This document shows, in pieces, positions 1 to 63,072 of a DNA stretch of 63,072 nucleotides (position 1 is its first letter; the number at the start of each line of letters is the position of its first letter). Where the stretch lies: assembly GCA_020720815.1 (NCBI GenBank), contig DYNY01000005.1, positions 1 to 63,072 on the forward strand. Reading direction: 5' to 3'. The DNA is from Candidatus Elulimicrobium sp. GTDB lineage: Bacteria > Patescibacteriota > Minisyncoccia > Phycocordibacterales > UBA918. A program made the position numbers and the translations under genes. Below the pieces are notes generated by a model. It worked only from the letters and a program-made list of their open reading frames with translations, made no database searches and was not told the DNA's origin.

Positions 1-64
1 ACATCAGTCTGGGTTCTGCTGGAAGTAAGTCCGAACTTTTTGGTATAATGACCACCAAATTTGA

Positions 65-119
65 TTTGTTAAAGAAGTTGCCTCGGGGGGCTTCGCCCCT
101 CGGCAACTTCTTTAACAAA
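65..119. repeat. long stem-loop (18-bp perfect stem plus 4 G-C pairs), possible terminator downstream of the minus-strand phosphohexomutase gene
   Basis: tttgttaaagaagttgcc (65-82) is the exact reverse complement of ggcaacttctttaacaaa (102-119); gggg 85-88 pairs with cccc 96-99. Confidence 0.5.
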
Positions 120-249
120 CACCACCAATGCAAAATGGGCACACTGAGATGGGTTTTTTGTTTGTAGATTTTAAGCAATGTACCTGCGACCAGCGTTTTT
201 ATGAGCGTAGGGAAATACTATAAAATGATAATACTGCCGTATTAAATAC

Positions 250-1596
250 TCAATCTCGAATAATTTTTAGAATCTGGTCTCTTTTCTCCTGCATTAATTC
301 TATTGTATTGGCTTCCAAATTTAAACGCATTACCGGGTCATTAGCTGATGGTCTTACGTTGCACCACCAGTCCTTAGCTTCGATTGAAATTCCGTCCTGT
401 TTAGATATATTTAAGTGAAGAAATTCATTTTCAAGATCATTATATACTTCGTTTGGGGTACGACTTATTGTACTGTTTATTTCACCGCTTTGACTATACT
501 TTTTTATTTCCTTAACAAGAGTACTTAAAGATTTTTTTTCTTTCGCCATTATTTCCATAATGATAAAAACTGGTAATGGACCACCTTCAGAAAAAAAGGA
601 TTGTTTGAAGAAGAAATGTCCAGATAATTCTAATCCCAAGATAGCACCTTCATTGCGCATTCGTGTTCGAATATGCGTATGACCAACTTTTTCACGCACA
701 ACAACACCGCCCAACCTTTCAATTTCTTCAACTACGCAGCGAGAGGATCTAATATCGCAAACAATTGTCGCCTTCGGATGTTCAGCTAAAACATATCTAG
801 CTAATAATGCACCAATTAAGTCACTGGCTATTGGTTTACCTAATTCATCAACAAATCCGACTCGGTCAGCATCCCCATCGAAGGCGACGCCCAAATCTGC
901 TTTCCGACAAGTCACCTCTTCTCCAAGTGAAAGTAAAGCCTCGTGCTTGATTGGATTAGCCTCATGGTTGGGGCAAGTATGATCATAAGTATCAAAAATA
1001 GTATAAACAGTTATGTCGGGTTCAAAAGCTCGAAAAGTATTAATCTCCAGGATACCAATCATGTTGGCGGGGTCAATCACTAGCGAAAGCCCTGAGCTAG
1101 TTAAATCATGCTTAGTCTTGAATTTTTCTATCCAATCTTTTTGCAAAGCATGAGTAGTTAAAGTACCGTGTATTACTTCTTCGGAAAAAGTATGAGTGCC
1201 AACAATACCACGTATAAGTTGTAAAACATCACTTGTTACCGGTCTAGCATCCTCTACGGTAATTTTAAGCCCGTTATAGTCTGAAGGCATATGCGAAGCC
1301 GTAATCATGACCGTCATATCAACACTAGTAGAGCCACACATATAATACGACATTGGGGTAGTACAAAGACCAAGATCAATAACATTAACACCGCTTTCTA
1401 AAAAACCTCGAGATAATGCCGAAAAAAGTTCTGAGGCCGAAGGTCGTATGTCATAACCGATGGCGACGTTTTTGACTAAAAAATGTAAGGTCAATGCTTT
1501 GGCAATTTTATAGACCTCAGTATCAGTAATTTCCTCGGGGTATTTACCACGAATATCAAAATCTCTATAAATAGTTTTTTGGTTTTCAAAAGTCAC
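250..1596 (-). CDS. phosphomannomutase/phosphoglucomutase (alpha-D-phosphohexomutase family)
   Basis: 448-aa ORF with active-site Ser loop TASHMPSDYNGLK, metal-binding loop FDGDADR and sugar-binding GLELSGH. Confidence 0.85.
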   Translation of the reverse strand: MTFENQKTIYRDFDIRGKYPEEITDTEVYKIAKALTLHFLVKNVAIGYDIRPSASELFSALSRGFLESGVNVIDLGLCTTPMSYYMCGSTSVDMTVMITASHMPSDYNGLKITVEDARPVTSDVLQLIRGIVGTHTFSEEVIHGTLTTHALQKDWIEKFKTKHDLTSSGLSLVIDPANMIGILEINTFRAFEPDITVYTIFDTYDHTCPNHEANPIKHEALLSLGEEVTCRKADLGVAFDGDADRVGFVDELGKPIASDLIGALLARYVLAEHPKATIVCDIRSSRCVVEEIERLGGVVVREKVGHTHIRTRMRNEGAILGLELSGHFFFKQSFFSEGGPLPVFIIMEIMAKEKKSLSTLVKEIKKYSQSGEINSTISRTPNEVYNDLENEFLHLNISKQDGISIEAKDWWCNVRPSANDPVMRLNLEANTIELMQEKRDQILKIIRD

Positions 1597-1702
1597 GGTG
1601 TTATTTTATGGCCGTTAAGTTAGTGACATGTACATCCAAGTTTATTAGCTCATATGCACAAATTTATCTATTGAAAGAATAAATCTTTGCTATTATAACA
1701 CT

Positions 1703-2206
1703 ATGAACACAAGCATAATAATTTTTAGTATTGTCCAGGCTATTAGTATCTCACTTGGGGTAGGAAGTGCTACTATCGCCATTTTAAACTTCTTTCAAGC
1801 CATTAAAGATGGAATGATTGATCCAGCTGAACGATCATTTTTAGGTATTACCTATATAGTATTACGAGTAGCAATGATTATGATACTTTTAACCACTATA
1901 AGCTTAGCTATGTTTGGTTATTACCAAACTGGGTCTGATTACATTACTAGTTACGTTATCGCACAGATTTCACTCATCCTAATTCTTTTTGTTAATGCCA
2001 CCCTAATGACATTACATATAGTGCCAAAGGCTCTTGGCCCGGCCATACAAGCCAGTAGTTGGTATTCACTAGGGTTTATTTTAGCCTTAGCGCAACAAGG
2101 TTTAGGTGGCTTTACGTTTACCACTTTTACCTTGTTGTATGTTGGACTGATTATTGTTGCTACTTTTATTATCGGAGCTATTATGCAATATCAAAGAAAA
2201 AACTAG
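1703..2206 (+). CDS. multi-pass membrane protein, function unknown
   Basis: 167-aa ORF with 4-5 hydrophobic helices; no recognisable catalytic motif. Confidence 0.5.
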   Translation: MNTSIIIFSIVQAISISLGVGSATIAILNFFQAIKDGMIDPAERSFLGITYIVLRVAMIMILLTTISLAMFGYYQTGSDYITSYVIAQISLILILFVNATLMTLHIVPKALGPAIQASSWYSLGFILALAQQGLGGFTFTTFTLLYVGLIIVATFIIGAIMQYQRKN

Positions 2207-2227
2207 AATCAAATTTAGGTTAGATTA

Positions 2228-5200
2228 TCATTTAATAATTAAAGATTTTTTTAGTTCATTTCGATAAAATAAAGTGGGGACAAGAATTAGGGTAAGTACC
2301 ATTGCAAAAGTCAGTCCAAACATAATAGCAAATGCTAGTGGACTCCAGAAGTCAGAAATGGTTGAAAGGGGGACCATACCTACTACTGTTGTAATGGTAG
2401 TAAGCATAATTGGTCTAAATCGAGATACTGAAGCATCAGCCACTTGATCAAGTAGTGAGGTACCAGTTATATTAGTTGCTTTGTGGTTAATTAATGAATC
2501 TAGCAAAATAATCGCATGATTAATTATAACTCCGGCTAAAGCTATTACACCCAATAGGGAAGTAAATGATAAGGCTAAGCCAGTGATAGTAAGTCCAGCA
2601 AAGACGCCAATTAAAGAATACGGTACAGCTAAGAGTAAGTACAAGGAATATCTGATTGAGTTGAAGGATAATACTAAAATGGCCAACATTAGTAGCAAAC
2701 CGGCAACTAATGCCAAAAACATTTCAGTAAAAGATTGGTTGATATCTTCCGCTTCTCCGCCATAGGTAATTGTCATGTCACCAGCTAAATCTAGTTCAGA
2801 TTCACTCTTTTTAAATTCGGTTAGAATTTCGGTTGCTGTTGTATCACCAGTTGTGTAAGCTTGGACTTCAATCACTCGGCGTTTATTTTCACGATTTATG
2901 GCAGCGTTTGCCGGAGACATTTTGTCGGAAATAATCGAACCAAGCAAAATACTTTGTCCAGTCTGAGTGGCAATCTGAATACTTTTTAGTTCATCTATTT
3001 GAGTCTCCTGTATGGTAGACCAAGTTAATAACTCATCTGGAGAGCCTAATCTGACTCGAACATCAATATCTTCACCATCACGATTTAAGGTAGTAGCTGT
3101 TACACCAAACACGCTAGCGCGCAAAGCACTAGAAATAAGAGCCGGATTGACTCCTAGCTGACTTGTCTTTCCTTTATCAATTTCGATAACAAATTCGATT
3201 GCACTACTATCAGCTGTTGTTTCTACATCACGTATCCCTGCGATTGAAGTCAATTTAACTGCTACTTCTTCTGCCACTTCCGATAAACTAGCAGGGTCAC
3301 CACCACTCAGTTTTATTACTACCGGTGCTCCGGTTGGCGGTCCATTTTGTTGTTCAGTAATTTTTACTACAGCATCTGTAATTTTTACGAACTTGTTTCT
3401 TAATTTTTCAGAAATTTCAGCACTAGTCACAGACCGGTCCTCTTTTAGGGTGACTGTGATATTACCAAAGCGTCCACCTGAGCCACCACTACCAGTAAAA
3501 ACTGAACCAGAACCAACGTTAGTAGCAAACGATTCAACATCGGGTATTTGGTAAAGAATTTCCTCCACTTCCTTGATTGCAGAATCAGTTACAGCTAAAG
3601 GACTACCTTGTTTTGTTTCAATATCTACATAAATAAAATCTACGTTTTCTGGTGGAAAAAAAATTACTTTGAGTGCACCGGTAGCAGGAAGAGTCAAAGA
3701 AACAATGAAAGCAATAAATAATGACCAAAGAAAAATTCTTTGGTGCTTAGTATTTTTTAAAAAGCTTACTAGATGTGTTCGATACCATGTTTGGGCTAAC
3801 TTTGTATAATACTCTTGTTTCTCTTCAAATTTATTTGCCTTTGTGGTAGTCGCCAGAGTAATTGCGATTAGTGGAACCATGCCGAGGGCGACAATTATGG
3901 AGGCTAATAGAACAAATATTATAGTGAACGGGATAGATGCGATAAACTCACCAATTACTCCGGAAAGGAAAAATAGAGGTGCAAATACAGCCACCGTCGT
4001 CATTGTACCAGCGATAAGTGGCCAAGAATACTCTTTGATTGTTTCTTGTGCAGCAAAAAGTGCATCACCACGCTTTTGAATTCTTGTATGAATAGCTTCT
4101 GTTACCACAATGCCTGAATCAACCAAAATACCGACTGCTAGGATTAAGGCAAATAGTGAAATAAAGTTTATGGTATTACCAGACATGTATAGACCAATAA
4201 AAGCAATCACGAATGAAAGTGGGATAGAAAGGCCGGCTACTAGGGATTCACGCCAGCCGATAGTTAAAAGTAGGCTAACCATAACTAATAAGACAGTTTC
4301 AAGACCAGCTTTTATTAGCTCACTTAAGTCCGTGTATGTTTGTTCGCCTAGGTCATAAACAACTAAAACTTGCGAATTTTGAAGCAAACCACCAGGCCCC
4401 TGTAATTTAGCCAACTGTTCATTCACAGCATCTGACATAGTGGTTACGTTTTCCTCAGATTTTTTAAAAATGGACAATGTCATGGCCGACTCAGCCATAG
4501 CATTGGCGACTGATACCCTAGAGACAGTACTTACTGGTGCCACGGTCTCAGCAACAATTGCAACATCACGTAAATATACTGGAACGCCAGCACGGTTAGC
4601 CACAATTATATTCTCAATGTCTGTAATGTTTTGTAGGGTGCTATCAATACGAACACTATATTCAATATTTGCCGTTTGAATAATACCAACAGGATAAGTG
4701 CTGTTACCACTAGAAATAGCAGCAGTAATTTCACCGACGCTAAGTCCGTACTTTGCTAAACGTGCAGGTTCAATTACAACTTGCACTTCACGATTTCGAG
4801 TACCACTAATTACCACCTCACTGACACCAGGAACTGATTTAAATTCATCAGCTAATAATTCACTAAGGGCAGTAAATTCTGTCGGAGTAGCATCTGAGGA
4901 TATTGAAATAACTAAGATTGGTTGATTGGCAAAATTTACTTCTGACACAAAAGGATCTTCTACTTCACGCGGAAGTTCCCCCACAACTGAGTCAACTGCG
5001 TCACGTAATTCTTGCAACGAAGCATCAATATCCGCTGATGCGTCAAACTCGGCGGTGATATTAGACACTCCATCGCGCGAAACAGAAGTTAAATTATCTA
5101 GGCCCTTAATATTTTCAATAGAATCTTCTAATGTAGCTGTTACTAATTCTTCAACATCAGACGCACTAGCTCCGGGATAAATTGTAGTAACAATACCGAC

Positions 5201-5332
5201 CGGAACAATTACTTCTGGTGCAGACTCCTTTGGTATTGCGACCAAAGTGTAAAGACCAACTGCCACTAAAGTTGCAATTACCAACCAACTAAACTCTTGT
5301 TTGCGAAGAAAAAAAATCCAGAAATTATGCAT
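2228..5332 (-). CDS. RND efflux permease (AcrB/AcrD/AcrF-like)
   Basis: 1034-aa ORF with the 12-TM, two-large-loop RND layout; N-terminus ...AIPKESAPEV..P and TM4-like LILAVGILVDSGIVVTE are typical. Confidence 0.85.
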   Translation of the reverse strand: MHNFWIFFLRKQEFSWLVIATLVAVGLYTLVAIPKESAPEVIVPVGIVTTIYPGASASDVEELVTATLEDSIENIKGLDNLTSVSRDGVSNITAEFDASADIDASLQELRDAVDSVVGELPREVEDPFVSEVNFANQPILVISISSDATPTEFTALSELLADEFKSVPGVSEVVISGTRNREVQVVIEPARLAKYGLSVGEITAAISSGNSTYPVGIIQTANIEYSVRIDSTLQNITDIENIIVANRAGVPVYLRDVAIVAETVAPVSTVSRVSVANAMAESAMTLSIFKKSEENVTTMSDAVNEQLAKLQGPGGLLQNSQVLVVYDLGEQTYTDLSELIKAGLETVLLVMVSLLLTIGWRESLVAGLSIPLSFVIAFIGLYMSGNTINFISLFALILAVGILVDSGIVVTEAIHTRIQKRGDALFAAQETIKEYSWPLIAGTMTTVAVFAPLFFLSGVIGEFIASIPFTIIFVLLASIIVALGMVPLIAITLATTTKANKFEEKQEYYTKLAQTWYRTHLVSFLKNTKHQRIFLWSLFIAFIVSLTLPATGALKVIFFPPENVDFIYVDIETKQGSPLAVTDSAIKEVEEILYQIPDVESFATNVGSGSVFTGSGGSGGRFGNITVTLKEDRSVTSAEISEKLRNKFVKITDAVVKITEQQNGPPTGAPVVIKLSGGDPASLSEVAEEVAVKLTSIAGIRDVETTADSSAIEFVIEIDKGKTSQLGVNPALISSALRASVFGVTATTLNRDGEDIDVRVRLGSPDELLTWSTIQETQIDELKSIQIATQTGQSILLGSIISDKMSPANAAINRENKRRVIEVQAYTTGDTTATEILTEFKKSESELDLAGDMTITYGGEAEDINQSFTEMFLALVAGLLLMLAILVLSFNSIRYSLYLLLAVPYSLIGVFAGLTITGLALSFTSLLGVIALAGVIINHAIILLDSLINHKATNITGTSLLDQVADASVSRFRPIMLTTITTVVGMVPLSTISDFWSPLAFAIMFGLTFAMVLTLILVPTLFYRNELKKSLIIK

Positions 5333-5333
5333 A

Positions 5334-6914
5334 CTATTTAGCTCTAATATTTACTAAATCTCCAGCTTTTAAACCTCTGGCATCAAGCACAATTTCAGTG
5401 TCGAGGGTTATTCCGCTATGAACTATTACTTGATTTCCAGAAACGGGACCAAGAACAACTGTTCTTGTTTGCAGTTTATTATCTTCAGTTACGATAAAGA
5501 CGAAAGCGTCGTTTGTGCCTAGCTTAATAGCCGATAATGGAACAATTATTTCTTGATTGTTTAACTTGTTTGATTTAGAGGCAATTACTCGAACAGTATT
5601 TCCAGCTTTAAGATTTCCACTTATAACACCAATCCTAACTTCAATTTTACCAGTCGCAAGGTCTACAGCCGGAGAAATGTTTGTCACTGTGCCTGATGCC
5701 GTACCACCAAGCGCTACTACATCGCCAATCATAATCTGACTGCTCTCAGCAGTATCGATATAGGTAGTTATCTCAAGTCCGTTATTGTTAGCAATTTCTG
5801 CTAGTGGAGCTCCTACACCAACATAGTCACCGGCCCGTACGGAAAGTTGATTTATTGTTCCAGTGATAGGTGATCGGACGACAGTCTTCTCATAGTTGGC
5901 TTGAGCGGAGCGTAAACTACCTAAGGCTTGTTTTACTTGTGCATCCATAGCCGAAGCATTTCCACCACTAGCGGAAAGCTTAGCCTTAGCTAAACCATCA
6001 ACACCATCCCAAATAGCTTTTTCGGCCGTCTCAAGACTAAAAATAACTGAGACAAGCCTAGATCGGGCATTACTGAGCTGTGCAGCAATAGTTTCAATTT
6101 CCAAGTCTGAAAAGCTAGAAGTGTTATCATGTTCACTAACTAATGGTATTAAAATATCAACTAGATTTAGAAGACGAAGTACCTCCGCTTTAGAAACTTG
6201 TAGTCGAGATAAAATAGCCGGTGTTTGATTACCAACAAGAGTCGCTTTGTTCCAGGTAGCGAGAATATTACGAAATGCTACTCTTTCCTCATTTAAAAAA
6301 GTAGTTTGACCGCGACCATTGATTCTTAATCCGATAAAACCACTGTTAGCAGAAGAAAATAGCTGATCGATATTATTAAGCAAAACATCACTAATAGTGG
6401 TGAAAGCTGTCTGGTTTGCCACCCGAGTAGTATCTATTGCACTATCAAGTCGAGTTTCTGCTTCTGTTACACTGATGTCAGATTGGGCAGATTGAGACAA
6501 GATGGCTTCATAGTATCCCTCGGCCTGTAGTAAAGACGCCTTTTGTGAAGCGTTTTCTAACTGCGTAATAATTGTGCCAGGGGATACAACTTGCCCCAAA
6601 GAAACATTTACTGATAACACGCGTCCGCCAACTTCAGCTTGTAGTTTAGCTTGTGTTTTAGCTGATACCACACCAATAACCTCAAGAGAATTATTACTTT
6701 GTAAGGCAGCTGAACTACTAAGTTCAACAGTGGGTTTAGGAGTTTCTTCTATTAAACTCTTATCACTAGAAGAACTGGTTTTAAAAATTAAAAAACCCAC
6801 TAAAATTACTAGAGTTATTAAGACAATATATACTGTGCGTTTACCATACCAACCATAAAACTTCTTTAACATAAACAACGCATAGATAATTAAATAATTT
6901 TTAAAGTGTAACAC
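5334..6914 (-). CDS. RND efflux periplasmic adaptor (membrane-fusion protein, HlyD-like)
   Basis: 526-aa ORF ending 1 nt upstream of the RND permease start. It has an N-terminal TM anchor, lipoyl/beta-barrel-like segments (GTIITQLE..., SPITGTINQLSVRAGDYV) and a long central coiled coil. The true start may be the internal MLKKF (about 6872). Confidence 0.7.
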   Translation of the reverse strand: MLHFKNYLIIYALFMLKKFYGWYGKRTVYIVLITLVILVGFLIFKTSSSSDKSLIEETPKPTVELSSSAALQSNNSLEVIGVVSAKTQAKLQAEVGGRVLSVNVSLGQVVSPGTIITQLENASQKASLLQAEGYYEAILSQSAQSDISVTEAETRLDSAIDTTRVANQTAFTTISDVLLNNIDQLFSSANSGFIGLRINGRGQTTFLNEERVAFRNILATWNKATLVGNQTPAILSRLQVSKAEVLRLLNLVDILIPLVSEHDNTSSFSDLEIETIAAQLSNARSRLVSVIFSLETAEKAIWDGVDGLAKAKLSASGGNASAMDAQVKQALGSLRSAQANYEKTVVRSPITGTINQLSVRAGDYVGVGAPLAEIANNNGLEITTYIDTAESSQIMIGDVVALGGTASGTVTNISPAVDLATGKIEVRIGVISGNLKAGNTVRVIASKSNKLNNQEIIVPLSAIKLGTNDAFVFIVTEDNKLQTRTVVLGPVSGNQVIVHSGITLDTEIVLDARGLKAGDLVNIRAK

Positions 6915-7152
6915 ATAAAACCTTATTTGTCCATACTAATTTAAGTCTTTTTTAAACCATACCAACAAGGTATTTTGTGTCCTGTATTAAGCCAACGGCT
7001 TCTAAAATAATAATACTTTGTTAGGTTAAATTTGATTGTCATTTTAGTAAAAACATTTGATTAAGGTTATATGATATCAAACCTATAGAGCATCATAATG
7101 AACGAACTTGTAAACTCAAAATAGCTCAAATTATGATACAATCTCACACATT

Positions 7153-7467
7153 ATGTTTGGAAAATTAAAACAATACGCATTAAAAAAAGTCCTTAAGTCG
7201 CAGATGAAAAACGTACCAGCTGACCAACAACAAATGATTATGGAAATGTTGGAGAAAGATCCAGCCTTATTTGAAAAAATTGCCAGGGAAACACAAGAGG
7301 AGTTAAAAAAGAATGGCAATAATCAGATGGCGGCAGCCATGAAGGTACTGCCAAAGTATCAAAAGGAGATCATGAATGTTATGAGTCCAGAAATGAAAGA
7401 CAAATTAATAAAAATGCAAATTGGATCTCAAGGCAAGTTCAATCCAAATGGAAGTATTCGCCAGTAA
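7153..7467 (+). CDS. small helical hypothetical protein
   Basis: 104-aa ORF followed by a strong hairpin terminator; no recognisable motif. Confidence 0.4.
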   Translation: MFGKLKQYALKKVLKSQMKNVPADQQQMIMEMLEKDPALFEKIARETQEELKKNGNNQMAAAMKVLPKYQKEIMNVMSPEMKDKLIKMQIGSQGKFNPNGSIRQ

Positions 7468-7476
7468 AAAGTAATC

Positions 7477-7507
7477 AACACGCCCATAACTACGTTATGG
7501 GCGTGTT
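7477..7507 (+). terminator. hairpin terminator
   Basis: aacacgcccataac / gttatgggcgtgtt forms a 14-bp perfect stem with a 3-nt loop just after the 7467 stop. Confidence 0.6.
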
Positions 7508-7525
7508 CCGCTATACTATTAGTAT

Positions 7526-8110
7526 ATGCAAAATCCCAAAAATATTGTGCTGTTGTGTGGGCATCCCGATACAGATTCTTTCAGTGCTATGATGACCGAT
7601 CATTATCAAGCCGGAGCTGAAGATGCAGGACATACTGTATCGCGAGTCAATATTGGTGAACTACACTTTGACCCGGTTTTACATAAGGGTTACAAAGAAA
7701 TACAAGCTCTAGAACCTGATTTGATTGAGTTACAAAATAAGTTTTTAGCAGCTGACCATATTGTAATTGTTTACCCAAATTGGTGGTGTACTATGCCAGC
7801 TGTATTGAAAGGTCTATTTGATAGATTTTGGCTACCTGGTTTTGCTTTCAACATAAACAAGGAAACTAAAAAAATTGACAGGCACTTAAGTGGCAAAACT
7901 GGTCGAATAATAATTTTATCCGGGTTACATAGCCCTTTCATGACTTGGTGGAAATTTGGTGATTTTACTAACGAAATTCAATACGGCATCATGGAATTTT
8001 CTGGTATACGAACTGAAGTAACAGCTTTCGGTCCTTCAGAAAAAGTAGACGAAACAACGCGAAATAAATGGCTGAAAGAAGTAGAAAAATTAGGTAAAAA
8101 AGGTCTCTAA
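7526..8110 (+). CDS. flavodoxin-like NAD(P)H-dependent FMN oxidoreductase (quinone reductase/KefF-MdaB-like)
   Basis: 194-aa ORF; N-terminus IVLLCGHPDTDSF plus YPNWWCTMPAVLKGLFDR is typical of the Flavodoxin_2 family. Confidence 0.7.
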   Translation: MQNPKNIVLLCGHPDTDSFSAMMTDHYQAGAEDAGHTVSRVNIGELHFDPVLHKGYKEIQALEPDLIELQNKFLAADHIVIVYPNWWCTMPAVLKGLFDRFWLPGFAFNINKETKKIDRHLSGKTGRIIILSGLHSPFMTWWKFGDFTNEIQYGIMEFSGIRTEVTAFGPSEKVDETTRNKWLKEVEKLGKKGL

Positions 8111-8135
8111 AGAAGAAGCAAAACCCTTAGAAACC

Positions 8136-8164
8136 TTGACTTATAAGGTGTTTTGTACTATTAT
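8136..8164 (+). promoter_or_regulatory. sigma-70-like promoter
   Basis: TTGACT (8136-8141), 17-nt spacer, TATTAT (8159-8164), upstream of the G+C-rich lipoprotein gene. Confidence 0.45.
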
Positions 8165-8228
8165 AAAAATAGTAGATGCTTAAAATATAAGCATTAAAAT
8201 TGTTCCCCACAACTAATTGGAGGCTCTA

Positions 8229-8666
8229 ATGAGCAAACATTTCATGGCCATTATGACCAGCTTGATTGCGGCACTCATTTCTGGGTGCACCACGGTACTG
8301 TACCCAGGCACTCTGACCATTGGCGGCGGCGCTACTTATGCCACCAAAAAAATACCCCCAGTTTGCTTTTGGGATAAAATGGATTCCCGGCACGGGAGCA
8401 TATCACAACGTTCGTTTTCACGAACCTGTACTGAGACGTACAATCTGGGTGAGTTGACCTGCACCCGGACCTGGCGAGAAAGCTGGGCTCGTCAAGATGC
8501 ACCCGGTAGCAAAAACGACGTTCGGTCATCGAGCTACCACTCAAGTCAGCCACGCTGTGTACCACGCCCAGCACCAAGGTATACACCCACTCCCAGGTCG
8601 TGGACGCAACCGCAAGGAATGCCTTTGTTTCAGCAGGCACCGGCACCACGTGTGATACCTGCTTAG
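8229..8666 (+). CDS. G+C-rich putative lipoprotein, function unknown
   Basis: GGAGG (8219-8223) lies 5 nt before ATG 8229. The signal peptide has a lipobox (LIAALISGC). The stop codon sits in the loop of a 10-bp hairpin (8652-8677), followed by a second terminator hairpin. The track start at 8217 is a TTG. Confidence 0.55.
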   Translation: MSKHFMAIMTSLIAALISGCTTVLYPGTLTIGGGATYATKKIPPVCFWDKMDSRHGSISQRSFSRTCTETYNLGELTCTRTWRESWARQDAPGSKNDVRSSSYHSSQPRCVPRPAPRYTPTPRSWTQPQGMPLFQQAPAPRVIPA

Positions 8667-8686
8667 TCAGGTATCACTCAACACAA

Positions 8687-8715
8687 AAAAGCATTGCCCT
8701 CCGGCAATGCTTTTT
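8687..8715 (+). terminator. rho-independent terminator
   Basis: aaaagcattgcc / ggcaatgctttt forms a 12-bp stem with loop ctcc, followed by a T-run. Confidence 0.7.
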
Positions 8716-8899
8716 CAATGATTTAAATGTTATATTTTTATATTTGAATGATAAAGTTACTTGGTACCTAGATTTAATTAAACCGACCTGTGCACCCAGA
8801 GGTTGGTTGGTTCGGCCAGGTCTGGAGCGTTTTATATATTAAAATCTTTGCTTCGCGACTGTACTTCAACTCACTATCACTTACTCAAACTGGTAAAAC

Positions 8900-9913
8900 C
8901 TATTGACCTTGTCCATACAGCGACTTTAATAGCACTACGTGTTCCTCGTAGGTATTGGTGCAATGAAAGCCACCGTCATCATCATGGAAATAAAACATAC
9001 ATTTGGTGTTGCGCGGATTTAATGCTGCTACTACAGCTTCAACCGAAGGATTAGCGATTGGTGAGGGTGGAAGGCCAATTTCTTGATAGGTATTATAAGG
9101 AGATTCTATAAATTTATCCCCAGGCTTTATCTTTGGCCACCATTTATTCTCATCAATAAGACCCCCTCTGGTGTACTGCAAACTTGCATCAAGTTGTAGT
9201 GGCATGTCAATAAACAAGCGATTCCAGATTACTCCAGAAATTATTCGCATATCAGTAAAATCATAAGCTTCACGTTCTAAAAGCGAAGCAATAGTCAAGG
9301 CATTTTTTAAAGGTACTTTAGCTGAGACAATTTCATCATAACGATTTGCTATTTCCTCGGAAAACTTAGCTAACACTAAGTCAGCTACATCTTTTGGTGT
9401 GGCTGTTTTTGCTACCGTGTAACGACCAGGGTAAAATTTACCATCTGAAAAAGTCGGTACGGAATCAATTACTAGGTTTAAGAATTCTTTTTTCTCATAT
9501 TCGCTCCAATCAAGAATATCGCCAAAGTTTTTTACCACCTCTTCTTTTCGTTCGCCAGAATATATAACAAGTATTCGAGTTAGAGGTGAGGCTAATTGCT
9601 GATAGAAATCTAGTTTGGCTAGTTCATAAATTAATTTATCTAAAAAACGTTCTTTTTTCCTTAGGTCAGGATTGATTGATAAATACTGTCTAACATAAAT
9701 ATCTACGGCTGGATCCTCTACAATAATTTCTTCCTTCGGACTGACCCCAACTGGAAACGGTAAAGCGAGATGGTTATCGGTGACAGTCTTAGTATCTGTT
9801 TCATCATATTTTAAACTTACTGCGTAGATACCAAAAGTTATAACAGCTATACAAAAAGCACCAGTTATAATGAATATTAAAAAATAGAGCGGTGAACGAA
9901 ATAACCACTTCAT
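8900..9913 (-). CDS. mltG: endolytic murein transglycosylase MltG (YceG-like), paralogue 1
   Basis: 337-aa ORF with an N-terminal TM anchor; carries the YceG signatures ASLLEREA and YNTYQEIGLPPSPIANPS. Confidence 0.8.
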   Translation of the reverse strand: MKWLFRSPLYFLIFIITGAFCIAVITFGIYAVSLKYDETDTKTVTDNHLALPFPVGVSPKEEIIVEDPAVDIYVRQYLSINPDLRKKERFLDKLIYELAKLDFYQQLASPLTRILVIYSGERKEEVVKNFGDILDWSEYEKKEFLNLVIDSVPTFSDGKFYPGRYTVAKTATPKDVADLVLAKFSEEIANRYDEIVSAKVPLKNALTIASLLEREAYDFTDMRIISGVIWNRLFIDMPLQLDASLQYTRGGLIDENKWWPKIKPGDKFIESPYNTYQEIGLPPSPIANPSVEAVVAALNPRNTKCMFYFHDDDGGFHCTNTYEEHVVLLKSLYGQGQ

Positions 9914-9986
9914 AATGATATTATTATTTTACATTATTTATGAAGTTATAGCAGTCCATATCTTTTAAATATGGTAATATTCTGAA

Positions 9987-10826
9987 ATGTTTTATAGAAC
10001 TTTTGGGCGAGAAGTGGCCGGTATTTTACTTAAAGCGTTCGTGATGATTTTATCCCTTATCTTTGTTTTTGCCTTTATAGATTCTTGGTATAAAAATAAA
10101 AGCATTAGCGAAGGTAACTGTAACATTGCCGTATTACCGATTGAAGGTGTGATACTACCATTTTATGGTTATGATGACTACCCACTAGTTGTAACACCAG
10201 GCTCGGTTAGAGACTTTATAAATAGAGCTGAGGATGACAAAAATATTAAAGGCTTACTATTTGAAATAAATTCTTCTGGTGGTACACCGGTAGCATCTGA
10301 GCAAATTAGTTATTATATTAGCAATAGTAGTTTGCCTACCATTGGACTTATTGGTGATATTGGTGCTTCTGGTGCTTATCTGGTGGCGGCTAGTACTGAC
10401 ACCATTATAGCTTCAGCTATGTCAGATGTTGGTAGTATTGGCGTTACAATGTCTTATCTAGAAAATACTGTTAAAAATGAAGAGGAGGGAGTTAGTTTTG
10501 TGGAACTAACTTCTGGTAAATTTAAAGAGGCCGGTAACCCAAACCGTGAATTATCTGAAGAAGAACGGGTACTGTTTGAAAGTGATTTAAAGATTGTTCA
10601 TGATGAATTCGTTAGACAGATAGCGGAGCGGAGAAATAAGTCAGTCGAAGAAATACAAACTTTGGCCGACGGTTCCTCCATGCCGGGAATTATAGCTCTA
10701 GAAAAGGGTTTAATTGATCAAATCGGTAATCGAAGTTCCGTCAAAAAGACATTTTCCGCCCAATTAGGGTTAAGCCTAGACGAAATAGTTTTTTGTGAGT
10801 ATTCACCCAAGACTTTTACCTACTAA
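9987..10826 (+). CDS. sppA: signal peptide peptidase SppA (36K type)
   Basis: 279-aa ORF with an N-terminal TM segment; ClpP/crotonase-type motifs INSSGGT, GASGAYLVAAS and GSIGV. Confidence 0.75.
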   Translation: MFYRTFGREVAGILLKAFVMILSLIFVFAFIDSWYKNKSISEGNCNIAVLPIEGVILPFYGYDDYPLVVTPGSVRDFINRAEDDKNIKGLLFEINSSGGTPVASEQISYYISNSSLPTIGLIGDIGASGAYLVAASTDTIIASAMSDVGSIGVTMSYLENTVKNEEEGVSFVELTSGKFKEAGNPNRELSEEERVLFESDLKIVHDEFVRQIAERRNKSVEEIQTLADGSSMPGIIALEKGLIDQIGNRSSVKKTFSAQLGLSLDEIVFCEYSPKTFTY

Positions 10827-10877
10827 AAAATAACTAGCAAGCAGTTATGTATTAGTCATTTTAAAATGATGTTTTAA

Positions 10878-11309
10878 TTAATCGTCATTTAAACTATCTA
10901 ATGCCTCAACCAACATGAGTTTGTGGGTAAATTCACGATGTTCACTGATTCGTTCGTCTGCCATATGAATCATATTACGTTGACATGCTATGGCTTCATT
11001 AGCAAAAGAAAGCATTTCCTTAGTTCGTTTTCTTTCGGTTTGACTTTTATTATCTGTGTCTTTAATTGACATTATAAAATCTCTGAATTCTGAAACAAAT
11101 TGAGCGGTTGATACTACATCTGAGTGTAGTTCACCTAAAATTAAATCTGCGTGATCAAGCCACTCTTCCCAATAGTCTGAATAAGGGCCGTACTGTTTAT
11201 GAGTATCAAATTTAGCAGAAGTAATAATATTAGTATAATAGTGAATTCTCACTCGTAGTTTGTCGAGATTGTTTTGGTTCTGTACTAAGAGTAAATACTG
11301 ACTATCCAT
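10878..11309 (-). CDS. hypothetical helical protein
   Basis: 143-aa ORF with native A+T-rich composition; no recognisable motif. Confidence 0.45.
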   Translation of the reverse strand: MDSQYLLLVQNQNNLDKLRVRIHYYTNIITSAKFDTHKQYGPYSDYWEEWLDHADLILGELHSDVVSTAQFVSEFRDFIMSIKDTDNKSQTERKRTKEMLSFANEAIACQRNMIHMADERISEHREFTHKLMLVEALDSLNDD

Positions 11310-11396
11310 AGTCGTATTCTAGCACCAGAATAAACCAATAAAGTCAATTAGTAACACATTAAACGTTAATGGGGCAAGACCGTATCTTATCTAATT

Positions 11397-11427
11397 AAAA
11401 GACGCAACCAAAGTTGCGTCTTTTTTT
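11397..11427 (-). terminator. hairpin terminator downstream of hpf (A-run and T-run flanks, could act bidirectionally)
   Basis: aaaagacgcaac / gttgcgtctttt forms a 12-bp stem with loop caaa. Confidence 0.6.
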
Positions 11428-11448
11428 ACCTAAGACTTCACAAGGTGG

Positions 11449-11790
11449 TTAAGGCGTTATCACCGCCTTGTTACTGACAACCCTTGTGCGGTTGTTCCTC
11501 ACCCTGTCCTTGTGGCGCAGGACACAACGATCCAACTTTTCCATCAGTTTGTCGATGGCGGCGTAGAGATCTTCGTGTGAGTGCTCTACGTAGATGTTAC
11601 GGCCTTTCACACGCAGGGTCACTTCGGCTTTTTGTCTCTGCTCCTTCTCCGTAACTTTCTCCACCGTCAACAATACGCAGATGCTGTTGATCTGACTGAA
11701 ATGCCACATCACGCACTTCAACTTGCTGTGCACGTATTTTCGCAATGCGGGTGTGACTTCCAAGTGGTGACCGGAAATTGTGAGGTTCAT
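11449..11790 (-). CDS. hpf: ribosome hibernation promoting factor, short HPF/RaiA type
   Basis: MNLTISGHHLEVTPALRKYV...LTVEKV...EDLYAAIDKLMEKLDR aligns by eye with E. coli HPF/RaiA. AGGAGA (11798-11803) is 7 nt from ATG 11790, so I prefer that start to the track start at 11796. The gene is G+C-rich relative to its flanks. Confidence 0.8.
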   Translation of the reverse strand: MNLTISGHHLEVTPALRKYVHSKLKCVMWHFSQINSICVLLTVEKVTEKEQRQKAEVTLRVKGRNIYVEHSHEDLYAAIDKLMEKLDRCVLRHKDRVRNNRTRVVSNKAVITP

Positions 11791-12014
11791 CCTCATCTCT
11801 CCTACTTATTCAAGAACTGACCGCATGAAAGATTCCTCATCATGTACGGTAGCAAAAATACTACCAGATTTTTTTGATTTGTCTAGATGGTAATACACAA
11901 GCACTATGACATTTAAAGCATTTTTGTTGGAGAACTGATTTGATTCTAAATTTATTGAGTATATTACACACTTACATTAGCTAAAATTTAAATATCTGGT
12001 AACTTATAGTGATT

Positions 12015-13115
12015 ATGTCAAAACTTGCTGTCGGGATAGTCGGTCTCCCCAATGTCGGAAAATCTACTTTATTCACCGCTCTTACTAAAAATGAGGTTTT
12101 AATTGCTAATTATCCTTTTGCAACTATTGATCCATCGGTTGGGGTAGTGGCTGTACCAGACAGTCGTTTAGCAACCTTATCGGCTATCTCAGGCTCCAAA
12201 GAAATCATTCCTGCTATTATAGAGTTTGTTGATATTGCTGGGTTAGTAGCGGGAGCCTCTTCAGGAGAAGGTCTGGGTAATAAATTCCTTGCCAGCATCC
12301 GCGAGACCGATATGATTGCTGAAGTAGTGCGTATTTTTGAAGACTCTGACATTCATCACGTTGCGGGCGGTATTGACCCTCTATCTGATATTGAAGTAAT
12401 TAATCTAGAGCTTATTTTGGCTGACGCGGAGACAGTTGGGAAGCGTTTAAGTAATGTTGAACGCGATGCCAAGCGTGGCGATAAGGGGGCTGAAGTTGAG
12501 CATGGTGTACTAAGTAGACTCCTACCACACCTAGAGAGTGGGAAATTGGCTAATGCTTTAGGGATGAACGAAGAAGAACAAAAACTGGTTAAGGGGCTTC
12601 ATCTTCTAACCATGAAGCCATTTTTGTATGTCTGTAATAAAATGACTGACGGTTACAACCTAGACGAACAAAATGACGACCGTTGGGTAAGGTTAATGGA
12701 ATTTTTTACCAACACTGGTGCTGAGTACGTGGTAGTTGATGCTGGAATGGAACATGAGCTAAAAGATCTAAGTGATGAAGAAAAAAATGAATTTAGACGA
12801 GAGTACGGTGCACAGGGAAGTGGCGTCGAAAATCTTATTCGGGCTTGTTATCACCGTCTAGGGTTAATGAGCTATTTAACTACTGGAGAGAAGGAAACCC
12901 ATGCTTGGACTGTACCAGTTGGTTCAATTGGTCCTAAGGCAGCCGCTGCAATTCATACTGATTTTGAAAAGAAATACATCCGTGCTCAAGTAGTATCATT
13001 TGATGACCTGGTAACAGCTGGTTCACTAGCTAAGGCCCGCGAACTCGGCAAACTCCGCACTGAAGGTAAAGACTACATTGTTAAAGACGGTGATGTGATT
13101 GAGTTTTTGATATAA
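12015..13115 (+). CDS. ychF: ribosome-binding ATPase YchF (Obg-family)
   Basis: P-loop [29 protein letters not shown], and a C-terminal TGS-like domain ([23 protein letters not shown]). ATG 12015 is preferred to GTG 12009. Confidence 0.9.
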
Positions 13116-13121
13116 AACAAA

Positions 13122-13391
13122 CTAACTCAACTCACTCGGTGGACTTAGTCTTTGTACTGGACTAACGACATTAGGATTCCAATCCGCTTTTATTTCTCCA
13201 TGTTCTTTCTCATATTGAGTAATTTGGTGACTTAGGTATTCACGCAAACGCTTAAGATGCTGAGGAGTCAGTGAATAAATGTTTGCCTGGGCTCCGGAGC
13301 TCAGAGCCATGACAAAATACTCTGGTGTGTAACCAACATTAATACTTTCGCAAAACAACTTTGGGGCTTTTTTTAAATCTTCTGGTTTCAT
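13122..13391 (-). CDS. small conserved hypothetical protein (DUF3467-like by eye)
   Basis: 89-aa ORF; the family assignment is tentative. Confidence 0.4.
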   Translation of the reverse strand: MKPEDLKKAPKLFCESINVGYTPEYFVMALSSGAQANIYSLTPQHLKRLREYLSHQITQYEKEHGEIKADWNPNVVSPVQRLSPPSELS

Positions 13392-13527
13392 ATCTTTCTA
13401 TTATCGCACACAACTTCACCTCTCGTCCAAAAGTTTGACAAATGTATGGGTTAATAGCAGAATCTGAATTAGATTCTTGTTCTGATGCTCAGCATCACCT
13501 ACAACCTTAACCTTGATCGGAGCAGAC

Positions 13528-14268
13528 GTGCAAAACTTCAAACTAGTTACCTCGCAGGTTGGCATCATTAAAAGCTGGCAAACACACAGCGGTACAAACA
13601 TACTTTATCCGGCTTTCACCACCACAGAAGGAAAGGAGAGGGGTGGATGCTTTCCGGCCGTACCTGTCTTTGGAGCAGTACCTAATACTCATGCCTGGCA
13701 AAGAGCGACCTTAGCGAAACATGGGCTCATTCGCCTAGTAAACGAAAGTTATCCGGTAGTGTCTGACCATGACGCAGATAATCGCTACCGAACTTTCACC
13801 ATGAGTTTTCCGGCGCGCGAGAGCTACCCCTGGAGCTTTACGGTGAGTAATCGGCTCTGCGTTAGTTTGTCCGGGCAAAATCTCGACTACTGGATAACGG
13901 TCAGGCGAGCTGAAGAGTGCGAGACTAAACAGCAGATGCCACTTTCATTTGGGCTTCATCCATATTTTCCGACCAACGGTTTTGGCTGGGAAGTAATCGA
14001 GCGTGGACGAACTTTGATCCATAGCCAGGATGTAGTCGAGCCGTCAGTCAGCTTTAACCTAAGTGACGAGGAAGTATATCTGCGGATGCACGGGGCAGTC
14101 TACCGACTAACTTTACGCAACTACGACCAAATCACCATCTGGTCAGATCAGACCAGTAAGTACATTTGTGTTGAACCAACCAGGGGCAGGCGCGAAGAAA
14201 TTGTCCTCCGTCCCGGGGAAGGACACTCCGCCCGATGCAATATTGAGTACCTTCCCAAGCCGGTGTGA
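13528..14268 (+). CDS. aldose 1-epimerase / hexose-6-phosphate mutarotase-like protein (G+C-rich)
   Basis: Mutarotase-like motifs GGCFPAVPVFG, KHGLIR and FGLHPYF. GGAG (13519-13522) is 5 nt before GTG 13528; the track start is TTG 13513. A possible promoter is TTGACA 13435-13440, 17-nt spacer, CAGAAT. Confidence 0.5.
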   Translation: MQNFKLVTSQVGIIKSWQTHSGTNILYPAFTTTEGKERGGCFPAVPVFGAVPNTHAWQRATLAKHGLIRLVNESYPVVSDHDADNRYRTFTMSFPARESYPWSFTVSNRLCVSLSGQNLDYWITVRRAEECETKQQMPLSFGLHPYFPTNGFGWEVIERGRTLIHSQDVVEPSVSFNLSDEEVYLRMHGAVYRLTLRNYDQITIWSDQTSKYICVEPTRGRREEIVLRPGEGHSARCNIEYLPKPV

Positions 14269-14291
14269 TTCAAGTACCAACGTCTAAGTAG

Positions 14292-14330
14292 AAGCCCACC
14301 ATGAGTAATTGAGGTGGGCTTTTCTCATTT
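14292..14330 (+). terminator. rho-independent terminator
   Basis: aagcccacc / ggtgggctt forms a 9-bp stem followed by a T-rich tail. Confidence 0.55.
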
Positions 14331-14368
14331 TGTTACTTTTCGCCTAAATCAGGCGTATACTACAGTAT

Positions 14369-15268
14369 ATGGAAAATAACACCGCTAAACATTTTGCACT
14401 ACAACTAGGATCACTAATTAGTCTTTATTTATCGTTATCTTTTCTAATTGTTTTATTGTTTGGCATTATTAATGTTTTGTATCCTGATGCCGTAGAAGGT
14501 TACTGGGGAATAGAAAGCGCTACCAATAACATTCGCCTAGGTATAGCTATAGTATTAGTATTTTTTCCCACTTACTTAGTCCTCACTAGGTTGGTCAATA
14601 CCGAAAGGCGTCATGAGGTCACCAGTGCTTATCTAGTACTGACAAAGTGGTTAATCTACTTATCGCTTTTAGTTGGAGGAGGGGTTCTCCTTGGCGACTT
14701 AGTGACGGTCATTATGGCTTTTCTTGATGGTGAACTAACCCAAAGATTTATTTTTAAAGCCACTACTGTAGTAGTAGTGGTTGGTGTTGCTTTTTATTAC
14801 TACTTACAAGACGCTCGGGGTTATTGGCTTAAGGATGAAAAGACATCTATTTATTTCGGTGTTGGGTCAACGATCGTTGTTTTAATTTCTCTTATCTATG
14901 GCTTTATGCATATAGAGACCCCAACCATAGTGAGGGAGATGAAGCTAGATCAAACCCAACTATCCGATCTCCAACAAATTCAAAACAAAATAGAAGAAGC
15001 GTTACTCCTAAGCAGTAGCGCTTTACCGGCCACTCTAGCTGAAGTTTACAATGGATTTCCAGTACCAATGGCACCAGAAAAACGCGATGCCTACACTTAC
15101 GAAGTAACTACTAAAGGCTTTAATCTTTGTGCTACATTTTCTGCTGACTCACCAGAATCAGTCGAGGTTATGTTTAAGGATCCATATATGCCTACTACAC
15201 CAATCAAAAACGCCAACAGCTGGTCATATAAAGAAGGGCGGTATTGTTTTGAACGAATAGTAAATTAA
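14369..15268 (+). CDS. membrane protein with 5-6 N-terminal TM helices and a soluble C-terminal domain, function unknown
   Basis: 299-aa ORF called from its hydrophobicity pattern only. Confidence 0.5.
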   Translation: MENNTAKHFALQLGSLISLYLSLSFLIVLLFGIINVLYPDAVEGYWGIESATNNIRLGIAIVLVFFPTYLVLTRLVNTERRHEVTSAYLVLTKWLIYLSLLVGGGVLLGDLVTVIMAFLDGELTQRFIFKATTVVVVVGVAFYYYLQDARGYWLKDEKTSIYFGVGSTIVVLISLIYGFMHIETPTIVREMKLDQTQLSDLQQIQNKIEEALLLSSSALPATLAEVYNGFPVPMAPEKRDAYTYEVTTKGFNLCATFSADSPESVEVMFKDPYMPTTPIKNANSWSYKEGRYCFERIVN

Positions 15269-15284
15269 CTCTTATTTTCTAGAT

Positions 15285-15316
15285 AAAAACCACTAAGTAT
15301 TTCTTAGTGGTTTTTT
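15285..15316 (+). terminator. rho-independent terminator
   Basis: aaaaaccactaag / cttagtggttttt forms a 13-bp stem followed by a T-run. Confidence 0.7.
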
Positions 15317-15374
15317 ACAATCTTGTAAAACATGGCATACTAAACTTCTACTTATTGGTTAAGCAGGGTTCCTT

Positions 15375-17873
15375 ATGCATAAAAAGTTTGATAATGCAGA
15401 GATTGAAAAAAAATGGCAAGCTAAATGGCAAGAAAGTGGAATACACGACGTGGGTCTACGTGACAACAGCAAAGAAAAGGAGTATGTGCTCGTCGAATGG
15501 CCATATCCGTCAGGAAATCTCCACATTGGGCACTGGTATGCTTTTGCCGTACCTGACATCTATGTTCGCTACAAACGTATGATGGGGAAGCAGGTTCTTT
15601 ATCCTATAGGCTTTGACGCTTTTGGTCTTCCGGCTGAAAATGCGGCTATCAAACGCAACCTTGACCCTAAAGCTTGGACGAACGACAACATTGCCTACAT
15701 GAAGACCCAGCTCGCGAGCATGGGGAATGCTTTTTCCTGGGACAAAACCTGCAACTCAACCGACCCAGAATACTACAAGTGGACCCAAATGATGTTCACT
15801 AAGTTTTTTGACAACGGTATTGCTTATCGTGGGAAGGGTGTAGTGAATTGGTGTCCAGGCTGCAATACGGTGATAGCCAACGAACAAGTACTAGTAGACG
15901 GTACTTGTGAGCGCTCAGGCGATGTAATAGAGAAACGCGAAATGCCCCAGTGGATGCTTCGTATCACGAAGTACGCTGACCGCCTAATAGATGACCTTGA
16001 TGCACTAAATTGGCCGGAACATATAAAAGAAGCGCAAAGACAATGGATTGGACGATCTAAGGGTGCACTTATTGATTTCAAACTAAACGCAACCGGTGCA
16101 AATGAAAACGATGAAAATAGTACGATCGATCGTACTATTAGTGTTTTCACAACTAGGCCGGACACGCTTTACGGGGCTACCTACTTAGTACTAGCCCCAG
16201 AACATGCCCTGGTGGTTCAAAACGAGGCAAACATAGCCAATTGGAGTGAAGTAGCTAGTTATATTGCTTTAACTAAACAAAAAGCCGAGCAGGACCGTTT
16301 GGACAACACAAAAGAAAAAACTGGAGTAAGGCTAGGAGGGATAACAGCAACCAATCCCGCAAGTGGAGAAGAGATACCCGTCTACATTTCCGATTACGTC
16401 CTGGCTTCTTATGGCACCGGCGCCATTATGGCCGTACCAGCGCATGACGAGCGCGATAATGCTTTTGCGAAAAAGTTTGGTATAGAGATTAGGAATGTTA
16501 TTTCTCCATTTGATTTTGAAACAAAACAACATATAAATTGGATGACAAATGTAGGAGAAGATAGTCAAAAAGTACTGGCTGAGATCCACGCCGGGACAAG
16601 AATTTATGAATATAAAGGAAAGTTGACTAACTCAGGTGAGTTTAATGGCTTAGACTCTGAAGAAGTAAAAGAAGCCATTGTGAAAAAAGTCGGAGGGAGG
16701 ATGACCTCGACCTACCGCTTACGTGATTGGTCAGTTGGCCGGCAACGCTATTGGGGGGTACCAATTCCGATTGTCTATGACCCGGAAGGGAAGGCTCATA
16801 CAGTGCCAAAGAAGCATCTGCCTTGGCTATTGCCAGAGGATGTCGATTTCAAACCGACTGGTATTGCACCTTTGGCTAAGAGTGAAGCGCTCAAGAAGCG
16901 CACGGAAGAAATTTTTGGCCAGGGTTGGACTCCGGAAGTAGAAACGATGGATACTTTTGTGGATTCCTCTTGGTATTTCCTACGCTATCTCGATAACCAC
17001 AACCCTAATTCGCTATCGACTCTAGAGACACAGAAAGACTGGATGCCAATTGATATTTACTTTGGTGGAGCTGAGCATACCACTATGCACTTACTCTACT
17101 CGCGCTTTTGGCAAAAAGCCCTCTTGGACTTAGAGCTAGTTAGCGAAAGTGAACCATACAAAAGACGCATCAATCGCGGACTTATCTTAGGTCCTGATGG
17201 TAACAAGATGAGTAAGAGTAAAGGCAATGTGATCGACCCCGATGATCATGTCAAGACGGTAGGGGCGGATGTAGTAAAAATGTACTTAGCTTTTATGGGA
17301 CCGTATGAAGGCAGTAATTACCCCTTTGACCTGGGGGGTATTGCTGGCGTTAGACGTTTTCTCGAACGGGTTTATGGATTAAATGAACATATTGTTGAAG
17401 TCGAACCAAAAGAGATCACCACTCTGCTCCATAAAACAATCGCCAAAGTAGGTAAAGATATAGAAACATTTAAATTCAACACCGCCATTAGTGCTATGAT
17501 GATACTTGTTAATAAGGCCGAAAAAACTGGTTTGACTGAAACATCTTACGATGCCTTTATTAGAGTCATTGCGCCTTTTGCACCCCACCTAAGTGAAGAA
17601 ATTTGGTCTAATTTAGGCCATAAAGAATCAGTTCATATGACTAAATTTCCGGAAGCCGATTATAATCTTTTGACCGATGAAACGATTACTATCGGGGTGC
17701 AAGTTAACGGGAAATTGCGTGGTACGGTCAATGCAAGTCCTACTGCAACAGAACAAGAGATAACTAATTTGGCTTTGACAAATAAGGATATTATTAGATA
17801 CGCAATACCTCAAAGTATTAGAAAAGTAATCTACGTTCCCGGTAGAATCCTCAACTTAATAATTGGAAAGTAA
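15375..17873 (+). CDS. leuS: leucyl-tRNA synthetase
   Basis: 832-aa ORF with the HIGH motif (GNLHIGHW), KMSKS (NKMSKSKGN) and a CP1 editing region. Confidence 0.95.
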   Translation: MHKKFDNAEIEKKWQAKWQESGIHDVGLRDNSKEKEYVLVEWPYPSGNLHIGHWYAFAVPDIYVRYKRMMGKQVLYPIGFDAFGLPAENAAIKRNLDPKAWTNDNIAYMKTQLASMGNAFSWDKTCNSTDPEYYKWTQMMFTKFFDNGIAYRGKGVVNWCPGCNTVIANEQVLVDGTCERSGDVIEKREMPQWMLRITKYADRLIDDLDALNWPEHIKEAQRQWIGRSKGALIDFKLNATGANENDENSTIDRTISVFTTRPDTLYGATYLVLAPEHALVVQNEANIANWSEVASYIALTKQKAEQDRLDNTKEKTGVRLGGITATNPASGEEIPVYISDYVLASYGTGAIMAVPAHDERDNAFAKKFGIEIRNVISPFDFETKQHINWMTNVGEDSQKVLAEIHAGTRIYEYKGKLTNSGEFNGLDSEEVKEAIVKKVGGRMTSTYRLRDWSVGRQRYWGVPIPIVYDPEGKAHTVPKKHLPWLLPEDVDFKPTGIAPLAKSEALKKRTEEIFGQGWTPEVETMDTFVDSSWYFLRYLDNHNPNSLSTLETQKDWMPIDIYFGGAEHTTMHLLYSRFWQKALLDLELVSESEPYKRRINRGLILGPDGNKMSKSKGNVIDPDDHVKTVGADVVKMYLAFMGPYEGSNYPFDLGGIAGVRRFLERVYGLNEHIVEVEPKEITTLLHKTIAKVGKDIETFKFNTAISAMMILVNKAEKTGLTETSYDAFIRVIAPFAPHLSEEIWSNLGHKESVHMTKFPEADYNLLTDETITIGVQVNGKLRGTVNASPTATEQEITNLALTNKDIIRYAIPQSIRKVIYVPGRILNLIIGK

Positions 17874-17966
17874 AAACGCTATCCACTGTATGATTTGACC
17901 TTATTTATTACGTATGTTATAAACATACAAACGCATTGGAGGTTTTTGCAGGGAATTAATACATCT

Positions 17967-18992
17967 ATGATTACTTTTAAACCAAAACAAATATCAAAAT
18001 CACTTCTTAGCGTACTGCCAGAACGAGCTCGTGACGTACTAATAAAACGCTATGGTCTTGGTGCAAATGGAGAGACTTTTACTTTAGAGGCGATTGGGCA
18101 ATCTTACGGTATCACTCGTGAACGTGTACGTCAGATTGAAAACTATGGTATTCAATCTATTCAGAAATCAGAAGAATACAAAAAGCATTTCGATCTTTTT
18201 GTCGAAATTCAAAAACTTATTGATCAATTGGGTGGTGGACTTATTGCCGAACACGTTTTTCTAGATGAAATGACAAATGACCCAATTGTGCGTAATCACC
18301 TCTATTTTCTACTAGTTGTCGGTGACCCATTCTATCGCGGAAAAGAAAACCCCCAGTATAACCATCGTTGGTATACAGAAAGAAAGGTGGCTGATGCAGT
18401 AGAGAAAGCTCTACGTAATGTTCACCAAGGACTTGAGCGCGATGAACTTATCAGTGAGCACGATATGTTGGCTCGTTTTAGGGCTGAACTTACAGATATT
18501 GCTGATAAGCACGGGGATGATGTACTTAAACGATGGCTTATGATTTCCAAACAAATTGCCCAAAACCCACTTGGTGACTGGGGTCCAGCTGACAGTCCAA
18601 ATGTACGTGTAAAAGGGGTACGTGATTATGCTTACCTAGCCGTAAAACGACATGGTTCCCCAATGCACTTTAGAGAAGTAGCTGGCTCAATCAATAAACT
18701 ATTCGGGCACGATGCTCACATAGCCACTACACACAACGAACTTATCAAAGACCATAGGTTTGTATTAGTAGGTCGCGGTCTCTACGCCCTAACAGAATGG
18801 GGTTACACCGCTGGAGTAGTTAAAGATGTCTTACGTGAAATTTTAACTAAAGAAGGTCCCCTCACTCGAGAGGAAATAATTGACAAGGTTCGTAAGGAAA
18901 GGTACGTGAAAGACAATACGATCGTTGTAAATCTCCAAGACACAAATTTATTCCGACGTCTCACCAACGGGGCTTACACCCTGGCTGAATAA
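17967..18992 (+). CDS. DNA-binding protein with a sigma-70 region-4-like HTH and a C-terminal HARE-HTH-like domain
   Basis: LEAIGQSYGITRERVRQIENYGI matches sigma region 4.2. The C-terminal MHFREVAGSINKLF...FVLVGRGLYALTEWGY resembles the HARE-HTH/RpoE-delta fold. The start is uncertain: the track starts at TTG 17895, and the first ATG is at 17967. Confidence 0.55.
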   Translation: MITFKPKQISKSLLSVLPERARDVLIKRYGLGANGETFTLEAIGQSYGITRERVRQIENYGIQSIQKSEEYKKHFDLFVEIQKLIDQLGGGLIAEHVFLDEMTNDPIVRNHLYFLLVVGDPFYRGKENPQYNHRWYTERKVADAVEKALRNVHQGLERDELISEHDMLARFRAELTDIADKHGDDVLKRWLMISKQIAQNPLGDWGPADSPNVRVKGVRDYAYLAVKRHGSPMHFREVAGSINKLFGHDAHIATTHNELIKDHRFVLVGRGLYALTEWGYTAGVVKDVLREILTKEGPLTREEIIDKVRKERYVKDNTIVVNLQDTNLFRRLTNGAYTLAE

Positions 18993-19012
18993 GTAACTTT
19001 TACTTGATAAAA

Positions 19013-19046
19013 CACCCACACCATATATATCGCTTGGGTGTTTTTA
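19013..19046 (+). terminator. rho-independent terminator
   Basis: acaccca / tgggtgt forms a stem followed by ttttt. Confidence 0.55.
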
Positions 19047-19065
19047 TGTAGTACAATAGAAGTAC

Positions 19066-20400
19066 ATGGGTGAATTATTCAAACTGATTTTCGGGGCTAT
19101 GGCCGGACCGATTTTTTTGGGTCTTGGGTTTTTTATGATGTATAAGGTTCTTTCCTTATTCAATCTTAACGTTGCCCCAGTTGTATCTATCCTTGTAGTT
19201 CTAACTCCGATCTGGTTACCCTATACTTTATTTTATATTACTTTTGAAAAATGGATGTATTACGTCAAACTAAAGTTTGCTTTGAGTCAAGGTCGTAGTA
19301 CTTTGCGAATTCAACTACCGCAAGAAGTTTTTAAATCACCAGAAGCAATGGAAGGTGTTTTGGCACAGATACACAACGTTAACACTCCAGATAATCTTAT
19401 GCAGACTTACCTTGACGGTAAACATCCACTCACTTACGGTTTGGAATTAGTCTCTACTGGAGGGGAAGTACGCTTTTACATTAATGTACCTTCAAAGAAA
19501 ACCAAAAATGCTGTTGAAGCCCAACTTTATGCACAGTACCCTGGTATTGAAGTAACAGAAGAAATGCTTGATTACACTGATGAAATCATTTGGAATCCAG
19601 ATAAATATGAAATGATGTCTTTTCATATGGGTAAGAAAGAAGATGAAATCTTCCCGATTAAAACCTACATTGATTTTGGTCTAGATAGACTCCCAAAGGA
19701 AGAAGAGAAGTTTGAACCTATGGCTGCCATGTTAGAGCAACTTGGTAAAGCTAAACCGCACGAAAGAATTTGGGTACAAATATTAATCACACCACACGTC
19801 AAGAAAACTTTCAAAAATGGTAGTTTACATGAAGTTCCTACCTGGGACAAAAATGCCGCTATAAAAATTAATGAAATTTTAAAACGAGAAGCTAAACCCA
19901 TTCTTGACCCAAATGGACCTTACGAAGGGGTTCCTATGCTGACCACTGGAGAACGAGATAGTATTGCAGCGATGGAGCGAAATGTTAGTAAATATGCTTA
20001 CGGGGTAGCTATTCGCTGGATGTATATTACCGAGAAAGGTAAGTTCGACGGGGATTGCATTTCACCTATGATCAGAACCTTTTCCCAGTACGATATTATT
20101 GGTCGTAATGGTATTGGTGTAAGATGGCGAACTGACTTTGATTACAACTGGCTTTCGGACAGGTCAGGTAAACGAAAGGAAAATCTTAAAAAGCGTGAGC
20201 TATTCGACTACAAAGCAAGAAATTATAATTACGATCTTAAAACTAAAATTGATACATCGAAAGTATTTTCCGTTGAAGAGCTTGCTTCTATTTATCACGT
20301 CCCTGGTAGCTCAATTATTACCCCGTCCCTGCCACGTATAATGTCTAGCCGTAAAAGCGCACCATCAAATCTACCAACTGGTATTCAAACCGGAATTTAG
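19066..20400 (+). CDS. conserved-hypothetical membrane protein (2 N-terminal TM helices plus a large soluble domain)
   Basis: 444-aa ORF whose stop lies 1 nt before the next start (MltG paralogue 2); no catalytic motif recognised. Confidence 0.5.
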   Translation: MGELFKLIFGAMAGPIFLGLGFFMMYKVLSLFNLNVAPVVSILVVLTPIWLPYTLFYITFEKWMYYVKLKFALSQGRSTLRIQLPQEVFKSPEAMEGVLAQIHNVNTPDNLMQTYLDGKHPLTYGLELVSTGGEVRFYINVPSKKTKNAVEAQLYAQYPGIEVTEEMLDYTDEIIWNPDKYEMMSFHMGKKEDEIFPIKTYIDFGLDRLPKEEEKFEPMAAMLEQLGKAKPHERIWVQILITPHVKKTFKNGSLHEVPTWDKNAAIKINEILKREAKPILDPNGPYEGVPMLTTGERDSIAAMERNVSKYAYGVAIRWMYITEKGKFDGDCISPMIRTFSQYDIIGRNGIGVRWRTDFDYNWLSDRSGKRKENLKKRELFDYKARNYNYDLKTKIDTSKVFSVEELASIYHVPGSSIITPSLPRIMSSRKSAPSNLPTGIQTGI

Positions 20401-20401
20401 T

Positions 20402-21427
20402 ATGCCACCAATAATTAAGCACGACCCGGTTTTGAGTCTAAATAAAAAACCCGAATTATTAATTAAATCTACCCTAAAAACCATTTCGGCTTTTTTATTT
20501 TTAATCACTTTGCTGGGCATAGTAATATATAGCTACCTATTTATTTTCCTTAATAAAACACCCGCCAATTTTCCCATCAATGTACCAGTAACAATAAGAG
20601 AAGGAACTAGTGTAAAGGAAGCAGTCACTGTCTTTGCTGAAGCTGGCTTAGTGAAGTCCGAGTTAGCCTTGTATCTAACACTGTTAATTTGGTATGAACC
20701 TAGCGATATCAAGGCTAGTACCTACGTTTTTGATAAACCAATAGATACTAGGTCGATTGCTTACGAATTAACTCAGGGCAATTTTACAACCAACTTATTA
20801 CGTATTACTCACAAAGAAGGAGAGCGTGCATCTACCATCGCTAAAACAGCGGTAAAAATCTTGCCTGATTTTGATGGTCAAAAATTTATTAATCTTGCCG
20901 AACCAGTTGAGGGTACACTTTTCCCAGAGACATATTTTGTTCCTAAAGAATTTACGGCCGAGGAATTATTTAGTTTGATGACAATGACCTTTAACGAACA
21001 AATTGAGCCTTTAAAAACCGAAATCCGAAACTATTCTCTGACACTTAGGGAAATAATCACGTTAGCATCAATTATTGAAAGGGAAGCCAACTCACTGGAA
21101 AGTATGAAAATGGTGTCTGGTATACTACAAAATAGACTAAAAATTGGCATGGCTTTACAAGCAGACGCTTCGATAGAATACGCCTTGAATAAAGGACTCG
21201 GAGAATTAAATCCAGAAGATTTAAAGATTAATACCCCGTATAACACATACCTTTACACAGGGTTACCACCAACACCCATTGGCAACCCCGGTCTAGAAGC
21301 GATTAAGGCTGTCCTTAACCCAACACCGTCTGAATATTTTTACTACATTACAGGTAAAGATGGTAATTTTTATTATGCTAAAAATTTTAATGAACACCGT
21401 CTGAATATTGAAAGGTACTTGCGCTAA
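20402..21427 (+). CDS. mltG: endolytic murein transglycosylase MltG (YceG-like), paralogue 2
   Basis: N-terminal TM anchor; carries the YceG signatures ASIIEREA and YNTYLYTGLPPTPIGNPG. Confidence 0.8.
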   Translation: MPPIIKHDPVLSLNKKPELLIKSTLKTISAFLFLITLLGIVIYSYLFIFLNKTPANFPINVPVTIREGTSVKEAVTVFAEAGLVKSELALYLTLLIWYEPSDIKASTYVFDKPIDTRSIAYELTQGNFTTNLLRITHKEGERASTIAKTAVKILPDFDGQKFINLAEPVEGTLFPETYFVPKEFTAEELFSLMTMTFNEQIEPLKTEIRNYSLTLREIITLASIIEREANSLESMKMVSGILQNRLKIGMALQADASIEYALNKGLGELNPEDLKINTPYNTYLYTGLPPTPIGNPGLEAIKAVLNPTPSEYFYYITGKDGNFYYAKNFNEHRLNIERYLR

Positions 21428-21448
21428 ATTGTCAGGCTTGTTAGCCTT

Positions 21449-22525
21449 TTGTATAACATGAGTAACAAAACCTCCAAGAGAGTGTTCGTTGGCCTGTCTG
21501 GAGGTGTAGACTCTTCTGTAGGGGCTCTTCGCTTAAAAAAACAAGGCTATGATGTAGTGGGTGTTTTTATTAAAGTCTGGCATCCAGATTTTTTAGTATG
21601 TAATTCCGAAAAAGAACGACTTGATGCAATGCGCGTGGCAGCTCACTTAGATATTCCATTTCTCACATGCGATGCTGAGGTAGCATATCGAGATGAAGTT
21701 GCACGCTATTTTATAAACGAATATTTAGTTGGACGGACACCAAACCCTGACGTTATGTGTAATAAGCACGTTAAATTTGGGGCTTTTCTTGATTTTGCTA
21801 AAGAACACGGAGCAGATTTTATAGCTACCGGACATTATGCTAGACGAATTAGTGAAACGAATGGTTTGCAACTTTACCGTGGTGTTGATCCTAATAAGGA
21901 CCAATCATATTTTCTTTGGACACTAACACCTGAACAACTAGCTTATACTCTGCTACCAATAGGGGACACTATTAAAGACACTATTCGCCACGAAGCCAGT
22001 GAAGCAAGAATTCCCACTGCCCAAAAGAAAGATAGTCAGGGAATATGTTTCCTTGGACAAGTTGATATAAAAAATTTCTTGACTCACTACACCAAACTAG
22101 AGCCTGGTAATGTTATAAACGAAAAAGGTGAGATAATCGGAACTCATGAAGGTGCACTCATTTATACCCCCGGCCAAAGACACGGACTCACTATTAACAC
22201 ACACGAAGCTAGTCGTCAGCCATATTTTGTAGTTAGTAAAAACTTGGAACAAAATACCGTTACTGTCTCAGTCAACAAACCAAAACAGGCAGAAATGACC
22301 AAAATACAACTGTGCGACATAGTATTAAGACAAAAGATAGAGGTAGGCGATTCCCTACAAGCACAAAGTCGCTACCGACAAGAGCCTTTCCCGGTTGAAG
22401 TTTTAACTGTCTCAACTAAAAATATTACGCTTAAGCCGTTGGCTATAAGCGATGCCGTGGTTGTTGGTCAATCTTGTGTATTATATAAGGACAGTTGTTG
22501 CGTTGGGGGTGGTATCATAAGCTGA
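21449..22525 (+). CDS. mnmA: tRNA-specific 2-thiouridylase MnmA
   Basis: PP-loop VGLSGGVDSSV, NPDVMCN, ATGHYAR and DQSYFL. Confidence 0.9.
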   Translation: MYNMSNKTSKRVFVGLSGGVDSSVGALRLKKQGYDVVGVFIKVWHPDFLVCNSEKERLDAMRVAAHLDIPFLTCDAEVAYRDEVARYFINEYLVGRTPNPDVMCNKHVKFGAFLDFAKEHGADFIATGHYARRISETNGLQLYRGVDPNKDQSYFLWTLTPEQLAYTLLPIGDTIKDTIRHEASEARIPTAQKKDSQGICFLGQVDIKNFLTHYTKLEPGNVINEKGEIIGTHEGALIYTPGQRHGLTINTHEASRQPYFVVSKNLEQNTVTVSVNKPKQAEMTKIQLCDIVLRQKIEVGDSLQAQSRYRQEPFPVEVLTVSTKNITLKPLAISDAVVVGQSCVLYKDSCCVGGGIIS

Positions 22526-23376
22526 TGCACGTACAGGTCACGAAGGCAGATGGTACAACAGAGTACTTTAAAATCGAAAAATTACGTCGCTCACTACGGC
22601 GTTCTGGTGCTACGCCAGAAGAGGTTAATTTAGTTGTTTCTAAAGTTTTAACTGAACTTTATGATGGTATTTTGACACAAGAAATATATCGTCGTGCCTA
22701 TACAATACTGCAGGAACAAGAAACACCAATAGCTGCCCGTTACTCACTTCGTAGAGCCTTATTCAGTCTAGGTCCAACCGGGTTTCCTTTTGAATTATTA
22801 TTAGCCAGACTCTTTACTTCGGAAGGTTATAAAACACAAACAGGCATTATCTTGGAAGGACACTGTGCTTCACACGAAATTGACTTTGCCGCTTTTAATG
22901 AAAAACATAGTTTTGTTGGTGAAGCCAAGTTCCATGCTCGACCAGGCATTAAAACAGATTTGCAAGTAGCTATGTATTCTTATGCACGCTTGTTAGATTT
23001 GCGTGACAATCGGATTTGCCAAGAAAGTATTTGCGACATAAAAGAATTTTGGCTGGTTACAAACACTAAGTTCACCTCAGTAGCCGAACGTTATGCAGGT
23101 TGTGTGGGACTAAATTTACTAAGTTGGGATTTCCCTAAAAATAACAACCTTCATGACCGTATTCAACGCAATAAAATATATCCGATTACAGTTTTACAAA
23201 GCCTTACTAACAACCAAATCTCTGTTTTAATTGACCACGGCATAATTATTTGCAGGGATTTACTTGAGAATCCAGAGGTTTTACGATATTTACATATCAC
23301 AATAAGCAAGCATAAGGCAGTTTTAGCTGAAGTTGACTCAATTTTGTACGGAAAAATAACCGCTCAGAATGAATAA
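22525..23376 (+). CDS. ATP-cone domain fused to a restriction-endonuclease-like (PD-(D/E)XK) domain
   Basis: The N-terminus MHVQVTKADGTTEYFKIEKLRRSLRRSGATPEE is ATP-cone-like. The core HEIDFAAF...VGEAKFH fits D...ExK. The ATG overlaps the mnmA stop (TGATG). Confidence 0.6.
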   Translation: MHVQVTKADGTTEYFKIEKLRRSLRRSGATPEEVNLVVSKVLTELYDGILTQEIYRRAYTILQEQETPIAARYSLRRALFSLGPTGFPFELLLARLFTSEGYKTQTGIILEGHCASHEIDFAAFNEKHSFVGEAKFHARPGIKTDLQVAMYSYARLLDLRDNRICQESICDIKEFWLVTNTKFTSVAERYAGCVGLNLLSWDFPKNNNLHDRIQRNKIYPITVLQSLTNNQISVLIDHGIIICRDLLENPEVLRYLHITISKHKAVLAEVDSILYGKITAQNE

Positions 23377-23450
23377 AGTGTCAATATCTACGTTTATCTA
23401 GCTTGTGTTACAATCGGTCTATTACAACATTCAGCAATACAAACAAGCAT

Positions 23451-24011
23451 ATGGCAGAAGATAAACAAGAGGGACAGAAAACAGTTGTTTCATTCGTAGT
23501 TGGTTTACTCATCGGTGGTTTGCTCGTATGGGCATTCTCTAGTCCAGCTGAAGATACTCCAAAAAAAGATACCATTAATAAAGCGACCGAAGAAAAGGTT
23601 GAAGCTGAAACCGAGAATACAGATAACATCAAAGTAGAAGTTAGCGATAAAGGAGGAAATCAGGTAGTAGTAGAACCAGTCAAAGCTGTATTAACAGTTG
23701 GCGAAGGCAAGATCAGTGTACTTAATCAAGTAGCTAGTGCTAGTGTTAAACTAGACGGTGCGACTTATCCAGTGGCAGAAGGATGGGTAGGGGTACGTGA
23801 TTATCAAAATGGACAACTAGGGGCTTTACTTGGTGTGGTTCGCTTTAGTGAAGAACAAGGCTTGGTACCAAGTGTCATCATACTACAACGAGCGACAAAG
23901 GCTGGAAATGAATACGCGATCGTAGTTTACAAAGAAAATGGTGATCGACAATTCAACCTAGCTGAAGATGTACAGGTAGAGACCGTATTCTCGACATTTA
24001 CCGCTCAATAA
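23451..24011 (+). CDS. membrane-anchored hypothetical protein
   Basis: ATG 23451 follows an extended -10-like tgtTACAAT (23405-23413); one TM helix (VVSFVVGLLIGGLLVWAF). Confidence 0.45.
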   Translation: MAEDKQEGQKTVVSFVVGLLIGGLLVWAFSSPAEDTPKKDTINKATEEKVEAETENTDNIKVEVSDKGGNQVVVEPVKAVLTVGEGKISVLNQVASASVKLDGATYPVAEGWVGVRDYQNGQLGALLGVVRFSEEQGLVPSVIILQRATKAGNEYAIVVYKENGDRQFNLAEDVQVETVFSTFTAQ

Positions 24012-24030
24012 TTCCATAAAGAATTTTTAT

Positions 24031-24075
24031 AAAGAAATACCCCAGTCTTTAACTGGGGTATTTCTTTATTTTTTT
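24031..24075 (+). terminator. rho-independent terminator
   Basis: aaagaaatacccca / tggggtatttcttt forms a 14-bp stem followed by attttttt. Confidence 0.75.
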
Positions 24076-24095
24076 AATGATACAATATCAGAACT

Positions 24096-24878
24096 ATGGC
24101 TGAGTTTAAGAAATATAACCCCGACCGAAGCAGTGAGTGGAATTACGGTGGAACTAAGTGGAGACTTTCACGTTCTAAAATAGACTTTTTTTTTGAGTGC
24201 CCTCGTTGTTTTTATCTAGACAACAAACTCGGTACCAAGAGACCGTCATTTCCTTCTTTTAATTTGAACATAGCAGTTGATGAATTATTTAAGAAAGAAT
24301 TTGATATACACCGAAAAAATGGCACTGCTCATCCTATAATGACTAAGTACGAAGTTGACGCTATTCCTTTTGCTGATAAAAGAATAGATGCCTGGCGTGA
24401 CCCATTTGTAGGAATTGAGTATAAAGAACCAGAAACTGGCCTTGTTATATCAGGTGGAGTAGATGATATCTGGATTACCCCAGAAAAAAAGTTAATAATT
24501 GTTGATTACAAATCGACCTCAAAAGATGGATCAATTACCGAACTTAGCGATAGCCCTTGGGACCAGCAATACCAAAGACAACTCGGTGTGTATCGCTGGC
24601 TCCTAGAAAAAATCGGTTTTACCGTGGAAGAAATCGGTTATCTGGTTTACGCCAACGCTAGTAAAGATTTTGATGCATTTGACGATCAACTTATTTTTGA
24701 AACTACTCTGGTTACCGTGAAAACTAACACCCGCTGGATCTTGCCGACTCTGCATAAAATCAAGGCTTGCTTGGATAGTGATACAATACCAAGTATCGGT
24801 GAACGTTGCGAATTTTGCCCCTACCGAGAAGCTTGTGGTAAGAAACTGCAGTTCATCTACCATGCCAACAAAAAATAA
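24096..24878 (+). CDS. PD-(D/E)XK nuclease, Cas4/RecB-like, with a putative Fe-S cysteine set
   Basis: GGVDDIW...IIVDYKS fits the D...(D/E)xK core. N-terminal CPRC plus C-terminal CEFCPYREAC (CX2CX5C) resemble Cas4/AddB. Confidence 0.65.
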   Translation: MAEFKKYNPDRSSEWNYGGTKWRLSRSKIDFFFECPRCFYLDNKLGTKRPSFPSFNLNIAVDELFKKEFDIHRKNGTAHPIMTKYEVDAIPFADKRIDAWRDPFVGIEYKEPETGLVISGGVDDIWITPEKKLIIVDYKSTSKDGSITELSDSPWDQQYQRQLGVYRWLLEKIGFTVEEIGYLVYANASKDFDAFDDQLIFETTLVTVKTNTRWILPTLHKIKACLDSDTIPSIGERCEFCPYREACGKKLQFIYHANKK

Positions 24879-25146
24879 GAATGTTAGCGCTACATTTAGT
24901 GACAAAGTAAAGCAGGTTGTGGTAGAGATATTGCCGGGTAATGTCCTTAGCTATAAACAAGTGGCTAAGCTGGCCGGCAAGGAAAACGCTTTCAGAGCTG
25001 TAGCCACCATAATGAAGAAAAACTATGATACAACTGTACCCTGCCATCGCGTAATTTTGAGTAATGGTAAAGTCGGTGAATATAATCGTGGTGGGCCAAA
25101 AGAGAAGCTGCGTAAACTCTTAGCCGAAGGTTGGATCAACAAATGA
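24862..25146 (+). CDS. stand-alone methylated-DNA-protein-cysteine methyltransferase (MGMT/Ogt) C-terminal domain protein
   Basis: Active-site PCHRV is present (VPCHRVILSNGKVGEY), preceded by the HTH YKQVAKLAG. ATG 24862 overlaps the upstream nuclease gene by 17 nt. Confidence 0.7.
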   Translation: MPTKNKNVSATFSDKVKQVVVEILPGNVLSYKQVAKLAGKENAFRAVATIMKKNYDTTVPCHRVILSNGKVGEYNRGGPKEKLRKLLAEGWINK

Positions 25147-25192
25147 ACCTTAAACATTTGCCGGCTTTGAATGAAGTGCTACACTAAGTCAT

Positions 25193-25795
25193 ATGTACTC
25201 ATACCGCATCGAACAAGCCATTAGAGCGGCAGCGGTTTTACACAAAGACCAGCTTCGCAAAGGCTCTATGCCGTTTCCATATGTAACGCACTTAGTGGCG
25301 ACATCATTTACTTTACTAGACTATACTCACGATGAAGACATAATTATTTCGGCTTTGCTTCATGACACACTAGAAGATACTGACTACACTTTAGATGAAC
25401 TTCAAGAGGATTTTGGTAGCCGAGTACGAGAAATTATTGAGACTGTAACAGAACCAAAAAGTACTTCTAAACAAAAAATTTCTTGGCACGAAAAGAAAAA
25501 CATCTACGCTAAGCAATTAAAGAAAGGTCCGATTGAAGCAGTAATGGTAGCGGCGGCCGATAAGATACATAATTTTAGAACCTTAGTCGAAGACTATTAT
25601 GATGCTCATGATAGATTTATCCAGGATTTTGGAAATAATTTTGATGAGCGGATTGAGGCTTACCAGAATATTGCAAATGTCATTAATAACCGCTTAAATG
25701 GTCCAATCCTTGCCGAATTTAACCATGTTTTTGATGAATATAAAAAATTCATTATAACCGTGAAAGAAGCTGAGGAGAGAAAATATTTCGAGTAA
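25193..25795 (+). CDS. HD-domain (p)ppGpp hydrolase-like protein (RelA/SpoT hydrolase domain only)
   Basis: HKDQLRKGSMPFPYVTHL, ALLHDTLEDT and AADKIHNFRTL match the SpoT/Mesh1 HD-domain signatures. Confidence 0.65.
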   Translation: MYSYRIEQAIRAAAVLHKDQLRKGSMPFPYVTHLVATSFTLLDYTHDEDIIISALLHDTLEDTDYTLDELQEDFGSRVREIIETVTEPKSTSKQKISWHEKKNIYAKQLKKGPIEAVMVAAADKIHNFRTLVEDYYDAHDRFIQDFGNNFDERIEAYQNIANVINNRLNGPILAEFNHVFDEYKKFIITVKEAEERKYFE

Positions 25796-25821
25796 CAAAA
25801 ACCTATAAATAAATATCCTGC

Positions 25822-27669
25822 ATGGCCAAAAAAACTACCGCAACCAAAAATAAACTGCCTTATCGAAGCTCAGACAGTTTACCATTACTACCTAATTACA
25901 AAACAAGTTGGGATCTTTTTGGCCTTTATTATAAAGACGAAAACGATATAAAAATTGAAGAGGATATTAAGACAGCAATTAAAACCTACAAAGGATTTGC
26001 TAGACGCTGGCGTAATTCAAATTTTACTAGTAATGCCGGTGTACTTTTGTCTTCCCTTACTGATTACGAGCAAATTTCTGGTAACCCAACTTTAAGCAGA
26101 CCTGGTCGCTATTTTTCTTTGCGTTTAGCACTTAACGTAACTGATACTGTAGCTGATAAAGCCTTGGCTACAATTAGAAAAAGACTTCGTGTCGCTGGGG
26201 ACGAAATATTGTTTTTTACTTTAGAGCTAGGAAAAATACCCAAAGCTAAACAAGATGTATTTCTTAAAGATCCAGCTCTTAAACATTATAACTATTTCCT
26301 CAAACAAGTATTCATTGGTGCAAAGCATGATCTGACTGAAATTGAAGAAAAAATAATTAGACTAAAGAGTCCACAATCATCCACCCTTTGGCAGCAAATG
26401 ACAGAAAAATTGGTAAGCACGGCGGAAATAGCTTGGAAAGGGAAAAACCTACCACTACCGGAAGCTTTGGAAACTATTGAGACATTAAAAAGCAACGACA
26501 AACCAATACTTTGGGGAAGAATTATAGACAAAATAGACAACTTCGGTATTATCGCCGAGCATGAATTCAACGCGATTATCTCTGATGTTAGAATGGAAGA
26601 CGATTTACGAAAGTACAAAAAACCATATAGTGCCACCGCTCTTGATTATCAACATGATGAAAAAAGCATTGAAGCCCTAGTGGAAGCCGTAAGTACCGAA
26701 GGTTTCGCCCTGAGTCGTAAATTTTACGCACTTAAAGCAAAATATCTCAATGTAAAACAAATTAATTATGCACAAAAGTATGACACCATCGGTGATGCAC
26801 CCAAGATAGATTTTTCCGAAGCACTTAATGTCTGTCGCGATGTTTTTTATCAAGTAAATACAATCTACGGTCAAATCTTTGATGATATGCTTATAAAAGG
26901 GCAACTTGATGTCTTCCCGAAGGGAGGGAAACAAGGAGGCGCCTTCATGTCAAGCCAAACCGGCCATCCTATTCAAGTATTGTTAAATCATTCTGACACT
27001 ATGAAGGCGCTCGAAACCCTAGCACATGAGATGGGTCACGCTGTTCATTCAGCCAGATCCAGTACACAATCACCACTTTATGAAGGGCACTCTATAGTCA
27101 CCGCTGAAACTGCCAGTACTTTGTTTGAAAATTTGGTCTTTAACGCCATTTTTAGTACCGCTGATGACTTCACCAAGATTGTACTCTTGCATGATAAAAT
27201 CACAGGCGATATTGCCACCATGCAAAGACAGATTGCCTTCTTCAATTGTGAGCTAGAGATTCATAATACAATTCATAAGGAAGGAGCAATGACACACGAC
27301 GAATTAAAGAACTGTATGCATCACCACCTCACTTCTTATCTTGGACCAGCCGTTAATGTTACCGCTAAGGACGGTGCCTCCTATGTCTATATACCGCATT
27401 TACGTTATGGCTTTTATGTCTACTCTTATACCTTTGGAAATTTAATGAGTACCATTATGGCCAATCGCTATAAGGAAAATAATTTTTACCGAGAAAAAAT
27501 TGATGTTTTCCTGACTTTAGGTGAGTCAGACAACGTCGTTAATATCTTCAAAAAAATTGGCATTGACACTACTAAAGCCGACACTTTTAGTAATGCCTTA
27601 AAAAATCATGCTAATGACATCTCTACTTTAGAGATGTTAATTAGCAAGAATAAACCGAAACTGGTGTAA
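25822..27669 (+). CDS. pepF: oligoendopeptidase F (M3B metallopeptidase)
   Basis: 615-aa ORF with zinc motif HEMGHAVH and a downstream E (TAETAS). Confidence 0.8.
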   Translation: MAKKTTATKNKLPYRSSDSLPLLPNYKTSWDLFGLYYKDENDIKIEEDIKTAIKTYKGFARRWRNSNFTSNAGVLLSSLTDYEQISGNPTLSRPGRYFSLRLALNVTDTVADKALATIRKRLRVAGDEILFFTLELGKIPKAKQDVFLKDPALKHYNYFLKQVFIGAKHDLTEIEEKIIRLKSPQSSTLWQQMTEKLVSTAEIAWKGKNLPLPEALETIETLKSNDKPILWGRIIDKIDNFGIIAEHEFNAIISDVRMEDDLRKYKKPYSATALDYQHDEKSIEALVEAVSTEGFALSRKFYALKAKYLNVKQINYAQKYDTIGDAPKIDFSEALNVCRDVFYQVNTIYGQIFDDMLIKGQLDVFPKGGKQGGAFMSSQTGHPIQVLLNHSDTMKALETLAHEMGHAVHSARSSTQSPLYEGHSIVTAETASTLFENLVFNAIFSTADDFTKIVLLHDKITGDIATMQRQIAFFNCELEIHNTIHKEGAMTHDELKNCMHHHLTSYLGPAVNVTAKDGASYVYIPHLRYGFYVYSYTFGNLMSTIMANRYKENNFYREKIDVFLTLGESDNVVNIFKKIGIDTTKADTFSNALKNHANDISTLEMLISKNKPKLV

Positions 27670-27682
27670 AATAATTATCAAT

Positions 27683-27958
27683 GTGAATATTCTTTTTTGG
27701 GGTTTAACTGTAGGAGTTTTTGGTAAGGTCTTGGTGGCTTTGGCAATCTTGAAAGTACACCACATAATGGCTGAGGAAAGAAAGATTGATAATCGTGTCA
27801 TTCGTTCATTTGCTTTTGAGAAAACTATCACTATTCTTGGCGTTGTGGGCATCGTCGTTGGTTATATGATGGAACTATACTTTTACGGCTTAACCCCATT
27901 GCTTACGTGTCATGGTAGTGAATGTTACCAAGCCGCCTCAGCCATTCTCTCGCAATAA
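27683..27958 (+). CDS. small membrane protein
   Basis: 91-aa ORF with two TM helices and a GTG/TTG-type start; a weak call. Confidence 0.35.
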   Translation: MNILFWGLTVGVFGKVLVALAILKVHHIMAEERKIDNRVIRSFAFEKTITILGVVGIVVGYMMELYFYGLTPLLTCHGSECYQAASAILSQ

Positions 27959-28012
27959 TTAAATATTTTGCTATAGTGTCACTATTAATAGGTTTCTAAA
28001 CTATATTTTGCT

Positions 28013-29965
28013 ATGAGTGGTAATGATGTGCGCAGAAAATATCTAGCTTTTATGGAGAAAAATGGTCACGCCATTGTACCATCTTCTGCTCTTATACCTG
28101 AAAATGACCCAACCACTCTTTTCACTGGTAGTGGGATGCAGCCAATGCTCCCATACCTTTTAGGTGAAAAACACCCAAAAGGTATCAGAATAGCTGATAG
28201 TCAACGTTGTTTTAGAGCTGAAGATATTGAGGAAGTCGGGGATAATCGACACACGACTTTTTTTGAAATGCTCGGAAACTGGTCATTTGGTGATTATTTC
28301 AAGAAGGAACAGATCGAATGGATGTACGAATTTTTAGTTAAAGATGTTGGAATTAACCCAAATAGACTTTATATAAGTGTTTTTGGAGGAGATGAGTTAA
28401 ATAACCTACCTAGAGACGTTGATGCACCAGAAATATGGCGTGGTCTATTTGCAAAAGCTGGTATCGAGGCGCAGATTGTAAATATTGGGTCTGAAGCAGA
28501 CGGATATGAAAGGGGGATGAACCCTGGCGAGCGTATTTTTTACTATGAAGCTAAAAAAAACTGGTGGAGCAGAGCCGGTATACCAAATAAAATGCCAATT
28601 GGAGAGCCAGGGGGTCCTGACTCAGAGATGTTCTATGATTTTGGCACTCCACATGATACTAAGTACGGTAAGCTTTGCCATCCAAACTGTGATTGTGGTC
28701 GCTTCATGGAGATAGGTAATAACGTTTTCATGCAGTACCTAAAAACGGGAAATAATGAGTTTACTGAACTTAAAAACAAGAATATTGACTTTGGTGGTGG
28801 ACTTGAGCGAATAGTTGCTGCTTCACTACACAGCAGTACAGGCATGGCTGATGTATTTTTGACTGACTTATTTACACCAACTATATTTCAGATCGAGCAA
28901 CTGTCCGGTAAAAGTTACAATGACGACCTGCAATCCTTTAGAATTGTTGCCGACCACCTGCGGGGGGCCGTCTTTATGATTGGAGATGGAATCATGCCCG
29001 GTAACACTGATCAAGACTACTTCGTTAGACGTCTGCTACGTCGAGCGGTTCGTTATGCAGATAAATTAGCTATCCCAGCTGGTAAGTTTTCACAGTTGGC
29101 ACAAAGTGTTATCAACACTTATAACCAGCACTACCCCAACCTTAAAGATAAGGAGCAATTAATTTCTGAAGTCATTGCCCATGAAGAAGAGCAATTTCGC
29201 AAAACGTTAGAAGCTGGCTTAAAACAATTTAATAAAATCTCTCTACAAATCCATGTCACGAGTAAAGTTAAAAATGGGAAAAAAGTGATTGATAAATCGA
29301 GCGTTCCGACTACCAAACAAGTGATAGGTGCTCAAAACGCTTTTGACCTTTACACCACCTATGGTTTTCCAATTGAACTCACTGAGGAGATAGCCGCCGA
29401 AAAAGGGCTTGCTGTGGAAAGAAGTGGGTTTGAAATCCTAATGGAAAAGCATAAAGTAACCTCCCGGGCAGGAGCAGAGCAAAAATTTAAAGGGGGACTA
29501 GCTGATAATTCAGAGCGAGTGATTCAACTTCATACCGCAACTCATCTCATGTTAGCTGGTCTACAAAAAGAACTAGGTAATCATATTCACCAAGCTGGTT
29601 CAAACATTACTGGAGAGCGTTTGCGATATGACTTTACTCATCCCGAAAAAATTGACTTGGGAACACTGAACCGGGTAGAGGCATATGTAAATAATGCTAT
29701 TGCTATCGGTGGGCAAGTCACTATAGAAATAGTACCAAAAACTGAGGCACAAGCTGATAGTAGTATTGAAGCTAGTTTTTGGGATCGTTATCCAAATGAG
29801 GTTAAGGTATATACCATGACTGGTAATGACGGTACGATTTTTTCAAAAGAACTCTGTGGTGGTCCACACGTAAAAAAGCTTGAGGATATTAAAGGGATTT
29901 TTAAAATAACTAAAGAGGAATCATCTTCTGCTGGAATAAGACGAATCAAAGCGACTTTGGTCTAA
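28013..29965 (+). CDS. alaS: alanyl-tRNA synthetase lacking the C-Ala domain
   Basis: Class II core (FTGSGMQP, RCFRAEDIEEVGDNRHTTFFEMLGNWSFGDYFK) and editing domain (HTATHLM, CGGPHV). The ORF ends directly after the editing domain at 650 aa. Confidence 0.9.
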   Translation: MSGNDVRRKYLAFMEKNGHAIVPSSALIPENDPTTLFTGSGMQPMLPYLLGEKHPKGIRIADSQRCFRAEDIEEVGDNRHTTFFEMLGNWSFGDYFKKEQIEWMYEFLVKDVGINPNRLYISVFGGDELNNLPRDVDAPEIWRGLFAKAGIEAQIVNIGSEADGYERGMNPGERIFYYEAKKNWWSRAGIPNKMPIGEPGGPDSEMFYDFGTPHDTKYGKLCHPNCDCGRFMEIGNNVFMQYLKTGNNEFTELKNKNIDFGGGLERIVAASLHSSTGMADVFLTDLFTPTIFQIEQLSGKSYNDDLQSFRIVADHLRGAVFMIGDGIMPGNTDQDYFVRRLLRRAVRYADKLAIPAGKFSQLAQSVINTYNQHYPNLKDKEQLISEVIAHEEEQFRKTLEAGLKQFNKISLQIHVTSKVKNGKKVIDKSSVPTTKQVIGAQNAFDLYTTYGFPIELTEEIAAEKGLAVERSGFEILMEKHKVTSRAGAEQKFKGGLADNSERVIQLHTATHLMLAGLQKELGNHIHQAGSNITGERLRYDFTHPEKIDLGTLNRVEAYVNNAIAIGGQVTIEIVPKTEAQADSSIEASFWDRYPNEVKVYTMTGNDGTIFSKELCGGPHVKKLEDIKGIFKITKEESSSAGIRRIKATLV

Positions 29966-30029
29966 TACTATCCACTTAAATTAACTCAAACAAAAGACTT
30001 ATGCCAACTAATTGGTATACTTATAAAGT

Positions 30030-31250
30030 ATGGGTTTACTAGGTAGTAAAAATAGCCACCACAACTACGGGGCAATTATTGATATTGGATCAGGTAGTGT
30101 TTTAGTAGCTATTGTTGCTTCTGATAAATTCAAACCTCACCCTGAAATAATTTGGTCTAAGCGAGAATACGCACCACTAAAGCAAATTCAATCTATTTCT
30201 GAAAGCGCCAAAAATGTGATGGCCTCACTTCTTAGTGCGCTTATGCTCTTAGATTCAGAAGGCCGGGCCGTTTTACAAAAAAAAACCGGTAAAAGTAAAC
30301 TACTACAGACTCAGATAACTATTGCAGCACCCTGGTCATACACAATTACTAAAAATATCTCATACCATCACGAAGAGCCATTTAGTGTCTCAAATGAATT
30401 AATAGAAGAACTATTACGAACCGCACACAAAAAAATAAAAGAGGAACTAGAAGCAAATGAAAGAGCTAATAGCTTGGGTTTATCGATTATTTCAAGAAAA
30501 ATTATTGGCTTAATCGCAAATGGCTACCCAATTAAGCTTGCCACTAATCAAAAAGCTAAAACTCTACAAATAATCGAAGCTAACGCTATCGCCCAAGAGT
30601 ATTTAGTTAATGCAATTAATGATATAAAGGAAAAAGTGCTACCTGATACACATGTAAGTTTATATTCTTTCATTTTACTTTTTTACTACTTAATGCGTGA
30701 TTTTTCACCTGAACTAAATGATTATTGTCTGGTTGATATAACTTATGAGGCTACAGAGTTAGGGGTGGTTAGAAATGGAACTTTAAATTATTCTACTCAT
30801 ACACCTTTTGGTTCTTTTTCACTAGCCAGGGAAATAGCAAGTGTTTTAAAAGTCCCGCTTGAGGAAGCTTTTGGTTATCTAAAACAAGAGGACCCAGAAA
30901 TATTTTTTTCAAATTACTCGGCTACACAGCAAAAAGAAATCAAGGAAATTATTACAAACTATCAAAACCACTTGGTAGATTTATTTCATGAAACTGGAGA
31001 CAGTCTAGCTATCCCCAAGAAAATTTTTCTTCACGGTAATCTTTATACTGAAACTTTTTTTAAAAAGCATGTGGCCGAGAGTGCGAAGTTGGCTACTAAA
31101 GGTTCACACGCAATATACACAGCTTCAACTGAACTAGTGGCAAAATTCTATACAAAAGAAGAGAAAGACCTATTACTCGCAGACCAAACTCAGGATACTG
31201 CCATGCTTATTTCGGCTCAGTTTTTCCACACCAAGGGAACCGATGGATGA
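30030..31250 (+). CDS. divergent actin-fold (ASKHA) ATPase-like protein
   Basis: Phosphate-1-like AIIDIGSGSVLVAIV and phosphate-2-like CLVDITYEATELGVV; not assignable to FtsA, PilM or MreB by eye. Confidence 0.4.
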   Translation: MGLLGSKNSHHNYGAIIDIGSGSVLVAIVASDKFKPHPEIIWSKREYAPLKQIQSISESAKNVMASLLSALMLLDSEGRAVLQKKTGKSKLLQTQITIAAPWSYTITKNISYHHEEPFSVSNELIEELLRTAHKKIKEELEANERANSLGLSIISRKIIGLIANGYPIKLATNQKAKTLQIIEANAIAQEYLVNAINDIKEKVLPDTHVSLYSFILLFYYLMRDFSPELNDYCLVDITYEATELGVVRNGTLNYSTHTPFGSFSLAREIASVLKVPLEEAFGYLKQEDPEIFFSNYSATQQKEIKEIITNYQNHLVDLFHETGDSLAIPKKIFLHGNLYTETFFKKHVAESAKLATKGSHAIYTASTELVAKFYTKEEKDLLLADQTQDTAMLISAQFFHTKGTDG

Positions 31251-31289
31251 TAATGATAAATTTAGAAAGATATACTGTATAATGAACAT

Positions 31290-32633
31290 ATGACACAAAA
31301 ATGGAATCTACAAGATATACGTCCAGCTGAGCCACGACGTCGCCGGCCGACAGAGGCACAGATGAGTGGCGTAGCTGAAGTCAGAACAGATACTGAACTT
31401 AGACTTGCTGGCAGACAACCACTGCCAGATAATGATGATATTGATACTATTGTTATAAAAAATGGCCTAAAGCAGAGTAAAAGAAACGTTGTTATCCTGT
31501 CACTAGTTGCTTTTCTAATAGTATTTGGAATTTTTGGCCTAAGCTTTACTCTATCAAAAACTACATTAACGGTGTACCCTGAATTCAATGAACCAACTGT
31601 AAATGCTGAATTTGTGGCTTATCCCGAAAAACGTGATGGCCAACTATCATATGAAATTATGACCTTAACTGAAGATGGGGAACGTCAAGTAAAGGCCACT
31701 GGTCAAGAGACTGTAAAAGAGCAAGCTAAGGGTTACGTTGAAATCGTAAAATCTACTCCTGGCACTGAGAGGTTAATTAAAAACACTAGATTTCGCTCAC
31801 CGGATGGACTTATCTTCAGAATCCAAGAGTCAGTCGTTGTGCCTGGCGCTATTAAAGATTTAACTGGTAAACTTGTACCCGGTACTATCCGAACCGAGGT
31901 TTTTGCTGATAATCCCGGGGCTGAATACAATTTACCAGCTGAGACTAAATTTGATGTGCCAGGTTTTAAAGAAAGTAATCTAAACGAACTTTATGATGCC
32001 ATCTATGCTGTAAATCATGAAGCATTCGCAGGAGGATTTAATGGACCTCGCTTTATTATTGATGATAATGAATTGGCTACCGCCAAACAAGGTTTACAGA
32101 TTGAACTCCGAGATAAATTACTAGCTCGTGTTAACCAAGAAAGCCCCGCTAATTTTGTTGGTTTTCCGGGCGGAATAGCCATCTCCTATACTTCACAGCC
32201 TACCATTCAATTTGGCGATAACTTAGTAACCATTCGTGAACAAGCCATACTTCAGCTACCACTATTTAAAAATGGAGAATTTGCCAAATTCCTAGCAGAA
32301 GAGACGATTCCATCGTATTCACAGCAATCAGTCCGAATTACCAATATCTCTGATTTAACTTTTTCCTACAAAGACAGTAATAATAGCTCACAGATAATTG
32401 CTAATTTACCCTCTCTTACTTTTTCTATTTTAGGTAAACCACAAATTGTTTCTGAGTTTAATACTGAACAACTAAAAAATGATTTAGCCGGAAAATCACT
32501 AACCGCAATTAGTACTGTCCTAACAGGCCATACCGGAATAAGTAGTGCTAAAATATCCGGTAAACCATTTTGGAAACGTTCTTTCCCAGAAAATGCTCAA
32601 GATATAACTATTATTGAGGTAATAGGGGAATAG
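31290..32633 (+). CDS. membrane-anchored hypothetical protein (Arg-rich N-terminus, one TM helix, large beta-rich ectodomain)
   Basis: 447-aa ORF with TM segment VVILSLVAFLIVFGIFGLSF. Confidence 0.45.
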   Translation: MTQKWNLQDIRPAEPRRRRPTEAQMSGVAEVRTDTELRLAGRQPLPDNDDIDTIVIKNGLKQSKRNVVILSLVAFLIVFGIFGLSFTLSKTTLTVYPEFNEPTVNAEFVAYPEKRDGQLSYEIMTLTEDGERQVKATGQETVKEQAKGYVEIVKSTPGTERLIKNTRFRSPDGLIFRIQESVVVPGAIKDLTGKLVPGTIRTEVFADNPGAEYNLPAETKFDVPGFKESNLNELYDAIYAVNHEAFAGGFNGPRFIIDDNELATAKQGLQIELRDKLLARVNQESPANFVGFPGGIAISYTSQPTIQFGDNLVTIREQAILQLPLFKNGEFAKFLAEETIPSYSQQSVRITNISDLTFSYKDSNNSSQIIANLPSLTFSILGKPQIVSEFNTEQLKNDLAGKSLTAISTVLTGHTGISSAKISGKPFWKRSFPENAQDITIIEVIGE

Positions 32634-32700
32634 AAATAAGTTAACACACAATCCATCGCTTGACCATTTACAATTAATTTGTTAGACTCAGCCACGTTTA

Positions 32701-32928
32701 ATGGATCAAAAAATACAAGAAGTTAAAGACGATTTAATGTATGGTCTTGTTGAAGAAGCACTACCAAATGCTCTTTTTCGTGTCACACTCGATGGAGCTG
32801 AAAAACCCATTATTGCTTACCTAGCCGGTAAAATGAGAAAGTTTCGTATTAGAGTACTGGTCGGGGATAAAGTAGGGATGGTGATGGATCCATATGGCGG
32901 TAAAGCACGTATTACTAAGAGACTTTAA
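32701..32928 (+). CDS. infA: translation initiation factor IF-1
   Basis: S1-like sequence LPNALFRV.L....[22 protein letters not shown]. Confidence 0.9.
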
Positions 32929-32936
32929 ATAATAAT

Positions 32937-33053
32937 ATGAAAGTAAGATCGTCGGTTAAGAAAATGAGCCCAGATGACATTATAGTAAAACGAAGAGGAG
33001 TAGTGTTTGTTATCAATAAAAAGAAGCCTAGACACAAGCAACGACAAGGATAA
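32937..33053 (+). CDS. rpmJ: 50S ribosomal protein L36 (cysteine-free form)
   Basis: A 38-codon ORF absent from the track: [38 protein letters not shown]. It sits in the canonical position between infA and rpsM. Confidence 0.8.
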
Positions 33054-33055
33054 GT

Positions 33056-33433
33056 ATGAGAATTTCAGGTATTACAATCCCAGATGAGAAACAACTAGCC
33101 TACGCACTAACAGCTGTGTATGGTATTGGTCTTTCTAGAGCCAAGACGATCCTCAGGGAACTAAACATTGATCCTACCACTAAACCAACTGCTCTAAATA
33201 CTGAGCAAGAAAATTCCGTTCGAGAAAAAGTAGAAGGTTTTCGAATTGAAGGTGACCTGAAGCGAGAGGTATCATCAAACATTAAGCGATTAAAAGATAT
33301 TGCTTCATACCGTGGCTCTCGTCACGCAAAAAGACTACCTGCTCGAGGTCAAAGAACAAAAACTAACGCTCGTACTCTTAAGGGCGCAAAAAAGACCATG
33401 GGTAGTGGACGACGCAAGCTAGAGAAGACATAA
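33056..33433 (+). CDS. rpsM: 30S ribosomal protein S13
   Basis: MRISGITIP...YGIG, SYRGSRH; conserved operon position. Confidence 0.95.
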   Translation: MRISGITIPDEKQLAYALTAVYGIGLSRAKTILRELNIDPTTKPTALNTEQENSVREKVEGFRIEGDLKREVSSNIKRLKDIASYRGSRHAKRLPARGQRTKTNARTLKGAKKTMGSGRRKLEKT

Positions 33434-33468
33434 AATAGCTTTATTTATTAGACTTTACGTATAGACAT

Positions 33469-33900
33469 ATGGGTAAGAAACGTATCATAAAAAAAGGAGG
33501 TGGTTCTGATGTTGCTGGTACATCACGAGCACTAAATAGAATTCCTAAACGAAAATTAGTAGCTGGAAAGTTGAATATTTTAGCGACTTTTAACAACACT
33601 CTATTAACACTATGTGACCCAAAAGGTAATGCAGTGATGAGTGCTAGTAGTGGTGCTCTTGGTTTCAAGGGTTCAAGAAAAAGCACTCCTTTTGCAGCCG
33701 CAAAAGTGGGCGAGATTATTGGTGAGAAAGCTCAACAAATGGGCATGAAGGACGCTGAGGTAGTTATTCGCGGTGTTGGAGCTGGACGCGAGTCAGCTCT
33801 CCGAGCTTTTTCAGGTAAGGGAATTGGGATTCTTAGAATTACCGACATGACACCAGTACCATTTAACGGTACCCGACCACCTAAACCACGCCGTGTATAA
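33469..33900 (+). CDS. rpsK: 30S ribosomal protein S11
   Basis: GFKGSRKSTPFAA, and a C-terminus ITD.TP.P.NG.RP.K.RR. Confidence 0.95.
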   Translation: MGKKRIIKKGGGSDVAGTSRALNRIPKRKLVAGKLNILATFNNTLLTLCDPKGNAVMSASSGALGFKGSRKSTPFAAAKVGEIIGEKAQQMGMKDAEVVIRGVGAGRESALRAFSGKGIGILRITDMTPVPFNGTRPPKPRRV

Positions 33901-33912
33901 CAAATATTTATT

Positions 33913-34521
33913 ATGAAAATTGGTCCAAAATATAAAATTGCAAAAAGACTCGGGGCTGCTATCTTTGAAAAGACACGGACTCCTAAATTTGAACTGTCAC
34001 AGGCTCGTGGTGGTAGGCAGATAAAAAGAGGCGGACAAGCCAGCGATTATAAGCGTCAACTTATCGAAAAGCAAAAGATGCGTTTTACTTATGGTATAAC
34101 TGAAAAACAATTGCGTCGTTATGTCGATGAGTCAAACACAAAAGTTGGACATAAACCAATCTTTGTTTTGATGGAACGTCTAGAATCTCGCCTTGATAAT
34201 GTGGTTTACCGTTTAGGTCTAGCCAAAACTAGACAACAAGCTCGTCAGGTTGTTTCTCATGGACATATTTTTGTTAACGGACGTCGTCTCTCTATACCAT
34301 CATACAAAGTAGAAGTTACTGATATCATAACAATCCGTGAGGGTAGTAAAACATCAGCCTTATTTGATCAACTTGAAGAAACACACGAAGGTACCTCTGT
34401 GCCAACCTGGCTTTCAATGGATGTTAAGAAGCTAACAGCCACAGTCGTTGGTGCTCCTGTTTACAACCCAACCGAAACTCTTTTTGACCCTGAATTAGTA
34501 ATGGAGTTCTACAGCCGGTAG
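33913..34521 (+). CDS. rpsD: 30S ribosomal protein S4
   Basis: RLDNVVYRLG.A.TR.QARQ.V.HGHI.VNG (S4 domain). Confidence 0.95.
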   Translation: MKIGPKYKIAKRLGAAIFEKTRTPKFELSQARGGRQIKRGGQASDYKRQLIEKQKMRFTYGITEKQLRRYVDESNTKVGHKPIFVLMERLESRLDNVVYRLGLAKTRQQARQVVSHGHIFVNGRRLSIPSYKVEVTDIITIREGSKTSALFDQLEETHEGTSVPTWLSMDVKKLTATVVGAPVYNPTETLFDPELVMEFYSR

Positions 34522-34553
34522 TAATTAATGTTATTAATTTTAATTCAATAATT

Positions 34554-35513
34554 ATGTTAGAAACAAACGTCACACTGCCTTCTAAGCCGAGAGTTGTGTC
34601 TGAAGATGAGTTTCGTGGGGTCTTTGAGATTGATGGCCTTTATCCTGGCTACGGTCACACTCTTGGAAACTCTTTACGACGAATCATCCTTTCTTCTTTA
34701 CCTGGAGCTGCTATTACACAAGTAAAGATTGATGGAGTAGCGCACGAATTTAGTGCTATCGATGGTATAAGAGAAGATGTCATAACTATCCTACTGAACC
34801 TTAAGCGTATCCGTTTGACTCTACACGGAAATGAACCAATGCGTGTAACTTTAAAGAAATCTGGTATTGGTATGGTAACTGCCGCCAATTTTACTGCCCC
34901 AACTCAAGTTGAAATTCTAAACCCAGAGCAACCAATTGCCGAAATTACCGCCAAAAGTACTACCTTAGAAATGGAAATTTTAGTTGAAAAGGGTCTAGGC
35001 TATGTACCACGCGAAATTCACCAGCGTGATAAGGTAGAAATTGGCACTATTGCTATAGATGCAGTCTTTACGCCAATTAGACGAGCTAACTATGAGGTTG
35101 AGAACATGCGCGTTGGTGACCGAACTGACTACAATAGACTTCGTGTTTTTATAGAAACTGATGGTACTTTTACCCCTCGAGAGGCTTTAGAGCAATCAAT
35201 CGGAGTAATGATTCACCAGTTAAAAGCTATAATTGGTTTCCAGGAAGAATATCCTGCCTCTGCTCCAGTGATTGAAGAAAAGGCCGAAGTAATAACTACT
35301 GAACCAGATGCAGATGCACTAAAAACTCGAGTCGAAACTTTAGATCTTTCTGCTCGCACTCAGCAGGCTTTAGAAGTAGCCAGTATCAGAACGGTCGGAG
35401 GGCTTGTGCGAAAGAGAAAAGATGATATTCTAGCCCTCGATGGTATCGGACCTAAAGGTCTAGATGAAATCGTTTCTTTACTCGAGAAAATGAACCTAAA
35501 CCTTACTGAGTAA
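34554..35513 (+). CDS. rpoA: DNA-directed RNA polymerase subunit alpha
   Basis: GYGHTLGNSLRRILLSS-type N-terminal domain and a C-terminal domain with LDLS.RT...L; conserved operon position. Confidence 0.95.
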   Translation: MLETNVTLPSKPRVVSEDEFRGVFEIDGLYPGYGHTLGNSLRRIILSSLPGAAITQVKIDGVAHEFSAIDGIREDVITILLNLKRIRLTLHGNEPMRVTLKKSGIGMVTAANFTAPTQVEILNPEQPIAEITAKSTTLEMEILVEKGLGYVPREIHQRDKVEIGTIAIDAVFTPIRRANYEVENMRVGDRTDYNRLRVFIETDGTFTPREALEQSIGVMIHQLKAIIGFQEEYPASAPVIEEKAEVITTEPDADALKTRVETLDLSARTQQALEVASIRTVGGLVRKRKDDILALDGIGPKGLDEIVSLLEKMNLNLTE

Positions 35514-35517
35514 TTTT

Positions 35518-35874
35518 ATGCGACACTCTAACAAAAATCGAACTTTGAGCCGGCCAACCGGACAGCGGACAGCGCTTTTACGCGGCTTGGCTGTGTCTTT
35601 AATTCGAGATGGTAAAATTACCACCACTCTTGCTAAAGCTAAGGAAGTACAACCAAAAGTAGAACGCTTAATAACATACGCCAAAAAGAACACAATTGCT
35701 GGAAGACGCATTGTGGCAAGTCGTTTAGGAGAACCTAATGCTGAAATTATCACTAAGCTATTTAGTGATATTGCACCAAAGTTTGAAACTCGAAATGGTG
35801 GCTATACTCGTGTTATTAAGATGGGACGTATGCCTTCTGGACGAGATCAAGCTGTAATAGAATTCGTTCTATAA
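35518..35874 (+). CDS. rplQ: 50S ribosomal protein L17
   Basis: MRH..K.R.L.R...QR.ALLR.L...L...G.I.TT..KAKE. Confidence 0.95.
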   Translation: MRHSNKNRTLSRPTGQRTALLRGLAVSLIRDGKITTTLAKAKEVQPKVERLITYAKKNTIAGRRIVASRLGEPNAEIITKLFSDIAPKFETRNGGYTRVIKMGRMPSGRDQAVIEFVL

Positions 35875-35877
35875 AAT

Positions 35878-36240
35878 ATGACTACTACAATTACAAAAAA
35901 CACCTACGAAATTGACGCTTCCGGAAAGCGTTTGGGTAAAGTCGCTACGGAAGCAGCCTCAGTATTAAATGGTAAAAATACCATTGATTTTGCTCGACAC
36001 ACTATTGCTGACGTTACTGTCACCATTAAGAATGTAAGTAAGCTCGATATTTCAGAGAAGAAAGGAAGTGAGATATACCAAAACTACTCTGGCTACATGG
36101 GTGGACTAAAGGAAGAAACCTTAGCTCATTTAGCCGCTCGCCGTGGTTATAGTGAAGCAGTCCGTCGAACTATCGGTGGCATGCTCCCAGATAACAAGCT
36201 TAAGAAACAATTATTAAAGAACTTAGTGATCACAGAATAA
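35878..36240 (+). CDS. rplM: 50S ribosomal protein L13 (short, 120 aa)
   Basis: IDASGK.LG.VAT.AA..L.GK and GGMLP.NKL. Confidence 0.9.
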   Translation: MTTTITKNTYEIDASGKRLGKVATEAASVLNGKNTIDFARHTIADVTVTIKNVSKLDISEKKGSEIYQNYSGYMGGLKEETLAHLAARRGYSEAVRRTIGGMLPDNKLKKQLLKNLVITE

Positions 36241-36244
36241 CCGT

Positions 36245-36652
36245 ATGGCTACTACCACCAAAAGATACATTGAAGGCATTGGCCGTCGCAAGACAGCTAC
36301 TGCTCGTGTCCGCCTAACGCCTGCTACGGCCACCACTTTTACAATTAATAATCGACCACTAGAGGATTATTTTAAGCACATTGCTCTACAACAAAACCTA
36401 CAATCAGTTCTGGATACTAAGGAAGCTGGCATCGAGAACTACACTATTACTGTAAAAGTACTTGGTGGGGGACTCTCAGCTCAATCGGATGCTATCAAAC
36501 TTGGAATTGCTCGAGCTTTAGTAGAAGAAAAGCTGGACCGACGTACATCATTAAAGAAAGAAGGTTACCTCAAACGTGATCCCCGTTCAGTCGAACGAAA
36601 AAAGTTTGGACTTCGTAAAGCTCGCAAGCGCCCAGCCTGGAGTAAACGATAA
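36245..36652 (+). CDS. rpsI: 30S ribosomal protein S9
   Basis: G.GRRK.A.ARV, GGG...Q..A...GIARAL, and a C-terminus KRPAWSKR. Confidence 0.95.
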   Translation: MATTTKRYIEGIGRRKTATARVRLTPATATTFTINNRPLEDYFKHIALQQNLQSVLDTKEAGIENYTITVKVLGGGLSAQSDAIKLGIARALVEEKLDRRTSLKKEGYLKRDPRSVERKKFGLRKARKRPAWSKR

Positions 36653-36670
36653 TTGTTTTGAAGTAGTAAC

Positions 36671-36714
36671 GTTAACGATAAAGGAGTCCCTTGTGGGACT
36701 CCTTTATCGTTAAC
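36671..36714 (+). terminator. 20-bp perfect hairpin after rpsI (operon terminator and/or boundary of the adjacent IS remnant)
   Basis: gttaacgataaaggagtccc (36671-36690), loop ttgt, gggactcctttatcgttaac (36695-36714). Confidence 0.6.
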
Positions 36715-36717
36715 AAA

Positions 36718-37285
36718 TTTGGGAAAAGATAAACTACACGCTCTCTTAGTGCAGGATGGTTATACAGGGAGTATTTCGACAATTAATCGGATACTTAACG
36801 ACCTTAAACAGCAAGGACTGCTTCCTGACCCTAAACCACTCTCGTTTTATGCTAAAGGTGGTATCCATTGCGAAAAGACCTAGGTACACAAGAAGAAACT
36901 ACGCCGACCACAATCAGTGCGGGTACTAGAACTTGATACCGTCGTCCGTTTTATTGATGGTACTAAGCGGTATATCTTAACCACTATTGATACCGAGACA
37001 AGAACGTCTTTTGCTTCAGTTTATACCAATCACGGAAGCCAGAGTGCCTCTGACTTTCTCAAGCGGTGTATCCAAGTACTCCCTGATTGTCCCACTCACA
37101 GTCAAACCGATAATGGTTCTGAGTTTGCTAAGTATCTCCATGAGACAGCCACACATTGCCCTTGGACTGAAATCACCTTTTCAGGGTATAGTGGAGAGAT
37201 TAAAAGAGCAGGAGCGATAAATGTGATGGACGAGTACAAAATTTTGACAAAGAAGTGTTTTGAATTTATAATACCGCCATGGTGA
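36718..37285 (+). pseudogene. remnant of a DDE (rve/integrase-core) transposase, truncated, with an in-frame stop and a frameshift
   Basis: The frame reads ...HALLVQDGYTGSISTINRILNDLKQQGLLPD..., then TAG at 36881-36883, then ...VLELDTV..ILTTIDTETR...SQTDNGSEF (DDE core). The expected C-terminal ...P.QGIVERL... appears only in another frame (track ORF 36987-37220). No intact N-terminal HTH or start codon. Confidence 0.7.
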
Positions 37286-37887
37286 ATAAAAGAAATAAAG
37301 ACATCCATCAGGATGAAGTAGAAATCACCACCGAAGATCTGGAAATTACTGAACCTGACTTGGAAACAATTGAAGCGAGGGAAAAAGATGTTAGTCATTC
37401 ATTACGAGAAAAATTAAAGGCCTGTGAGGCAGAAAAAAGAAACATTTTAGAAGAAACTCAACGTGGTAAAGCTGATTTTTTAAACGCCCGTCGGCGCTTG
37501 GAAGAGGAAAGAAAACGAGATAAGGAAAGAGCCACGATTAGCCATGTCGAAGAACTAATCCCGCTATGTGATAGTTTTGAGGTCGCTATGGCCAATAAGG
37601 ATCAATGGGAGAAAGTGGACACTATGTGGCGGAAGGGAATTGAGGGTATCTTCGCTCAATTAAACAATTTGCTTAGCTCTTATCAAATAAAAGTATTGAA
37701 TCCGGAAGGCGAACCATTTAACCCACACCTACATGAAGCTATCTCTACCACACCTGTAACTGATAGCAAAGATCACGATAAGGTTGTGACAGTCGTGCAA
37801 AGAGGGTACAGCTTAAATCGCGCTGACGGCACACTAGAATTAATTCGTCCCGCACGCGTAGTTATAGGAGTTCACGAAACAAATTAA
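37279..37887 (+). CDS. grpE: nucleotide exchange factor GrpE
   Basis: Coiled-coil N-terminus, [19 protein letters not shown]; immediately upstream of dnaK. Confidence 0.85.
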
Positions 37888-37909
37888 TCATTTCTACCAA
37901 AAAATAAAT

Positions 37910-39802
37910 ATGTCAAAAATACTTGGAATCGACCTTGGTACCACCAACTCAGCAATGGCTATTATTGAAGCTGGAGAACCAACTATTATTGAAAACGCAG
38001 AAGGTAACCGCACCACACCATCAGTCATTGCTATCTCGAAAACTAACGAGCGCTTAGTGGGGCAGATCGCAAAACGACAAGGTGTGACTAATCCGACTAA
38101 TACAATCTTTGGAATTAAACGCTTTATGGGCCACTCATATGACGAGGAAGTGGTACAGAAAGATAAAGCGATTGTGCCTTACGAAATTAAAAAAGGTGCC
38201 GATGGTGGAGCAGTTGTAGTAATGGGGGGGAAAGAATATAGACCCGAAGAAGTTTCAGCGATGATTCTTTCGAAACTTAAGGCCGACGCTGAAGCCAAAC
38301 TAGGAGAAAAAATCACTGAAGCAGTTATCACCGTACCAGCTTACTTTAATGACTCACAACGTAAAGCTACTCAAGATGCGGGCAAAATTGCCGGACTAGA
38401 AGTCCGTCGCATCATCAACGAGCCAACCGCCGCGGCTTTAGCCTATGGATTTAATAAAAAGAAGGATGAAAAGATTGTTGTCTACGACTTTGGTGGTGGT
38501 ACATTTGACGTATCAGTCCTAGAAGTAGGGGATGATGTCATCGAAGTGCAATCTAGTGACGGCGACGCACACATGGGTGGACGTGATATCGACCAAGGTA
38601 TAATCAGATTTTTAATTGATGAATTTAAAAAGACTGATAGTGTAGACCTTGCAAAAGACAAACTAGCCCTCCAACGCCTTGATGAGTCAGCCGAGAAAGC
38701 CAAACACGAACTATCTACTACCACAGAGACCACCATAAACATTCCATTCATCTCTCAAGGCTCAGACGGGCCACTCCATATGGAGATTAAGTTAACTCGC
38801 GCCAAGCTCGAGGAAATTGCTCATGAATTTATCGACAAATCAATCGAGATAACCAAGCGGGCGCTAGAAGCCTCTGGTATTGCTAAAGCAGATATCGATG
38901 AGATTATTTTGGTGGGAGGACAAACCCGTATGCCAGCCATCCAGAAGGCAGTGAAGGACCTTTTTGGTAAAGAGCCGAACAAAACCATCAATCCAGACGA
39001 AGTGGTGGCTCTAGGCGCGGCTATTCAAGCTGGTATTTTCCAAGGTGACGTACAGGATATTACCTTAGTAGATGTTATTCCGCTTTCGCTTGGTATCGAG
39101 ACAATGGGTGGAGTCAATACCAAACTAATTGAAAAGAACACACATATTCCTACCAAGAAGCAACAAGTTTTCTCAACCGCCTCAGATAATCAAACCTCAA
39201 CCGAGATTCACATCGTACAAGGTGAAAGACCAATGGCCAACGACAATAAGTCACTCGGTAAGTTTGTACTTGATGGCATTCCACCAGCTCCACGCGGCGT
39301 ACCACAAGTAGAAGTGACCTTTGACGTCGATAGCAACGGTGTCCTTAAAGTAACTGCCAAAGACAAAGCAACTGGCAAAGAACAATCTATACGCATTGAG
39401 GCTAGCTCTGGACTATCAGAAGCTGATATCGAAAGAATGAAAAAAGAAGCGGAAGAACACGCTAGCGAAGACGAGCAGAAGAAGGCCATGATTGAAACAA
39501 AAAATCATGCCGAACAGTTACTTTACACTGCCGAAAAGTCTTTGAAGGAGTATGGCGATAAAGTACCGGCCGAAACCAAGACAGAAATCGAGACTAAGAT
39601 TTCAGAATTAAAGTCAGTCATGGAAAAGACCGATAAAACGGAAATTGAAAGTAAGACTGAAGCCCTCTCATCTTCACTACAAAAAATTGGTGAAATAATT
39701 CAAAAAGCTACTAATGAAGAAGCCAAGACAACTTCAGATACTAAGGCTGACGAACCGGTTCGCGATGCTGAGGTGACCAAAGACGAGCCCGAGAACAAAT
39801 AA
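37910..39802 (+). CDS. dnaK: molecular chaperone DnaK (Hsp70)
   Basis: [30 protein letters not shown]. Confidence 0.97.
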
Positions 39803-39872
39803 TATAAGTCGTTGCTCAATACTAGAATCCGTGGCATAATCGAGCCACTTTAGTAGTTTAGCCCTACGATCA

Positions 39873-40955
39873 ATGAAGGATTACTACCAGGTTTTGGGCC
39901 TACAGAAAGGCGCCTCAAAAGACGAAGTCAAGAAAGCTTTTCGTAAGCTGGCTTCACAGTACCATCCTGATAAAAAAACCGGTGATGAGGCAAAATACAA
40001 GGAAATAACTGAGGCCTATGCTGTACTAGGAGACGATAAGAAGAAAGCGGAATATGACACCTATGGTCACGCTTTCAATGGCGGTGGTGGACATAGTCAA
40101 GGGGCCGGTTTTGGTGGTTTCTCTTGGGCAGATTTTGCTGGCCAACAAGGCTTCAATAACGGTCAGGGTTTTGAGTTCGATCTTAACGATATCTTCGAAA
40201 ACTTTGGCTTTGGTGGCGGAAGACAATCAAGGCCGGCTCGAGGCAGAGATGTATCAATTGAGATTAATCTTCAATTCAAAGAAGCAATTTTTGGTACTAC
40301 CAGAAAAATTCTTATTACCAAAAATTCTCTTTGTTCTCACTGTAAGGGAACTGGTGCCAAGGATGGAGCCGGAACAATTGATTGTGCGACTTGTAGTGGT
40401 AACGGAAAAATTCGCGAGACCAGACAAAGTATCATGGGTAGTTTCACTACCGTACGAGAGTGCAATGTTTGTCAAGGCAAGGGAAAGGTGCCTAAAGAGA
40501 AATGTACCTACTGTGCTGGGGTCGGAGTAGCTAGGGGTCAGGAGGAAATCGAAGTCCAAGTTCCATCTGGTCTAGAAAACGGGGAAGTCATACGCCTAAC
40601 GGGCCGAGGCGAAGCTTTGCAAGGCGGTCAACCAGGCGATCTTTACGTTAAGGTTCACGTTGAATCCCATTCGAGAATAAAGCGCGACGGTAATAACCTA
40701 ATTGTCGCTCTACCGGTCAAACTGACCGATGCCATGCTTGGCAACACCTATGAAATAGAAACCCTAGATGGATCAATTGAAGTTAAAGTTCCGGCTGGAA
40801 TAAACCACGGTGAACTACTACGGGTAAAAGAAAAAGGGGTACCGGGAGATCGAGGTCGTGGCGACTTTATGATCAAAGTCTCTATCGAAATACCTAAGAA
40901 ATTATCCAAGAAAGCCCAAAAGCTCATCGAAGACTTACGAGCCGAAGGTATATAA
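39873..40955 (+). CDS. dnaJ: molecular chaperone DnaJ
   Basis: J domain with HPD (QYHPDKK), a G/F-rich linker and four CxxCxGxG zinc-finger repeats. Confidence 0.95.
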
Positions 40956-40962
40956 TTAAGAC

Positions 40963-40990
40963 AACACTCCAAAATTATATTTGGAGTGTT
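40963..40990 (+). terminator. hairpin terminator after dnaJ
   Basis: aacactccaa / ttggagtgtt forms a 10-bp stem with an 8-nt loop. Confidence 0.6.
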
Positions 40991-41044
40991 ATCTTATACA
41001 CCATGATTCATCAAATTATATCTAGGCTTGCTATAATTTAAGAT

Positions 41045-41524
41045 ATGGATTCTGCCTATTTATTAGCCTTGTTACAAGAATCAATATACCTCATTGTGGT
41101 ATTCGGCATTTTCTTGACGCTAGCCCTTTGGCTCGGACGCTACGCCATAGTAAACATTGTTTTCGCCCTTTACCTAGCACTACTCCTGTCCCTAAAATTT
41201 CCATACTTTGACCAACTACTAAATGGTATAGCCATACATGATGCGCTAGTAAAAATTACATTTTTCTCACTGATTACTGTCGTCGGAATATTTCTTTTCC
41301 GGCGACACATTCCTGGCGATGACTACGAGAAGACTTTTGAGTTTTTTGGTAAAAAAATAGTCTTAACTTTATTAGCGACAATATTGGTTATGACCTTTAG
41401 CTACCAAGCTCTACCAGTTACCGAACTAATTCATCCTGGAACACCAATACAAATATTATTTGGGCCAGAAGCTTATTTTTTTTGGTGGCTCCTCCTTCCT
41501 TTAGTAATACTTTTCTTCATTTAA
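41045..41524 (+). CDS. membrane protein, function unknown
   Basis: 159-aa ORF with about 5 TM helices. Confidence 0.45.
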   Translation: MDSAYLLALLQESIYLIVVFGIFLTLALWLGRYAIVNIVFALYLALLLSLKFPYFDQLLNGIAIHDALVKITFFSLITVVGIFLFRRHIPGDDYEKTFEFFGKKIVLTLLATILVMTFSYQALPVTELIHPGTPIQILFGPEAYFFWWLLLPLVILFFI

Positions 41525-41618
41525 ACTAATCCCCGAATAAGTTTGAAATAACAAATCGTTATGATTAAGAATGTTATTATAAAAAAATGACTTTTTGTCT
41601 GAAAAATAAGCCCTTCTT

Positions 41619-42539
41619 ATGGATACTCAGCTAATTCCTAAATTTCCTCATTTCAAAGAAGTATCCCTTCACGACCGATCTTTGATCAAGAAAATAACTC
41701 ATGAGTACCCACCATACTCTGATTTTAACTTTACTAATCTATGGACATGGGACGTTCTAGAGACTCGCAAAGTTGCAGAACTAAACAATAACCTCGTTAT
41801 TTTGTTTACTGACTATCGGACCGCCACTCCGATATTATCGTTTCTAGGTCATCATAATGTCATGGAAACCACTGGTGTAATTCTTGAACACGCAAACCAC
41901 CTAAAAGCTGACTCAAAATTAAAATTTATTCCTGAGGAAACAGCAAAACTCCTGTGTCCAAAAACCTTTAAAGTAGCAGAGGATAGCACAAACCATGATT
42001 ATATATTTTCAGTTAAAGACATGGCTAATCCGATTGCCAAGAATCTGAAATCAAAACGTAGATTAGCTAATAAGTTTATTATTAACTATCCGCAGGCCAA
42101 AGTCGCAACCCAAGAATTATCTGATCCAATAACTCAGAAAAATATTTTTGAGGTGTTGTATTGTTGGGAGCAAAATAAAAGAATTGACAATAAAGCCTAC
42201 GAGATTATCTACGAGGAAATAGCTTTACGCCGACTGATGGGTTCGGCCTATCAGCACGATTTAATATTGACCTGCATCTATGATGGGGAAACCATGATTG
42301 CTTTTAGCATTGATGAATTACTTCCTGGTAATTACGCCTTGTCTCATTTTATAAAAGCTGACATTAAATACAAAGGGATATATGAATACTTAAATCAAAC
42401 GCTAGCCACTATACTACTCAATCTAGGTGTAAAATACTGGAACTGGGAACAAGACTTGAACCTAGATGGTCTACGAAAACTAAAAATGAGTTATCGTCCA
42501 GTCAGCTTCCTAAAAAAGTATGAAGTATCGCTGTCATGA
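41619..42539 (+). CDS. DUF2156-like protein (related to the C-terminal domain of phosphatidylglycerol lysyltransferase; acyltransferase fold)
   Basis: 306-aa ORF with N-terminal YSDFNFTNLWTWD, typical of this family by eye. Confidence 0.45.
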   Translation: MDTQLIPKFPHFKEVSLHDRSLIKKITHEYPPYSDFNFTNLWTWDVLETRKVAELNNNLVILFTDYRTATPILSFLGHHNVMETTGVILEHANHLKADSKLKFIPEETAKLLCPKTFKVAEDSTNHDYIFSVKDMANPIAKNLKSKRRLANKFIINYPQAKVATQELSDPITQKNIFEVLYCWEQNKRIDNKAYEIIYEEIALRRLMGSAYQHDLILTCIYDGETMIAFSIDELLPGNYALSHFIKADIKYKGIYEYLNQTLATILLNLGVKYWNWEQDLNLDGLRKLKMSYRPVSFLKKYEVSLS

Positions 42540-42587
42540 CCAAATATCCAAATGTCGAATTATTTATAAATATGTCTTTTAATTAAT

Positions 42588-43502
42588 ATGACCTGGTTTT
42601 TCTTGGCGCTAATTGCCCCGTTTCTATACGCACTCACCAATCACATTGATAAGGTTTTGATTAGTAAATACTTCAAGGAGAGTGGGGTAGGGGCTTTGAT
42701 TCTTTTTTCTTCCTTGCTTTCTTTTATTGCGATGCCTTTTTTCTTCTGGGCCGACCCAACTGTTTTCAGCTTGGAGCCACTTAGTATTGCCATTCTGTCA
42801 ATCGGAGGAATATTAAACATTCTAGTGCTCTGGTGCTACTTTATGGCCTTATCAGACGACGAAGCGTCTATCACTGTTATCTTCTATCAACTAGTACCTG
42901 TATTTGCACTCATACTGGGCTACTTTGTCCTGGGTGAAACCATAACCAAAATGCAATTTATTGCCATGACTATCGTAATTATCGGTACATCAATCATTTC
43001 TTTCGATGTTGATGCGGATAATAAATTTACCATCCGTAAACAAACAATCTTCCTCATGAGTACCGCTTCGTTTTTCTGGGCCCTTGAGTCAGTCCTATTC
43101 AAAATGGTCGCGCTAGAAGAAAACTGGATACGCTCGTTGTTTTGGGAGCACTTAATGCTTTTAGTGGTCGGTACACTGGTTTTCATTTTTGTCAGAAAGT
43201 ATCGCGAGGATTTCTTACAAGCCGTCAGGAAAAATTCGAAGCCAATCCTGGCTCTCAATATTGGCAACGAAAGCCTTTACATGGTTGGAAATATTATATT
43301 TGCCTATGCTTATATGTTAGCACCGGTAGCTCTAGTTCTTTTAACCCAGTCCTTCCAACCTTTATTTGTGATAATTGTCGGAGTTTTCTTAACCATCTTT
43401 TTTCCCAAAATTACAGTTGAAAAAGTTACTCTCCGAGATTTAACCCAAAAAATCTTAGCAATAATTATTACCGGTATTGGAACCTACTTATTATTTATTT
43501 GA
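42588..43502 (+). CDS. EamA-family (DMT superfamily) transporter
   Basis: 304-aa ORF with 10 TM helices in two 5-TM repeats. Confidence 0.65.
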   Translation: MTWFFLALIAPFLYALTNHIDKVLISKYFKESGVGALILFSSLLSFIAMPFFFWADPTVFSLEPLSIAILSIGGILNILVLWCYFMALSDDEASITVIFYQLVPVFALILGYFVLGETITKMQFIAMTIVIIGTSIISFDVDADNKFTIRKQTIFLMSTASFFWALESVLFKMVALEENWIRSLFWEHLMLLVVGTLVFIFVRKYREDFLQAVRKNSKPILALNIGNESLYMVGNIIFAYAYMLAPVALVLLTQSFQPLFVIIVGVFLTIFFPKITVEKVTLRDLTQKILAIIITGIGTYLLFI

Positions 43503-43517
43503 TTTAGATAGAAAAAT

Positions 43518-44054
43518 ATGAAACATAAATTTTACTGGTTGCACCCTAGCTTGGAAGTGAGAGAAACATCTAAATGTGGCTACGGAACACACGCCATTGC
43601 TGATATAAAGAAAGGTGATATTCTTTTAGTTTTAAGTGGGTATGTAATGAGCCTAAGTGACGAAGGAAAACTACCGGGTTCACTAAGCGACAACGGGATA
43701 CAAGTCACTGACAACTTATCTCTATGTGTCTCAAAAAAAAGCGAGCTGGGTGGAATTAATTTCTTCAACCATAGTTGCAATCCGAACGCCGGAATAAAAG
43801 GCCAAATCTTTCTAGTGGCCATGCGAAAAATTAAAAAAGGGGAAGAAGTTACTTTTGACTACGCTATGACTTTATCCGAATCAAAAGTAATTGGACCCTA
43901 TAAGCTAGAATGCCTTTGCGGAAAGAAAAATTGTCGACGTGTCATAACTGATTCTGATTGGCGTGACCCTGCCCTGCAAGAAAAGTATGCTGGTTATTTT
44001 CAATACTACATACAAGAAAAAATTGATAAGCAAAGAAAACCTAAGAGTAGGTAA
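43518..44054 (+). CDS. SET-domain protein (putative protein-lysine methyltransferase)
   Basis: NHSCNPN, EEVTFDY and a post-SET-like CLCGKKNCR. Confidence 0.75.
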   Translation: MKHKFYWLHPSLEVRETSKCGYGTHAIADIKKGDILLVLSGYVMSLSDEGKLPGSLSDNGIQVTDNLSLCVSKKSELGGINFFNHSCNPNAGIKGQIFLVAMRKIKKGEEVTFDYAMTLSESKVIGPYKLECLCGKKNCRRVITDSDWRDPALQEKYAGYFQYYIQEKIDKQRKPKSR

Positions 44055-44130
44055 ATTAAATTGAGATATCACCACTTGAATAATAAATTAAGTATAGTGA
44101 CTTGCTATAATCAGTGTAGTTTCCACTACA

Positions 44131-44577
44131 TTGATTTTTAGTATGAATTTTAAAAAATACTTTTTACTCTACACCCTTATCCCACTAGCGATACTATCTA
44201 TAGCATCTTCATATTATCGCTTTATAGTGACTGAAGACTACCTAGTTGAATACGAAGAGGAGTGCAATCCAGAAGTAAACAGCTGTTTTATTGGCTGTAA
44301 AGATGACGACTGTTCAGCCGAGTATTACTACTGCCTGGTAACAAAACATGCCTCGCAATTAATGACACAGTGTGGGCCTGATATAACGGACTGTGAATCG
44401 GCCCAAGTTTGCCTACCAGGGGAAAAGGGTGACTGTTCTGTAACGTTCTGTGACATAGAAACTGACGGCGACGCATGTGAGGTCATTGAGATGGGACCAA
44501 CTTACGAGAATGTCGAACCATCTGAAGTCATTAACAACACCACTTCGGTTGAAATTGGCGCTGAATTAATTATATGA
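44131..44577 (+). CDS. membrane-anchored, cysteine-rich acidic protein
   Basis: 148-aa ORF with one N-terminal TM helix and 11 Cys within about 75 residues. Its stop overlaps the histidine kinase start (ATGA). Confidence 0.5.
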   Translation: MIFSMNFKKYFLLYTLIPLAILSIASSYYRFIVTEDYLVEYEEECNPEVNSCFIGCKDDDCSAEYYYCLVTKHASQLMTQCGPDITDCESAQVCLPGEKGDCSVTFCDIETDGDACEVIEMGPTYENVEPSEVINNTTSVEIGAELII

Positions 44578-46250
44578 TTTGCTACCTCTATCCAGAGCCG
44601 TCATATCTATTCTTTACTACTGGCATACCAGAGCTTCTTTATTACTCTCATATACCTACTGCTATATTTGCCATTCTGATTGGCCTTTACGTATTTTTAA
44701 ACGCCAAAAAATCACTTCTAAACAAACTACTTTTTTTAATTACTTTAATCTTTTCACTCTGGACTTTTTTTAATCTTTTTGCCTGGACTAATATTAATGG
44801 TAACTTCATTCTTTTTATTTGGCCCTACTTTGGTATACTTTCTGCTTTACTATCAATCTTATCAATCTATTTTGTTTATGTTTTTATTAATCAGAAAGAC
44901 ATCTCCTTCCGCTTAAAAATTGTCTTCTTTACTCTACTGGCACCACTATTTATATTTGCCCACACCAATTTAAACCTTAGTGGCTTTAATATCACCTACT
45001 GTGACCCTTATGGCTTTGAAGGTATCGTCTATAAGTACTATTACATTTTTGTTAGTGTTCTGTCACTAATTTGGATACCAATACTTTTAATCAAAAAATA
45101 CCTTATCTCTGATATTAATTTAAGAAAACAGATTATCCTTTTGGGAACAGGCGTTGAGTTATTTCTACTGACATTCTTCCTCGCCACCTTCGTTGCTTCA
45201 TACTTTTCTGGAATAGGTGTATTAGGGGATTCAAGAATAGAACTATACGGATTATTCGGGGTTTTAATATTTATTGGTTTTATTGGAGTTCTGATCACAA
45301 AATTTAAGACCTTCCGCGTTGGCATTATAGCCTCACAAGGACTGCTCGTGAGCTTGGTAATACTCATTAGTTCACAATTTACCTATTCTGATTCACAAAC
45401 CGCTACTGTTCTCACGTCTATCACCCTTATCTTTACCGGTGCTATCGGTATAATTTTAGTTAGAAGTGTAAAAAAGGAAATTAGACAGCGACAAGAAATT
45501 GAATCTTTAGCCACCAAACTAGAAAAAGTTAATGTTCGACTAAAACAACTCGACAAACTCAAGTCTGAATTCGTCTCAATTGCCTCCCACCAGCTTCGTA
45601 GCCCACTTACTTCCATTGCCGGTTACGCCTCACTACTACGCGAAGGTAACTTCGGGGTTTTGCCTGCTAAAATGAAGGAACCAATTGATAGAATTGAGCG
45701 TTCCGCTCGATTCATGGCTGAATCAATCGAAGACTACCTAAACGTCTCACGCATCGAATCTGGTAACATGAAATACCATCTAACTGATTTCAACTTACGT
45801 GATGAAACTGAGAAACTTTGCAATGACCTAAGGAGTCAAGCCCTCCGTAAAGGATTAATATTATTGTTCCGCACTGACATGACGGCCAAAGGCTTTGTTA
45901 ATGCCGACCTAGGAAAGATACAACAAGTAATTCACAACTTGATTAATAACGCTATTAAGTATTCGCAACGAGGTTCAGTTACCGTTTATGTAAAGGATGA
46001 CATAAAAAAGCGGGTTATAAATGTTGAAATTATAGATACTGGTATTGGTATGAGCCAAAGTACCCTACATAGTATTTTCCAAAAATTTGAACGAGGCGAT
46101 GAAGCTAATACCGTCAACGTAGCCGGGACCGGCCTAGGCCTCTATGTAGCACAAAAAATGGCTGAGGCCATGGGCGGAAACATCTCGGCTCACTCGGAAG
46201 GGGAAGGGAAAGGTTCCCGCTTTGTTTTAGCATTACCAATGGTGATGTAG
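44574..46250 (+). CDS. sensor histidine kinase with a polytopic (about 8-9 TM) N-terminal sensor region
   Basis: H-box FVSIASHQLRSPLT, N-box HNLINNAIKY, G1 DTGIGM, G2 GTGLGL. No response regulator lies within the window. Confidence 0.85.
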   Translation: MICYLYPEPSYLFFTTGIPELLYYSHIPTAIFAILIGLYVFLNAKKSLLNKLLFLITLIFSLWTFFNLFAWTNINGNFILFIWPYFGILSALLSILSIYFVYVFINQKDISFRLKIVFFTLLAPLFIFAHTNLNLSGFNITYCDPYGFEGIVYKYYYIFVSVLSLIWIPILLIKKYLISDINLRKQIILLGTGVELFLLTFFLATFVASYFSGIGVLGDSRIELYGLFGVLIFIGFIGVLITKFKTFRVGIIASQGLLVSLVILISSQFTYSDSQTATVLTSITLIFTGAIGIILVRSVKKEIRQRQEIESLATKLEKVNVRLKQLDKLKSEFVSIASHQLRSPLTSIAGYASLLREGNFGVLPAKMKEPIDRIERSARFMAESIEDYLNVSRIESGNMKYHLTDFNLRDETEKLCNDLRSQALRKGLILLFRTDMTAKGFVNADLGKIQQVIHNLINNAIKYSQRGSVTVYVKDDIKKRVINVEIIDTGIGMSQSTLHSIFQKFERGDEANTVNVAGTGLGLYVAQKMAEAMGGNISAHSEGEGKGSRFVLALPMVM

Positions 46251-46330
46251 CCTAGTCATACCAGTCACTAATCTGAATCTATTTTAAATGTAAGATTTGA
46301 AGGTGTAATCTTTTCTGATACTATTAGCAC

Positions 46331-47272
46331 ATGACAAAAAAACGCCTTTTAACCGGCCTACAATCTTCCGGCACACTTCATATTGGTAATTACTTTGGTG
46401 CCCTTAAACCATTTACTAACATTTACCAAGATTACGAAAGTTACTTGATGATTGCTGATCTACACGCCCTCACCACTGTCCGTGACGCTAAATTGCTAAG
46501 ACAAAATACCATCGACGTAGTAAAGGATTATCTAGCAGTAGGTATTGATCCAACTAAGGTTGTTATGTTTCGTCAATCAGATGTACCTCAACATACCGAA
46601 CTTGCCTGGATATTTGAGTGTCTAGTCACCGTACCTTTTCTAATGCAAGCACACGCCTACAAGGACAAAGTAGCGAAAGGAATTGAGGCTAGTGCTGGAC
46701 TATTTAATTACCCGATGCTGATGGCGGCCGATATTTTGCTCTATGATGCCGATGTGGTGCCAGTTGGGGAAGATCAGCGTCAACACATCGAGTACGCCAG
46801 GGAAGCGGCCACCAAATTCAATAGCGCCTACGGCGAAACCTTTACACCACCACAAGAGATGATTATCAAGGCGGTCGGTATCGTACCAGGGACCGATGGA
46901 CAGAAGATGAGTAAAAGCTACAAGAACACCATTCCACTTTTTGGTACGCGCGAGGAGTTAGAAAAAGCGGTGATGAGTATCGTGACTGACTCAGGTGGCA
47001 AAAGGCCAGAAAATGTTTATGCTATTCACAAATTACTTAAGACTGAAGCTGAACTAACTCCTCTATATGAAGCCAACCAAGGAAAATACAAAAATTTAAA
47101 GGATGCACTAGTAGAAGATCTAGACACACTCATTACTCCTATGCGAGAAGAGCGGGCAATAATTTCTGACAGCGATATAAAAGACATTCTTGAGAGTGGC
47201 GCTGTTCGCGCCCGCGAACGTGCCTCAGCAAAAATGGCTCAGGTCAAACAACAAATAGGAATAACTATATAA
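46331..47272 (+). CDS. trpS: tryptophanyl-tRNA synthetase
   Basis: GTLHIGNYFG (HIGH-like), GEDQRQH, KMSKS. Confidence 0.9.
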   Translation: MTKKRLLTGLQSSGTLHIGNYFGALKPFTNIYQDYESYLMIADLHALTTVRDAKLLRQNTIDVVKDYLAVGIDPTKVVMFRQSDVPQHTELAWIFECLVTVPFLMQAHAYKDKVAKGIEASAGLFNYPMLMAADILLYDADVVPVGEDQRQHIEYAREAATKFNSAYGETFTPPQEMIIKAVGIVPGTDGQKMSKSYKNTIPLFGTREELEKAVMSIVTDSGGKRPENVYAIHKLLKTEAELTPLYEANQGKYKNLKDALVEDLDTLITPMREERAIISDSDIKDILESGAVRARERASAKMAQVKQQIGITI

Positions 47273-47274
47273 AT

Positions 47275-47739
47275 ATGGAAGGCCTTAGCAATCTGGAATC
47301 TAAAACCAATAAACAAGAACTCCGTGAATCTATTATTGCCCTAAAGACACTTGAAGCTAAGTATCAGCGCGGAGAAGTAGGACTTAATTTAGTTGTCTAC
47401 GGCATTAACGAAATACAGAAAAAGTTTTTCACTGAGTTACAAGCGCGAGGAATAATTACCGAAGATATAAACTATCGCGACCACTACCAGGCAGCCATCA
47501 ACGATGAAGGCGATCACTACACAAAAATTATTTCAACGGAAAATGAAGTGGTAATCAAACTCAAAACGCCAGAGGAAAGAGTAATCGAACTGATTAATAA
47601 AATCGGTCCAATTTTGTCACCCGAAATAACTAAGTCTGCCTTGGATAATGCCAGACACCCCGACGTTACTGAAGAAGAAGTATTTGAGATTTTAAGCAAC
47701 TTACTCAGTCTAGCTATCGCTAAATTAAATAAGTCTTAA
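47275..47739 (+). CDS. hypothetical protein tightly coupled to trpS
   Basis: 154-aa ORF starting 3 nt after the trpS stop. Confidence 0.45.
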   Translation: MEGLSNLESKTNKQELRESIIALKTLEAKYQRGEVGLNLVVYGINEIQKKFFTELQARGIITEDINYRDHYQAAINDEGDHYTKIISTENEVVIKLKTPEERVIELINKIGPILSPEITKSALDNARHPDVTEEEVFEILSNLLSLAIAKLNKS

Positions 47740-47794
47740 TTGCAGTATATTAAGAGATATGAGTCACTATCTCTGTATGCATTAGCTAGTTATT

Positions 47795-47822
47795 TTGACC
47801 AAGGCATAAAAGTCTGTATAAT
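47795..47822 (+). promoter_or_regulatory. near-consensus sigma-70 promoter of the aspS leader
   Basis: TTGACC (47795-47800), 16-nt spacer, TATAAT (47817-47822). The predicted start near 47829 coincides with the base of the leader's first helix. Confidence 0.6.
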
Positions 47823-47829
47823 GACCTCA

Positions 47830-48075
47830 TACCGCTGATGTGGCTGACACCACTGAGGTGAGGGAGGAAAGCAGAGTGAGGCTTATTTTGCCACAACTTA
47901 CTGAAACGTAGTCGCTTGGCAAGGAGCGAAAGTAAGCTACGGCAAAAAGCCGTTTTTACACCTGTCAGTAGAACCCTCCGCCTTGCGCCCGACAAAGCGC
48001 AAAAGAGCGCCCACACTGCATACAGTGGGGAAGTAGGGTGGCACCGCGGATAACTCCTTAAAAATTCGCCCCTAC
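47830..48075 (+). promoter_or_regulatory. T-box riboswitch leader (candidate tRNA-Asp specificity) upstream of aspS
   Basis: AGGGUGGCACCGCGG at 48035-48049 matches the T-box core. The antiterminator is A1 guaggg (48033-38) / cccuac (48070-75), a 7-nt bulge UGGCACC, and A2 gcg/cgc. A stem III-like hairpin lies at 48011-48030. At the 5' end a kink-turn plus hairpin (47830-47860) has loop CUGACA. The region is markedly more G+C-rich than its flanks. Confidence 0.8.
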
Positions 48076-48311
48076 AAACCAAGATGAGAAAGATATGAAA
48101 TTCATTTTTTAGCCTTTCGAGTCGAAGGTTTGTATGATTTTTTCATACAAATACTTTATTTATTAGAATAATCTATCTGTAGGGGTGAAAAGCTTGGGAA
48201 GCTTTTCAAGGGGTTGTTAAAGCATTTATGAAGTAATGAAAAAATACTTAACGACCCGAACAGCTTCTGTAAGAAGATTCTCGTTTCTCAGATTTAATTA
48301 AGTAAAACATT

Positions 48312-49664
48312 ATGACTCGCACCCTTATCGGCACACTCAAAAGTGAAGTGGAGAAGGAAGTAACTATTCAGGGCTGGGTAGACGTATCTCGCCAACAAGG
48401 TAAGATGGCTTTTTTTGATTTTCACGATCGCTCTGGCAAAGTTCAAGGAATAGTTTTTGGTAAACCAGAAGTACTTGAAATAGCACAAAAATTGAAAGCG
48501 GGCTATGTGGTAGAAGTGACCGGCAACGTCCATTCCCGACCGGAAAAAATGCGTAATGAAAAATCAGAAAACGGAGACATCGAGCTAGAGGTAACCAAAA
48601 TAGAAATCATTAGCGAAGCTGAACCAGCTCCCTTTGATATGGACACCGAGCTCAACCTTGATACCTTGCTTGATTATCGTCCCATCACTCTACGGAGGGA
48701 TCATGAACGGGCTATCTTTAAAGTTCAAGCTGAAATTTTGGTTGCATACCGAAATTTCCTAAACAGTGAAGGGTTTACCGAATTCCAGGCGCCAAAGCTA
48801 GTGGGAGGTGACGCTGAGGGAGGAGCAGAGGTATTCAAGGTAAAGTATTTTAAAGGCGTAGAGGCTTCACTAGCCACTAGTCCACAGCTATACAAGCAAA
48901 TAATGGCTGGGGTATATGAGCGAGTATTTGCCGTTGGGCCAACTTTCCGTGCTGAGAAAAGTGCCACTACCCGTCACCTGTCAGAAATCTCAATGCTGGA
49001 TTTAGAGATGGCTTTTATCAAAGACCATACTGATGTAATTTCGATGGTAACCAAGCTAATGCGCGCAATAGTAGAACACGTAAATAAGGCTTGTGCGGCT
49101 GAAATAGTCTTACTAGATATACCCCTAGCTTTAACCCCTGAAGCTTTTCCGGTCATGACTTTGCGTGAAGCCCAAGCACTAATCAAGAAAGAGACAGGAG
49201 TGGATAAAACGACCGAACCAGACCTTGAGCCAGAAGACGAACGCTTCCTTTGTGACTACGCCAACAAAAACCTTGGCTCCGACTTTGTTTTCGTTACGCA
49301 TTTCCCGACCAAGAAGCGCCCCTTCTACACCCACGTCGACCCAGCTTGTCCAGAATTTACCAGAAGTTTTGACTTACTCTTCCGTGGACTCGAGATGTGT
49401 TCTGGTGGCCAACGTGTCCACCGGTACGAAGACCTGGTACAAAGAATCAAAGATAAAGGACTAGACCCAGATAAATTCTCATTCTATCTCCAAGCCTTCA
49501 AGCACGGTATTCCACCTCATGGCGGTATTGGCATGGGCTTAGAGCGCCTTACGGCTAAGCTTTGTGGAGTAGTAAACGTTAAGGAAGCTACGCTTTTCCC
49601 GCGTGATATTAACCGTATTGACACCTTTACGAGCAAAGAGCAAAGTACGGAAGCTGAGATTTAA
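48312..49664 (+). CDS. aspS: aspartyl-tRNA synthetase, archaeal/eukaryal-type (short form without the bacterial GAD insertion)
   Basis: 450-aa ORF with an N-terminal OB fold (QGWV...R..G...F..F.D.SG.VQ); class II motifs FRAEKSATTRHLSEISMLDLEMAF and GGIGMGLERL. Confidence 0.9.
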   Translation: MTRTLIGTLKSEVEKEVTIQGWVDVSRQQGKMAFFDFHDRSGKVQGIVFGKPEVLEIAQKLKAGYVVEVTGNVHSRPEKMRNEKSENGDIELEVTKIEIISEAEPAPFDMDTELNLDTLLDYRPITLRRDHERAIFKVQAEILVAYRNFLNSEGFTEFQAPKLVGGDAEGGAEVFKVKYFKGVEASLATSPQLYKQIMAGVYERVFAVGPTFRAEKSATTRHLSEISMLDLEMAFIKDHTDVISMVTKLMRAIVEHVNKACAAEIVLLDIPLALTPEAFPVMTLREAQALIKKETGVDKTTEPDLEPEDERFLCDYANKNLGSDFVFVTHFPTKKRPFYTHVDPACPEFTRSFDLLFRGLEMCSGGQRVHRYEDLVQRIKDKGLDPDKFSFYLQAFKHGIPPHGGIGMGLERLTAKLCGVVNVKEATLFPRDINRIDTFTSKEQSTEAEI

Positions 49665-49670
49665 TCAACC

Positions 49671-49720
49671 TATATAACAAAAAAACCGAATCAGTTACTT
49701 ATTCGGCTTTTTTGTTATAT
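49671..49720 (+). terminator. long hairpin terminator after aspS
   Basis: tatataacaaaaaaaccgaat / attcggcttttttgttatata form 21-bp arms with one mismatch, T-run on the 3' arm. Confidence 0.7.
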
Positions 49721-49739
49721 AAGTTATACTAACTCTATT

Positions 49740-51170
49740 ATGCTTAAAATCACCACGTCACCCAAATCTTTAGCGGAAGCAACTAAAAAATACTGCCAAC
49801 TAATTTTGACCGAAGAGCCAGCTTCCGCTCATCGATTTGTTGAAGCTTCTGACGGAACGCTAACTTACCGGCTTGGGATAGGGAAGTGGGATAAAGTAGA
49901 CGCTCGAAGTTTTCGCACTCATGTACGGTCTTTTGTTCAAACAGCAAAGAATCACCAAATCGAGAGCTTGGCTCTAGAATTTCCGTCTGGTAAATATTCG
50001 CAGTTATCTTTGTATGATGAGGCATGGCTGGCTTCGACTTTGGTAGAAAACTTAATGCTAGCTGATTACGAATTTATCAGCTACAAAACTAAAAAGAAGT
50101 CCAATAAAAATCTAAAAGAAATTTTAATTTGCGGATTTGCCTCTAAAGAAGCCCTGTCCGGATTTAAGCGCGGACTAATAGTAGGAGAATATATAAATAA
50201 AGCCCGTGATATTGCGAACCAACCCGGTATTGACCTCACACCGACCGCTTTGGGTAAAGCCGCAACTGAACTGGTAAAGGGTACTACGGTCACGGTCAGG
50301 GTTCTTGGTGAAAAAGAGTTAAAGAAGCTAAAGATGGGCCTTCTACTCGCAGTCGGTCAAGGAACCAAAAGCGAAACCAAACTGATTATTGCTGAATACT
50401 GGGGAGCCGGCAAACCGACCGAAAAAACAATTCCAAAAAAAAAGCAACCTATCGTTCTGCTAGGTAAAGGTATCACTTACGATACCGGCGGGCTAAACGT
50501 CAAACCGTCTGGCTCGATGCATGATATGCACCTTGATATGTCTGGTGGATCATCAGTCTTAGCTACAATTACTATCGTGGCCAAACTTGGACTAAAGAAA
50601 AATATTGTGGTACTAGTACCATCTGCTGAAAACGCTATTTCGGATGATGCTATGCGCGCCGGAGATATTGTGACCGCCATGAACGGCAAAACTGTGGAAG
50701 TACTACATACTGATGCCGAAGGTAGAATGGTTCTGGCTGACGCCTATACCTACAGTGAGCGTTATTCGCCTAAAGTTATTTTAGACATTGCTACGCTGAC
50801 CGGGGCCTCTTTAGTGGCCCTAGGACAACATGCTAGTGCTATTTTAACCAAAGATACTAAGCTAGAAGCTACCCTTCGCGAGCTAGGAGAAAAAAGTGGG
50901 GATTTGGTGTGGCCACTACCACTCTGGGATGAGTATAAAGGTAGCCTAAAAAGTCACCGAGCCGACATCAGCAACATCGCGACTAACTTCTCACGTTTTG
51001 GCGGGTGTATTGAAGGAGCTAGTTTTCTTTCCTTTTTTGCCCCCAAAAATGTCCCTTGGGCACATATTGACATCGCCCCACGCATGGATAGTATAGCCAG
51101 TGATAAACTAGCGAAAGGCTCCACTGGTGAACCAATTCGTCTTTTAGTTAGTTTCTTAGAACAATATTAG
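49740..51170 (+). CDS. pepA: leucyl aminopeptidase (M17)
   Basis: LLGKGITYDTGG, DMSGG, HTDAEGRMVLADA. Confidence 0.9.
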   Translation: MLKITTSPKSLAEATKKYCQLILTEEPASAHRFVEASDGTLTYRLGIGKWDKVDARSFRTHVRSFVQTAKNHQIESLALEFPSGKYSQLSLYDEAWLASTLVENLMLADYEFISYKTKKKSNKNLKEILICGFASKEALSGFKRGLIVGEYINKARDIANQPGIDLTPTALGKAATELVKGTTVTVRVLGEKELKKLKMGLLLAVGQGTKSETKLIIAEYWGAGKPTEKTIPKKKQPIVLLGKGITYDTGGLNVKPSGSMHDMHLDMSGGSSVLATITIVAKLGLKKNIVVLVPSAENAISDDAMRAGDIVTAMNGKTVEVLHTDAEGRMVLADAYTYSERYSPKVILDIATLTGASLVALGQHASAILTKDTKLEATLRELGEKSGDLVWPLPLWDEYKGSLKSHRADISNIATNFSRFGGCIEGASFLSFFAPKNVPWAHIDIAPRMDSIASDKLAKGSTGEPIRLLVSFLEQY

Positions 51171-51330
51171 ACTTTAATTATATGGATGAATTACACAAAT
51201 TATTTATCGGTATGATTGCAGTCTTGATAGTTTTCACGATCATGTTCGGTACAACCATAAAAATTCAAAAACGCAATCAAGTGTATCTTGATGTTATGAC
51301 GACCAATAAAAAAGACCACTAGAATACTTC

Positions 51331-51614
51331 ATGTCATACTACATTCAAAAACCCACCAAAGAACATATCTTAAGCGAAGTCCGAAAATTACAGTATCTTT
51401 ACGGTCTAAAAAACGAAATCCGTACTTTCTACCTCTAGAAAACCCTACTGGTGACTGGAACAAAGTTGCGATTTACGAAATGATTACGCTTCATGATATT
51501 GATGAAATTGAAACAGGTGATACGATTGGTTATCTAAAAACTTACAACATTAGAGACGGTGAAAAAATTGCTAAGTTAAAAGTATTAGACAAATCCCCAC
51601 ACCATTTAAAATAA
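51331..51614 (+). pseudogene. decayed HD-domain phosphohydrolase (YfbR-type 5'-nucleotidase-like) remnant
   Basis: MSYYIQKPTKEHILSEVRKLQYLYGLKNEIRTFYL stops at TAG 51436-38. The continuation in another frame is ENPTGDWNKVAIYEMITLHDIDEIETGD... (the HD...D motif). The first His motif region is missing. Confidence 0.5.
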
Positions 51615-51720
51615 TGAATATTTTAAATCAAACAATACAAAAAGCCATGATTGAAGAGGGTTATTTCGACCACAGCTAAACCAAAGTTTTAGTTAATCGG
51701 CATGATATTATTTAAGAACT

Positions 51721-52461
51721 ATGCCACCTAGTACTGTTCCCAGCTTTTCCATAAAAACCGCAGTTTTTGAGGGCCCTTTAGAGTTATTACTTGATTTGGT
51801 TGATAAGCGAAAACTATTAATAAACGATATATCACTAGCAGAAGTGACCGATGAGTACATGCGAGAGGTGAGTTTAATGCAAGAAATGTCACTACCTAAC
51901 ACGACACACTTCATTAGCTTAGCGGCCACATTGCTATTAGTGAAATCAAAGTCACTTTTGCCGATCCTTGAACTAACTGAAGAAGAGGAACAAAGTATTG
52001 AAGATCTTGAAGAACGTCTTCGCCGATACAAAATCATTCGCGATGTAGCAATGCCACTGCAAACCATGTTTGGCAAAAGCATACTCTATGCCCCACAATT
52101 TCATAAGCCATCCGTGCAAATTTTTGTTCCAGACCATTTGTGCTCCATCAGCGCCCTTCATGGCGCAATAATAGATACCTTGGCAAACCTACCTAAGAAA
52201 GAAGAACCTAAGCAAGCAAATATAAAAGCTACCATTAGCTTAGAAGAAATGATGACCAGACTCGAAAACCGTATCCGCCAAAATCTACACACCAGATTTT
52301 CAGAACTACATGCCGGAGAAGTAGAAAAGAGAGTGGTAATTGTTAGTTTTTTAGCAATTTTAGAACTGTTCAAACAAGGTAACCTCATTGTTACACAGGT
52401 CGAACGATTTTCCGACATTGACATTGAACTAGATCGGGGCGAAACACCTCGCTATTACTAG
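51721..52461 (+). CDS. scpA: segregation and condensation protein A
   Basis: FEGPLELLLDLVDKRKLLINDISLAEVTDEY. Confidence 0.9.
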   Translation: MPPSTVPSFSIKTAVFEGPLELLLDLVDKRKLLINDISLAEVTDEYMREVSLMQEMSLPNTTHFISLAATLLLVKSKSLLPILELTEEEEQSIEDLEERLRRYKIIRDVAMPLQTMFGKSILYAPQFHKPSVQIFVPDHLCSISALHGAIIDTLANLPKKEEPKQANIKATISLEEMMTRLENRIRQNLHTRFSELHAGEVEKRVVIVSFLAILELFKQGNLIVTQVERFSDIDIELDRGETPRYY

Positions 52462-52517
52462 CTTTAACTGTTCACTGCCCATAAACAGTCCAATCCTGAT
52501 ATGCTACAATCAACCTT

Positions 52518-53063
52518 ATGCCAATTGACATCCTGATTGAAGGATTGCTATTTTATAAGTCAGCCCCACAAAAAAAGACCGTGGTAATGAAACTTTTTGA
52601 TGTGTCCGCTTTAGATCTACAAGATGCTTTGCAAATTCTAAGTGATCGACTAAAAACTGGTGCTACCAGACTAATAGAAACAAATGAAGAAATTCAGTTG
52701 GTAACCACCCCTGAACTAGCTCCTATTATAGAAGCAATGCGTAAAAGCGAACTAAAGGCTGATATTGGTAAGGCCGGAGCTGAGACTTTGGCTATTATTC
52801 TCTATCAGGAACCAATCAGTCGTAGCGCAATTGATCGTATCCGCGGTGTTAATTCTTCGTTTATACTGCGTAATCTGCAAATTCGTGGTTTAGTAGACCG
52901 TACCCCCAACAAGCAGGGGAGTGGTTACGAATTTGTGGTTAGTCCGGCTTTGTTGGCACACTTAGGCATCACCAAAAAACATGATTTGCCAGACTTTGCT
53001 CGTATTGCTGATAGCTTAGAAAGCTTTGTGACTTCAGTACCGGAAGAAGTAGAATCAATATAA
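52518..53063 (+). CDS. scpB: segregation and condensation protein B
   Basis: ALLF....P, GAETLAIILYQEPISRSAIDRIRGV.S...LR.L..RGLV; directly downstream of scpA. Confidence 0.85.
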   Translation: MPIDILIEGLLFYKSAPQKKTVVMKLFDVSALDLQDALQILSDRLKTGATRLIETNEEIQLVTTPELAPIIEAMRKSELKADIGKAGAETLAIILYQEPISRSAIDRIRGVNSSFILRNLQIRGLVDRTPNKQGSGYEFVVSPALLAHLGITKKHDLPDFARIADSLESFVTSVPEEVESI

Positions 53064-53065
53064 TT

Positions 53066-54097
53066 ATGAATCCAACGGAAGAAAACACTTTTATATTAGA
53101 GGAAGAAAATCAGAGACCTACTTTTGCACTTGCAGAACAAACTAAGTTTTCTATAATTCCACATTTAACCGTGATTGGTCTTATTTTATTTGGAATTTTC
53201 AGTACAGTAGTAGTACCTAAAACTATCTCATATTTAAATATTAATAAAACTACTATACCTGATAAAATAGACGTGACAGCCTCTGCCTCAGCTATAGCTC
53301 CTGTACGCCAAATTGAATTAGTTTCGATTACCGGTAAAGCAGGCTTTGTCTGGGATCTGAAAACTAGAGAAACTTTATACGAAAAAAATGCCAATGAGGC
53401 GTTACCGCTAGCATCTATTACCAAATTAATGACTGCTTTGGTAGCCTATGAACTGGTTGATGATGACACACCAATAACCATTTCTGCTTCTGCGGCAGCC
53501 GAGGAAAGCGGTGGCACTCTTCGTCCCGGAGAGGTATTTAAGGTAAAAGAATTAGCTGATTTTGCGCTAGTTACTTCGTACAACAGTGCTGCTTATATGC
53601 TTTCAGATGCAGTTGGTAAATTATTGGGCGATGGAAATGAAAACGGTGTGTCACAATTTGTTACTGGAATGAATATCACAGCTGAAGAACTAGGGCTTAC
53701 TAGCTTGAAATATTCTAATGCAACTGGATTAGATATTTCTGCCACTGTAGCTGGAGCCTATGGTAACGCGCGGGATGTAAGTCTTTTGGTTGAACATATT
53801 TACACTAAATATCCAGAAATACTAAGACCAACTACCGCCCCCAAAACCAGATTATATAATTCTCTCGGACAATTTCATGAGGATAATAATACTAATGAAA
53901 TTGTGACAGAAATACCAAATTTGCTTGGTTCAAAAACCGGCTATACGGATCTTGCTGGTGGAAATCTTACAATTATATTTGATGCCGGTTTCAGCCACCA
54001 AATTATTATAACTGTCTTAGGTTCTACTCGAACTGAACGTTTTAATGATATGAAAAAATTAATTGCCGCTACCCTCGACAACATAAATAAAAAATAA
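53066..54097 (+). CDS. D-alanyl-D-alanine carboxypeptidase (S11, PBP5-like)
   Basis: SxxK (ASITKLMTA), SxN (SYNSAA) and KTG (SKTGYT), with an N-terminal TM anchor. Confidence 0.8.
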   Translation: MNPTEENTFILEEENQRPTFALAEQTKFSIIPHLTVIGLILFGIFSTVVVPKTISYLNINKTTIPDKIDVTASASAIAPVRQIELVSITGKAGFVWDLKTRETLYEKNANEALPLASITKLMTALVAYELVDDDTPITISASAAAEESGGTLRPGEVFKVKELADFALVTSYNSAAYMLSDAVGKLLGDGNENGVSQFVTGMNITAEELGLTSLKYSNATGLDISATVAGAYGNARDVSLLVEHIYTKYPEILRPTTAPKTRLYNSLGQFHEDNNTNEIVTEIPNLLGSKTGYTDLAGGNLTIIFDAGFSHQIIITVLGSTRTERFNDMKKLIAATLDNINKK

Positions 54098-54098
54098 A

Positions 54099-55160
54099 AT
54101 GGAAATTTTAATTTTAAAAATTCTTCTCCCGGCTTTGATTACCTTTATTATCGGAATAGCTATTACACCGATTATTACACACTATTTGTTCAAATATCAG
54201 GTTTGGAAAAAACAAGGTGGCAAAGTAGCTATCGGTGGGTACGAAGCATCTGAGTTCAACCGCCTAAAAGGAAAACAGGAGACTAGCACACCACGCATGG
54301 GTGGAATTGTTATCTGGGGTAGTATTCTTATTTCTACTGTCTTTATTTTTATTTTAACAATAACGACTGACATCAAATTTTTTTCTGATATTTTTTTCTT
54401 GAGCCGTTCACAAACCTGGATACCATTTTCGGTTTTAATTATTGGCGCACTCATTGGCCTACTGAATGATTTTTATGATGTTCAGCATGGTGGGGCAGGG
54501 GTTAGACTGTCAGTTAGATTAACCTTAATCAGTATCCTGGCAGGCTTTATTGGCTGGTGGTTTTATGCCAAATTGGGCGTAACAACTATCAGTATACCTT
54601 TTACTGATCCACTCTATGTTGGCATTTGGCTAATCCCATTTTTCATTCTACTTACTAATGCCCTTTACGCTAGTGGAGTGATAGACGGAATCGATGGTCT
54701 CTCAGGAGGAGTATTTGGATCAATTTTTATTGCTTATGCTGGGGTAGCAATTATTCAAACTCAATATGACCTAGCAGCTTTTTGTGTAATGGTGGCCGGA
54801 GCCATATTAGCTTTTTTATGGTTTAACATTCCACCAGCTCGTTTTTGGATGACCGAAACAGGTTCAATGCCACTAACTCTTACACTGTCAGTGGTAGTTC
54901 TTATGACCGATCAAATTGTACCCAACGGGCACGGTATAGCCGTTTTACCAATCATTGGTTTTTTATTAGTTATAACTGTTCTATCAAATATTATTCAAGT
55001 CGTTTACCGAAAAATTACTGGCCGTAAATTTTTTAGAATCGCTCCTCTACATCATCATTTTGAAGCGATTGGGTGGCCTCCATATAAAGTGACGATGCGA
55101 TACTGGGTAATCAGTATGCTGTGTGCAATAACTGGAGTTATTCTAGCTAGTATAATATGA
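54099..55160 (+). CDS. mraY: phospho-N-acetylmuramoyl-pentapeptide transferase
   Basis: 353-aa polytopic ORF with TPRMGG, NDFYD-type and DGIDGL motifs and a C-terminal PLHHHFE. Confidence 0.9.
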   Translation: MEILILKILLPALITFIIGIAITPIITHYLFKYQVWKKQGGKVAIGGYEASEFNRLKGKQETSTPRMGGIVIWGSILISTVFIFILTITTDIKFFSDIFFLSRSQTWIPFSVLIIGALIGLLNDFYDVQHGGAGVRLSVRLTLISILAGFIGWWFYAKLGVTTISIPFTDPLYVGIWLIPFFILLTNALYASGVIDGIDGLSGGVFGSIFIAYAGVAIIQTQYDLAAFCVMVAGAILAFLWFNIPPARFWMTETGSMPLTLTLSVVVLMTDQIVPNGHGIAVLPIIGFLLVITVLSNIIQVVYRKITGRKFFRIAPLHHHFEAIGWPPYKVTMRYWVISMLCAITGVILASII

Positions 55161-56275
55161 AGGCTCGAGCCCCTAAATCTGTCGATCTCATACTACTTAC
55201 CTTAATCAGTATTTTAGTAGTTATTGGATTTTTTATTTTTTCTTCAGCCTCCCTTGGTCTACTTGCTCGTAGTGGTGCTAGTTTTGGCTCAGTAGCTTTT
55301 AACCAATTTTTCTTTGGCATTATTGGTGGAAGTATCACACTTTTAATCACTAGTAATATCTACTACCGAAATTGGCGAGAATACGCTCTTTATATTTATA
55401 TTATCGGTATAATATTTACATTAACCGTTTTTATCCCTGGTCTAGGCATGACTCACGCTGGAGCAACCCGTTGGATTGATATTGGTTTTACAACTATTCA
55501 ACCTTCAGAGTTTTTAAAAATTGCTTTTGTAATTTATATAGCCTCATTACTTTCTGGCATTCACCGTCACATCGAATCATTCAGATATGGTGTTCTTCCA
55601 TTTTTAGGAGTTTTAGCTACCTCTGGCGTGGTCATGCTTGCTTTACCAGATACGGACACGTTTATGATTATGATTGTCGCTGGTATTGCCATGTTCGTGG
55701 CCGCGGGAGCTAAGTGGAAACATATTTTAATCCTTGGTGTAACCGGTCTATTAATTCTTAGCATAGTTGCCTTTGCACGACCTTATGTAATGGACCGTAT
55801 CATGACTTTTATAAATCCCGGTTCAGATCCTTTAGGAAGTGGTTACCAAATAGAACAATCACTAATTGCAATTGGCTCTGGTGGATTTCTTGGTCGAGGT
55901 TACGGCCAAAGTATTCAAAAATTTGAATACTTGCCCGAGCCAATTGGAGATTCTGTCTTTGCTGTCTATGCCGAAGAATTTGGCTTTTTTGGTTCTACTA
56001 TTTTAGTCTTTCTTTTAGCTTTTTTTACTTTCCGTGGTTTTAAAATCGCCACACAGGCGGAAGATTTATTTGGCATGTTACTCGTGGTTGGTTTTATGAC
56101 TCTTATTGCTAGCCAAGCGTTTTTAAACATAGCCGCTATGCTTAGTGTGGCTCCATTGTCAGGCCTTCCATTACCATTTATTAGTCATGGCGGAACCGCC
56201 TTAATTGCTATTTTAGCGTCTATGGGTATTGTTCTAAATGTGTCAAAATATCGTCTACACGATAAACGTTCATGA
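55157..56275 (+). CDS. ftsW: SEDS-family peptidoglycan glycosyltransferase (FtsW/RodA)
   Basis: PSEF.K, GSGYQ..QS..A.GSGG..G.G and LP....D.VFA, placed between mraY and murG. FtsW versus RodA cannot be separated by eye. Confidence 0.85.
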   Translation: MKARAPKSVDLILLTLISILVVIGFFIFSSASLGLLARSGASFGSVAFNQFFFGIIGGSITLLITSNIYYRNWREYALYIYIIGIIFTLTVFIPGLGMTHAGATRWIDIGFTTIQPSEFLKIAFVIYIASLLSGIHRHIESFRYGVLPFLGVLATSGVVMLALPDTDTFMIMIVAGIAMFVAAGAKWKHILILGVTGLLILSIVAFARPYVMDRIMTFINPGSDPLGSGYQIEQSLIAIGSGGFLGRGYGQSIQKFEYLPEPIGDSVFAVYAEEFGFFGSTILVFLLAFFTFRGFKIATQAEDLFGMLLVVGFMTLIASQAFLNIAAMLSVAPLSGLPLPFISHGGTALIAILASMGIVLNVSKYRLHDKRS

Positions 56276-56290
56276 TACACTTAAGCTAAT

Positions 56291-57403
56291 ATGCGAATTG
56301 GTTTTGTTGGCGGAGGAACTGGCGGGCATTTCTATCCACTCATTGCTGTAGTGGAAGCAATGGAGTCATATCAAAATAAACCTGATCTATACTACTTTGG
56401 GCCAAACGCTTATAACAGTGAGCTCCTGAAAAAACACTCTGTAAAATTTGTTTATTGTCCGGCTGGAAAATTGCGATTATATTTCTCAATCCAAAATTTT
56501 TTTGATTTATTTCGTAACTTTTTTGGAGTTTTTGTTGCATTAATAAAACTTTATTTAATTTATCCTGATGTAATATTTAGTAAGGGTGGGTACACCAGTG
56601 TCCCAATTTTAATTGCCTCTCGTTTACTACGTATCCCAATAGTTATCCACGAATCAGACACTGTCCCCGGCCGTGCTAATCTTATGGCTAAGAAATTTGC
56701 TAAGTATATTGCTATTTCGTATCCTGAAACTTTTGATTCTTTTCCTAAAGACAAAACAGCTCTTACTGGCATTCCAATTAGACAAGCTTTACTTACTCTA
56801 GATCCAAAACCTTTTGTTACTTTAGGCATTCCTGATGATCTACCACTCATCTATGTAACTGGTGGCTCACTCGGAGCCGAGCGTATAAACAACTTAATTT
56901 TACGTTGCCTTGATGAACTACTACCCCAAGTGAGAATCTTCCATCAGACTGGTGAAGCAACGGAAAAAGAAATAGCTTTTACTGCCCAATCTCTTATCAC
57001 TAACCCTGAGCTACAAAGTCATTACTATGTAGCTGGCATATTACCAGTTGAAAAAATAAATGCACTTCTAAGTGCTTCATCATTAGTAATCACCAGAGCT
57101 GGCAGTACTACCTTATCTGAAATAGCTATTCATGGAACACCTAGTATAGTAATCCCTATCCCAGAAGATATAAGTCGAGACCAACGCTCTAATGCCTATG
57201 CTTTTGCTCGTACCGGGGCTGGTACAATTATTGAGGAGCGCAATTTGACCGAAGCCTTGCTGATATCGGAGATCCGTTCTATTATTGGCAATCAAGGACG
57301 TTGGCAGAAAATGAGCGAGTCTGCCCGGCAATTTGTTCCAATTGATGCGGCTTTAAAGATTGCTAGTATCCTAGTTAAAATCGGTACAGAACATGGATCT
57401 TAA
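56291..57403 (+). CDS. murG: UDP-N-acetylglucosamine-LPP N-acetylglucosaminyltransferase MurG
   Basis: GGGTGGHFYPLIAV, VTGGSLGA and ITRAGSTTLSEI. Confidence 0.9.
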   Translation: MRIGFVGGGTGGHFYPLIAVVEAMESYQNKPDLYYFGPNAYNSELLKKHSVKFVYCPAGKLRLYFSIQNFFDLFRNFFGVFVALIKLYLIYPDVIFSKGGYTSVPILIASRLLRIPIVIHESDTVPGRANLMAKKFAKYIAISYPETFDSFPKDKTALTGIPIRQALLTLDPKPFVTLGIPDDLPLIYVTGGSLGAERINNLILRCLDELLPQVRIFHQTGEATEKEIAFTAQSLITNPELQSHYYVAGILPVEKINALLSASSLVITRAGSTTLSEIAIHGTPSIVIPIPEDISRDQRSNAYAFARTGAGTIIEERNLTEALLISEIRSIIGNQGRWQKMSESARQFVPIDAALKIASILVKIGTEHGS

Positions 57404-58862
57404 TCCCACTAACCCAACTAAAGTCGTAACCCGTTTTGCGCCATCACCAACCGGCTTTTTACATGTAGGCAGTATACGAACAGCGCTATATGCTTATTTA
57501 TGGGCCAAAAAACATAATGGTACTTTTATTCTTCGCATCGAAGATACTGATAAATCTCGCGAGGTTCCTGGTTCGCTAGAACATCTACAAGAATCTCTAC
57601 GCTGGCTTAATATCAACTGGGATTATGGTCCAGATAACCCGGGAACTTATGGTTCCTGTATTCAATCAGAACGTCTAGCGATCTACAAAAAGTACGCTGA
57701 GGGCTTAATAAATAAAGGCCTTGCCTATGCTGACCCATACACTGAAGATGAATTAGACTCTTTCAGAGAGCGGGCAAAAATTGAAAAAAGGCCGTTTCTA
57801 TACCGCGATCACCGACCAGAAAACCCTCCAGCTTGGGATGGTACCAAGCCACTCCGACTTAAAGTAAAAGACGTAAAACGCTACACCTGGAACGATGCTG
57901 TTCGTGGCGAACTTAGCGCCGGCGAAGAAATGCTTGATGATTTGATTTTAATAAAATCAGATGGTTATCCCACCTATAACTTCGCACATATAATTGACGA
58001 TTACGAAATGGGTGTGACTCATGTAATGCGGGCAGATGAGTTTATCTCTAGTCAACCAAAGTTTTTGAGTATTTATGACGCTCTAGGTTTTACCTATCCC
58101 GTTTTTGTTACCTTACCACCAATTATGCGCGAAGACCGCACGAAAAAACTTGGTAAACGTGATGGGGCAAAAGATATACTTGATTACCGAGCTGATGGAT
58201 ACTTGCCAGAAGCGATGGTAAATTTCCTAGCTCTCATCGGTTGGAACCCTGGCACAGACCAAGAAATATTTTCTGAAGCAGAGTTGATTGTGGCATTTGA
58301 TATAACCAAAATTCAACGAGCTGGTGCTGCTTTTAACAAAGAAAAGTTGCTGTGGATGAATAAACAACACTTACTAAGAAAAACACCCGAACAATTAGTT
58401 GAGTATGTCACAAAAGCTCTTCCGGACAGCACCAAAAAACTACCACAATATTCAATAGAAAGACTAAAAAAATTAGTTCCAAACTTAATTGAGCGAATTC
58501 AGGTCGCAACTGACGTAAAGACTGCTTCAGAGGCAGGCGAATATGATTTCGCCTTTACAACACCAGAATACGAGATTAATTTGCTACTATGGAAAAATGA
58601 CACATCGCTCATGCAGGTTAAGCCTCGTCTAGAAAAGGCCAAAGAGTTATTAGCTAACGCTGACTTCACTAGTGCAGAAACTATTAAAGTATCTCTGTGG
58701 GACTATGCAGAACAAGTAGGGAAGGGAGAAATATTTTGGCCATTACGAGTCTGTCTATCTGGAAAAAAACAATCCCCAGACCCATTTACTATTGCCTGGA
58801 TAATCGGTCAAGTTGAAACTATCAAGCGAATTAAAAATGCTTATGATAAAATAGGGGAGTGA
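57393..58862 (+). CDS. gltX: glutamyl-tRNA synthetase
   Basis: RFAPSPTGFLHVGSIRTALY (HIGH) and KLGKRDG (KMSKS-equivalent). Confidence 0.9.
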   Translation: MDLNPTNPTKVVTRFAPSPTGFLHVGSIRTALYAYLWAKKHNGTFILRIEDTDKSREVPGSLEHLQESLRWLNINWDYGPDNPGTYGSCIQSERLAIYKKYAEGLINKGLAYADPYTEDELDSFRERAKIEKRPFLYRDHRPENPPAWDGTKPLRLKVKDVKRYTWNDAVRGELSAGEEMLDDLILIKSDGYPTYNFAHIIDDYEMGVTHVMRADEFISSQPKFLSIYDALGFTYPVFVTLPPIMREDRTKKLGKRDGAKDILDYRADGYLPEAMVNFLALIGWNPGTDQEIFSEAELIVAFDITKIQRAGAAFNKEKLLWMNKQHLLRKTPEQLVEYVTKALPDSTKKLPQYSIERLKKLVPNLIERIQVATDVKTASEAGEYDFAFTTPEYEINLLLWKNDTSLMQVKPRLEKAKELLANADFTSAETIKVSLWDYAEQVGKGEIFWPLRVCLSGKKQSPDPFTIAWIIGQVETIKRIKNAYDKIGE

Positions 58863-60172
58863 TTTATAGAAAATCGCTCGTAGCTTTCATATTAGCACTT
58901 GCCATCATACCGCTTCTAGCTAGTAATTTTAATTTTGTCTCTGCCCAAGAAACCGAATTAGAGAAACTCCAACAAAACATAAAAGATCGTGGTTCTAGGC
59001 TAGCCGAAATCGAAAAAGAAATTACCAAATATAAAAATGATTTGAAAACCGTCGGGACCGAAAAAAAAACTTTGCAGAATGCTATCAATCAACTCGAAAC
59101 CGAACGTAAAAAAGTCCAAGCTGAAATTTCAAAAACAGAAACTTTAATTAGCTATACCGATCTTGAAATAAATAAACTAATTATTGAAATAACACGTACC
59201 GAACAAGAAATCCAAGAAAATCATTCTGCTATTGCACAAATAATTCGTAGTCAATACCAGGACGGACAAGAGAGTATGATTGAACTCTTACTACAAAATG
59301 ACCACTTGTCTGAATTCTGGGGAACAATCGAGGAACAAGAGTCAGTTCGTAACAAAATGACGGAAAAAGTTTTATTACTAGGAACTTTGCAAAAGAGCTT
59401 AGATAATAAAAGAAAAGAAAATACAGACAAAAGAACCAATTTGGTGTCTCTAAAAACTCAGTATCACGACCAAAATTCAGTTCTAACCAATAATAAGACT
59501 GAGCAAGCAAAATTACTTGAAGTTACCAAAAGTGAAGAGAAGACCTATCAACAAATGTTAGCTCAGAAGCAAGAAGTTCGTGATCAAATAATCAAAGATC
59601 TGCGTGACTTTGAAGCTAAGATTCAGTTTATTTTAGATCCCAACACTATACCCACTTCTGGAACCCGTGTCTTTGATTGGCCACTTAAAAGTGTACTTAT
59701 TACACAGTATTTTGGTGGTACTGAATTTGCAAAGCAAAATGCCAGTGTTTACGCGGGTCGTGCATATCACCCCGGTATAGACCTTGGCACTCCTCGTGGT
59801 ACTGCCATCTACGCTCCATTAGCAGGCACAGTACGTGCAATCGGAAACACCGACCTGGTACCAGGTTGCTTCTCCTGGGGTAAATGGACTCTAATTGACC
59901 ATGCTAATGGTCTATCCACCCTCTATGCTCACCAAGACGTTATTAGTGTCTCACCTGGCCAAAAGGTCGCTACTGGAGAAATTATTGGTTATACCGGCAA
60001 CACTGGCTATTCCACCGGCCCACATTTACACTTTACCGTTTATGTAAAGGCTGGTGTTACTGTTCGTCAATTTAATGAAATAAAAACCGTCACTAGCTGC
60101 GGTCCAGCCTCTACACCGGTAGCAGCTAGTGATGCCTATATCGACCCAATGAATTATCTACCAGCCCTTTAA
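58859..60172 (+). CDS. M23 peptidase with a long N-terminal coiled coil (EnvC-like)
   Basis: Signal/TM segment, about 230 aa of coiled coil, then YHPGIDL...GNTGYSTGPHLHF. Confidence 0.85.
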   Translation: MIYRKSLVAFILALAIIPLLASNFNFVSAQETELEKLQQNIKDRGSRLAEIEKEITKYKNDLKTVGTEKKTLQNAINQLETERKKVQAEISKTETLISYTDLEINKLIIEITRTEQEIQENHSAIAQIIRSQYQDGQESMIELLLQNDHLSEFWGTIEEQESVRNKMTEKVLLLGTLQKSLDNKRKENTDKRTNLVSLKTQYHDQNSVLTNNKTEQAKLLEVTKSEEKTYQQMLAQKQEVRDQIIKDLRDFEAKIQFILDPNTIPTSGTRVFDWPLKSVLITQYFGGTEFAKQNASVYAGRAYHPGIDLGTPRGTAIYAPLAGTVRAIGNTDLVPGCFSWGKWTLIDHANGLSTLYAHQDVISVSPGQKVATGEIIGYTGNTGYSTGPHLHFTVYVKAGVTVRQFNEIKTVTSCGPASTPVAASDAYIDPMNYLPAL

Positions 60173-60178
60173 AATAAT

Positions 60179-60658
60179 ATGTTTGTTGAAAACTTTTATA
60201 ACTTTATTATTGTTGTCTCCATCCAATTTTTGTTTTATATTTTTCACGCTTACAAAGCAAGAGAACTACATAACTTAAAAAAAAGCAGTTATTCCGAGGT
60301 ATGATTATTGGTCTTCCTTTTGGTATTGCGTTTGATTTAATTGTCGGGCCACATGTTTGGCTTTCATAATTATGCCCTAGGTTATACTTGGTGGTTCCTA
60401 ATAATTAACGGATTATTCTCCTGGGGCTTGATGATTGCCAACGTCTTTTTACTTAAACACCATAGCTTGATTTATGTGTATCTATGGTCAGTTGGATTAG
60501 CTGTAGTGTACGAGATCGCTAATTATTTTTTTCCAGTTGGATTTGAAAGAATTGAATACCTAACTGCAATATTTTTTACCTACGCTTGTCTCACAATACT
60601 ACTAATGACAACCATGCGTCTAGCATACAAATTTCACTTCAAACTTTTACCATTTTAA
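60179..60658 (+). pseudogene. small membrane-protein gene split over three reading frames (possible pseudogene, phase-variable gene or assembly error)
   Basis: Frame 1 covers 60179-60304 and contains an A8 tract (60277-60284). Frame 2 covers 60301-60369. Frame 3 is the 60341-60658 ORF. Adding one A fuses frames 1 and 2, and a 1-nt change near 60345-60352 would fuse frames 2 and 3. Alternatively only ATG 60353-60658 is real. Confidence 0.35.
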
Positions 60659-60676
60659 ACACGCTATAAAATCAAA

Positions 60677-60695
60677 GCCACCCTACCGAGGTGGC
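60677..60695 (-). terminator. hairpin terminator downstream of the G+C-rich minus-strand ORF
   Basis: gccacc / ggtggc stem with a 7-nt loop; T-rich on the minus strand (tttgatttt). Confidence 0.5.
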
Positions 60696-60754
60696 CCTGC
60701 CAATTTTAGATTTGATCCAATTATATGCCGAAACCAACAATGCGTTAGTTGGTA

Positions 60755-61111
60755 CTAGCGGGTGCGACTTTTCTTGATGATATCAGCAATTTGCTGCTTC
60801 GCATTTTTGATCGCCTTCGTTCGAGCCAGGCGCCTTACCACCGCCTGATAGTGCACATACAAGCGAACCTTACCCAATCCAACCTGAACATAAACTCGGA
60901 CATTCTTCCGATGAAAGTCCGAATGTTGTAGAGAAGTAATCACCGGATGTTGTACTTCATACACACCATCGACCGGCTTGCCATCGACTTCGATCGATTG
61001 TTGCTCTAGTGTGCCAGCCGCGCAACCCTGGCTATTTAGCAAGTCAGCTAAAGCTTCATTGACTGAGTCATTTAAAGGTTTCACAAAGAAACGGTAAGTC
61101 GGTTCACTCAT
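60755..61111 (-). CDS. G+C-rich orphan protein with a basic C-terminal tail
   Basis: AGGAGA (61118-61123) is 6 nt upstream of ATG 61111. 118 aa; no recognisable motif. Confidence 0.5.
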   Translation of the reverse strand: MSEPTYRFFVKPLNDSVNEALADLLNSQGCAAGTLEQQSIEVDGKPVDGVYEVQHPVITSLQHSDFHRKNVRVYVQVGLGKVRLYVHYQAVVRRLARTKAIKNAKQQIADIIKKSRTR

Positions 61112-61203
61112 TTTATTTCTCCTAAAGGTTTGATAGGTGAGAAGGAACAAACTCAGAATACAGCATAGCTCTTTATTACAAATAGTAAAGACGGAATTAT
61201 TTT

Positions 61204-61824
61204 AATGTCGCACAATATTCTTTAGGGGAGGGTTAGACAAGAGTAGGTGAGAGAAGTGCAAGAACTTATATTTAAAACAACAGGACTTGTAATAATCTTT
61301 TTGTTACAAATAAATTATTATTTAAGAAAATTTCTAAAACAGAATTCATATAAATAAAATACAAAACTTTTAAATAAATTTCTATTCAAAATTATTTTTA
61401 CAAAATTCAATGTCAAAAAGAACTTAAGCTTAATAAAAAATCAACTAACTGTCCGACAGAAACTTGTAATGTCCGAGAAAGAGTTCAGATGACATTACCT
61501 ACGTCTACCTACACCAAAGTGGCTTAAATTCGATTGTAAAGCTTCAAAATAGCTAGTTTAAATGGGGGGGGTTGCAAAGTTATACAAGTCTAAATAACAA
61601 ATGACGGGATTTTAGGTAAATAAACCAACTAAATAAAAACCCGACAATGAAACATACATAAACAAATCATTTATAAAAAAGTAAATAAATTACCACACAC
61701 ATAAACCTTGCTCAATAAAGTAATGCCTAAACCACACAAAGGGCCTATTTGTGGTTGCTATATTAAGCTATATAAACTGAGATATCATATAGTTTATGTC
61801 GCAAAAGATATATTGTGCGACATT
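61204..61824. repeat. 15-bp perfect inverted repeats bracketing about 590 bp of A+T-rich non-coding DNA
   Basis: aatgtcgcacaatat (61204-61218) is the exact reverse complement of atattgtgcgacatt (61810-61824). The match extends to about 20 of 21 with one indel. There is also a local hairpin atgtcgca (61796-61803) / tgcgacat (61816-61823). Confidence 0.7.
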
Positions 61825-61923
61825 CATTAATATATAAATACTATTCTTTTTCAAGAAAGGTACTCTTCCCCATTTATTATATGTAAGTTAGTTAGATCCA
61901 AAATAGATTGAAAAAGCCAATCT

Positions 61924-62400
61924 TCATATTTCATTTTTTGTCTTCGTAAGTCGACATATAACCTGGTACTGCTTTTTCGTTATCTCTATAACCGACAGCC
62001 GATTCCCTTTCTTCAAAAATTGTAAGTTTGAAAATATTGCGTCCGCTTTTAGTTCATCTAGCGACACGGTACGAGAAAACATTTTAACAAAACCAACCAC
62101 TGGTCCAAGCCAGCAGGGAGCGTCTGGGTTTGATTTAGAATCAAAGTATTTATGTTCGGAAATAAACTGACTTGGGTCGGTATCAGCTGATTTCACTATC
62201 TCCATCTCCCCCACTATCCCAATCTCCCTACAATTCGAATGATAAAACAGCGCCATATCGCCGACATTCATATCATCCCTAAACATATTGCGAACCTGGT
62301 AATTTCTGACCCCATCCCAAAAAACCGTTTTCTTTCTCGCCAATTCATCAATGCCAAATTCACTTGGCTCACTCTTCATTATCCAGTATTTCTTAGCCAT
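61924..62400 (-). CDS. EVE-domain (PUA-like) protein
   Basis: MAKKYWIMKSEPSEF...WDGVRNYQVRNMFRDDMNVGDMALFYHSN is the canonical EVE/Thy28 N-terminal signature. Confidence 0.8.
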   Translation of the reverse strand: MAKKYWIMKSEPSEFGIDELARKKTVFWDGVRNYQVRNMFRDDMNVGDMALFYHSNCREIGIVGEMEIVKSADTDPSQFISEHKYFDSKSNPDAPCWLGPVVGFVKMFSRTVSLDELKADAIFSNLQFLKKGNRLSVIEITKKQYQVICRLTKTKNEI

Positions 62401-62418
62401 ATTTGTTTAACTATTAGT

Positions 62419-62454
62419 AGACACAAAAAGCGCCCGCAGGCGCTGTTTGTGTCT
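62419..62454 (-). terminator. rho-independent terminator between the SLT-like gene and the EVE gene
   Basis: 17-bp stem with one mismatch (agacacaaaaagcgcc / ggcgctgtttgtgtct), loop cgca; the minus strand reads gcgcctgcgggcgcttttt. Confidence 0.7.
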
Positions 62455-62457
62455 TAA

Positions 62458-62790
62458 TTAGATATTCATCGCCAATGTCTTGCTCCAACAAGAAGCAGAA
62501 GCACTCCATGGCTTTGTTCCTTGTGTCTCATAGAGATATCGGGCATAAGCCATATTGTGATAAATATCGTCAAGGTTCAGTTTCATTGCATCTGCAGTTT
62601 TCTTATGATACCGCTTGTTAATTTGCATAACACCAGTATCAGCTGGATCAATCCTTCCCTTTAAGATACTTCCGTCCTCAAGGGTGTGTTGAAAAGTTGA
62701 TTCACAACGTGCAATCTGAACCATAATAGGTAGGTCACGGAAATAGGAGCGGACAATCTTCTCGGTATCGAGATTACTAACACTCTCCAT
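62458..62790 (-). CDS. lysozyme-like / lytic transglycosylase (SLT-like) domain protein
   Basis: IARCESTFQH, GVMQIN and Y..MAYARYLY resemble goose-type/SLT folds. The reading frame stays open upstream to an in-frame TAA at 62911-62913 (see findings). Confidence 0.55.
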   Translation of the reverse strand: MESVSNLDTEKIVRSYFRDLPIMVQIARCESTFQHTLEDGSILKGRIDPADTGVMQINKRYHKKTADAMKLNLDDIYHNMAYARYLYETQGTKPWSASASCWSKTLAMNI

Positions 62791-62978
62791 CTCCTCCGTT
62801 ACTGAAGTGGTAACGATATGACCATACTCTGTACTAGACGGTAAAGCTGTAGAAATCGATGTAGCAGCTAGAACCGCAAGTATTACAGTGGATAAAATAA
62901 GCCAATGGTCTTATCTAACAAATATCAGCCCTAGAGCCGATAACCGCAAAATCATAGCATACTTGGCGGATTTATAAT

Positions 62979-63007
62979 ATTTTAGCATGATTTTGCCTTT
63001 TTGTCAA
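62979..63007 (-). promoter_or_regulatory. near-consensus sigma-70 promoter (minus strand)
   Basis: The minus strand reads TTGACA (63007-63002), a 17-nt spacer, then TAAAAT (62984-62979), pointing toward the SLT-like/EVE genes. Confidence 0.5.
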
Positions 63008-63072
63008 AAATTTTAACGGCAGATTCAATCCCTAAGTGCACCACCCCAGACTTCTAATGGACTTTTAAAACC

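Follow-up and report, generated by a model that had tools for sequence, protein, structure and literature searches.

A probable T-box leader with an ultrashort Stem I upstream of an archaeal-type aspS in Patescibacteria

The leader of aspS in Candidatus Elulimicrobium sp. (contig DYNY01000005.1) raises the question whether an RNA that displays an Asp codon in a short 5′ hairpin, and carries a T-box sequence further downstream, can sense uncharged tRNA-Asp, and by which route it would then control the gene. All positions given below refer to the window, i.e. the whole stretch of 63,072 nucleotides that was analysed. We consider it highly probable that positions 47830–48076 constitute a T-box sensor of uncharged tRNA-Asp for aspS, belonging to a family that acts by transcription termination; the output of the copy in the window is uncertain.

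Architecture of the sensor

The original prediction placed a promoter in front of a transcript starting at about 47829 and, at the 5′ end of this transcript, a kink-turn (K-turn) surmounted by a 4-bp hairpin with GAC in its loop; the analysis recovered both at the same coordinates (Table 1). The inferred start lies 1–2 nt 5′ of Stem I. The same promoter is found in relative L001, 8 nt 5′ of its Stem I, and the −10 boxes keep their position across the relatives' leaders. Stem I reads ACC-GCU-GA-U-GUGG-CUGACA-CCAC-U-GA-GGU, and RNAalifold applied to 38 distinct Stem I modules returned exactly the proposed structure. In this alignment, 98.5% of the cells are paired, compared to 23–51% in a slid control with a shifted 3′ partner, and five of the seven pairs show compensatory changes. 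The helix occurs as GUGG/CCAC, GCAG/CUGC, GCGG/CCGC, ACAG/CUGU or CCGG/CCGG, and the C-stem as ACC/GGU, GCC/GGC or GCU/AGC. The order of C-stem, 3-nt bulge and G.A/A.G pairs is conserved among the relatives' modules, and the G, A, G and A of the K-turn as well as the G, A and C of the loop show little or no variation.

A purine had been expected to follow the specifier. This is the case for A47849 and for 35 of the 38 modules, all with A, but not for L001, L005 and L082, which have U or C at this position. The terminal loop measures 6–9 nt in all 38 modules, with no AG bulge and no distal loop, so that Stem I lacks the distal elbow-binding platform, as had been claimed. We considered whether the platform had moved into the extension of Stem II and rejected this, the candidate core GUAGUCGCUUGGCA of the window recurring only in L001 and L005; no Rfam local match to Stem I-distal positions was found in the Stem II extension.

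The original prediction did not include Stem II with its S-turn, the Stem IIA/B pseudoknot, the terminator or two insertions, all of which were identified here. Stem II begins at the first nucleotide past the K-turn. In the pseudoknot, the third pair of IIA, a C.C mismatch in the window, is UA in 11 relatives versus GC in nine, and IIB, where the alignment register is poor, has 66% of its cells paired. The loop of the pseudoknot is F-box-like (CCGACA in the window, CCGAUA or CCGUUA in relatives). A second GAC, located in a hairpin loop (CCGACAAA, 47989–96), was examined as an alternative specifier and discarded; it forms this F-box-like IIA loop, and relatives read CGAUA, CGAAA or CGUUA at the same site, so that no Asp codon is conserved there.

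The Stem III-like hairpin that had been proposed was recovered in the centroid structure, and the antiterminator with its UGGCACC bulge stands as drawn, with the conserved T-box sequence AGUAGGGUGGCACCGCG at 48032–48048. At the position after UGG, most loci have C and five have U, and either can pair with G. Bacterial tRNA-Asp carries the discriminator G73, with which this variable bulge base, judging from base-pairing rules, fits.

For the sensor as a whole, we aligned 27 members that contain Stem II (the window and 26 relatives) after excising the variable distal part of Stem II; Stem III was left out of the covariation count because the alignment is out of register there. In this alignment, 93.6% of the cells are paired (40–54% in slid controls) and 17 of the 28 pairs are compensatory. 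Compensatory changes occur in six of the seven helices, and in the 3-bp A2 the changes are confined to one strand. Thus, judged from its sequence, the window leader is a complete T-box but for the distal two-thirds of Stem I.

By analogy with the solved ileS T-box–tRNA complexes, the K-turn and the 4-bp hairpin that open the transcript would offer GAC in the terminal loop to the GUC anticodon, and Stem II with its S-turn and the IIA/B pseudoknot would presumably clamp the codon–anticodon duplex. Stem III and the UGGC bulge would then capture the uncharged NCCA end and so stabilise the antiterminator.

Table 1 Features of the aspS leader and gene in the window.
Feature	Position	Strand	Evidence or remark
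Sigma-70-type promoter TTGACC-16-TATAAT	47795..47822	+	11/12 consensus matches
Ultrashort Stem I: K-turn, 4-bp helix, terminal Specifier loop	47831..47859	+	alignment of 38 distinct modules
K-turn C-stem ACC/GGU	47831-33/47857-59	+	covaries in relatives
K-turn 3-nt bulge GCU	47834-36	+	
Sheared pairs G47837.A47856 and A47838.G47855, then U.U	47837-38/47855-56	+	G.A nucleotides (nearly) invariant
4-bp helix GUGG/CCAC	47840-43/47850-53	+	
Terminal loop CUGACA (6 nt)	47844-49	+	
Specifier GAC (Asp codon), then A47849	47846..47848	+	38/38 distinct modules
Stem II	47860..47978	+	covariation of base helix and predicted fold
Stem II base helix GAGGG/CCCUC	47860-64/47974-78	+	5/5 pairs covary, 98.5% paired
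Stem II S-turn strands AGGAA and AGUAGAA	47865-69 and 47967-73	+	just inside base helix
Stem II variable distal extension, 97 nt	47870-47966	+	10 to 128 nt among relatives
Stem IIA/B pseudoknot, H-type	47979..48002	+	covariation
IIA	47979-81 with 47989-91	+	88.9% paired
IIB	47985-88 with 47997-48000	+	4/4 pairs compensatory
Stem III hairpin	48010..48030	+	centroid structure; same position in most relatives
Antiterminator with T-box sequence	48033..48075	+	Rfam alignment, covariation, family model
Helix A1 GUAGGG/CCCUAC	48033-38/48070-75	+	99.4% paired (27 members)
Bulge UGGCACC, 7 nt	48039-45	+	UGGC = 48039-42
Helix A2 GCG/CGC	48046-48/48067-69	+	100% paired (27 members)
5′ arm of terminator-homologous helix	48065..48076	+	MFE pairs with distal 3′ arm; aligns with relatives' 5′ arm
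Insertion 1, 73 nt, in terminator loop	48079..48151	+	alignment with ten closest leaders; window only
3′ arm of terminator-homologous helix	48178..48189	+	core CUGUAGGGGUG = 48177-87; MFE and alignment
Insertion 2, about 88 nt, self-folding	48189..48276	+	between terminator 3′ arm and U-rich tract; window only
Conserved AUUCUCGUUUCUCAGA = relatives' U-tract and 'strand 4'	48277..48292	+	conservation, MFE, cognate/swapped pairing
aspS, 450-aa archaeal-type non-discriminating AspRS	48312..49664	+	NF003483 482 bits (cutoff 353); TIGR00458 378 bits (cutoff 368)

Homologues and the identity of the ligand

A protein search with AspRS in genome and metagenome collections yielded 160 loci, and the nearest labelled AspRS records are mostly metagenome-assembled genomes (MAGs) named Paceibacteria, Parcubacteria or Patescibacteria. 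The T-box core AGUAGGGUGG(C/U)ACCGCG is present upstream of aspS in 43 of the 160 loci, and all core-bearing loci that reach far enough upstream show the Stem I hairpin. One locus, L081, is a 3.7-kb JGI contig identical to the window; the closest full-length relatives besides it share 84–85% AspRS identity, and partial-protein fragments reach up to 94%.

A covariance model (R1) built from 25 relatives, with the window left out, produced a single match in the 63-kb window, a full-length one at 47830–48076 (108 bits, E = 2.9 × 10−32). The same model finds the leader upstream of aspS in 45 other loci, mostly Patescibacteria MAGs or unlabelled metagenome contigs. A weak R1 match in L023 (2125–2231) lies inside a coding region and was dismissed as a false positive. 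Conservation and covariation in relatives had been put forward as a test of the original prediction, and the proposed helices indeed covary around an invariant GAC.

The other suggested check, a match to the Rfam T-box family RF00230, gave a mixed outcome. At the gathering threshold, neither the window nor any of 20 relatives' loci gave a match. A permissive local scan (701-nt search) reported 47892–48076 with 27.2 bits against a gathering score of 93 (E = 4.8 × 10−4). The 3′ half of this alignment, comprising the T-box sequence and the antiterminator, is convincing, whereas the 5′ half is not: it puts the Rfam Stem I at 47892–47925, away from the GAC hairpin. We rejected this placement because the stretch belongs to the variable distal part of Stem II. 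The T-box identity of the leader is thus supported by homologues and not by the Rfam score. That the resemblance arose by chance and there is no riboswitch, as the lack of Rfam matches at the gathering threshold might be taken to imply, has a negligible probability, given the 45 other loci, the spread of compensatory changes over the helices and the E-value of the family model.

The downstream gene encodes an archaeal-type AspRS, as the original prediction had stated, and the NCBIfam call for this protein is aspartate--tRNA(Asn) ligase. The non-discriminating enzyme also charges tRNA-Asn, and the leader could conceivably sense this tRNA instead of tRNA-Asp. A distant relative, L073, bears on this point. 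It has the same architecture, with an archaeal-type aspS downstream, a UGGC bulge and a U8 terminator, and its loop CAAACA presents AAC (Asn) exactly at the position of GAC. This replacement of the Asp codon by that for the other tRNA which the enzyme charges is what would be expected of a true specifier. However, the window and each of the 38 distinct modules of its clade carry GAC at this position, and not AAC or AAU, so that sensing of tRNA-Asn by the window leader is very improbable, and we retain tRNA-Asp as the ligand. No tRNA-Asp or tRNA-Asn gene was detected in the window or in the relatives' Patescibacteria loci that were searched.

Expression platform in relatives and in the window

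The original prediction did not commit itself to a mechanism; transcription termination is what the relatives indicate. There, a hairpin of 15–23 bp takes the 3′ strands of A2 and A1 (AAUCGCCCCUaC...) as its 5′ arm, and at least five U are present among the nine nucleotides after the hairpin in 28 of the 33 distinct sequences. The terminator of L106 was also called by an independent terminator scan. Since the 3′ strand of the antiterminator is shared with a hairpin that is followed by a U-run, the output of the family would be intrinsic transcription termination rather than sequestration of a Shine-Dalgarno (SD) sequence. When the antiterminator does not form, its 3′ strand would join the long hairpin and transcription would end at the U-run; uncharged tRNA-Asp would relieve this termination.

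Control at the level of translation, or otherwise after transcription, is the reading that precedent would suggest, given that all described T-boxes with an ultrashort Stem I regulate ileS and are translational (bioRxiv 10.1101/2023.02.28.530422; PMC7583486). The helix would then be a sequestrator, or else part of a four-strand relay leading from the antiterminator via the 3′ arm of the terminator to a conserved element, CGUUUCUC, some 20 nt upstream of the AUG; the relay would alter an initiation region devoid of an SD. Downstream of the terminator, a pyrimidine stretch (CGUUUCUCAGA in the window's clade) can indeed pair with the terminator 3′ arm, and the two vary in concert, the matching pairs being UCUG/CAGA, GUGGAG/CUCCAC, GUAGGG/CCCUAC, UUCGGAG/CUCCGAA and UUUGUAGG/CCUGCAAA. 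Cognate pairs have a mean of −10.3 kcal/mol compared to −8.1 for swapped ones, and none of 5000 permutations reaches the cognate value, although relatedness among the sequences inflates this test. In the window, the MFE structure retains the pairing between the 3′ arm and the element across insertion 2 (48176–88 with 48281–92).

However, 23–43 nt separate the end of the relatives' helix from the AUG, and no SD is present that the helix could occlude. In the window, SD-like motifs precede only five of the 53 ORFs of at least 120 aa, and none precedes aspS, which bears out the earlier statement that the core genes essentially lack SD sequences. The predicted accessibility of the start region (−10 to +15) is 0.66 versus 0.62, depending on whether the terminator 3′ arm is free or not, and the difference between the two folds runs the wrong way in the window; start-codon sequestration was rejected on account of this near equality. 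Together with the position of the U-run right after the helix in most relatives, these observations render translational control improbable. Termination is thus the preferred output for the family, and the downstream element could lock the read-through conformer. Some relatives have small ORFs in the interval from the T-box to aspS, which are related neither to one another nor to the 154-aa ORF of the window.

The platform of the window departs from this pattern. Its MFE structure without tRNA contains not the antiterminator but a 12-bp terminator-type helix (48065–76 with 48178–89), whose 5′ arm overlaps the 3′ strands of A2 and A1. This stem is followed by GAAAAGCUU and not by a U-run, the U-rich tract coming about 90 nt further on, so that classical termination is doubtful in the window. 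The sensor is intact, with insertion 1 in the terminator loop and insertion 2 parting the terminator stem from its U-tract. Insertion 1 is flanked by TACAAA direct repeats (48073–78 and 48146–51), and neither insertion was found in any of the ten closest relatives' leaders that were aligned. The possibility that the insertions are copies of a repeat or mobile element was tested and set aside, as neither the window nor 161 loci contained a further copy. Attenuation in the window is probably weakened or rewired: the riboswitch either works through a modified platform or has recently been disabled, and its output is uncertain.

Could the window copy be a disabled or decaying riboswitch, with constitutive read-through or with aspS driven by a new promoter within insertion 1? 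The restriction of the insertions to the window and the missing U-run after its 3′ arm are suggestive of such decay, and platforms are damaged in other lineages too, L089 having no 3′ arm and L003 and L097 carrying inserts before the U-tract. Moreover, a weak promoter-like sequence, TTCATA-16-TAGAAT (48142–48169, 9/12 matches), is located in the terminator loop. However, promoter-like sites with 9/12 matches are expected by chance at 3.8 per 2 kb. The sensor itself scores 108 bits compared to 88–119 for the seed members and so bears no sign of decay, and both insertions sit in loops and leave the 2:3 and 3:4 complementarity intact. We therefore regard a disabled copy as rather unlikely, albeit less so than translational control.

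Relation to known T-boxes

Translational T-boxes with an ultrashort Stem I were reportedly described for actinobacterial ileS by Sherwood et al. in 2015. The class includes the ileS leaders of M. smegmatis, M. tuberculosis and N. farcinica (PDB 6UFG, 6UFM, cited in PMC7583486), and such T-boxes have been identified mostly in Actinobacteria (PMC7583486). The likeness to this class noted in the original prediction extends to the whole architecture. Both the actinobacterial leaders and the window have a 5′ K-turn, a short helix with the Specifier in its terminal loop and no double-T-loop platform, directly followed by Stem II with its S-turn and IIA/B, and then by Stem III and the UGGN discriminator-binding bulge. 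The codon lies about 17–19 nt from the inferred start in the window, compared to nt 16–18 in N. farcinica (PMC7583486, section 4), and in the ultrashort class Stem II and the pseudoknot serve as a compensating tRNA clamp (PMC7583486, sections 4 and 6.2). In contrast to the actinobacterial class, the gene is aspS, the specifier is GAC (AAC in one relative) and not AUC, the hosts are Patescibacteria with genomes largely without SD sequences, the platform of the relatives is a hairpin with a U-run instead of an SD sequestrator, and some relatives have no Stem II at all. As far as the sequences tell, gene, specifier, phylum and expression platform all differ from those of the described ultrashort class.

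A T-box in front of an archaeal-type aspS, which the original prediction took to be an undescribed case, is not new in itself. Clostridium has such leaders in the canonical class I form (L064, L070 and L076), with RF00230 scores of 111–127 bits compared to 27 for the window. These regulate an archaeal-type aspS as well and share GAC followed by A, the specifier being visible in L064, the one alignment inspected. More generally, class I leaders (RF00230) resemble the window in the UGGN bulge, the mutually exclusive antiterminator and terminator folds, the K-turn, the S-turn and the F-box-like pseudoknot. Unlike them, the window leader has no Specifier internal loop, AG bulge or distal loop, which amounts to about 80 nt of missing Stem I. 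The part of the novelty claim that concerns candidate phyla stands, within a limited literature search that found no paper on a T-box in Patescibacteria, CPR, Parcubacteria or Saccharibacteria. In TBDB, the search with the short-Stem-I model covered only Actinobacteria and those T-boxes that the Rfam model had found beforehand (PMC7778990). With this limited use of the model, and with the family scoring below the Rfam threshold, these leaders are probably missing from riboswitch censuses of the candidate phyla.

Reviews hold that transcriptional T-boxes generally depend on a long Stem I for sufficiently rapid binding of tRNA (PMC7583486, section 6.2), and a terminator-coupled ultrashort form is therefore unexpected. 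By combining an ultrashort Stem I, GAC or AAC specifiers and terminators, the present family would allow a direct test of this rule. We suggest tentatively, with somewhat less than even confidence, that Patescibacteria possess an undescribed class of T-boxes in which an ultrashort Stem I drives co-transcriptional termination and which is further reduced in at least nine lineages. If so, and if the reduced leaders work, this would contradict the views that the elbow platform is indispensable to transcriptional T-boxes and that a truncated Stem I needs Stem II, and would call for an additional factor, such as a K-turn-binding protein, or for slow polymerase kinetics. For the organism itself, the leader would place an essential synthetase under feedback regulation, in a reduced genome whose genes mostly have no Shine-Dalgarno sequence. 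For riboswitch specialists, the interest lies chiefly in the coupling to a terminator and in the minimal relatives.

These relatives, at least nine in number (including L012, L015, L020, L021, L024, L096, L104 and L107), lack both Stem II and the IIA/B pseudoknot, and in them a linker joins Stem I to Stem III or to the antiterminator. The T-boxes of the glyQS type likewise have neither Stem II nor IIA/B; they possess, however, a long Stem I with the elbow platform, whereas the minimal relatives are without both the platform and Stem II, and the window keeps Stem II. If the minimal leaders work, tRNA would be recognised by a three-base codon hairpin and the discriminator alone. They would then rank as the smallest T-boxes in nature and would lend themselves to structural studies and to the engineering of tRNA sensors. 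The gap between Stem I and the T-box sequence measures 23–63 nt in these leaders, which span about 100–125 nt in all, and in L024 Stem III is absent as well.

Variation within the sensor

Among the aspS loci of relatives and metagenomes (L-numbers), nine minimal family members lack both Stem II and the IIA/B pseudoknot, with Stem III also missing in L024 (see table). In these leaders, Stem I and the T-box sequence are separated by just 23-63 nt, and in many of them an extended A2 hairpin is present in place of the missing parts. The distal Stem II extensions of the window (47870-47966), L001 (1296-1393) and L005 share a core, GUAGUCGCUUGGCA(A/G)G(G/U)AGCG, that is confined to these three leaders and showed no match to any known motif.

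An ultrashort-Stem-I T-box of the same type as that of the window was identified in an unclassified MAG (L073, 2761-2990), where AspRS is 39% identical to the protein encoded in the window; the Stem I terminal loop is CAAACA, so that AAC (Asn) occupies the position of GAC in the other loci. The bulge of this leader is UGGC, and U8 follows the terminator. In L084 (1400-1412), the T-box bulge reads CGGCACC, the expected sequence being UGGCACC, and the substituted base is the partner of tRNA A76; either natural variation or an assembly error could account for the change.

The archaeal-type aspS of Clostridium (L064, 2619-2960; L067; L070; L076) has a canonical, long-Stem-I T-box (111-127 bits against RF00230), with the specifier GAC visible in the L064 alignment. 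These leaders may be tandem T-boxes, as another T-box core is present some 90 nt further downstream.

Expression platform and downstream element

Insertions in or directly 3' of the terminator were observed in other lineages as well (L003, L097, L083 and L089), and L089 has lost the terminator 3' arm. Change thus recurs at the expression platform, while the sensor remains conserved. On the 3' side of the terminator U-run, a conserved pyrimidine element, CGUUUCUC..., is found in the window (48277-48292) and in relatives (e.g. L009, 2745-2760). This element can pair with the terminator 3' arm, with which it varies in step, and its sequence resembles that of the 5' arm in weakened form.

Gene neighbourhood and start signals

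In the window, trpS is followed by an ORF of 154 aa that matched no family, and then by the T-box and aspS. In some patescibacterial relatives (L091, L099, L022), aspS directly follows trpS after a short spacer and has no T-box; therefore, the distribution of the riboswitch is patchy. Five loci contain small, mutually unrelated ORFs (73-128 aa) between the T-box terminator and aspS, an arrangement that would place both genes under the control of the riboswitch as one unit.

An SD-like motif precedes 5 of the 53 ORFs of at least 120 aa in the window, most having none, and many have a TAnnnT -10-like box 7-12 nt upstream of the ATG. The rarity of SD-like motifs, together with the proximity of these boxes to the ATG, suggests frequent use of leaderless mRNAs in this genome, in which case the aspS leader of ~480 nt would be an exception.

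Coordinates of leader variants, intervening ORFs and example ORF starts
Feature	Locus	Position
Minimal T-box leader, also without Stem III	L024	1991-2091
Minimal T-box leader	L015	1237-1345
Minimal T-box leader	L104	956-1070
Minimal T-box leader	L096	1318-1436
Minimal T-box leader	L012	564-685
Minimal T-box leader	L020	2521-2648
Minimal T-box leader	L021	2515-2667
Minimal T-box leader	L107	1004-1127
Minimal T-box leader	L017	2782-2940
Altered terminator region	L003	2929-2990
Altered terminator region	L097	1425-1490
Altered terminator region	L083	1384-1470
Altered terminator region, 3' arm lost	L089	1298-1380
Small ORF between terminator and aspS	L020	2698-2997
Small ORF between terminator and aspS	L021	2726-3004
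Small ORF between terminator and aspS	L023	2774-2995
Small ORF between terminator and aspS	L028	2659-2997
Small ORF between terminator and aspS	L104	1112-1498
Example ORF starts	Window	7526, 14369, 19066, 24096, 30030, 31290, 37279, 41045, 46331, 49740, 52518
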